Source: Pseudodesulfovibrio piezophilus C1TLV30
Lineage (GTDB): Bacteria > Desulfobacterota > Desulfovibrionia > Desulfovibrionales > Desulfovibrionaceae
NCBI RefSeq assembly: GCF_000341895.1
Contig: NC_020409.1
Span: 30,001 to 62,000 of the forward strand
Length of the DNA: 32,000 nt
Direction of reading: 5' to 3'
Position numbers and translations under genes: made by a program. Below are positions 1 to 32,000 of the stretch, in pieces. The notes beneath the pieces are model-generated. The model did not search any database. It was given only the letters and a program-made list of their open reading frames with translations, and was not told the origin of the DNA. The number at the start of each line of letters is the position of its first letter. The first letter of the stretch is position 1.

Positions 1-106
1 GTATATTTTGCAATGTTGGGGAGTTGTTTTCTTACCGCTTGAGGGCGGAAGCCCTTGCAAGAGAGCTTTTTTAGGAGTAACTCATGCATCTTGCAAGGAG
101 AGAGAT

Positions 107-1282
107 ATGTCCGATAAATTCGCCCGGAGGATGGGGACGGTCCATCGATCGTTCATCCGGGAAATACTCAAAGTGACCGCTGACCCAGAAATTATTTCTT
201 TTGCCGGGGGACTTCCCAATCCTGAATTGTTTCCGGTTCATGCCATGGATACCGCTTCTCGGGAAGTCTTTGCGGCAGTCGGAGCATCAGCCCTCCAGTA
301 TTCCACCACTGAAGGTGATTTGGGCCTTAGGACTATTATTGCCAGCCGATATGAGCAGCGAGGTCTTCAGGTTGATCCTGATTCCATACTCGTGACCACC
401 GGTTCTCAGCAGATTCTTGATATTGTGGCCAAGGTTTTTCTTGATAGGGGAGATAAGGTCGTTATCGAGCGCCCAGGCTATCTTGGAGCAATTCAGGCTT
501 TTTCTTTTTTCGAGCCGGAGTTCTTGACGGTTACACTTGAATCCGATGGCCCGAACCTTGTTGAGTTGGAAAAACGCTTCGAGCAGGGTGCCAAGTGTTT
601 CTATGCCGTGCCAAATTTTCAGAATCCTTCTGGCGTGACCTATTCACTGGAAAAGCGTCAAGCCGTGGCAGAGTTGGCAGACAAATATGGTGTCCTTTTC
701 ATTGAAGATGACCCTTACGGTGAACTCCGTTTTTTGGGGGAAGATCTTCCAAGTATATACTCTTTGTGTCACGAACCAGGTCTTCTGTGCGGGTCTTTTT
801 CAAAAATAGCTGCACCGGGTTTTCGGATTGGGTGGGTTGTGGCTGAAAAAGAAGTCTATGACAAGCTTGTTATTGCGAAGCAGGCCTCCGACCTTCATAC
901 GAGCACGGTCGCTCAAGCTATTATGCGGCGGTACCTCGAGACCAATGACATTGGATCGCATGTCGGGTTGATCAAGGAACGCTATGGGCGGCAGCGTCAG
1001 TGTATGGTTGAGATGATTCATCAATATTTCCCGGTCGGTGTCAGTATCATCGAACCGGAGGGCGGAATGTTCCTGTGGGGCACGTTGCCCGAGGGTGTCT
1101 CTTCCATGGATGTTTTTGATACTGCCATCAAAAAGAAGGTGGCGTTTGTTCCCGGCAGGCCGTTCTATGTGGATGGTTCTGGTGAAAACACACTTCGACT
1201 CAACTTCTCCAATTCCGATGAGCAAAAGATTGAAGTGGGTATCAAAAGACTGGGTGAATGTCTTAAGGAATTCTTGCAATGA
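107..1282 (+). CDS. PLP-dependent aminotransferase, class I/II fold (2-aminoadipate/aromatic aminotransferase-like; MocR-type catalytic domain without HTH)
   Basis: The ORF track gives 8..1282. I start it at the ATG at 107 (MSDKFARRMG...), which is preceded by AAGGAGAGAG. Family-typical motifs are GGLPNPELFP, NFQNPSG and the PLP-lysine context SFSKIAAPGFRIGW. Confidence 0.85.
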   Translation: MSDKFARRMGTVHRSFIREILKVTADPEIISFAGGLPNPELFPVHAMDTASREVFAAVGASALQYSTTEGDLGLRTIIASRYEQRGLQVDPDSILVTTGSQQILDIVAKVFLDRGDKVVIERPGYLGAIQAFSFFEPEFLTVTLESDGPNLVELEKRFEQGAKCFYAVPNFQNPSGVTYSLEKRQAVAELADKYGVLFIEDDPYGELRFLGEDLPSIYSLCHEPGLLCGSFSKIAAPGFRIGWVVAEKEVYDKLVIAKQASDLHTSTVAQAIMRRYLETNDIGSHVGLIKERYGRQRQCMVEMIHQYFPVGVSIIEPEGGMFLWGTLPEGVSSMDVFDTAIKKKVAFVPGRPFYVDGSGENTLRLNFSNSDEQKIEVGIKRLGECLKEFLQ

Positions 1283-1335
1283 CATTTTCGGTCGAGAGGG
1301 ACGATTTGAAAATGTAAGCCATCAAGGTTAGCTCC

Positions 1336-3045
1336 ATGTCACAACACATTGTCGTAATTGGCAGCGTGGCCCTTGGGCCCAAAGCTGCATGTCGCTTTAA
1401 GCGACTCGAACCAGGCTCCACCGTCACGATGATCGACCAATCGTCGCTCATTTCCTATGGCGGCTGTGGAATCCCCTACTATGTCTCGGGTGATGTTTCT
1501 GATGCCCGAGAACTCTGCACAACCAGTTTTCATATGGTAAGGGACCCTCAATTTTTTAAGGATGTCAAAGGAGTAGATGTCCAGATTCTTACAAAAGCCA
1601 CCAGGATTGATCGCGAGAACAAGCGGGTGGAAGTGGAGAACATGAACAATGGCGAAAAGTCGTTTATCGATTACGACCAGCTCGTCATTGCCACAGGCGC
1701 TTCTCCCAGAAAATTGAATTTGCCGGGAGAGGATCTCAAAGGGGTCAGTTATGTCTGTAACCCCGATGACGCCACGCGCATCCGTGACGGTATTTCCAAA
1801 GGTGAAGTTGGCAATGCAGTCATCGTTGGTGCCGGTTTCATCGGCTTGGAAATGGCTGAAGCCTTTGCTGATATGTGGGGGGTTGAAACCAGTGTGGTTG
1901 AGATTACCGATCAGATCATGCCGAGGCTCGTCAGTCCGGCCCTCGCAACCATGGCCCAGAAGCACATGGAAGAGGGAGGCGTCAACTTCTATTTTGGTGA
2001 GAAAGTTGTCGCTATAGAAGGGGAGGATGGCAAGGTTACTCGGGTGGTGACAGACAAGAGGACGCTTGATGCGGATTCGGTCATCATCGCTGCCGGTGTA
2101 ATTCCCAATTCCGACCTGGCAAAAGAAGCTGGGCTTGAAGTGCATGATCGCGGTGGGGTCATCGTGGATGAATTCATGCGGACAAATGATGCAGCCATCT
2201 ACTCCGGTGGCGACTGTGCCATAGTCAAACATTTGATAACCGGGCAGCCTGTCTTTCTGCCGCTTGGGTCCATGGCCAATCGGCAGGGGCGGGTAATCGG
2301 GACCAATCTGGCTGGTGGCGATGCTCGTTTTGATGGTGTTGTCGGTTCGTTTGTAGTGAAGCTTTTTGAAAGTTCCCTTGCCGGAACCGGCTTGAGTCTC
2401 GAAACAGCCACTGGAGCTGGGTTTGATGCAATCAGTGTATTGCTCATCCAAATGGATCGCGCTCATTTTTATCCTTCCAAGGAACTTATGACACTTGAGA
2501 TGGTCGTGGAGAAAGAGACGCGGCGCGTACTTGGTGTCCAAGGATACGGCAGTGCCAAGGATGCCCTGGTGGGCCGTATCAATTCAGTGGCGGCGATACT
2601 TAAGAACAAACCGACTATTGATGATATTTCCAATATGGAAATGGCCTATTCTCCGCCTTTTGCTGCCGCAATGGACATCCTGAACTCTCTGGCCAATCTT
2701 GCAGACAATGCGCTGAATGGGATAAATAGAGGAGTGGGGCCTGACGGTTTTCAGGAGTTGTGGGATAAGCGGGAACAGGGTGCGTGCTTTTTTCTGGATT
2801 GCCGCGAAGAGGCGGATGCAGCAGAGTATATCAAACGTAACCCGGACTACTGGCACAATATTCCTCAAGGACAAATATACCAACATCTTGAAGAAATTCC
2901 GAAAGATAAGCCTGTTGTCCTTGTCTGTAATACAGGCGCACGTTCCTATGAAGCCCAAGTCATGCTGGATGACAGAGGGTTCAAGGACGTTATTAATGTG
3001 CAGGGGGGGATGGCCGCCATCAAGAAATATGGTGTAGATGTATAA
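1336..3045 (+). CDS. FAD-dependent pyridine nucleotide-disulfide oxidoreductase (CoA-disulfide reductase / NADH oxidase type) fused to a C-terminal rhodanese domain
   Basis: 569-aa ORF. It has an N-terminal dinucleotide fold (VVIGSVALGPKAA), a single redox Cys context (SYGGCGIPYY) as in CoADR/Nox, and a second fold (VIVGAGFIGLEMAE). The C-terminal rhodanese active-site loop is VLVCNTGARS. Confidence 0.85.
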   Translation: MSQHIVVIGSVALGPKAACRFKRLEPGSTVTMIDQSSLISYGGCGIPYYVSGDVSDARELCTTSFHMVRDPQFFKDVKGVDVQILTKATRIDRENKRVEVENMNNGEKSFIDYDQLVIATGASPRKLNLPGEDLKGVSYVCNPDDATRIRDGISKGEVGNAVIVGAGFIGLEMAEAFADMWGVETSVVEITDQIMPRLVSPALATMAQKHMEEGGVNFYFGEKVVAIEGEDGKVTRVVTDKRTLDADSVIIAAGVIPNSDLAKEAGLEVHDRGGVIVDEFMRTNDAAIYSGGDCAIVKHLITGQPVFLPLGSMANRQGRVIGTNLAGGDARFDGVVGSFVVKLFESSLAGTGLSLETATGAGFDAISVLLIQMDRAHFYPSKELMTLEMVVEKETRRVLGVQGYGSAKDALVGRINSVAAILKNKPTIDDISNMEMAYSPPFAAAMDILNSLANLADNALNGINRGVGPDGFQELWDKREQGACFFLDCREEADAAEYIKRNPDYWHNIPQGQIYQHLEEIPKDKPVVLVCNTGARSYEAQVMLDDRGFKDVINVQGGMAAIKKYGVDV

Positions 3046-3138
3046 TTGCATAGTCTGAACGATTCAGGTAGAATGGCTACCTGTTATGAACCACTTTGAG
3101 GGGATCATCTAGAAAGACGCGGTAAAGCGAGGATTAAT

Positions 3139-3534
3139 TTGCGCTTTTTGATAGTCGATGACGATGAAAGTATCCATCTGTATCTCAAGTCGCTGCTTGA
3201 TGGTTTGGCTGAATGCGACTGTGTGCTCTCAGGTGAAGAAGGAGTTGAATCCTTTTTTCGTGCATTGGTGGGGAAAAATCCCTATGACGTTGTCATGATG
3301 GATATTCTCATGCCTGGAATGGATGGGCATCAAGCCGCCGAGATCATGCGGGCAGAAGAGAGAAAGCGTGGGATCACTGAAATCAACCAGTTCAAACTGG
3401 TGATGATCACATCCTTGGTTGATGATACGAATGTCAGTAAGGCTTTCTTCAATACTCATGCTTCCTGCTATATTGTTAAGCCTCTTGAAAAAGACAAGGT
3501 CCTTGAAGAGCTGCGAGAAAATTTGATCCTTTAG
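3139..3534 (+). CDS. Stand-alone CheY-like response regulator receiver domain
   Basis: TTG start with GAGGA 6 nt upstream. Motifs are the acidic pocket FLIVDDDES, the phospho-acceptor context DVVMMDILMPGMDG and the conserved Lys in YIVKPL. At 131 aa there is no output domain. Confidence 0.8.
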   Translation: MRFLIVDDDESIHLYLKSLLDGLAECDCVLSGEEGVESFFRALVGKNPYDVVMMDILMPGMDGHQAAEIMRAEERKRGITEINQFKLVMITSLVDDTNVSKAFFNTHASCYIVKPLEKDKVLEELRENLIL

Positions 3535-3560
3535 CGTGGTGTAAGAGAGACAAATATAAA

Positions 3561-3596
3561 GGGGAGGAAAGTCAAATGACTTTCCTCCCCTTTTTT
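3561..3596. terminator. Bidirectional intrinsic terminator between the convergent CheY gene and the ABC operon
   Basis: Perfect 13-bp stem ggggaggaaagtc / gactttcctcccc with a 4-nt loop. It is followed by TTTTTT on the + strand and by TTTATATTT on the - strand. Confidence 0.8.
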
Positions 3597-3616
3597 CTAG
3601 ACTGTTGTGACCGTTA

Positions 3617-4621
3617 TCAGATGCGTCCTTCTTCCACTGCGTGACAGGCGACGATACTGTCGTCAACTGACCGCCCAAGAGGAATCTCGTTTCTACACCG
3701 ATCATTGGCGTGAGGGCAGCGTCCGTTAAAGACACATCCAGATGGAAGGTTTATAGGAGTCGGAACATCTCCAGAGAGTCTGGTATGGCCTCCAGCCTGC
3801 CCGCCGAGACGAGGAATGGCTGAGAGCAGCGCCTGTGTGTATGGATGTTTGGGAGTACTAAATAAATCAGCAGATGTGGCCAGTTCGCAGATACAGCCAA
3901 GATACATGACGGCGACACGTGTGGAGATGTGCTCGACAACACTCAGATCATGGCTGATAAAGAGGTATGTCAATCCACGTTGGTCCTGCGCATCCATGAG
4001 CAGATTCAGAATCTGTGCCTGAATTGAGACATCAAGCGCAGCAATGGGTTCATCCGCAGCGACAAACTCTGGTCCAAGGACCAGAGCACGAGCAATGGAT
4101 ATACGTTGCCGTTGTCCTCCTGAGAACTCATGCGGGAAGTTGGAAGCCCATTTGGGGTCCACGCCAACTTGAAGCATGACTTCGGCGACTGTTTCCTTGA
4201 CTTCCCCGCGAGACATATGCGGATTATGGAATTTTACCGGCTCTTCAAGAATCTCTCGTACAGCCATACGTGGGTTCAATGAAGCATATGGGTCCTGAAA
4301 GACCATTTGCATCTTGGTACGATATGGTTTCATCTTGGCCGAAGACAAATGGTCGATGCGCTCCCCTCGATAGAGGATTTCACCGTTGTTCGGCTGATAA
4401 AGTCCCATGACCGTCCGTGCCAGAGTGGATTTCCCACAGCCGGACTCGCCAACGACGCTCAGAGTTTCACCGGGCAATATTTCCAAGCTTACATTATTAA
4501 CCGCTTTGACCACAGTTCTTTTGCGGTTGATTTTACCACCTTCAATTCGAAGTTGGTCAAGAAAAGACCCGGAAATATCGAAGTGTTTATCGACATTTTT
4601 TATTTCGAGAAGTTTATTCAT
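3617..4621 (-). CDS. Dpp/Opp-type ABC transporter ATP-binding protein (F-type subunit)
   Basis: Motifs are Walker A GESGCGKST, signature FSGGQRQRISIA and Walker B VAADEPIAALD, plus a Cys-containing C-terminal Opp domain. I start it at the ATG at 4621 (MNKLLEIKNV), which overlaps the upstream stop as ATGAATAA. The longer track ORF to 4723 is an extension into the upstream gene. Confidence 0.9.
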   Translation of the reverse strand: MNKLLEIKNVDKHFDISGSFLDQLRIEGGKINRKRTVVKAVNNVSLEILPGETLSVVGESGCGKSTLARTVMGLYQPNNGEILYRGERIDHLSSAKMKPYRTKMQMVFQDPYASLNPRMAVREILEEPVKFHNPHMSRGEVKETVAEVMLQVGVDPKWASNFPHEFSGGQRQRISIARALVLGPEFVAADEPIAALDVSIQAQILNLLMDAQDQRGLTYLFISHDLSVVEHISTRVAVMYLGCICELATSADLFSTPKHPYTQALLSAIPRLGGQAGGHTRLSGDVPTPINLPSGCVFNGRCPHANDRCRNEIPLGRSVDDSIVACHAVEEGRI

Positions 4622-5594
4622 TGTTGCTTCCTTCCTCGCGGGCAAAACAGGCGACTTGCGCTCCATTTTCAAGCCCACAGAGTTGGGGAGTATCGCGTCT
4701 ACACTTTTCCATTGTATATTCACACCGAGGCTCGAAGGGACATCCTTGGGGCATCTGGAAGAGCGAGGGCATCATGCCAGGGATCTGGTTGAGTCGATTT
4801 GCTCCGCCAGCCATTTGCGGTAACGCCTGTAGAAGTCCTTGTGTATAGGGATGCTGAGGGTTTTCAATGATCTGCATGGTGGGGCCGATTTCAACGACTC
4901 GTCCAGCGTACAGCACTGCAATACGCTGAGTCACTTCGGAAACGACTGCAAGATCATGGGTGATCAGTATCAGTCCCATGTTCTCTGTTTTGCACAATTC
5001 GAGTAGCAAATCCATGATCTCGGCCTGAATGGTCACGTCAAGGGCTGTTGTGGGTTCATCCGCGATGATCAAGCTTGGATTGGTCAGCAGCGATATGGCG
5101 ATGACTATGCGCTGCCGCATGCCTCCAGAGAATTCATGAGGATATTGCTTGAGGCGTTTTTCCGGTGAAGGGATATAGACCTTTTGCAATTTTTCTAGAC
5201 AGATTGCTTCCGCTTCCTTGTCCGTAACATTCATGTGCGCCAGCACGGTTTCCTTCATCTGAGTGCCGATAGTCAGCACAGGATTCAGGGTCATCATGGG
5301 GTCCTGGAAAATCATGGAGATTCTATCGCCCCTGATTTTGCGCATTTCCTCATTGGAGTATTGGGATATATCGGTTCCGTTGAAAAGAATTTCACCACTT
5401 GTAATCTGTCCCGGCTTGGAGATCAGATTGATGATGGAGAAGCCGAGGACCGACTTGCCTGCACCGGATTCTCCGACCACACCGAGGCGTTCTCCTTTGC
5501 CCACGGACAAAGAGACATCACGGACGGCTCGAAGGGTTTTTTCCCGCAGTTTGAAATCAACATTGAGGTTTTTTATGTCAAGGAGTTGTTCCAT
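4614..5594 (-). CDS. Dpp/Opp-type ABC transporter ATP-binding protein (D-type subunit)
   Basis: Motifs are Walker A GESGAGKS, signature FSGGMRQRIVIA and Walker B IIADEPTTALD. The C-terminal Cys-rich Opp domain reads GCPFEPRCEYTMEKC. Confidence 0.9.
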   Translation of the reverse strand: MEQLLDIKNLNVDFKLREKTLRAVRDVSLSVGKGERLGVVGESGAGKSVLGFSIINLISKPGQITSGEILFNGTDISQYSNEEMRKIRGDRISMIFQDPMMTLNPVLTIGTQMKETVLAHMNVTDKEAEAICLEKLQKVYIPSPEKRLKQYPHEFSGGMRQRIVIAISLLTNPSLIIADEPTTALDVTIQAEIMDLLLELCKTENMGLILITHDLAVVSEVTQRIAVLYAGRVVEIGPTMQIIENPQHPYTQGLLQALPQMAGGANRLNQIPGMMPSLFQMPQGCPFEPRCEYTMEKCRRDTPQLCGLENGAQVACFAREEGSNNE

Positions 5595-5597
5595 GAT

Positions 5598-6515
5598 TTA
5601 CCCCTTGTACAGTTTTGGGTTGAGATAATCGCGCACCCAATCGCCTAAAAGGTTGATCACAAGGACCAACAGGACGAGGAGGATGCCTGGGAAAATGGTA
5701 ATCCACCATGAACCGGAGAATATGTAGTCAAACCCGGCCGTAATAAGTGACCCCAGTGACGGTTTGGTCATAGGCATTCCAAGGCCGAGGAAGGACAACG
5801 CCGCTTCACTCATAATGGCATTGGCGACCTGAACAGTGGATATGACCAGCACTGGTGAAAGTGTATTAGGGAGGATGTGGCGCCACATGATGCGGACTTT
5901 GGACAGCCCGATGACCCGTGCTGCTTCAACATATTCCTTTTTGCTTTCAGCCAGAACAGATGCTCGAACAGTTCGGGCATATTGCGGCCATTCGGCCAGA
6001 CCGATGATCAATATCAAGAGTGGAGCAGCAATCTTTTCATAATTTGCCACACCAAACATGGTTTGAAAGATCGCTCCAATGAAAATGGCGATCATATAGG
6101 TTGAAAATGACAACTGAACATCGGCAATTCGCATCAGGATGGTATCCAGCTTTTTAATATAGCCGGATAACAGGCCTATCGCAATGCCGAGTGTTGCCTG
6201 GAGAAGCACGGCACCAATACCGATAATGATGGATATCCGCATGCCGTAAAGCATGGTGGAAAACATATCGCGGCCCATGTCGTCCGTTCCCAGGAGGAAA
6301 TTGGTCGTTCCGTCTACCGCCCAGGCTGGAGGGAGTTCGGAGTTCATGATGTCAATGGTCGTAGGGTTATAGGGATCATGCGGCGCGATGAGCGGAGCTC
6401 CGAATGCGCCTATCAACAGGATCATCAGAATGGCGAAACTGACATACGCCATCGGATCCCTTAGGAAACTGTACAAGAAGAATGATTCGCGGAATCGTTG
6501 CCATCTGGATCGCAT
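5598..6515 (-). CDS. Dpp/Opp-type ABC transporter permease (C-type)
   Basis: 305-aa polytopic membrane protein of the BPD-transporter permease type. It is tightly packed against the neighbouring permease and ATPase genes. Confidence 0.85.
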   Translation of the reverse strand: MRSRWQRFRESFFLYSFLRDPMAYVSFAILMILLIGAFGAPLIAPHDPYNPTTIDIMNSELPPAWAVDGTTNFLLGTDDMGRDMFSTMLYGMRISIIIGIGAVLLQATLGIAIGLLSGYIKKLDTILMRIADVQLSFSTYMIAIFIGAIFQTMFGVANYEKIAAPLLILIIGLAEWPQYARTVRASVLAESKKEYVEAARVIGLSKVRIMWRHILPNTLSPVLVISTVQVANAIMSEAALSFLGLGMPMTKPSLGSLITAGFDYIFSGSWWITIFPGILLVLLVLVINLLGDWVRDYLNPKLYKG

Positions 6516-7493
6516 CTATTTCCTCCCCGCTACGCGGATGGTCGGATTGACCAGACCATAGATGAGATCAACCAGCGTGTTGACCACGACAAAGATGAAT
6601 CCAACAACAACGATATACGAAACCATCAGTGCAGTATCTGCTCTTTCCACCGATTGGATGAACATGGATCCCATGCCCTGCCATTGGAAAACCGTCTCGG
6701 TGAGGATGGTAAAAGCAACCATGATGCCAAGCTGAACACCACCGACCGTTATAACCGGCAGGAGAGTATTCTTAAAGGCATGGACAAGCCATACTCTGCG
6801 GGGCTTCAGCCCTTTTGCCCATGCATATTTGACGTATTCACTTTCAAGGACTTCCATCATTTCCGACCTGATCAAGCGGATGAAAAGAGGCAACATGATG
6901 GATGAGAGTGCAATGGATGGCATGACCAAGTGCTTGAGGCCATCCAGTGTGAGTAACCCACTATCCCACCAGCCAAAAAGCTGGACGGTTTCTCCCCGTC
7001 CGAAAGACGGAAGCCAGTGAAGTTCAACGGAGAAAACGTAGATGAGTAGGATGGCCGTGAGGAAGACCGGCATGGAAACGCCGACGATGGAGCCGCCCAT
7101 AACAATTTTGCTGAACAGCCGTTTAGGGTGAATTGCGGAGTATATACCCAACGGCACTGAAAGACAGATGACGATGAGTGAGGCACAGAAGACCAGTTCC
7201 AATGTGGCTGGAGCCTTGGATATGATGACTTCCGTTACCGGTTTTTTAAAGAAGAAGGAACGACCGAGGTCTCCGTGTATGGCGTTTTTGAGAAAACGTC
7301 CGTACTGAACCATGAATGGGTCGTTAAGCCCGAGTTTCTCTCTGATCTGTGCGCGTTCTTCCGGTGTGACTCGTTCGCCCACAAGTTCGCGGACTGGGTC
7401 ACCGAAAGCGCTCTTGATGGAAAAGCCGATCATGGAAATGATCAACATGACCAAAAGAGCCTGGGCGATGCGTTTTACTGTGAATGCAAACAT
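6516..7493 (-). CDS. Dpp/Opp-type ABC transporter permease (B-type)
   Basis: 325-aa polytopic membrane protein. The N-terminus MFAFTVKRIAQALLVMLIIS and the LGLNDPF motif are typical of DppB/OppB-type permeases. It abuts the next permease gene with no gap. Confidence 0.85.
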   Translation of the reverse strand: MFAFTVKRIAQALLVMLIISMIGFSIKSAFGDPVRELVGERVTPEERAQIREKLGLNDPFMVQYGRFLKNAIHGDLGRSFFFKKPVTEVIISKAPATLELVFCASLIVICLSVPLGIYSAIHPKRLFSKIVMGGSIVGVSMPVFLTAILLIYVFSVELHWLPSFGRGETVQLFGWWDSGLLTLDGLKHLVMPSIALSSIMLPLFIRLIRSEMMEVLESEYVKYAWAKGLKPRRVWLVHAFKNTLLPVITVGGVQLGIMVAFTILTETVFQWQGMGSMFIQSVERADTALMVSYIVVVGFIFVVVNTLVDLIYGLVNPTIRVAGRK

Positions 7494-7517
7494 AATTTCT
7501 TTTGAGTAAGAGTTCTA

Positions 7518-7551
7518 AAGGGGAACCCCGACAAGTCCGGGGTTCCCCTTT
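7518..7551 (-). other. Intercistronic GC-rich stem-loop between the binding-protein gene and the permease genes
   Basis: The stem is aaaggggaaccccg / cggggttccccttt (14 bp) with a 7-nt loop. There is no clear U-tract on the coding (-) strand. Confidence 0.55.
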
Positions 7552-7589
7552 AGGGTTGTTTTACGATTTTGGCAAGGACGAATTTGTCG

Positions 7590-9149
7590 TTACTTTATGA
7601 CCAAATTGCCGAAGTACGGGAAGTTCATGACATTCACGATGTCTTCGGTGTTCATATTTTTCTTGGAGCCCCAGGACAGGTTCTGCCAGTGCAGGGGGAT
7701 GAAGGCTGCGTCATCGTAGAGGATTTTTTCTATCTTTTGCAGCATGGCCGTGCGCTTTTCAAGGTTGGTCTCTGAGTTGGACTCGTTTGTCAACTTGTCG
7801 ACCTCGGCGTTACAATAATTGCCAGAGTTGTACTGTCCCTTTCCTGTTTCCAGGTTGGGGCACATGTAGAGATATTCGAAGAAGTTGGCGGAGTCTTCAG
7901 TGTCGGAATGCCAACCGATCATCTGGATATCGGCTACCTTGGCATCGAACTGATCCCAATACTGGGCTTTGGGCATGGTCTTGAGAGAGACGGTGATGCC
8001 GATCTTGGACATCATACCAACAAATGCCTGAGCTATCTTTTCATCATTCACATATCGGTTGTTGGGAGCGATCATAGTACAGCTGAATCCGTTTTCATAG
8101 CCGGCTTCTTTCATCAACTGCTTGGCTTTGGCCAGGTCATAACGAAGTGTAAGCTCCGGGTTATGGCCCTGATATCCTTTAGGAGAGTTCTGGGCTGCTG
8201 GTGTGGCAAAGCCCTTCATGATCTTTTTCGCAACGCCCACACTGTTGTACGCGTAAGCCATGGCCTGGCGAACCTTGAGGTTGGCAAATTCAGGCCTGCG
8301 TTTCTGATTCAGCTGGAAAGTGATGATACGGGAACCGGACATGGTGACGAGTTTGAGACCATCAGTGTTCTTGATACGCTCCAGATCATTCGGTGGAACA
8401 GGCATGATGAAGTCAACGTCACCGGACAGAAGAGCAGCCACGCGGGTGGGGGCTTCGCTGATCGGGGTCAGAACTATTTCATCAACATTACCGGTGTTCT
8501 TGTCCCAGTAGTCAGGGAACCGTTTGAAAATGGTCTTCACACCCTGTTCACGCTCTGTAACCATGAAAGGACCAGTGCCTGATTCATTGTAGTTGGCAAA
8601 GGTGTAGTCAGTTTTCAGGATCAGGTCTTTGGGCTTGTTGTTTTTCGGATCAATACCAGTGTAGAAGGCCTTGTCCATGGGGAAAAGGTAGGTAGCCATC
8701 GCCATGACCAGACCGTATGGCTCGGAAGTGACGAGATCCACAACGTATTTATCAGTAGCAACAGCATCATCGAAGGCGGTGAACAGTCCTTTGAAGTCAT
8801 CAGACTGTTTCAGGCGATTGAAAGTGAAGACGACATCTTCAGCGGTCAATTCATTGCCTGAGTGAAATTTCACACCTTTGCGCAGATAGAAGCGAGTAAC
8901 AGTTTTACCAATGACTTCCCACCTTTCGGCCAGGCGAGGCTCAAATCCACCGTTTTTGTCCCAGCGGACAAGGGGATCGAAAACCATGTGGGAGTATTGG
9001 AGCATGCCACCGGACAACTGGACATGCGGGTCCAAGGATACCGGATCGGCGTCCATGGCTAGTTTCAGGGTATTACCGGCAATTGCCGGGGTGGCGAACA
9101 GCATTGCCGCAACAATGAATGTAATCGCCAGGCTCGTGATCTTTTTCAT
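7590..9149 (-). CDS. ABC transporter substrate-binding protein, family 5 (peptide/nickel type)
   Basis: 519 aa with a signal peptide (MKKITSLAITFIVAAMLFATPAIAG). Length and sequence pattern match DppA/OppA-family binding proteins. The RBS GGAGGAA lies upstream of the ATG at 9149. Confidence 0.9.
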   Translation of the reverse strand: MKKITSLAITFIVAAMLFATPAIAGNTLKLAMDADPVSLDPHVQLSGGMLQYSHMVFDPLVRWDKNGGFEPRLAERWEVIGKTVTRFYLRKGVKFHSGNELTAEDVVFTFNRLKQSDDFKGLFTAFDDAVATDKYVVDLVTSEPYGLVMAMATYLFPMDKAFYTGIDPKNNKPKDLILKTDYTFANYNESGTGPFMVTEREQGVKTIFKRFPDYWDKNTGNVDEIVLTPISEAPTRVAALLSGDVDFIMPVPPNDLERIKNTDGLKLVTMSGSRIITFQLNQKRRPEFANLKVRQAMAYAYNSVGVAKKIMKGFATPAAQNSPKGYQGHNPELTLRYDLAKAKQLMKEAGYENGFSCTMIAPNNRYVNDEKIAQAFVGMMSKIGITVSLKTMPKAQYWDQFDAKVADIQMIGWHSDTEDSANFFEYLYMCPNLETGKGQYNSGNYCNAEVDKLTNESNSETNLEKRTAMLQKIEKILYDDAAFIPLHWQNLSWGSKKNMNTEDIVNVMNFPYFGNLVIK

Positions 9150-9375
9150 AAAGGATTCCTCCGTAATTTGAACTCATTGCATCTGAAACCGATACAAAAG
9201 TAACCTCTCCATTGCCCCTCGGGCAAAACTGTTCCGGTCAACCTCATAACGAAGTATTGCCTCGTGGTGGAAACACAGTATACAAAGTTGGACGGAAACG
9301 CGTTTGTCTTACACTTATCAAGCGATTTTAACAACTCTGTGCTTAAATAAAAGTGCATTGAGGAGTCTCTGAATT

Positions 9376-9792
9376 ATGTTCGGAAGATGGGTTTTAAATA
9401 CCTTTTTGACGATTTTTATTCTCTTTTTTGTCGGATGTGGCGTATTTTACAGCGATGAGGACGGGGTAGATTCGATGAAAACCCTTTTTTTGGATGATGG
9501 GTTTGAATTCGTTGTGAATATTGAAAAGGGTGAGAGTCATGCCGTGGATATGCCGGAGCCGAAAACCGCAGGATATGTCATTGTGGGAGCCTCATTTGAT
9601 CCGCATTTGCTGAAATTGATCCATTACACCAAATATGAAAAACAAGACGAAACCCGTGTCCAGTACGCTTTCAAAGCTCTGGCTGACGGGTCGTCTGATA
9701 TTCTGGTGAAGATGGTCCCCGTCAAGGGGGGGGATTCAGTTCTTTACAAACGCATCAGTATCAATGTGGGGGACAAGCGTTCTGTGTTTTAG
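9376..9792 (+). CDS. Small lipoprotein, possibly with a chagasin-like (I42 peptidase-inhibitor) fold
   Basis: GAGGAG lies 10 nt upstream of the ATG, and the signal peptide has the lipobox FFVGC. The pattern GESHAVDMPEPKTAGYVIV...FKALADGSSDILVKMVP...ISINV resembles the NPTTGY / beta-sandwich layout of chagasin-family proteins. That similarity is weak and judged by eye only. Confidence 0.55.
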   Translation: MFGRWVLNTFLTIFILFFVGCGVFYSDEDGVDSMKTLFLDDGFEFVVNIEKGESHAVDMPEPKTAGYVIVGASFDPHLLKLIHYTKYEKQDETRVQYAFKALADGSSDILVKMVPVKGGDSVLYKRISINVGDKRSVF

Positions 9793-12338
9793 GAGAAACG
9801 CTGTGCGACCTTGGTCAATTGGAATTCCAGAGGAGAGGCGTCATTCATGACGTGTTTGCTCAAAACCAGAGGACTCATATACGCTTCGCGCCAATCAAGC
9901 ACGAGAGTGAGTCCTGTTTCTGTTTCCGTGATCTCTTTGACAAGGGGACGGATATCAAAATTCTTCATCCCTTTCTTGGTGCGCTTTTCAACGATATATT
10001 TGTCGGTTTCCATGAAGTCCTTCCAGCGCGCGAGGTGTGCTTCCTGATTGTGAGCCAGGGATAACTCAAAGACTTCCTCTACTGCTTGGGGTTGCTTTTT
10101 CCCCATGGAGAGACGATCCGCTTTGAGGGGTTTCAGTCCAAGGGGCATGGTGGGCATCAAGCGCTTGATAACTTCCACCGGTTCAAAGTCTTCGCGTAAA
10201 TAGACATTGATCCACTCTGCTGCGCTTGAGACGCCAACCGGGAGAGCCTTGCCGAACGAGAGTCGGGGCATGGGATGAAAACCGGCGGAAAAGCTCATAG
10301 GTAGACCTGCTCTACGAAAAGCACGTTCAAAAACGGCCTGAAGCTCAAGCTGGCTTAAATACGTTGCTGGTCCATTCTTCTCGTACCAGAGACGGAAGTG
10401 AGCTGCTTTTATGGTCAAATCGGGAATCTCGACGGAGTAGGGAGGCTGTTCTCCTTCCTGGTCTCGTTCTTCGAAGATCATTCTTGGGCGAATATCTTTT
10501 ATTTTGGCCTGTTCTTTCAGTGTGGATTTTTTTTCACCCACCCCACACACACCGCAATTGTGGCATGCATTGTACCGACAGTCTTCGGTTATTTTTTCAT
10601 CAAGCGCTCGGTTCCGTTCCTTCAGCAGGTATTTCTTGGTCAGCCCACAGGACAAGTGGTCCCATGGAAGCGCGCCTTCGGGGTCTCTGGAACCAATGAA
10701 CTCATCCCAGGACAAACCAGCTTCATCCATTGCTTCTTTGTAAGGTTCGAGTCTGAGATGGTCTTTCCAACTCGAAAAAAGGGCGCCTTTGGCGTATGCT
10801 TTTTCCACGACCTCTGCCAACCGTCTGTCCCCACGCGAGAAAACACCTTCAAGTGATGTCATCTCCGGTTCATGGAATCGCATACTGATGCGTTTATGTC
10901 GGCGGAATTGGTCTCGCAAATACCCGATACGCCGATATATTTCATCATAGGATATTTGGGGTTCCCACTGAAATGGTGTTTGTGGTTTCGGGACAAATGG
11001 TGAAACTGCCGCTGTTACCTGAAGACGTTTGATATGTCTGCCTGCGGCGTCTCTGACTTTGAGACAGAGGTTGACTATGGCATCGAGGTCCGCGTCCGTT
11101 TCGGTCGGCAGTCCTATCATGAAGTAGAGTTTGACTCCTTGCCAACCGTTTTCAAAGAGCATGCGAACGTGTTCGAGCAGGCCTTCTTCGTCCACGCCCT
11201 TGTTGATCACATCTCGCAGGCGCTGACTCCCGGCTTCGGGGGCAATGGTCGCTCCAGTCCTTCGAATGGAGGAGATTCGTTCCATGATCGGGGATGAGAG
11301 TGAACCGACCCGGAGTGAAGGAAGTGATATGGCAATTTGTTCCGAGGCACATTGATCAAAACTGCTGGTAAAAAAAGTATTGAGAGCAGAGAAGTCTCCG
11401 GTGGAAAGGGAAAGCATGGATGTTTCTTCATAGCCCGTTTCATCCAGACCACGGGTGAGGATGTCCCCCAGGGTTTCAAGGGAGCGCTCTCGGACCGGGC
11501 GGTAGATCATACCCGCTTGGCAGAATCGGCAGCCTCGGGTGCATCCTCTGGCTATTTCCATTGTCAGGCGATCATGGATTGCATCAAAGGCGAGCACCTG
11601 GCCGCGTGGGAAGTGTGCCTTATCCAGATCGGCCACAATGGCTTTTTCCACGGTCTCATATCCTGGCAGCAAAGGCTTGAGTGGGGTGTGCGGTCCTTGG
11701 TCTTCAAAAAATGAAGGTATATAAACACCTGAAATGGTGGCGAGTTCTTTGAGGAGGTCGTCTTTCGAGGTCCCTGTGGCTTTGGCTTGTTCTATGCTGG
11801 ACAGGATGGCGGGAAGCGTTTCTTCACCGTCTCCGATGACCATGGCATCAAAAAAGGGAGCCACAGGCTCTGCGTTGAACGTTGCACCACCTCCTGCGAT
11901 GACAAGTGGGTGGGAGGTGTCTCTTTCTGCGGCTCTGAACGGAATATTCGCCAGATCAAGCATGTAGAGGATATTGGTATAGCAAAGCTCATGCGTCAGG
12001 CTGAAAGCGATAGCATCGAGTTCTCCCAAAGGCGTATCGGATTCCAGGGTTGTCAGTGGTGTGTCGTGTTCGCGCAGGAGGGCAGCGGTCTCTTCACATG
12101 GTGTGAAAACTCTCTCTGCCCAGAACTGTGGGTGAACATTAACTGTTTCTGAAAGGATTTTCTGTCCCAGATAGGACATGCCCACTTCGTACATATCGGG
12201 GAAGGCGAGGCCGCATCGGACAGTGACATTGGCCGGGTCCTTGATGGTGACACCCCATTCGCTACCAAGGTATCTGGACGGTCGGGGAAGGATGGGCAGA
12301 AGTTCTTTCATGGGTAGTTGACCACGTATTGGCATCAT
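9789..12338 (-). CDS. Radical SAM protein, fusion of a TIGR03960-type B12-binding-like/radical SAM enzyme with a C-terminal DUF2344 (TIGR03936-type) domain
   Basis: The CxxxCxxC cluster motif is ARGCTRGCRFCQAG, and the N-terminus LLPILPRPSRYLGSEWG is typical of the family. The track ORF begins at a TTG at 12389, just below (downstream on the - strand of) the terminator hairpin at 12401-12428. I prefer the ATG ATG at 12338/12335. Confidence 0.85.
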   Translation of the reverse strand: MMPIRGQLPMKELLPILPRPSRYLGSEWGVTIKDPANVTVRCGLAFPDMYEVGMSYLGQKILSETVNVHPQFWAERVFTPCEETAALLREHDTPLTTLESDTPLGELDAIAFSLTHELCYTNILYMLDLANIPFRAAERDTSHPLVIAGGGATFNAEPVAPFFDAMVIGDGEETLPAILSSIEQAKATGTSKDDLLKELATISGVYIPSFFEDQGPHTPLKPLLPGYETVEKAIVADLDKAHFPRGQVLAFDAIHDRLTMEIARGCTRGCRFCQAGMIYRPVRERSLETLGDILTRGLDETGYEETSMLSLSTGDFSALNTFFTSSFDQCASEQIAISLPSLRVGSLSSPIMERISSIRRTGATIAPEAGSQRLRDVINKGVDEEGLLEHVRMLFENGWQGVKLYFMIGLPTETDADLDAIVNLCLKVRDAAGRHIKRLQVTAAVSPFVPKPQTPFQWEPQISYDEIYRRIGYLRDQFRRHKRISMRFHEPEMTSLEGVFSRGDRRLAEVVEKAYAKGALFSSWKDHLRLEPYKEAMDEAGLSWDEFIGSRDPEGALPWDHLSCGLTKKYLLKERNRALDEKITEDCRYNACHNCGVCGVGEKKSTLKEQAKIKDIRPRMIFEERDQEGEQPPYSVEIPDLTIKAAHFRLWYEKNGPATYLSQLELQAVFERAFRRAGLPMSFSAGFHPMPRLSFGKALPVGVSSAAEWINVYLREDFEPVEVIKRLMPTMPLGLKPLKADRLSMGKKQPQAVEEVFELSLAHNQEAHLARWKDFMETDKYIVEKRTKKGMKNFDIRPLVKEITETETGLTLVLDWREAYMSPLVLSKHVMNDASPLEFQLTKVAQRFS

Positions 12339-12400
12339 GAACTCAGTTTCCGTTTCTGGGGACTTTTGTTCATGACATTCAGGTTGCAATGAAAAGAAAG

Positions 12401-12428
12401 CGGGGTCGGTATAATGAAACCGACCCCG
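12401..12428 (-). terminator. Intrinsic terminator downstream of the 116-aa gene
   Basis: 10-bp stem cggggtcggt / accgaccccg with an 8-nt loop, followed on the - strand by CTTTCTTTTC. It lies 25 nt after the stop codon at 12454. Confidence 0.6.
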
Positions 12429-12453
12429 TAAGTATCAAAAAAAGCGGGACCCG

Positions 12454-12804
12454 CTAGACGAGGTTGAGACCGCCGCCACCGCCGCCAAGGCCGTCAGGCC
12501 CTGCACCGCCAGAGAGATCAAGCCCACCGCTGGACATGCTGATATTGGTTACTGCTTCGATATATTTCGTCTTCAATTCTTCCGGACAGGTCTTGTATTC
12601 GAACAGGATGTGTTCCATGGAGATCTCGCCATGCATTTCCTGGTCAAAAGGGTATCCAAATGGCAGCAGGACCATCTGTGTTCCCTGTTGGGTTGGCATG
12701 GCCTGAATGGTGGCCGGGTCTTCGAGAATCTTGGCATCCTCGTTGAATTTGGCAACAACCATATCGCCGCTGATAAGTTTGACCAGTCTGATATCGTAGC
12801 TCAT
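12454..12804 (-). CDS. Hypothetical 116-aa protein with a beta-rich N-terminal part and a Gly-rich C-terminal tail
   Basis: AAGGAG lies 8 nt upstream of the ATG. The ORF is bracketed by hairpins on both sides. The tail reads SSGGLDLSGGAGPDGLGGGGGGLNLV. I recognise no family. Confidence 0.6.
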   Translation of the reverse strand: MSYDIRLVKLISGDMVVAKFNEDAKILEDPATIQAMPTQQGTQMVLLPFGYPFDQEMHGEISMEHILFEYKTCPEELKTKYIEAVTNISMSSGGLDLSGGAGPDGLGGGGGGLNLV

Positions 12805-12952
12805 AAATTAATCTCCTTAATGTGTTGTGGGGTCGGTGTTCTAAGTATGTATGGTGTGGCTCAGTGTCAAGGAATGGAGTATTTTCTTCTTGTGTGAGTC
12901 CTTGGGGGGCCATTGCCATCATACCTCGACTCCCTTTACTTATCATAAAGAC

Positions 12953-12976
12953 CGGGGACTGTAACGGTCGTCCCCG
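12953..12976 (-). terminator. Possible terminator hairpin after the symporter gene
   Basis: The stem is cggggac / gtccccg with a 10-nt loop, 34 nt downstream of the stop at 13010. The tract after it on the - strand is only moderately U-rich. The cleaner T-run (atcttttt) is on the + strand. Confidence 0.35.
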
Positions 12977-13009
12977 ATCTTTTTCAAGGTGAGAGATATC
13001 GATATCGGA

Positions 13010-14584
13010 TCAGAGTTTTTCGGGACCGTGCAGTATCGCCATGACTTTCTGTGTATCTGGGGGAAGGGCAGATTCTCCTTTGGTGGACACTTCCATTTTT
13101 GAGGCCACGTAAATGGCTAAAAAGGAGAAGAGCATGACGAATCCACCCGGATTTTTGTATTGCAAAAAATCGGGAAGCAGGTCTTTTCCCAGTATCATGA
13201 AGAATGAGCCGATAATGCCCGTTGTCAATCCTGCACATGCACCGTTTTTCGTCATTCGAGGCCACCAGACCCCCATCACAAGTACGGGAAAAAAGGTGGA
13301 AGCAGCGATGGCAAAGGCTAATCCGACGAGAACGGCTATCTGCATGGATTCCGCCCAGAAGCCCAGAGGGATGCCAAGTAGCCCGACCAATATTGAAGAG
13401 AGCCGAGCGACTTTGACGCGAGTTTGTTCCGGCATGTCAGGGTTGAAAATATTGACCACGAGGTCATGTCCGATTGCTCCCGCACAGGCTATAATCAATC
13501 CGGCGACAGTGGACAGGATGGCCGCAAAGGCTCCTGCAACGACAATACCGAGCAAGATCTGTCCTCCAAAATGAGAACCAGCAACCGGGACTGCCAGATT
13601 CTTGCCATTGACGGCGAGCCATTTCATGAGATGAGGTGAGACATCCATGGATTCACCTTGCATATAGGTATAGCGGATGACATGACCGACATAGGGACTA
13701 AGGATGTAGAACATGCCGATAAGCAAAAGAACATATATGACTGTTCTGCGTGCAGCTTTGCCATCCGGTGCAGTATAGAAACGCACTAGAATGTGGGGTA
13801 AACCGGCTGTGCCGAACATGAGAGCCAGCAGGAGAGACAATGTGTCTTTGAGATTCGTCAACCAATACGCAGGCCCGGTGTATGCGGCTCCATCAAAGAT
13901 CTTTCCAGTCACAGGGTCCGGGCCCTTGAAGGTCGCCAAAAAGCTGACAACATCGCTGTAAGTATATCCTTTTACCATGAATGGGATGAATGCGAGCAGG
14001 AACATGGCTCCGAAGAGAATCCAGAATTGGACCAGTTGATTAATCGTTGTTGCCTTCATACCGCCAACGGTTACATAGAATGTGATGATGCAGGCGATGA
14101 TAATAATGGAGGGTTCGTAGTCGATATTTAGCAGAAGCCCCATGACCTTCCCGGCCCCCAACATTTGTGGAGCCATGTAGAACAAGGAAACAAAGAGAAC
14201 ACCGATGACACCGAGTATGCGTGCTGTCTTTGAGTGAAAACGCTCTGAAACGAAATCAGGTACAGTGTAACGACCGAACTTTCTCAGTGGGCTTGCCAGA
14301 AACAGAAGGAGTGCAATATATCCGACGAAAAAACCCAGTGCATAGATAATACCGTCAAAACCGTACAGGAATGCCACGCCTGCGACTCCAAGAAATGAAG
14401 CGGCTGACAAATAGTCGGATGAAATGGCGGAAGCATTGATGAACGAATTGACTTTGCGTCCTGCCAGATAATAGTCAGCAGAAGTCTTTTGGCTGCGAAA
14501 CATGAATGTTGTCACTATTGTAAACGTCAACATGCAGCCGATGAGGATCAGGGCCATGACAGGTATTTGATATCCGGCTTCCAT
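13010..14584 (-). CDS. Sodium:solute symporter family (SSF) large subunit, VC_2705-like subfamily
   Basis: 524-aa polytopic protein with the typical SSF sequence pattern. It sits immediately downstream (1-nt gap, RBS GGGAGGA) of a DUF4212-type small subunit gene, which is the hallmark pairing of this subfamily. Confidence 0.85.
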   Translation of the reverse strand: MEAGYQIPVMALILIGCMLTFTIVTTFMFRSQKTSADYYLAGRKVNSFINASAISSDYLSAASFLGVAGVAFLYGFDGIIYALGFFVGYIALLLFLASPLRKFGRYTVPDFVSERFHSKTARILGVIGVLFVSLFYMAPQMLGAGKVMGLLLNIDYEPSIIIIACIITFYVTVGGMKATTINQLVQFWILFGAMFLLAFIPFMVKGYTYSDVVSFLATFKGPDPVTGKIFDGAAYTGPAYWLTNLKDTLSLLLALMFGTAGLPHILVRFYTAPDGKAARRTVIYVLLLIGMFYILSPYVGHVIRYTYMQGESMDVSPHLMKWLAVNGKNLAVPVAGSHFGGQILLGIVVAGAFAAILSTVAGLIIACAGAIGHDLVVNIFNPDMPEQTRVKVARLSSILVGLLGIPLGFWAESMQIAVLVGLAFAIAASTFFPVLVMGVWWPRMTKNGACAGLTTGIIGSFFMILGKDLLPDFLQYKNPGGFVMLFSFLAIYVASKMEVSTKGESALPPDTQKVMAILHGPEKL

Positions 14585-14585
14585 T

Positions 14586-14852
14586 TTATCCTCCCTGAAT
14601 TTCGGTTGCTATTTCATCTTCCATTTCATTGGCCTTGCTCACATACCAGATGAATAATCCCCAGGTTATGGGATAGATTGCCACGGCTACCAGCCAGTAG
14701 TGTAACGGGAGTGCCAGAATGGAAATTTGACTGATCATATCTCCTGCAAGATAAACAAGCAGGAAAATGGCAATAACAAAGGCAAAATACGGAATGCCTA
14801 TGCCAAGCGCGAATGAAAGTTGTTTTTTCCGAATTGATTCAATTTGATTCAT
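14586..14852 (-). CDS. Putative solute:sodium symporter small subunit (DUF4212 type)
   Basis: 88 aa with two predicted TM helices (FALGIGIPYFAFVIAIFLLVYLA; HYWLVAVAIYPITWGLFIWYV) and an acidic C-terminus. Its position directly upstream of the SSF gene supports the call. Confidence 0.7.
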   Translation of the reverse strand: MNQIESIRKKQLSFALGIGIPYFAFVIAIFLLVYLAGDMISQISILALPLHYWLVAVAIYPITWGLFIWYVSKANEMEDEIATEIQGG

Positions 14853-14933
14853 GATTCTCCCCTTTTTTTTATTGAGTTAATTTGCTGTCGGATTATTTTT
14901 ACAGTAGTGAATCTGAATGACGCATTGCCTTTC

Positions 14934-15092
14934 CGGTCAACGGTCAAACCTTATCGGTGACGGAGAAATCTCTGTTGCAGGCTCCGGTTAACGGGAGGTT
15001 TTTTCCGGTTAACGGTCTGGACCGAGCCATGGAGATTGCTATGGATACGTTTGATTCAGGACGATCAGGAGAAAGAACATCGGTGAACGGTC
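14934..15092 (+). repeat. Four same-orientation copies of the motif CGGTNAACGG(T/G) at the 5' end of, and upstream of, the DUF294 gene
   Basis: The copies are cggtcaacggtc (14934-14945), cggttaacggga (14985-14996), cggttaacggtc (15006-15017) and cggtgaacggtc (15081-15092). Including flanks (tttccggtYaacggtc), copies 1 and 3 are 15/16 identical. Confidence 0.5.
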
Positions 15093-16114
15093 GATTCGTT
15101 TCTTTCATTGAGTTTGATGATATTTCCGAGATGGTCTGCTCTGGAAACTGGGGGGTGCTTTGTGCAAGACGGTATGAGTTGGTTCAGCAGGGGGCAGAGT
15201 GTGAGGCGAGTGCCGAAGAGGTCTGCAAGCAACTCTCGGCGTTCAACCGGTCCGTGATTCGAGCTGTTCTGGAAATGCATTCAGAAGATGCCCCATGGTT
15301 GGCACAGTGCACATTTATGGAATTTGGTTCTGGCGGGCGCGATGAGCAGATCTTGGGGTCTGATCAGGATAATGGTTTGCTTTTACATACTTTTGTCGAT
15401 CGAGACCACTTGGAGCAGGTCACTCAATCGATTGTTGTTTCACTTGATGCTGCGGGGTTGCCTTTGTGTGGTGGTGAAGTCATGGTCAATAATGTGGAGT
15501 GGCGTGGGGATTTTGACACATGGTGTCATCGGTTGATCGGTTGGCTGTCGAATCCCATAGAAAAAGGACCGTGGCAATCAGGTCTTATATTTGATTTCAA
15601 GGCAGTCTTCGGCTCCGAGCCTGAAGTCGTCCGCTTGCGAGAAAAGGTCTGGGAGTATGTGAGAACCAAACCTGTCACACTATCATTGCTGATCGGAGAG
15701 TTGACCGAATACCGTCTCCCGCTCTCTTTCTGGGGGGCCTTTATTACAGAAAAAGAAGGACCATGGCAGGGGTGCCTGAATCTCAAGAAATCAATTTTGA
15801 CCCATATCATCAAAAGTATTCGGATACTTGCACTCAAGTATGGCTTGCATTCCCATAATACCTGCGACAGGCTCCGTCTGCTTGTGGGCGCCGGACATAT
15901 TGAAAGGCACCTTGGCGAACACTTGTTGAAAGCGTGGGAGTTTCTTCAGGGGAAACGACTCGAAATCGGGCTTTCCTGCTTTCGGCACAGCATTCCGTAT
16001 CATGGTTATCTTGATCCGTCGGTTTTGGATGGGGAGGGTGAGACTCAGTTGAAAGAGACAATCCATACCGTTGCAAAATTCGTGGAGCGTGTTCAGGCAG
16101 GGGATGGATTGTGA
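14957..16114 (+). CDS. DUF294-type putative nucleotidyltransferase with DUF294_C substrate-binding domain, lacking the usual cNMP/CBS sensor domains
   Basis: The nucleotidyltransferase motif is FGSGGRDEQILGSDQDNGLLL, followed by a helical C-terminal domain. The start is uncertain: GTG at 14957 (ORF track) or ATG at 15029. The repeated VNGRF peptides upstream of 15029 favour the longer form. Confidence 0.75.
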   Translation: MTEKSLLQAPVNGRFFPVNGLDRAMEIAMDTFDSGRSGERTSVNGRFVSFIEFDDISEMVCSGNWGVLCARRYELVQQGAECEASAEEVCKQLSAFNRSVIRAVLEMHSEDAPWLAQCTFMEFGSGGRDEQILGSDQDNGLLLHTFVDRDHLEQVTQSIVVSLDAAGLPLCGGEVMVNNVEWRGDFDTWCHRLIGWLSNPIEKGPWQSGLIFDFKAVFGSEPEVVRLREKVWEYVRTKPVTLSLLIGELTEYRLPLSFWGAFITEKEGPWQGCLNLKKSILTHIIKSIRILALKYGLHSHNTCDRLRLLVGAGHIERHLGEHLLKAWEFLQGKRLEIGLSCFRHSIPYHGYLDPSVLDGEGETQLKETIHTVAKFVERVQAGDGL

Positions 16115-16188
16115 GATGCCGGTGCTGAATTTGCACTCTGTACCTAGCTGACAGTGAATTGACAGCACAACAGGAAAGGAACTGCCTC

Positions 16189-17742
16189 GTGAATGTTCTG
16201 ATTATCAATCTGACTCGTTTTGGTGACCTCATCCAGACGCAGCCGGTTATTTCCGGTTATACTAGTTTGGGCCATCGTGTGGCCCTTGTTTGCCTCTCGA
16301 ATTTTGCTTCGGCAGCAACCTTGCTTGACGGGGTGGAGAAGGTCTTTTCGTTCCCTGGAGCAGGATTACTTTCCAAGCTTGATGAGCAGTGGCAGTTGGC
16401 GATTCGGGATGCTTCTCAATTCAAGGCGGATATCCTTGATGCTTTTTTACCAGATCGTGTTGTTAATTTGACTCCGTCCATTTCTTCTCGGTTGCTTGCG
16501 TCCGACCTTGCTGTGGCAGATGCGAGTGTCGTTGGGTTCGGGGTCGATGAGTTTGGTTTCAATGCGGACACTTCTGCGTGGGCTGCCTTTCTTCAAATCG
16601 GGGGAAGTAATCGTGGTGCCAGTCCATTCAATGTGTGTGACATCTTTCGCCGGACTGCTGAGTTGAGGGGCGAGGGGAGTACTCTTGATTTGGTTCGACC
16701 GGATGAAAACATCCTTGAACATGCACGAGGTGTTTTGGCTTCCGCCATGCCTCACAAAGGGCGAGGTTATATTGCTGTTCAGTTGGGTGCGAGCGAAGAT
16801 CGGCGGCGATGGCCTGTGGATTCTTTCCGAGAAACAGCACGTCTGGCCTGGGAGCACGACGGTCTCATCCCTGTTCTGCTCGGGACCAAAGGGGAGGCAG
16901 AGCTTGGGGAACGGTTTGTGGAGGGCGCTTTATTTCCGGTCATTTCCCTTATAGGCAAAACTTCTCTTGTGGAATTGGCTGGGGTCTTGTGTCAGTGTGA
17001 TGCGCTGATGACCAATGACACGGGAACGATGCACCTTGCGGCAGGGCTTGGTATTCCTGTCTGTGCGGTCTTTCTTGCAACAGCTCAACCTTGGGATACC
17101 GGCCCATACAGTGCAGGCAATATCTGTCTTGAACCTGATCTGGAGTGTCATCCGTGCGATTTTGGTAAGCCGTGTCCCAATCAACATGTTTGTCGGAGAA
17201 TAGTCACGTCCGAGGTCTTTTACGAGGCGCTTACGGTTCTTTTGCAGGGTAGGGGCGGTGTCAAAGCCTCAGGGAGCAGGGCTTGGCTGACCAGAATGTG
17301 TGAAGATGGCTTCATGGGCTTGACTTCACTTTCTGGGCACGATCAAGAAGACCGTACTCTTTGGATTGCCATGCAACATGCTTACTATTCCCGTTTCTTG
17401 GATGGAGACTCTCCGCCTGAGAAAACAGGACTTGTCTCAACCCTTTCTGCACCTATGGCCGATGAAATATCCAAAACTTTGACGAGTGCTCACGATATGC
17501 TTTTTTTATTGAGCCAGCAGGGCATGCTGCTTGCTAAAAATCCGCGACCGCAAGCCAAAAGTAAATTCCTTGCATCCTGGCAACGTTTGCAAAATATACT
17601 GGGGGCAAATCGTTATCTTAACATCTTGGGAATTTTATGGATGTTCGAGTCCCAGGGGTGTGGTGATGACCTTGACTCCCTGCTCGAAGTTACAGAACGA
17701 TACCGAGAACTTTTTGCCTCAATGTTGTATGAATTCAAGTGA
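16189..17742 (+). CDS. Glycosyltransferase family 9 (heptosyltransferase-like) with a ~170-aa C-terminal extension of unknown function
   Basis: The GT9 N-terminal signature is VLIINLTRFGDLIQTQPVI, with NDTGTMHLAAGLG in the nucleotide-sugar half and the Cys motif CHPCDFGKPCPNQHVC. I prefer the GTG at 16189, with AAGGA 8 nt upstream, over the TTG at 16159. Confidence 0.75.
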   Translation: MNVLIINLTRFGDLIQTQPVISGYTSLGHRVALVCLSNFASAATLLDGVEKVFSFPGAGLLSKLDEQWQLAIRDASQFKADILDAFLPDRVVNLTPSISSRLLASDLAVADASVVGFGVDEFGFNADTSAWAAFLQIGGSNRGASPFNVCDIFRRTAELRGEGSTLDLVRPDENILEHARGVLASAMPHKGRGYIAVQLGASEDRRRWPVDSFRETARLAWEHDGLIPVLLGTKGEAELGERFVEGALFPVISLIGKTSLVELAGVLCQCDALMTNDTGTMHLAAGLGIPVCAVFLATAQPWDTGPYSAGNICLEPDLECHPCDFGKPCPNQHVCRRIVTSEVFYEALTVLLQGRGGVKASGSRAWLTRMCEDGFMGLTSLSGHDQEDRTLWIAMQHAYYSRFLDGDSPPEKTGLVSTLSAPMADEISKTLTSAHDMLFLLSQQGMLLAKNPRPQAKSKFLASWQRLQNILGANRYLNILGILWMFESQGCGDDLDSLLEVTERYRELFASMLYEFK

Positions 17743-17821
17743 TCGGCACGAATATTGTAATAAGTCGATCGAACCGATTTAAACGGAAAATTTATCATCC
17801 CTTTTCGAGGAGGAGATTGAA

Positions 17822-18424
17822 ATGATTGTTATTGATGGTAAACAGTATGATATCAGCAGCCAGAATTTTGAAAATCTTGAGCAGGTTTTCAATAAGGTCG
17901 TGGAAGAAGGGCATCTGGAAAATCGTATAGTCACAGATGTCATGGTCAATGAGGAGCCTTTCACTGAAATTTATCCTCATCAGGCCGAAGATATTGAAAT
18001 GTCGGATGTTGAATCCATTGAGATCGTGACCATGGCCACAGATGACATGGCTGTGGAGATCACCCTGGAACTCTATAAGGTTGTCAACATCATGGCTGAA
18101 GGAGGCAAGCATGTCGCCGAGCTTTTCCGTCAGGCAGATGATGCCGAGGCCCTTGAAACATATCAGGATTTATTGGAAGTCATCCGGAATTTTCTGCGTA
18201 TGATCGGTGTGTTGCGCGATGAGTATTCGCTCAAAGATCATAAGGAATATGAGCAGAATGCCGAAGAGTTGAATGACATGTTTACGGAGATGTCTTCGGT
18301 GCTTGAAAATGAGGATTGGATTCTTCTTGCAGACTTGCTTGAATATGAATTTCTCCCGGCGGTGGAAAAATGGAAGAAAGTCATCAAACAGATTCGCGAC
18401 GACATTCGCACGGCAAAGAGGTAG
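17822..18424 (+). CDS. Hypothetical acidic 200-aa protein (N-terminal beta-grasp-like segment plus helical domain)
   Basis: A strong RBS GAGGAGGAG lies upstream of the ATG. The N-terminal pattern MIVIDGKQYDI...VMVNEEPF...DVESIEIVT resembles the ThiS/MoaD-type beta-grasp layout, but there is no C-terminal GG. I recognise no family. Confidence 0.65.
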   Translation: MIVIDGKQYDISSQNFENLEQVFNKVVEEGHLENRIVTDVMVNEEPFTEIYPHQAEDIEMSDVESIEIVTMATDDMAVEITLELYKVVNIMAEGGKHVAELFRQADDAEALETYQDLLEVIRNFLRMIGVLRDEYSLKDHKEYEQNAEELNDMFTEMSSVLENEDWILLADLLEYEFLPAVEKWKKVIKQIRDDIRTAKR

Positions 18425-18426
18425 AT

Positions 18427-18783
18427 ATGGCTACTCGGCGACAAATGATCGACGAAGCATTGTCTCTCGGGCGACAGGAGCTGGGATTTCTGTCTCGTGG
18501 TGATGTTTTCAAGGCAGAAAAATTGTCCAAGGATCGTGAACGGATCCTCGACGAAGCAATGGCAGGGCTTGATAAAGAGAGTCAGACCATGATTGCCGAT
18601 CGTCTCGTCGAGTTGAAGTCACTTCTTGATGAAATAACCGATGCCGGGTATCGATTACGTTCTTCGCTCAAACGTGATCTTTCAAACATGAAACAACAAA
18701 ATCGCCGGATAGCCGGATACAGTTTTGGTTCTGGCAATATGCCACGGCTCGCACGGGAACGGTTTGTCAGCAAAAAAGGCTGA
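18427..18783 (+). CDS. Hypothetical 118-aa helical/coiled-coil protein (possibly a FlgN/FliT-like chaperone; very uncertain)
   Basis: The ATG at 18427 is 2 nt after the upstream TAG, with AGAGG 5 nt upstream, which indicates translational coupling. The heptad-like helical sequence is MIDEALSLGRQELGFLSRGDVFKAEKLSKDRERILDEA. The track ORF start at 18370 overlaps the upstream gene. Confidence 0.6.
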   Translation: MATRRQMIDEALSLGRQELGFLSRGDVFKAEKLSKDRERILDEAMAGLDKESQTMIADRLVELKSLLDEITDAGYRLRSSLKRDLSNMKQQNRRIAGYSFGSGNMPRLARERFVSKKG

Positions 18784-18810
18784 TCTCCTCGAAAAAAGTG
18801 GATAGCCGGA

Positions 18811-18851
18811 GCGCCTTGATCAGTATATGGTCAGGGCGTTCTTTCCATTTT
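18811..18851 (+). terminator. Intrinsic terminator after the 118-aa gene
   Basis: 11-bp stem gcgccttgatc / ggtcagggcgt (including three G-U pairs) with a 7-nt loop, followed by TCTTTCCATTTT. Confidence 0.45.
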
Positions 18852-18923
18852 GATGAGAGGCAACTCGTTTCATGTTCAGCGTGTAACGGTCGACCAGGCA
18901 AGCGTCTCATTCGAGGCGGGCAC

Positions 18924-19850
18924 TCAGAATTCCTCCCACTCCATGACACCATTCTTTTCAGACGGTTCTCCCATGCCTTTGAACTGGATTCCCATTCGAG
19001 AAAAACCCGGACGACCTTCTACCAAAGTTCGTATTTTCCCGAAATACCAGTAGGGTTTGAATGATTTTTCCCGAAAGTTGAACATGAACAGATTGATAAC
19101 AACGGGTGATCCTACAGCGCAGGTTTCTGGGATGATGCTATTTTGAACACTGAGGCCAAGTCCTCCGTTCGAAATATTTATTACTGCATTGGCTGATTGC
19201 CCTGGCCCTTCATCGGTGAAGGAGTTGACTGCTATTTGTGCTGCCGCATCTTCGAATGGAATGTCGGATGTACGCGCATCCTCGACCCATAATTTGACAC
19301 GGATGAACTGCTGGTCGGCAACCTTTTTTCGGCTATGCTTTCGGCGCGGGATGAGCGTGTATTCTCTTGGGGCCGTGAGGATGATTCTGTTTGTTTTTCG
19401 GCCGGATTTATCCGACTCAATCAGCTTGGCCGTAAAGGAGTTGGTTTTTCCCTTGTCTGTCTTCAGTGGAGCAAAGAGACAAATAAGGTCGTTGCCTTCA
19501 TGTATTTTCAGAGTATCCAGTCGTTCTATGATCTCACAATGAATTTTTCCCGAGGATGCTGAAGTTATGACGCATCGAATTGCCACACCATCTTGATCCA
19601 GCGAGTTGAGAATATCTATGGTAGCGCCTTCCTGCTGAAGGATACGAGGGATATTATACCTTTTGTGGGATGTTTGTTTCCCGCTTCCTCGAAAGAGTCG
19701 TATGGCGCGAATGAGTAAAAAAAGTGCGAGAATGCCAAGGGCGATCGCCCCTGTGGAGCGCATGGCCTGAACGGACAGCCCTGGGGCGATACGGTGTATT
19801 GCCAGTGTCACTGCTTGAATCGTTTCGGTGATAATTTCCATGGGGAGCAT
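18924..19850 (-). CDS. Membrane-anchored YcgR-like c-di-GMP receptor (TM helix plus PilZN-like plus PilZ domain)
   Basis: The PilZ signature motifs are RRKHSRKK (RxxxR) and NISNGGLGL (D/NxSxxG). The N-terminal TM helix is GAIALGILALFLLIRAI. The gene starts 12 nt after the mltC stop. Confidence 0.75.
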   Translation of the reverse strand: MLPMEIITETIQAVTLAIHRIAPGLSVQAMRSTGAIALGILALFLLIRAIRLFRGSGKQTSHKRYNIPRILQQEGATIDILNSLDQDGVAIRCVITSASSGKIHCEIIERLDTLKIHEGNDLICLFAPLKTDKGKTNSFTAKLIESDKSGRKTNRIILTAPREYTLIPRRKHSRKKVADQQFIRVKLWVEDARTSDIPFEDAAAQIAVNSFTDEGPGQSANAVINISNGGLGLSVQNSIIPETCAVGSPVVINLFMFNFREKSFKPYWYFGKIRTLVEGRPGFSRMGIQFKGMGEPSEKNGVMEWEEF

Positions 19851-19862
19851 TGGGCGCTTTAT

Positions 19863-21050
19863 TTAGAAGTTGACGAAGTGTTTTTTCGCATCGAGCACTT
19901 TGCCAAGATATCGTCTTGTTTCTTGATAAGCGAGATGTTTGCGCAGGGTGCTGTAGACCTTAGCCGGCGGGGCTGCGTTGATAGCGGCTACTGCTTTTTT
20001 GCGGTTTTTATTAAAAGTGTTCAAAACAGTTCCAGCTCCTCCGTTATAGCCAGCTATGACACAATATTCTCTTGAGACAGGGCTTTTGATCCCATTGAGG
20101 AAACGGGTGTCGAGTAAATGAAGATATGCCGAGCCGTATGTTATGTTGGTTGCCGGCATGAGTAGATCCTTTCGGGATGGGGTGCCTTTTTTCCCATGCA
20201 AAAATTGATAAACATCGCTACCGGCAGTTTTGGGAACAACCTGCATAAGTCCCAGTGCCATGGCTGCGCTCGTGGCAAATGGGTTGAAGTCCGATTCTAC
20301 CTTCATGATGGCATAAATGAGATTTTTGCTGACAGAAAATCGTTTTGCTGCCGATTTGACCAGTTGTTCGTACTTTTTCGCTCTGATGTCCAGATGATCC
20401 CTGACCATGCTTATGCTGACAGAGTGGACTGTCTTGTGACCATTCTTTTTTGTTTCAAGAGAGTTTTTGATCAGATAGTCGGCAAAGTGTTCAGCACGCC
20501 ATGCCCAACGGATATCCTTGTTGTCTTGATCCTTAACTTCGCCAAGAAGAAAAGGTGTATCACCCAGTTTTACCGTTTGTGCAGAGTAGAGATCGACAGC
20601 CCTGGGATCTCCAGGGGTCAGGAGAGTTGTTACAATCGCATTCTTCAAGTTTTTTTTTGGCGTTTCTGTTGCAAGGGTTTCGATTGTTATGACACCGCTA
20701 TCGAAATCGATGCTGGCTCTGGAGAGATAATTGTCCGTATATTTGACGTAACTTTTAGGTTCAGGAAGGCGGACATTCTCTTTCCCCCAAACTTTTTCGA
20801 CTGACGTGACAAGCTTCTCAACCATCGAGGAGAAGTGTTTGATATCCGTTGCAAGGGCTTCAGGGTTCGTTGCATAGCCGATGGCTTTATCTCGTGCCAA
20901 TGCCTGTGCTGCGGTTGCAGGATTTCCTGTCGCTGCCGCTCGGACAATGCGTACAGCATCATATCGTGTACATGAGACCATGGATATACAGAGAAAACAG
21001 GCTAGTATGAGGTGGTTCATTATATGCAACACTCTAATTCTACTTGACAT
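19863..21050 (-). CDS. mltC: Membrane-bound lytic murein transglycosylase C-like lipoprotein
   Basis: The sequence is colinear with E. coli MltC as I recall it: YVKYTD...ITIETL, FADYLIKN, the SLT catalytic context IMKVESDFNPFA, ALGLMQVVPKTAG, AGYNGGAG and RRYLGKV. The lipobox is ISMVSC. Confidence 0.9.
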   Translation of the reverse strand: MSSRIRVLHIMNHLILACFLCISMVSCTRYDAVRIVRAAATGNPATAAQALARDKAIGYATNPEALATDIKHFSSMVEKLVTSVEKVWGKENVRLPEPKSYVKYTDNYLSRASIDFDSGVITIETLATETPKKNLKNAIVTTLLTPGDPRAVDLYSAQTVKLGDTPFLLGEVKDQDNKDIRWAWRAEHFADYLIKNSLETKKNGHKTVHSVSISMVRDHLDIRAKKYEQLVKSAAKRFSVSKNLIYAIMKVESDFNPFATSAAMALGLMQVVPKTAGSDVYQFLHGKKGTPSRKDLLMPATNITYGSAYLHLLDTRFLNGIKSPVSREYCVIAGYNGGAGTVLNTFNKNRKKAVAAINAAPPAKVYSTLRKHLAYQETRRYLGKVLDAKKHFVNF

Positions 21051-21152
21051 TTTTTATGCGACTGGCGAATGTGCCTAAGACGTTATGAATATTTTGAAGT
21101 AATTTCAAGTTGGTGTAAATCTTGACACAACAGGTTCACCCAGGAGGGTGGT

Positions 21153-21461
21153 ATGATTGATACACCGATTGTCGAGATCATCGATCCTGACCTTGAAGAG
21201 TTGATGGAACGTTTTTTTGATAATTCTCGCAAGGATATTAAAAGCATGCGCACTGCTTTGGAGTGCAAGGATTTTGAGACGCTGACCAGGCTCGGGCATA
21301 CGGCCAAAGGAACTGGGTATGGATACGGTTTCAAGGGAATGGGGAAGATTGGTCTTGCTCTTGAAGAAGCCGCAAAAATGAAAGATTGTGTAACAAGCCA
21401 TATGCATATTGATCGTATGGAACTGTATCTGTCCACTGTTAAAGTGAAATTCGGTAAATAA
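21153..21461 (+). CDS. Stand-alone Hpt (histidine phosphotransfer) domain protein
   Basis: 102 aa with a GGAGGG RBS. The Hpt signature is LTRLGHTAKGTGYGYG (HxxKG) within a four-helix-type sequence. Confidence 0.7.
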   Translation: MIDTPIVEIIDPDLEELMERFFDNSRKDIKSMRTALECKDFETLTRLGHTAKGTGYGYGFKGMGKIGLALEEAAKMKDCVTSHMHIDRMELYLSTVKVKFGK

Positions 21462-21560
21462 CTCGGCTTGTACAATTGTATTGTACCCAGTGAATCTGAG
21501 CACGAGGGTGTCTTCGGTTTTTATTTCTCGGTCTGAGCTCCATACTGGTCAACAAGGGCG

Positions 21561-21623
21561 GGGTAAAAGAAAATTCAAAAGGGCTTTCTCTTAAGAGAAG
21601 GCCCTTTTGAATTTTCTTTTACC
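21561..21623. terminator. 63-bp near-perfect palindrome; bidirectional intrinsic terminator
   Basis: The arm gggtaaaagaaaattcaaaagggc (21561-21584) is the exact reverse complement of 21600-21623. The central 15 nt (21585-21599) continue the stem with one G-U pair around a short apical loop. The inner GC stem is flanked by an A-tract and a T-tract, so it reads as stem plus U-run on both strands. Confidence 0.7.
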
Positions 21624-21930
21624 CGTTCAACCGTTGGCGGATGGACTGGAACGTTTTGTTAAGTAGGCTTATGGCCTTTTCAACCTTCTGTTTATGTTGG
21701 TCCCCGATCGCTTTCCAGCCTGACCTGTATCCCAGGTACTTTATATATAAGCACGATCCATGCCAGTGGATAGAGGCCTGGGCTGATTATTTTTACTATG
21801 TACTATATCAGAGAGTTAAGGGCTGTCCCAGCGCTTTCGTCTTTTCCGATAGGGGAAAAAATGTGCATCTCTGTCGAAAAAATGACAGGGCAGCATATAT
21901 TTCCGATATATTCTCATTGCCTGCCTCTGC

Positions 21931-22722
21931 CTATAAAAGTTCCATGGCTGCATCAACATCCCAGTTCTCGTGAACGACTTTGTTTAACGCCGCGACGATT
22001 TTGGCAGGATGTTTGTGCTGGAAAATATTTCTGCCGACAGAGAGGCCGGATCCACCAGCCTGGATGGAGTCATAGACCATTTGCACCAAATCACGGTCGT
22101 TTTCCATCTTCGGTCCACCTGCTATGACCACGGGAACACAACATCCGTCTGTAACTTGAGTGAAAGACGCCGGGTCTCCAGTATAGTTGACCTTGACAAT
22201 ATCCGCACCGAGTTCAACACCGGCACGAGCACAATGTGCGACAATGGCGGGATCGTATTCGTTGGTAATTTTGGGGCCTCGGGCGTACATCATGGCCAAA
22301 ACAGGCATTCCCCATTCATTGGCTTCAGAGCAGAGGGCTCCCAGGTCTGCCAACATATTGGGTTCTGTTTCATCGCCTAGATTGACATGGATTGAGACCG
22401 CATCAGCACCAAGTTTGATAGCGTCGGTAACAGTCCCGACCATCGATTTCGCATTGGGAAATGGAGAAAGGGAGGTCGACGCTGAAAGGTGAATGATCAA
22501 GCCGATGTCCTTTCCTCCAGCTCTATGGGAGCAGCGTGGGATTCCTTTATGCATGAGCATGGCGTTTGCCCCACCTTCTGCAACCTGGTTGACGGTATCT
22601 CGTAAATCAATCAGTCCATAGATGGGGCCGATAGTAACGCCATGATCAAGTGGGACAACAATCGTACGGCCGTTATTCCTGTTCATGATTCTTTCCATTC
22701 GAATCGCTTTACCCAGATGCAT
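21931..22722 (-). CDS. aroA': 2-amino-3,7-dideoxy-D-threo-hept-6-ulosonate synthase (archaeal-type AroA', DhnA-family class I aldolase)
   Basis: Close colinear resemblance to MJ0400-type ADH synthase as I recall it: RMERI, VVPLDHGV..GP..GLID, VAEGGANA, GLIIHLS, GADAVSIHVN, MMYARG, GADIVK..YTG, VVIAGGPK and VGRNIFQH. The ATG at 22722 has AAGGAG 6 nt upstream. The track start at 22758 falls in the U-tract of the upstream terminator. Confidence 0.85.
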   Translation of the reverse strand: MHLGKAIRMERIMNRNNGRTIVVPLDHGVTIGPIYGLIDLRDTVNQVAEGGANAMLMHKGIPRCSHRAGGKDIGLIIHLSASTSLSPFPNAKSMVGTVTDAIKLGADAVSIHVNLGDETEPNMLADLGALCSEANEWGMPVLAMMYARGPKITNEYDPAIVAHCARAGVELGADIVKVNYTGDPASFTQVTDGCCVPVVIAGGPKMENDRDLVQMVYDSIQAGGSGLSVGRNIFQHKHPAKIVAALNKVVHENWDVDAAMELL

Positions 22723-22756
22723 TGTGTTCTCCTTGTTTGGAGCCGTGGTGCGGCCC

Positions 22757-22792
22757 AAAAAAAACGAGGCCGCGGTGTCCCGCGGCCTCGTT
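22757..22792 (-). terminator. Strong intrinsic terminator inside the aroA' leader (attenuator terminator)
   Basis: On the - strand it reads aaCGAGGCCGCGG-gaca-CCGCGGCCTCGtt followed by TTTTTTTT. That is an 11-13 bp GC-rich stem, a 4-nt loop and a U8 tract. It ends 34 nt before the aroA' ATG. Confidence 0.85.
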
Positions 22793-22838
22793 AGTGATTC
22801 GTTGTTTATTATGAACTAGTGCACACCAAGACCGCAGG
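22780..22838 (-). promoter_or_regulatory. Candidate antiterminator pairing of the aroA' leader
   Basis: On the - strand, CCUGCGGUCUUG (plus coordinates 22827-22838, leader codons 19-23) can pair with the 5' terminator arm CGAGGCCGCGG (22780-22790). This gives 11 pairs including three G-U, with one bulged U. The pairing is mutually exclusive with the terminator. Confidence 0.5.
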
Positions 22839-22893
22839 TATTTCTAAAATAGAAGCTAAAAAAGAAAAAGAAACGAGCGGTATTTTTATGCAT
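22816..22893 (-). CDS. Candidate Phe/Tyr-rich leader peptide MHKNTARFFFFFSFYFRNTCGLGVH (25 codons)
   Basis: The ORF runs from the ATG at 22893 to the TAG at 22816-22818 on the - strand. Seven Phe and one Tyr codon fall within nine consecutive codons. The stop codon lies just 3' of the antiterminator segment. There is no obvious Shine-Dalgarno sequence. Confidence 0.5.
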   Translation of the reverse strand: MHKNTARFFFFFSFYFRNTCGLGVH

Positions 22894-22902
22894 GATTTAT
22901 TT

Positions 22903-22932
22903 TGATTAGCTGATGCTCCTGACGACTGTCAA
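22903..22932 (-). promoter_or_regulatory. Possible sigma70-type promoter for the aroA' leader
   Basis: On the - strand it reads TTGACA (22932-22927), an 18-nt spacer, then TAATCA (22908-22903). This would put the transcription start only a few nt before the leader ATG. The -10 match is modest. Confidence 0.35.
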
Positions 22933-22964
22933 GTGAAGTTCCATTATGATCTCAGATTATCGAA

Positions 22965-23348
22965 TCAATCAGCCAGTGCGATGCATTTGAATTCGACGAG
23001 TCCGCCAAGAGGAAGGGCTGAGACTTCAATTGCAGCTCTGGCTGGCTTATGAGCCGAGAAGTATTCGGCATAAATGGCATTCAGATTTGGGAATTGGCTC
23101 ATGTCAGTAACAAAGACATCAACGCTAAGTACTTTATTCAGCCCGGAACCTCCGGCGGCAAGAATCGTTTTCAAATTCTCAAGGGCTTGTCGGGTTTGGG
23201 CCTCGAACCCAAGGGCAAGTTCCCCTTTCTCTGGAATCAGCCCCAGTTGTCCGGAAACATAGATTTTCCCATCAGTTTTAGTCGCTTGAGAATACGGTCC
23301 TACGGCAGCAGGTGCTTGATCAGTATGGATAAGCTTGATGTCAGACAT
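22965..23348 (-). CDS. ridA: RidA family (YjgF/TdcF) reactive enamine/imine deaminase
   Basis: 127 aa with family-typical sequence throughout: APAAVGPYSQA, IYVSGQLGL, NLKTILAAGGS, KVLSVDVFV, PARAAIEVSALP and VEFKCIA. Confidence 0.9.
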   Translation of the reverse strand: MSDIKLIHTDQAPAAVGPYSQATKTDGKIYVSGQLGLIPEKGELALGFEAQTRQALENLKTILAAGGSGLNKVLSVDVFVTDMSQFPNLNAIYAEYFSAHKPARAAIEVSALPLGGLVEFKCIALAD

Positions 23349-23368
23349 GATATACTCCTTTTTATCAA

Positions 23369-24331
23369 TTAATTTCTAACCCACAGATATTTGCCTGTAA
23401 AGCTTGCGGGGAGCATCCTGACGATCTGAACAATACCGGCCATGACCATGATCGCAAAGAAGAGCCGCCCCCAGAATATGGCGTGAAAATTACTTCCGAT
23501 AAGCATGAGGAGAAAAGTATCTTCAATCAGAGAATGGCACAACCCCATGAGCGTGAGTGAGTAAAAGACATCTTTCTTGCCAATCGTTTCATTACGGGCT
23601 TCATTGATAATCAATCCACCCCCATAGGACAGGCCCATAGTGAGACCTATGACTGTGATTGCAGATGCTTTAGGGCCGATACCGATAGCTTTCAGGATGG
23701 GGCGCAGGACTCTGTTTATGAGGTCTATGACCTTGATGAACTGAAGAATTCTCATGATGGTCATCAGGCCGAGAATAATAAAAAAAATGGAGCCCAGAGT
23801 TCGGATTTGATCCAAGACCCATAAAAAGAGAGAGGTGGAATGCGTTATTTCTGGGGCAGCATGGAAAGCAAAAATCGCTTGTTCTTGCAAAAGGCCAGTC
23901 GTTGTAAAAAAAATGTGGAGAAGGAAGCCGAGGATCAATGCTCCTGTCAGGCGGATAAAGCATTGAAAGAAAAATCGAGCGCCGGATTTCCGGGCAATGG
24001 AACTTTCCATTGGGAGAGAATGGGCAACAAGTATGAGGACTGAAAGGACTGATGCCTGAGCAACTGTCAACGTCGTTTCAGATGCCAGAGAAAGAAAGAC
24101 GATGAGTCCTGCATAAGTTGTATTGATTATGGCGGTCCCCCATACGAGACCCATTTCAGGAGGGAGTCCCAAAGGTCCCATAATTGGGGTCAAGGGCCAT
24201 GCCAGATATTGGATAAGGCCAAGTTCTTGAAATACTTTGACAAGAAGGATGATTGGAATCATGACCTTGAACATTTCAAGGCTGGCCTTAGCCGCATCTT
24301 TTAGCAAGTTCTTCAGGGTATTAAGCATCAT
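23369..24331 (-). CDS. Nucleoside-recognition (Gate) domain membrane protein resembling the FeoB permease portion without a G domain
   Basis: 320-aa polytopic protein whose sequence pattern resembles the Gate / FeoB_C / Gate membrane region. It lies downstream of feoB. Confidence 0.7.
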   Translation of the reverse strand: MMLNTLKNLLKDAAKASLEMFKVMIPIILLVKVFQELGLIQYLAWPLTPIMGPLGLPPEMGLVWGTAIINTTYAGLIVFLSLASETTLTVAQASVLSVLILVAHSLPMESSIARKSGARFFFQCFIRLTGALILGFLLHIFFTTTGLLQEQAIFAFHAAPEITHSTSLFLWVLDQIRTLGSIFFIILGLMTIMRILQFIKVIDLINRVLRPILKAIGIGPKASAITVIGLTMGLSYGGGLIINEARNETIGKKDVFYSLTLMGLCHSLIEDTFLLMLIGSNFHAIFWGRLFFAIMVMAGIVQIVRMLPASFTGKYLWVRN

Positions 24332-24386
24332 TTTCCCAATTCAGTTCTTCTCGCTCCCGGACCATAGGTCAATCAGGGGGAAAAGA

Positions 24387-24414
24387 AAAGGGAAGCCCTG
24401 GAGGACTTCCCTTT
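24387..24414 (-). terminator. Intrinsic terminator after feoB
   Basis: On the - strand it reads AAAGGGAAG-uccuccaggg-CUUCCCUUU followed by UCUUUUCC. It starts 23 nt after the feoB stop. Confidence 0.55.
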
Positions 24415-24436
24415 GATTGAGTCATATTACTTACTG

Positions 24437-26623
24437 TTAGAGGAGCGCGTTGGTGATGTTGAAACCGAGGACAGCCAAGACAAAAGCAAGGGTTGTCGAA
24501 CCGATAACACTGTAGGATGCCCATTTCCAGCTGGACTCTCTGGCCATGGCGACGACTGTCACAAAGCAAGGAGCGTACAACATTGTAAAGATGATCAGTG
24601 CCACAGCCGAAGCCGTGGTGAATTCGGGATCTTTCACAAGCTGAACAGAGAGAGGTTCGACTTCTTCAGGATCAACTTCTCCGATGGAGTAGGCTGTGCC
24701 GAGGGTAGAGACGATGACTTCCTTGGCCGCAAAGCCACCTGTCAGAGCGATATTGGTACGCCAGTTAAATCCAGCAAGCTTGGAAATGGGTTCCAAGGCA
24801 GTTCCAATGGACCCTGCGATAGTTCCGCGAATTGCTTCTTCTGCTTCGAAGTTATCGATGTCGGTGATTTTGTCTTCGAGTTCAGCCACTGCTTCTTCCG
24901 GGGCATTGTCACCAAGAGCTTCGATTTGTGCAACTATTGGGGCGCGTTGAGCTTCAAAGCCAGCGGCTCGTTCTTCGGACATCTGCGGGAAGGTCATCAT
25001 GACCCATATCAAAATGGATATGCCGAGAATGATGGTACCGGCTTTCTTGATATATTCCCAGGAACGCTCCCATGTGTGAATCAGAACACCTCGGAAGGTT
25101 GGCATACGGTAAGGGGGAAGCTCCATGACGAATGGAGTGGCTTCACCTTTGATGACAGATGACCGGAGCATGCGTGCCACAATCAAGGCCATGCACCATG
25201 CACCCAGAGTGATCATCATCATGACAGAAGCTGCATTGGTCGGGAAGAACGCTGCTGTCAACATCAGGAAGACAGGCACCTTGGCACCACAAGTCATGTA
25301 TGGTGCAACGAAAATAGTGGCCAATTTTTCCTTTGGACTTCTCAGGGTTCTGGTAGCCATGACGCCTGGCACCGCACAACCTCCAGCAATACCGCCAGAG
25401 ACGATGAAGGGTAAAACTGATGTTCCATGAAGACCAAAAATCTTGAAGACCTTGTCAAGCATGTAGGCCATACGTGCAATGTAACCAGAGTCTTCCAGGA
25501 AGGAGATCATGAGGAACATGCACATAATAAGCGGAACAAATCCCATAACGCCGCCGACACCATCGATAATACCTGAGACGATCAGAGAACGCAGCAAGCC
25601 GTCGGGTAATAAATTGGTCGCGGTTTCGTTCGCCCATCCGAAAAAGTTTTCCACCCATCCCATGGGAATCTCACCCACGCTGAAAGTGACCTGATAAATT
25701 ACATAGATTATGGCAAGCATAATCAGTGGTCCAAGAACTGTATGCGTCAGGACCTTATCCATTTTGTCGGAACGGCTGATACGATCTTCGTTGTGGACTG
25801 GGTAGGAGACTACATCCTTGATAATTCCGGCAATAAATCCATAGCGATAGTCGGCGATAATAGCGTCCGGAGAAGCTTTTAAAGTCGTTTCTGTATGCTG
25901 ACCGACTTTTTTGGCCATCGCTTCCAGTTTATCCGACAGTGCGCGATTGGCCATCCGCCCCTTGACCATGACTTCTTCGTCACCTTCAAGGTATTTGATC
26001 CCTGTCCATCGTGCAGGAACTTTGCTGGTAAGAAAATTTTCCGCTTCAATGATTTTCATCATATCGTCGAGAACCGGGTCCAGGTCTGGACCATAGGAAA
26101 TATTCAAAGGATTCCACTGTCCTTTTCTTTCCTTGGAGAGCTTGAGCGCGGCAGAAAGCAGTGCATCCGTGCCTTTGCCTGAGCGGGCTACCGTTTCGAC
26201 AACTTCGCATCCGCTGAGTTGAGCCAGGCGTTGACTATTAATGCTTTTTCCACTGGATTTGACTTCATCCATCATGTTCAGCCCGAGTACCAGGGGCACA
26301 CCGAGTTCCATGATCTGCACAGCCAAGTAGAGGTTGCGTTCCAGGGCATCGGCGTTCAGTACATCAATAATGGCTTCTGGGCGTTCGTCGACCAGGAAAT
26401 TTCGAGCGACAATTTCTTCCTGTGTATACGCAGTCAGAGAGTAAGTTCCAGGGAGGTCAACGATTTCAAGAGAATCATTTCCGCTGTGAATGTAACCGAA
26501 TTTTTTGTCAACAGTGACCCCTGGCCAGTTGGCGACATGTTGCCGTGCGCCGGTAAGGGCATTAAAAGTCGTTGTTTTACCGCAGTTTGGATTGCCTGCG
26601 ATGCCGATTGTGTGCTGTGCCAT
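24437..26623 (-). CDS. feoB: Ferrous iron transport protein B
   Basis: The N-terminal G domain has motifs GNPNCGKTT (G1), DLPGTYS (G3) and NMMD (G4). It is followed by a large polytopic permease domain; 728 aa in total. Confidence 0.95.
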   Translation of the reverse strand: MAQHTIGIAGNPNCGKTTTFNALTGARQHVANWPGVTVDKKFGYIHSGNDSLEIVDLPGTYSLTAYTQEEIVARNFLVDERPEAIIDVLNADALERNLYLAVQIMELGVPLVLGLNMMDEVKSSGKSINSQRLAQLSGCEVVETVARSGKGTDALLSAALKLSKERKGQWNPLNISYGPDLDPVLDDMMKIIEAENFLTSKVPARWTGIKYLEGDEEVMVKGRMANRALSDKLEAMAKKVGQHTETTLKASPDAIIADYRYGFIAGIIKDVVSYPVHNEDRISRSDKMDKVLTHTVLGPLIMLAIIYVIYQVTFSVGEIPMGWVENFFGWANETATNLLPDGLLRSLIVSGIIDGVGGVMGFVPLIMCMFLMISFLEDSGYIARMAYMLDKVFKIFGLHGTSVLPFIVSGGIAGGCAVPGVMATRTLRSPKEKLATIFVAPYMTCGAKVPVFLMLTAAFFPTNAASVMMMITLGAWCMALIVARMLRSSVIKGEATPFVMELPPYRMPTFRGVLIHTWERSWEYIKKAGTIILGISILIWVMMTFPQMSEERAAGFEAQRAPIVAQIEALGDNAPEEAVAELEDKITDIDNFEAEEAIRGTIAGSIGTALEPISKLAGFNWRTNIALTGGFAAKEVIVSTLGTAYSIGEVDPEEVEPLSVQLVKDPEFTTASAVALIIFTMLYAPCFVTVVAMARESSWKWASYSVIGSTTLAFVLAVLGFNITNALL

Positions 26624-26626
26624 TGT

Positions 26627-26869
26627 TTACGCCTCCTGAGTCGATACGGTAATGTGGTCTGCTTCACTATTGCGAAGTGTCAGTGTGAAGTCCTTCAGTC
26701 GTAAGGCAACCGGGTCCTTGAGTGGAGCCCGGCCAATGACTTTGCACTCGGTCCCAGGGATAAGCCCCATGTCTCTGATCCGACGGCCGAGTTCTCCTCC
26801 GGCCATAACTGTGACGATTTTCAGCGTCTCATTTACTTTTGCTTCTCTCAAACAGATTTCTTTGCTCAT
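26627..26869 (-). CDS. feoA: Ferrous iron transport protein A
   Basis: 80-aa SH3-like FeoA sequence (GGELGRRIRDMGLIPGTECKVIGRAPLKDPVALRL). It ends 3 nt before the feoB start and has a GAGGA RBS. Confidence 0.85.
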   Translation of the reverse strand: MSKEICLREAKVNETLKIVTVMAGGELGRRIRDMGLIPGTECKVIGRAPLKDPVALRLKDFTLTLRNSEADHITVSTQEA

Positions 26870-26923
26870 TGGTGAGATCCTCTTACTTGGAGTTGAAATT
26901 CATTATCAACAGAAGTGCAAAAA

Positions 26924-27106
26924 TTATTTTGCACTTTCGCAACTGTGTGAATCCGGGGATGACTTGATGCTGGAACAACACCCGCTATCTCCGCATCCAG
27001 AACACCCGCAAGCAGATGATTTGCTAGAGAATTGCTTGTAAAGTCGCTTGCCTACAAAGAATGCCGCCAACAGGACGATGGCGCCGACGATAATAGAATC
27101 TAACAT
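26924..27106 (-). CDS. FeoB-associated Cys-rich small membrane protein
   Basis: The layout is one TM helix (IIVGAIVLLAAFFVG) followed by the Cys cluster ACGCSGCGDSGCC, which is typical of this family. I use the ATG at 27106 rather than the TTG at 27118. Confidence 0.7.
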   Translation of the reverse strand: MLDSIIVGAIVLLAAFFVGKRLYKQFSSKSSACGCSGCGDSGCCSSIKSSPDSHSCESAK

Positions 27107-27151
27107 TGAAACCCCCAAAAGATTAAAGCCATTTTTATGGCTGACGTACGA

Positions 27152-27180
27152 CTTTTAGTGATATTGAGAATCGATGTCAA
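27152..27180 (-). promoter_or_regulatory. Sigma70-type promoter of the feo operon with a Fur-box-like sequence in the spacer
   Basis: On the - strand it reads TTGACA (27180-27175), a 17-nt spacer, then TAAAAG (27157-27152). The spacer region tgatattgagaatcga (27159-27174) matches the GATAAT-hexamer Fur consensus at about 12 of 16 positions. A second GACAAT ATCATT pair sits at 27192-27203. Confidence 0.45.
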
Positions 27181-27212
27181 GTGACGATTGGGGACAATAT
27201 CATTTATTTATT

Positions 27213-27234
27213 GTGACAGAGATGATTTCTGTCA
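27213..27234. repeat. Inverted repeat TGACAGA-N8-TCTGTCA upstream of the REC-like/PilZ gene
   Basis: 7-bp perfect arms at 27213-27219 and 27228-27234 in the divergent intergenic region. It may be an operator, but that is untested. Confidence 0.3.
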
Positions 27235-27343
27235 GGGTTGGAGTAAAGGTGTTTTTCCAATCAGAAAAAAGGATCGTTCACCTTGCTTGTCAATATGGAG
27301 CATTTATGGTCCTATGCATCTCTGTTTTGGGAGGCTTGATACG

Positions 27344-28015
27344 TTGAAAACAAAGATTTTACTTATAGCTGAAGCGGGGTTGGCCCGAACGGCTTACATC
27401 AAAGTCCTTCAGGGTTTGGATGTTCAGGTGGACTGTATTTCTTCGCCGGATGGCATGACGGCTGCTCTTACATGCGTCGCATATAGCGGGCTACTTGTTG
27501 ATGTTCCCACCATGATTCGGTGTGATTGTGAAGATAAGAATAGAATCACCCGGATAATGGATCGGTTTCCTGTTCTGCGATTGATGTACAATCCTCATTT
27601 TGGAGGGATTCGTGGACTTGCGCAAGGGGGGACTCTTCGCGATAATAGGGATCTCGGTGAGTTTATTCTCGAAGAATGCGTTCCGTTTTATCCAAGGTCA
27701 ATACGAGTGGCGCCGAGAAAGGAAGTCATTCTTAATGTATTGCTTTTGGATACCATATGTGATGCCGCTTTGGCTGCAGAGCGAACAGTGACAGTCAATC
27801 TTTCAGAGCACGGATGTTTCATTTATTCTGTGAGTGACTGGCAATTACTGAGTTCAGCATGGATAGTTGTCAATGAATTTGAGGACAAAACTCCTATAGA
27901 GTTGAAAATACGCTGGTGCGGTCGCTGGGGAGAAGCTATGCGGATGCCGGGTATAGGAACGAGTTTTGAATCAATGACACCGCAGCAGTCTACGCAGCTT
28001 TTTTCATTACTATAA
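27344..28015 (+). CDS. Degenerate receiver (REC-like) domain fused to a C-terminal PilZ domain
   Basis: The PilZ motifs are RVAPRKE (RxxxR) and NLSEHGCF (NxSxxG). The N-terminal KILLIAEAG...GLLVDVP resembles REC but lacks the DD acidic pair. I prefer the TTG at 27344, with GGGAGG 9 nt upstream. The ATG at 27314 and the track start at 27188 are alternatives. Confidence 0.6.
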   Translation: MKTKILLIAEAGLARTAYIKVLQGLDVQVDCISSPDGMTAALTCVAYSGLLVDVPTMIRCDCEDKNRITRIMDRFPVLRLMYNPHFGGIRGLAQGGTLRDNRDLGEFILEECVPFYPRSIRVAPRKEVILNVLLLDTICDAALAAERTVTVNLSEHGCFIYSVSDWQLLSSAWIVVNEFEDKTPIELKIRWCGRWGEAMRMPGIGTSFESMTPQQSTQLFSLL

Positions 28016-28039
28016 GTATTTTTTTAAGGATTTGTAACG

Positions 28040-28243
28040 ATGAATGACGACTCAAAAGAGTTCATGGCGTGGATTGATGCTTTGGCAAAGGGCATTATAG
28101 CCGGGTGTGCTCTTGGATATTTTTTCAGCTTTACGGAGTTGATTCCGGCTACCAAAGCTGTTGTTCTTGGCGGATTAGCCGGATGTCTTGCCTCTATTAC
28201 GTATAAAAACAGGCGTGATGACAGGAAAGATAAGAACAAGTAG
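28040..28243 (+). CDS. Hypothetical small membrane protein (two TM helices, basic C-terminus)
   Basis: 67 aa with the hydrophobic segments GIIAGCALGYFFSF and AVVLGGLAGCLASITY and the tail KNRRDDRKDKNK. AAGGA lies upstream. A competing antisense ORF starts only at a TTG. Confidence 0.45.
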   Translation: MNDDSKEFMAWIDALAKGIIAGCALGYFFSFTELIPATKAVVLGGLAGCLASITYKNRRDDRKDKNK

Positions 28244-28244
28244 T

Positions 28245-29294
28245 CTATGTTTTTTTTTGCAAGCCAAATTTGAGTATTCGTAAGGCCTCGTCAAGAATAT
28301 CGTCTGGATAGAATTCTTCCAGACATTCACGTGTGCCGAATCGACAACTGTTCTTGTTGCAAGGATAGCAGGGAAGTTTTTTTGTAGCACTTACATGCTC
28401 TTCAGAAGGGAAGCCCCAGCCTGTCCCTGTTGCGCCTTGGATGATCAGTGATGGAGTATCAACTGCCACGGCAAAGTGTCTGGGTGCAGAGCAGTTCCCT
28501 AGGTGCATGGAAGCGCGTTCCTGTATCGCGGCCATTTCTCGCAGTGAGAGCATGGAGTTCGTTGCAAAAGCTCTTTTGCCCGCTTGGGCTGCGACTTTTT
28601 CTGCAAGCTCTTTTTCTCCCGGACCGTAGAGGATGACAGCATGGAGGCTTGGATGATGTTTTTTCAGCAGTCGAATAAGTTCTGCAAAATGACGGCTTGG
28701 CCAGCGTCTGGTTTCGCGGCGGTGACTTGGGTCAACCGTTATGAATAAAGAGTTTTTGATTCCACTGTGCTCAAGAAAATCAGTGGCAAAAGTGCGCTCT
28801 TTGTCAGTTAACCATAGCTCTGGTTTTTCTCCATTCCATTCAATATCAAGTGGTTTGAGTACACTGGCTTTGCATTTGGCCGCATATCCGTATTCCATAT
28901 CCACCCAATGAGTATAGGTTGGTTTGTTGTACCATGGAGGAGTATATGTCAGTTTGACAGGCGCATTTGAAAAACGGGTAACCCATTTGCATCGGGGAAG
29001 CTGTTGAAAATCAACAATGAGGTCGTAGTTTCCTCTTCCAACGTGGGCATAATAGGCGAGAGCTTTGATCGGATTTTTCAAAGCAGCCTTATCGATTGAT
29101 TTGATGGCAGCGATTCTGGGATTGTTTTCCAGAACCGGAACACATTTTTTTTCTGTCAAAACATCAATCTGTGCATCTGGGTAGCGTTCTGCCAACAGCC
29201 GAATAGATGGCGTCGAAAGCAGCACATCTCCAATCTGCCGTAACTGGCACACGAGAATTCGCTTCGGGGTATATGTTGTTAAATTGGGTTTCAT
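28245..29294 (-). CDS. Glycosyltransferase family 9 (heptosyltransferase-like)
   Basis: The GT9 signature is RILVCQLRQIGDVLLSTPSI, with a C-terminal Cys motif LPCYPCNKNSCRFGTRECL; 349 aa. Confidence 0.8.
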   Translation of the reverse strand: MKPNLTTYTPKRILVCQLRQIGDVLLSTPSIRLLAERYPDAQIDVLTEKKCVPVLENNPRIAAIKSIDKAALKNPIKALAYYAHVGRGNYDLIVDFQQLPRCKWVTRFSNAPVKLTYTPPWYNKPTYTHWVDMEYGYAAKCKASVLKPLDIEWNGEKPELWLTDKERTFATDFLEHSGIKNSLFITVDPSHRRETRRWPSRHFAELIRLLKKHHPSLHAVILYGPGEKELAEKVAAQAGKRAFATNSMLSLREMAAIQERASMHLGNCSAPRHFAVAVDTPSLIIQGATGTGWGFPSEEHVSATKKLPCYPCNKNSCRFGTRECLEEFYPDDILDEALRILKFGLQKKT

Positions 29295-29389
29295 ATTGTT
29301 TGAAATTTTTGTGTTGGCTGTGATTTTTTTTGAGTATTTTTATATAGAATAAGCACTAACTAGTAGCTGATAAGTTGGAATCTCTATTT

Positions 29390-29651
29390 TGAGGGGAGTT
29401 GCTTCCCAAGAATAGAAGTAAAAAGTATCAAGCTAATATTGAAAAGTACTTAATAGTTTGATATTGTTGGAAATAATGTGCAATATCGGCAATTCAATAG
29501 TTGCCAGTGGTAGCGATGACGGTTCGAAAAGATTGGTTTCGAGAGCAGCTTCAATAGAGTATCCACTGATAGGTTTACCACAGAAATTTCGGGTATTTTT
29601 TTGAGGGATACGCTTGCTCCCGCCTCGGGCTGGTATGATCGCTATATTCAT
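29390..29651 (-). pseudogene. pseF: Decayed 5' remnant of a pseF/neuA-type CMP-sugar cytidylyltransferase gene
   Basis: The first ~45 codons are family-typical: MNIAIIPARGGSKRIPQKN...GKPISGYSIEAALETNLFE. Homology then continues only in another reading frame (VIATTGNY, in-frame TGA, IADIAHYF) and stops. The rest of the gene is absent. The ATGA overlap with the pseC stop is retained. Confidence 0.6.
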
Positions 29652-30763
29652 GCCAGCTCCAGAACAGTGTCTGCGACATAATGCATCTCTTCATCAGTAA
29701 GCGATGGGAACATGGGCAGAGAAAGAATTTCCTGGTATGCTGCCTCGGCAACCGGGCACAAGCCTTCGAATGTCCCGAGGTTTTCTTTGTAATATGGGTG
29801 CAGGTGAACAGGAATATAGTGAACTTGAGCGAAAATGCCTTTGTTGCGAAGTTGTTCGTATACCGTGTCCCGATTTTGTAAGCGGACAACGTAGAGATGG
29901 TATGCATGTTCAGCCATTGCGTGAACTGTGAGGGGGCGAACTGTACTCTTGGTGAATTGGTGATCGTAGAATGTTGCTATTTCGCGGCGTCTCTCAAGAA
30001 AATTCGGCAATTTTTTCATCTGGCTAATGCCAAGCGCTGCCTGAATATCTGTCAGTCTGTAATTATACCCAAGTTCCTGCATCTCATAATACCACGCTCC
30101 GGTCTTTTCCCGCGCCCGGGCGTCGGTGGTGATGCCGTGATTGCGAAATATTCTGAGTTTCTCTGCCAACTGCTTGGAGTTGGTAAGAATCATGCCTCCT
30201 TCACCTGTTGCAACATGTTTGACCGGGTGAAAAGAAAAGACAGTCATGTCGGCCATTGTTCCAACTTTTTTCCCATTCCAGCGTGCCCCCAGTGCATGGC
30301 ACCCATCCGCAACCAGTGGAAGGTTGTACTTGAGGGCAAGGCTGTGCAACTGATCCCAATCACACGGCTGTCCTGCATAGTCGACTGCAATGATCGCCTT
30401 GGTTTTATCGGTGATCTTTTCTTCAATCCTTGAAGGATCGATTAGGAGGGTTCCTTCTTCAACGTCAGCGAAAACCGGCGTTGCCCCTCGGTAAAGCACA
30501 CAGTTTGCTGAAGCTGCGAACGTCATCGGAGGAACGATGATTTCATCTCCTGGTTGGATATCAAGTGCAGCCAGAGTCGCATGGAGCGCAGCCGTTCCAT
30601 TGGATACCGCCACTCCGTGCGTTGCTCCACAAAAGGAGGCAACGGAATTTTCAAATTCAGTGATTTTGGGGCCAGTCGTCAAGTAATCGGAACAGAGTGT
30701 TTCTGTGACGGCCTTGATATCATTATCATCGATGCATTGTCTTCCGTATGGAATTTTTGGCAT
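29648..30763 (-). CDS. pseC: UDP-4-amino-4,6-dideoxy-N-acetyl-beta-L-altrosamine transaminase (DegT/DnrJ/EryC1 family)
   Basis: The N-terminus IPYGRQCIDDNDIKAVTETLCSDYLTTGPKITEFE is typical of PseC. The PLP-Lys context is FSFHPVKHVATGEGG. The gene is adjacent to pseB. Confidence 0.85.
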   Translation of the reverse strand: MPKIPYGRQCIDDNDIKAVTETLCSDYLTTGPKITEFENSVASFCGATHGVAVSNGTAALHATLAALDIQPGDEIIVPPMTFAASANCVLYRGATPVFADVEEGTLLIDPSRIEEKITDKTKAIIAVDYAGQPCDWDQLHSLALKYNLPLVADGCHALGARWNGKKVGTMADMTVFSFHPVKHVATGEGGMILTNSKQLAEKLRIFRNHGITTDARAREKTGAWYYEMQELGYNYRLTDIQAALGISQMKKLPNFLERRREIATFYDHQFTKSTVRPLTVHAMAEHAYHLYVVRLQNRDTVYEQLRNKGIFAQVHYIPVHLHPYYKENLGTFEGLCPVAEAAYQEILSLPMFPSLTDEEMHYVADTVLELA

Positions 30764-30767
30764 GGGA

Positions 30768-31754
30768 TTATAGTTTGTACCCTTGCTTGACTAATGTCTC
30801 ACGGAGCTTTTCAACAGATATCCAGTCAGCATTGGTGTCTGAATTATAAGCAAAACCTTCTGGAACCGGTTTGGTATTGCTCAGGTCTCCCTTGTATGTC
30901 ATGACGCCGGTTTCCGGGAGAATGGTGTATCCGTATTCAGTCTCGACTACATTGCGGGATTCTTCAGCGGGAATCATGCATTCATGGAGTTTTTCACCCG
31001 GTCTGATACCAATGACAGTTTGCTCGCACTCCGGAGCTATGGCTGTTGCCATGTCTGTGATTTTCATGCTTGGTATCTTGGGAACATAAATTTCTCCGCC
31101 AGCAGAGTGCTCTATGGCACGGAAGACCATTTCAACCGCCTCTTCGAGAATAATCCAGAATCGAGTCATCCGGTCGTCCGTAATCGGAAGTACGCCTTCT
31201 GTGCGTTTTTTCATGAAAAAGGGAACCACGCTCCCTCGGCTTCCTAGGACATTACCATATCTGACAACCGAGTACCTTGGGCCAACAGCAAATGCATTCG
31301 CAGCGATAAAGAGTTTGTCAGACGCGAGTTTTGTAGCCCCGTAGAGATTGACTGGCGCAACAGCTTTGTCGGTTGAGAGAGCGACAACGCATTCAACCTG
31401 AAGGTCCGCGGCGACATTGATGAGGTTTTGAGCGCCATAAATATTGGTCTTAATCGCTTCAGTCGGGTTGTATTCAGAGGCCGGGACTTGTTTCATGGCT
31501 GCAGCATGGACAATGACATCAACACCTTTGCACGCTCTATACAATCTTTCCTTGTCCCGGACGTCGCCAATAAAATACCGTATGGAAGGGTATTTGTCGG
31601 CAGAAAAATCCTGTGCCATTTCGAACTGTTTGAGTTCATCACGACTGAAAATGATAAGTTTTTTGGGATTATATTTTTCAAGCACCATCTCGACAAACTT
31701 CTTGCCGAACGATCCGGTGCCGCCTGTAATCAATATGGTTTTGCCATCAAGCAT
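30768..31754 (-). CDS. pseB: UDP-N-acetylglucosamine 4,6-dehydratase (inverting)
   Basis: MLDGKTILITGGTGSFGKKF (Rossmann), IRYFIGDVRD, YGATKLASDKLF (YxxxK) and VRYGNVLGSRGSV are typical of PseB/FlaA1. The ATG at 31754 has AGGAAA 6 nt upstream. The track start at 31829 adds 25 atypical residues. Confidence 0.9.
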   Translation of the reverse strand: MLDGKTILITGGTGSFGKKFVEMVLEKYNPKKLIIFSRDELKQFEMAQDFSADKYPSIRYFIGDVRDKERLYRACKGVDVIVHAAAMKQVPASEYNPTEAIKTNIYGAQNLINVAADLQVECVVALSTDKAVAPVNLYGATKLASDKLFIAANAFAVGPRYSVVRYGNVLGSRGSVVPFFMKKRTEGVLPITDDRMTRFWIILEEAVEMVFRAIEHSAGGEIYVPKIPSMKITDMATAIAPECEQTVIGIRPGEKLHECMIPAEESRNVVETEYGYTILPETGVMTYKGDLSNTKPVPEGFAYNSDTNADWISVEKLRETLVKQGYKL

Positions 31755-31909
31755 CAATATTTCCTGTTCGTGAAAAGATAATGGGAGCTCTTGAGGTGTT
31801 TCAAGCCCAGATGCCAAGAAATTCAGCATCCCAAATCAGTGAGATACTAATAGACGATGTTGGCATGCTGTCAAGGGATCATCGGACCTGCTCCGGGGCA
31901 GCACTATTG

Positions 31910-31953
31910 AAAAAAACCAAATACAACTGAAATTCGTTGTATTTGGTTTTTTT
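31910..31953. terminator. AT-rich bidirectional terminator-like hairpin upstream of pseB
   Basis: aaaaaaaccaaatacaac / gttgtatttggttttttt forms an 18-bp perfect inverted repeat with an 8-nt loop. The A-tract and T-tract flanks let it read as a terminator on both strands. Confidence 0.6.
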
Positions 31954-32000
31954 CAAAGTGGCATTGGAAACACACTCCCCAATGGGATCGTGTATCATTT

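Follow-up and report, generated by a model that had tools for sequence, protein, structure and literature searches.

The closest described counterparts of the element reported here are the attenuators pheL-pheA and pheM-pheST of gamma-proteobacteria (RF01859). They share with it a short ORF with clustered Phe codons, a set of 1:2, 2:3 and 3:4 pairings that exclude each other and of which the last is an intrinsic terminator, control of an aromatic biosynthesis gene, and read-through when the ribosome stalls for Phe-tRNA, which is the behaviour we propose for our locus. The differences are equally clear: the gene controlled here is the archaeal-type ADH synthase gene aroA' and not pheA, the leader is apparently translated from a leaderless mRNA devoid of a Shine-Dalgarno (SD) sequence, region 2 lies within the ORF, and the Phe codons are located in the loop of hairpin 1:2 instead of in or just before region 1. 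A search with the Rfam model Phe_leader (RF01859) gave a sub-threshold match at 22760-22890 on the minus strand, which scored 26 bits (E = 0.42) where the gathering score is 55. This is far below the threshold, so that the characterised attenuator provides no support by homology, and we consider the two elements analogous and not homologous. Furthermore, a megablast of the region against plasmids gave no hits.

For the same downstream gene family in the same bacterial order, Song et al. (2005, BMC Biol 3:13, PMC1173090) list in their Table 7 a 'putative attenuator' ahead of the aroA' superoperon of D. vulgaris. The paper gives a predicted terminator and antiterminator only and does not use the term 'leader peptide'. 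The preliminary description of our locus had asked whether an aroA' attenuator was already known; what this paper offers is a putative attenuator before the superoperon, with no leader peptide. As judged from the paper's listing, the D. vulgaris element belongs to the superoperon copy of the gene, whereas ours has a Phe-only leader and precedes a stand-alone paralogue. The former is presumably a relative of the Phe/Tyr/Trp leaders that we find at four superoperon loci (L081, L082, L084 and L085). Apart from this paper, a literature search on attenuators, leader peptides and aromatic genes in Desulfovibrio and deltaproteobacteria returned nothing specific: Rodionov et al. (2004) mention neither attenuators nor T-boxes nor aromatic genes, and Leyn et al. 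(2016), Korolev et al. (2016) and Naville & Gautheret (2010) contain nothing on an aroA' leader element. What is new here is almost certainly a textbook kind of Phe attenuator at a gene, and in a lineage, where such control has barely been described.

A second parallel comes from the polycysteine attenuators of mycobacteria (bioRxiv 10.1101/834739; Shell et al. 2015, PMC4633059), in which downstream biosynthetic genes are reported to be controlled by a short ORF enriched in codons for a single amino acid, its AUG being the start of a leaderless mRNA. These sORFs differ from our element in phylum and in amino acid (Cys) and have no sequence relationship to it, while the element described here has a canonical intrinsic terminator and a covarying antiterminator.

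The aroA' locus and its leader ORF

We analysed a stretch of 32,000 nt (the window) of Pseudodesulfovibrio piezophilus C1TLV30 (GCF_000341895.1, NC_020409.1, positions 30,001-62,000, forward strand). Coordinates are those of the window, and the features described lie on its minus strand unless otherwise stated. The aroA' gene (21931-22722, ATG at 22722-22720) is a stand-alone, monocistronic paralogue whose product matches the profiles of 2-amino-3,7-dideoxy-D-threo-hept-6-ulosonate synthase, or ADH synthase (TIGR01949, 395 bits for a cut-off of 299; NF005556, 408 bits), and it is preceded by the SD sequence AAGGAG (22729-22734). It is convergent with an Hpt gene, and its transcription unit ends at a bidirectional terminator with a 20-bp stem detected by a terminator scan (21571-21614); sub-threshold Rfam matches of this hairpin to miRNA and plastid families were judged spurious. 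Profile searches of the window ORFs (NCBIfam and Pfam), together with the locus comparison, revealed neither aroB' nor pheA downstream of aroA', and no further aromatic gene was found by NCBIfam or Pfam profiles among 26 larger ORFs of the window. The upstream gene is ridA (22965-23348; TIGR00004, 142 bits).

Between ridA and aroA' we found an ORF of 25 codons followed by UAG (22816-22893, minus strand), which encodes MHKNTARFFFFFSFYFRNTCGLGVH. Re-reading the letters bears out the preliminary description, which had counted seven Phe codons and one Tyr codon within nine: they are codons 8-16 (22846-22872), FFFFFSFYF, with Ser as the remaining residue. It had also cautioned that a T-rich tract can yield Phe codons by chance, a concern that does not hold. 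In none of the six frames does any other stretch of the 32 kb reach eight aromatic codons out of nine, no run of that density appeared in 100 local shuffles, and the corresponding runs of most related lineages include TGG and TAY codons, and these could not arise from a T-tract by chance.

For comparison with the window we retrieved 80 aroA' loci of Desulfovibrionales and their relatives and, separately, four superoperon loci. The 80 loci come from several families of Desulfovibrionales and from some Desulfobacterales, and their AroA' proteins are 69-90% identical to that of the window. A search of relatives for a Phe-rich mini-ORF had been suggested at the outset, and an ATG-initiated ORF of 20-40 codons with an aromatic run, homologous to the window leader, precedes aroA' in all 80; its ATG, frame and stop are conserved throughout (80/80), including at loci that lack ridA. 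Compared with the closest leader (L004), the window leader shows ten synonymous and two non-synonymous codon differences, three TTT/TTC swaps among them, and the Phe codons of the relatives likewise alternate synonymously between TTT and TTC. From such indirect signs, namely the conserved ATG, frame and stop, the mostly synonymous changes and the fixed reading phase of region 2 (see below), we infer that the leader ORF is probably translated.

The preliminary description had noted a sigma-70-like promoter, TTGACA-18-TAATCA, that would give an almost leaderless transcript, and had counted this, together with the lack of an SD sequence before the leader ATG, as a difficulty. Both observations are correct. 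The perfect -35 box TTGACA (22927-22932) is separated by an 18-nt spacer from the -10-like hexamer TAATCA (22903-22908), and the leader ATG follows 9 nt after the latter. Among 71 related loci, however, the same arrangement recurs: a perfect TTGACA lies 29-34 nt ahead of the leader ATG in 66, the distance from the end of the -10 to that ATG is 5-11 nt in 69, and an SD-like motif is found ahead of the leader ATG in five as against 66 ahead of aroA'. This shared promoter geometry, combined with the missing SD across relatives, removes the two caveats by making them a conserved design, and it indicates that transcription would start at the AUG or 1-3 nt before it, giving a leader mRNA that is predicted to be leaderless or nearly so.

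Terminator, antiterminator and hairpin 1:2

The strong terminator claimed earlier is confirmed as CGAGGCCGCGG-GACA-CCGCGGCCUCG (22765-22790, minus strand), an 11-bp stem with a GACA loop followed by a U8 tract (22757-22764). Its predicted energy is -25.3 kcal/mol and it ends 34 nt ahead of the aroA' ATG; a T-run after the hairpin is also present in related loci. In terms of the classical nomenclature, the 3' arm CCGCGGCCUCG is region 4 (22765-22775; folds and covariation), and the 5' arm CGAGGCCGCGG plus the first loop G constitutes region 3 (22779-22790), for which constrained folds and covariation indicate pairing with either region 2 or region 4. Region 2 (22820-22838), delimited by folds, duplex prediction and covariation, has the core CCUGCGGUCUUG (22827-22838), which lies inside the ORF 9-20 nt ahead of the UAG, where the antiterminator segment had been placed from the outset. 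This core is the 5' strand of the antiterminator and, together with GUGUGCA (22820-22826), the 3' strand of hairpin 1:2.

The pairing of this segment with the 5' arm of the terminator stands, while its register had to be revised. In place of 11 pairs with a bulged U we found 12 contiguous and bulge-free pairs with CGAGGCCGCGGG, three of them G-U and one involving the first loop G, with an energy of -24.0 kcal/mol; three more pairs (GUG with CAC) extend it. For the window, the leader-to-arm duplex amounts to -25.4 kcal/mol compared with -12.3 kcal/mol in shuffles, and none of 200 shuffles equalled it (z = -4.8). The folding z of the intergenic RNA as a whole is -4.6.

Hairpin 1:2 was absent from the preliminary description. 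Region 1 (22877-22892), the 5' strand of an anti-antiterminator, is formed by the first ORF codons and pairs in minimum free energy (MFE) folds with region 2 and with the bases that follow, giving -17.1 kcal/mol and enclosing the Phe codons in the loop. A ribosome stalling at codons 8-12 would cover region 1. Region 2 accordingly has a dual use: it is coding sequence in a fixed phase, and it pairs with region 1 or region 3. Of the features of leader-peptide attenuators of the trpL, pheL and hisL kind, clustered end-product codons, an intrinsic terminator, a mutually exclusive antiterminator and a 1:2 anti-antiterminator are present. Downstream of the U-tract, the segment GGGCCGCACCACGGCUCC (22739-22756) folds into a small hairpin; its GGCCGC repeats the 5' arm of the terminator and could pair with region 4, a 4:5 pairing that is weakly enriched over 71 loci (median z -1.4).

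Constrained folds allowed us to place a ribosome at successive positions of the leader. The antiterminator has its full -24.0 kcal/mol for A-site codons 8-14 and drops to -11.8 kcal/mol for codon 16, the final Phe codon, where a stalled ribosome would cover part of region 2; when the ribosome stands on the UAG, the terminator forms. For the full-length leader, the terminator is favoured at equilibrium even when region 1 is masked (-35.4 kcal/mol), and read-through would therefore rest on the order of synthesis, as we assume by analogy with classical attenuators.

Altogether, the element is very probably a ribosome-mediated leader-peptide attenuator that ties expression of the stand-alone aroA' to the supply of charged tRNA-Phe. 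We infer four of its steps, namely the transcript start, the translation of the ORF, the stalling and the regulatory outcome. Transcription would begin at the sigma-70-type promoter within about 3 nt of the AUG, and the 25-codon leader would be read as a leaderless mRNA. When Phe is plentiful, the ribosome would pass the Phe codons and region 2 and reach the UAG, with region 2 either occluded or re-captured by region 1 after release, leaving regions 3 and 4 to form the terminator of about -25 kcal/mol and RNA polymerase to halt at U8. When Phe-tRNA is scarce, the ribosome would stall with one of codons 8-14 in its A site, covering region 1 and leaving region 2 free. The 12-bp duplex of regions 2 and 3 (-24 kcal/mol) would arise ahead of the synthesis of region 4; the terminator would then be blocked and aroA' transcribed. 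RNA that is not translated is predicted to adopt the 1:2 plus 3:4 fold and to terminate. This bears on read-through from ridA, which had been raised as a possible source of aroA' transcripts: a terminator scan found no terminator of ridA itself ahead of the leader, and read-through RNA may thus arrive, but it would stop, untranslated, at the attenuator terminator.

Conservation, covariation and competing explanations

An aromatic-codon mini-ORF, a terminator and an alternative pairing are reported for all 80 fetched loci, the four superoperon loci share this architecture, and the design of a mini-ORF with a switchable terminator is common to all 85 related sulfate-reducer loci examined. A strict scan detected the terminator in 71 of 81 sequences (the 80 loci and the window), missing ten loci with interrupted T-runs, and an anchor-based search, which recovered all but two, detected it in 81 of 83. 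In the relatives the terminator lies 34-101 nt ahead of aroA'.

Examining the stems for compensatory changes, as the preliminary description had advised, revealed covariation in both the terminator and the antiterminator. For the terminator, 91% of cells are paired, nine of 13 pairs have changed on both sides, and none of 500 shuffles did as well. For the antiterminator, 82% of cells are paired compared with 33-43% when the strands are slid against each other. The segment alignment behind the covariation was anchored on G[CT]GG and took the best-pairing occurrence, a choice that somewhat biases the paired fraction. Furthermore, the leader-to-arm duplex was recovered in all 71 scanned loci, with a mean of -28.6 kcal/mol versus -16.7 kcal/mol for shuffled sequences (median z -4.0). 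Arm column 31 pairs with leader column 7 in 69 of 71 distinct sequences (UA 40, CG 13, UG 12, AU 4) and with the 3' arm of the terminator in only 24 of 71, which is a direct argument for an antiterminator under selection. The 1:2 pairing between the 5' and 3' parts of the ORF, with visibly compensating sequences, a median z of -2.0 over 69 loci and p <= 0.05 in 55% of them, appears to have moderate family-wide support. Collectively, conservation and covariation support the pheL-like logic proposed at the outset.

We next asked whether the same observations fit other explanations. The element could be an attenuator whose main product is a trans-acting leader sRNA of about 135 nt or a functional, hydrophobic 25-aa peptide, comparable to rnTrpL/peTrpL of Sinorhizobium. 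Leader peptides with a function and sRNAs derived from attenuators have been reported (PMC6614838, PMC7298713), and the leader peptide does end in a C-terminal motif, [A/V/T]-[C/R/S]-G, held in a fixed frame in 68 of 70 loci. However, the underlying codons point elsewhere. The reading phase of region 2 is equally fixed (68/70 loci, motif NNC-YGY-GGY), its wobble bases are limited to pyrimidines able to pair with G, with only C or U in the wobble position of the Gly and Ala/Val/Thr codons, and the middle residue of the motif switches between Cys, Arg and Ser in concert with a base of the terminator arm that compensates the change. The compensated switch together with the restricted wobble indicates selection on RNA pairing and not on the peptide. 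We consider this explanation improbable, and such a product would add to attenuation in cis and not replace it.

A switch worked by a trans factor, with the ORF being incidental, is less probable again. Such a factor might be a small ligand, an RNA-binding protein like TRAP, PyrR or LicT, or uncharged tRNA, the effector of T-boxes. This explanation could account for the terminator stem, GGGCCGCRGGC...GCCGGCGGCCC, which is unusually conserved in sequence across families and retains a conserved internal mismatch, as a binding site might. The arm conservation is, however, explained by its triple duty, because the arm has both region 4 and region 2 as partners and the latter is itself coding. No T-box (RF00230) or riboswitch matched at E <= 1 in the interval 20000-26000 of the window, where the Rfam search gave sub-threshold hits only, and at gathering score 20 related loci yielded only a cobalamin riboswitch located elsewhere in L024. 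A trans factor would also leave the conserved leaderless ATG, the fixed frame and the stop without a reason, and equally a codon composition that tracks the products of the operon.

Translational control, in which leader translation or structure gates the access of ribosomes to the aroA' start, we regard as very unlikely. The small hairpin at 22739-22756, between the U-tract and the SD of aroA', would fit such control, but the regulated hairpin is followed by U8 and ends well before the ATG, both here and, at variable distance, in the relatives, and the AAGGAG is unpaired in the MFE fold. Finally, a plain terminator of ridA with a separate aroA' promoter, the Phe ORF and the alternative pairing being due to chance, is scarcely credible: the hairpin with its U8 does lie downstream of ridA with no other terminator in between, and T-rich tracts yield Phe codons in one frame of three, but the ORF is kept also where ridA is missing, its run contains TGG and TAY codons in most lineages, the promoter is upstream of the ORF and not between the terminator and aroA', the antiterminator covaries, and substitutions are mainly synonymous.

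Leader codons and operon content

Returning to the leader-peptide attenuator as the preferred explanation, we examined the codons of the run according to the genes that follow. At the 19 fetched stand-alone aroA' loci (20 with the window), the leader has 5-8 Phe codons, 0-1 Tyr and no Trp, save for one C-terminal Trp in L011; in 14 of these 20 Phe-only loci, the window included, ridA precedes aroA' at a distance of about 615-640 nt. The six aroA'-pheA loci have leaders with Phe and Tyr. Leaders with Phe, Tyr and Trp precede all 54 fetched aroA'-aroB' loci and the four separately fetched superoperon loci, where the gene order is aroA'-aroB'-pheA-aroA-tyrA-trp. Both types of paralogue occur in one genome, since L007 and L081 share one contig; L082 is the superoperon copy of P. 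longus, and Pseudodesulfovibrio has both leader types, the superoperon copy carrying a Phe/Tyr/Trp leader (L084 and L085). The codon mix of the leader tracks the amino acids made by the downstream operon. Beyond the preliminary description, the analysis thus adds hairpin 1:2, the register of the antiterminator, and the identification of the gene as a stand-alone paralogue with a Phe-only leader.

In E. coli, the first common step of the aromatic pathway is catalysed by isoenzymes assigned to Phe (aroG), Tyr (aroF) and Trp (aroH), with a specificity set by feedback inhibition and by the repressors TyrR and TrpR. The situation described here resembles it in that parallel copies of a first enzyme would each be tuned to different end products; it differs in that specificity would reside in the leader codons and that DAHP synthase and ADH synthase are unrelated. 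On a wider reading, which we find evenly balanced between right and wrong, the window would be one member of a large RNA family absent from Rfam, made of leaderless aromatic attenuators on the aroA'/aroB' pathway that extend from Desulfovibrionales into Desulfobacterales and whose codon mix was re-tuned after gene duplication, to Phe alone for the stand-alone paralogue and to Phe, Tyr and Trp for the superoperon copy. If true, the two copies would divide the work in the manner of isoenzymes, the division being set by leader codons and not by allostery or repressors.

The family is a candidate new RNA family for annotation, and the window element accounts for an unannotated small ORF and a 'terminator' within an operon-like row of genes. 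It may also offer a compact Phe-responsive switch for the genetics of Desulfovibrionaceae. The family would carry leaderless leader-peptide attenuation beyond actinobacteria and into Desulfobacterota, and it provides a natural experiment in which a single scaffold bears codon mixes of Phe, Phe and Tyr, or Phe, Tyr and Trp that match the output of the operon. Taken together, these leaders would tie the aroA' genes of sulfate reducers, the second stand-alone copy included, to the supply of aromatic amino acids, and the window copy to Phe. The role of the archaeal-type aroA' in bacteria is otherwise based mainly on homology, and the leaders would provide regulatory evidence for it.

A Phe-rich leader between ridA and aroA'

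The ADH synthase gene aroA' (21931-22722; TIGR01949, 395 bits against a cut-off of 299) lies on the minus strand in a row with feoB (24437-26623), a gene for a Gate-domain membrane protein (23369-24331) and ridA (22965-23348; TIGR00004, 142 bits), the last of which is separated from it by a spacer of 242 nt. It is monocistronic and converges on an Hpt-domain gene (21153-21461, plus strand) across a bidirectional terminator at 21571-21614, a 20-bp perfect palindromic hairpin with A- and T-run flanks. This hairpin gives spurious sub-threshold Rfam matches (plastid psbJ 3'UTR, miRNAs), and the ~315 nt between the aroA' stop and the hairpin are without annotated function. No aromatic-pathway genes were found among the 26 larger window ORFs scanned with NCBIfam or Pfam.

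On the minus strand, the spacer carries a TTGACA -35 box (22927-22932), 18 nt (22909-22926), a TAATCA -10 box (22903-22908), 9 nt (22894-22902) and an ATG-initiated leader ORF of 25 codons, MHKNTARFFFFFSFYFRNTCGLGVH (22816-22893). An unpaired stretch of 25 nt (22791-22815) leads to the terminator hairpin CGAGGCCGCGG-GACA-CCGCGGCCUCG (22765-22790) and a U8 tract (22757-22764), and the 34 nt that follow include the AAGGAG Shine-Dalgarno (SD) sequence of aroA' (22729-22734). Each element listed in the preliminary description was found where it had been placed.

The leader ORF is the single spot in 32 kb, across six frames, with at least eight aromatic codons in nine, a density reached in none of 100 local shuffles. 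Furthermore, the fold of the spacer RNA is 4.6 SD better than those of dinucleotide shuffles. Given this unique aromatic run and this fold, chance does not account for the element. Second in aromatic density within the window is FFHYYKYFF (7/9; 27975-28015, plus strand), the C-terminal end of a 275-aa ORF (27188-28015) without NCBIfam match and probably merely a hydrophobic protein tail.

In 66 of 71 loci, a perfect TTGACA precedes the leader ATG by 29-34 nt. Allowing 16-19 nt for the spacer, 6 nt for the -10 box and the usual 6-8 nt from there to the start site, this distance would place the transcript 5' end at, or 1-3 nt before, the leader AUG. An SD-like motif stands before the leader ATG in 5/71 loci and before aroA' in 66/71. 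Since the predicted start abuts the AUG and such motifs are rare at the leader ORF, the leader is most probably translated as a leaderless mRNA. The missing SD sequence and the almost leaderless promoter, both listed earlier as caveats, turn out to be conserved features.

Mutually exclusive RNA structures and their conservation

Constrained folds of the window give -25.3 kcal/mol for the terminator, in which regions 3 and 4 are its 5' and 3' arms. Within the leader ORF, region 2 (CCUGCGGUCUUG, 22827-22838) can pair with region 3 (CGAGGCCGCGGG, 22779-22790) to form an antiterminator of -24.0 kcal/mol when the ribosome A site is at any of codons 8-14, a value that falls to -11.8 kcal/mol with the A site at codon 16. 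The antiterminator pairing of the preliminary description is thus present, with three G-U pairs, but the bulge it had is not, as the folds give 12 contiguous pairs. Folded alone, the leader ORF forms a 1:2 hairpin (-17.1 kcal/mol) in which region 2 and the adjoining GUGUGCA pair with the first codons (22877-22892), and the loop holds the Phe codons. When the ribosome is at the stop codon it masks region 2, and the terminator forms. At equilibrium, masking region 1, the 5' strand of the 1:2 hairpin, is not enough for the antiterminator to win over the terminator; therefore read-through must depend on the order in which the segments are synthesised, as it does in classical attenuators. Read-through transcripts from ridA, in which the SD-less AUG is internal, should fold 1:2 and 3:4 and terminate, so that the attenuator terminator would also serve ridA.

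Right after the U8 tract, GGGCCGCACCACGGCUCC (22739-22756, minus strand) forms a small hairpin; the GGCCGC within it is a repeat of the terminator 5' arm and might pair with region 4. In relatives, an analogous segment (GGCCGC or CGCCGG) follows the T-run, and the enrichment of this 4:5 pairing is weak (median z -1.4, with 39% of the loci below -1.64).

Using a profile from 20 AroA' proteins, we collected 80 loci from species-representative genomes of Pseudodesulfovibrio, other Desulfovibrionaceae, Desulfohalobiaceae, Desulfonatronaceae, Desulfomicrobiaceae and some Desulfobacterales, whose AroA' shares 69-90% identity with that of the window. In each of the 80, aroA' is preceded by an ORF of ~20-40 codons that begins with ATG and contains a dense aromatic run, the mini-ORF for which a search in relatives had been proposed. 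A GC hairpin with T-run was found in 71 of 81 sequences (80 loci and the window) by a strict scan, and in 81/83 by anchoring. Pairing of the 3' part of the leader ORF with the terminator 5' arm was found in 71/71 scanned, the duplex averaging -28.6 kcal/mol versus -16.7 in shuffled controls (median z -4.0). The 1:2 pairing (69 loci) shows visible compensating sequences (CCUGACC/GGUCAGG; CCCGAACCGC/GCGGUUCGGG; CCUCCAACCACAG/CUGUGGUCUGGAGG), with moderate statistics (median z -2.0). The reading phase of region 2 is identical in 68/70 loci, and the nearest leader (locus L004) differs from the window at 12 codons, 10 of them synonymously, including three TTT/TTC swaps.

The compensatory stem changes, proposed as a further test in relatives, were also found, in a gap-free alignment of three anchored segments from 71 distinct sequences. 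For the terminator, 91% of cells are paired, 9 of 13 pairs show double-sided changes, and 0/500 shuffles were as good; for the antiterminator, 82% are paired, compared to 33-43% after shifting the partner by 1-3 columns. Column 31, the arm base just 3' of CCGC, pairs with its leader base in 69/71 sequences (U-A 40, C-G 13, U-G 12, A-U 4) and with the base facing it in the terminator 3' arm in just 24/71; therefore complementarity is kept to the leader and not to the terminator. Its leader partner is a first codon position, where the codon switches between Cys, Arg and Ser accordingly, and the flanking Ala/Val/Thr and Gly codons have only C or U at the wobble position. Judged from these alignments, selection at the wobble positions of region 2 acts on RNA pairing. 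Columns 31 and 42 are unpaired within the terminator in 47/71 sequences, and most superoperon-type (Phe/Tyr/Trp) terminators keep an internal A.G or G.G mismatch there. Across families, the sequence of the terminator stem, GGGCCGCRGGC...GCCGGCGGCCC, is conserved to an unusual degree.

Leader codons and operon content

Context was typed by tblastn of AroB', PheA, MltC and RidA against the loci, two further loci being left unclassified where the downstream DNA was too short. We found that leader codon content follows operon content. Stand-alone aroA' (19 loci, 20 with the window), usually with ridA upstream and no aroB' or pheA within 3 kb, includes the window and its closest relatives and has leaders with 5-8 Phe, 0-1 Tyr and no Trp (one terminal Trp in L011). 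All aroA'-aroB'(-pheA-aroA...) leaders (54 loci and 4 fetched separately) contain Phe, Tyr and Trp, e.g. GFYFWFWF, and the six aroA'-pheA loci of Desulfobacterales have Phe and Tyr with 0-1 Trp.

Both leader types can occur in one genome: the Phe-only, stand-alone locus L007 is on the same 1.99-Mb contig as L081, whose leader MNNFRDQQSIFSYFWLYWYF... heads aroA'-aroB'-pheA-aroA-tyrA-trpEGD. Superoperon copies have leaders ...AYFTNFYFGYWYS... in Pseudodesulfovibrio cashew and ...AYFSNFYFWYWFS... in P. karagichevae, and the other AroA' of each is 89-90% identical to the window protein. For Paucidesulfovibrio longus, the superoperon copy is L082, and an AroA' protein listed under this species name (P0049) shares 81% identity with that of the window. 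Between the paralogues, identity is 64-70%. This coexistence and these identities argue that the first pathway enzyme has a second copy in the window aroA', one tuned to Phe.

In the MAG JBKHAV01, the second aroA' copy (L060:2740-3000; other copy, L050) has unchanged promoter, region 2 and terminator architecture and a leader, MHTVLLAARTAASPCYYPWSISACGVWDGVN, that lacks Phe codons and has just YY..W. The attenuator of this stand-alone paralogue may be decaying, or may be a variant biased towards Tyr/Trp. In the L082 superoperon (10255-10330), tyrA ends ...RWWWRNES*, with three consecutive TGG 4-6 codons before the stop, and a GC-rich hairpin, GGGGGCUCGCCGCC-CUUC-GGCGGCCCCC, with a weak T-run lies 3' of it in the 135-nt gap before trpE; this tail could be the 'leader peptide' of an internal Trp-specific attenuator. 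Divergent amtB-glnK (ammonium transporter, P-II) lies ahead of the aromatic superoperon in four genomes (pair or its stretch at L084:1-1642, L085:1-1642, L081:2915-4652 and L082:2174-3914), a conserved synteny of Pseudodesulfovibrio and relatives. About 2.9 kb ahead of the aroA' superoperon of Solidesulfovibrio alcoholivorans lies a cobalamin riboswitch (RF00174, 70 bits; L024:1-159), truncated by the locus end.

Probable ribosome-mediated attenuation and known systems

Collectively, the observed parts, energies, conservation, covariation and codon-operon correlation support the attenuator interpretation of the preliminary description. Classical ribosome-mediated attenuation, with the logic of pheL-pheA, would best explain the aroA' leader and is very probably its mechanism: from the predicted 5' end the leader would be translated, ribosome stalling would bias a kinetic competition between the structures, and a physiological response would result. 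Besides attenuation, the leader RNA or peptide may have an extra function in trans. An sRNA or peptide function in place of attenuation, translational control, a trans-factor or T-box switch, a plain ridA terminator and a chance ORF are each contradicted, be it by the promoter placement, the terminator geometry or the conservation of ATG, frame and codon mix.

No Rfam family covers the element in the window or in 20 relatives, and the window element is not a member of Phe_leader (26 bits, 55 required). Song et al. 2005 (PMC1173090, Table 7) list, from Merino's web database, a 'putative attenuator' in front of the aroA'>aroB'>...>trp supraoperon of D. vulgaris, and describe no leader peptide. 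In the openly accessible literature we found no other prior mention, and Rodionov et al. 2004, Leyn et al. 2016, Korolev et al. 2016 and Naville & Gautheret 2010 are silent on the element. In mycobacteria, short-ORF attenuators of the leaderless type are known for cysteine (bioRxiv 10.1101/834739).

The element belongs to an already known kind, the leader-peptide transcription attenuators, from which it differs in its predicted leaderless initiation, in a region 2 that is part of the ORF, in regulatory codons placed within the loop of the 1:2 hairpin, in an unusual regulated gene and in paralogue-specific codon tuning. While the mechanism is textbook, the family is broad, biologically informative and apparently uncurated.
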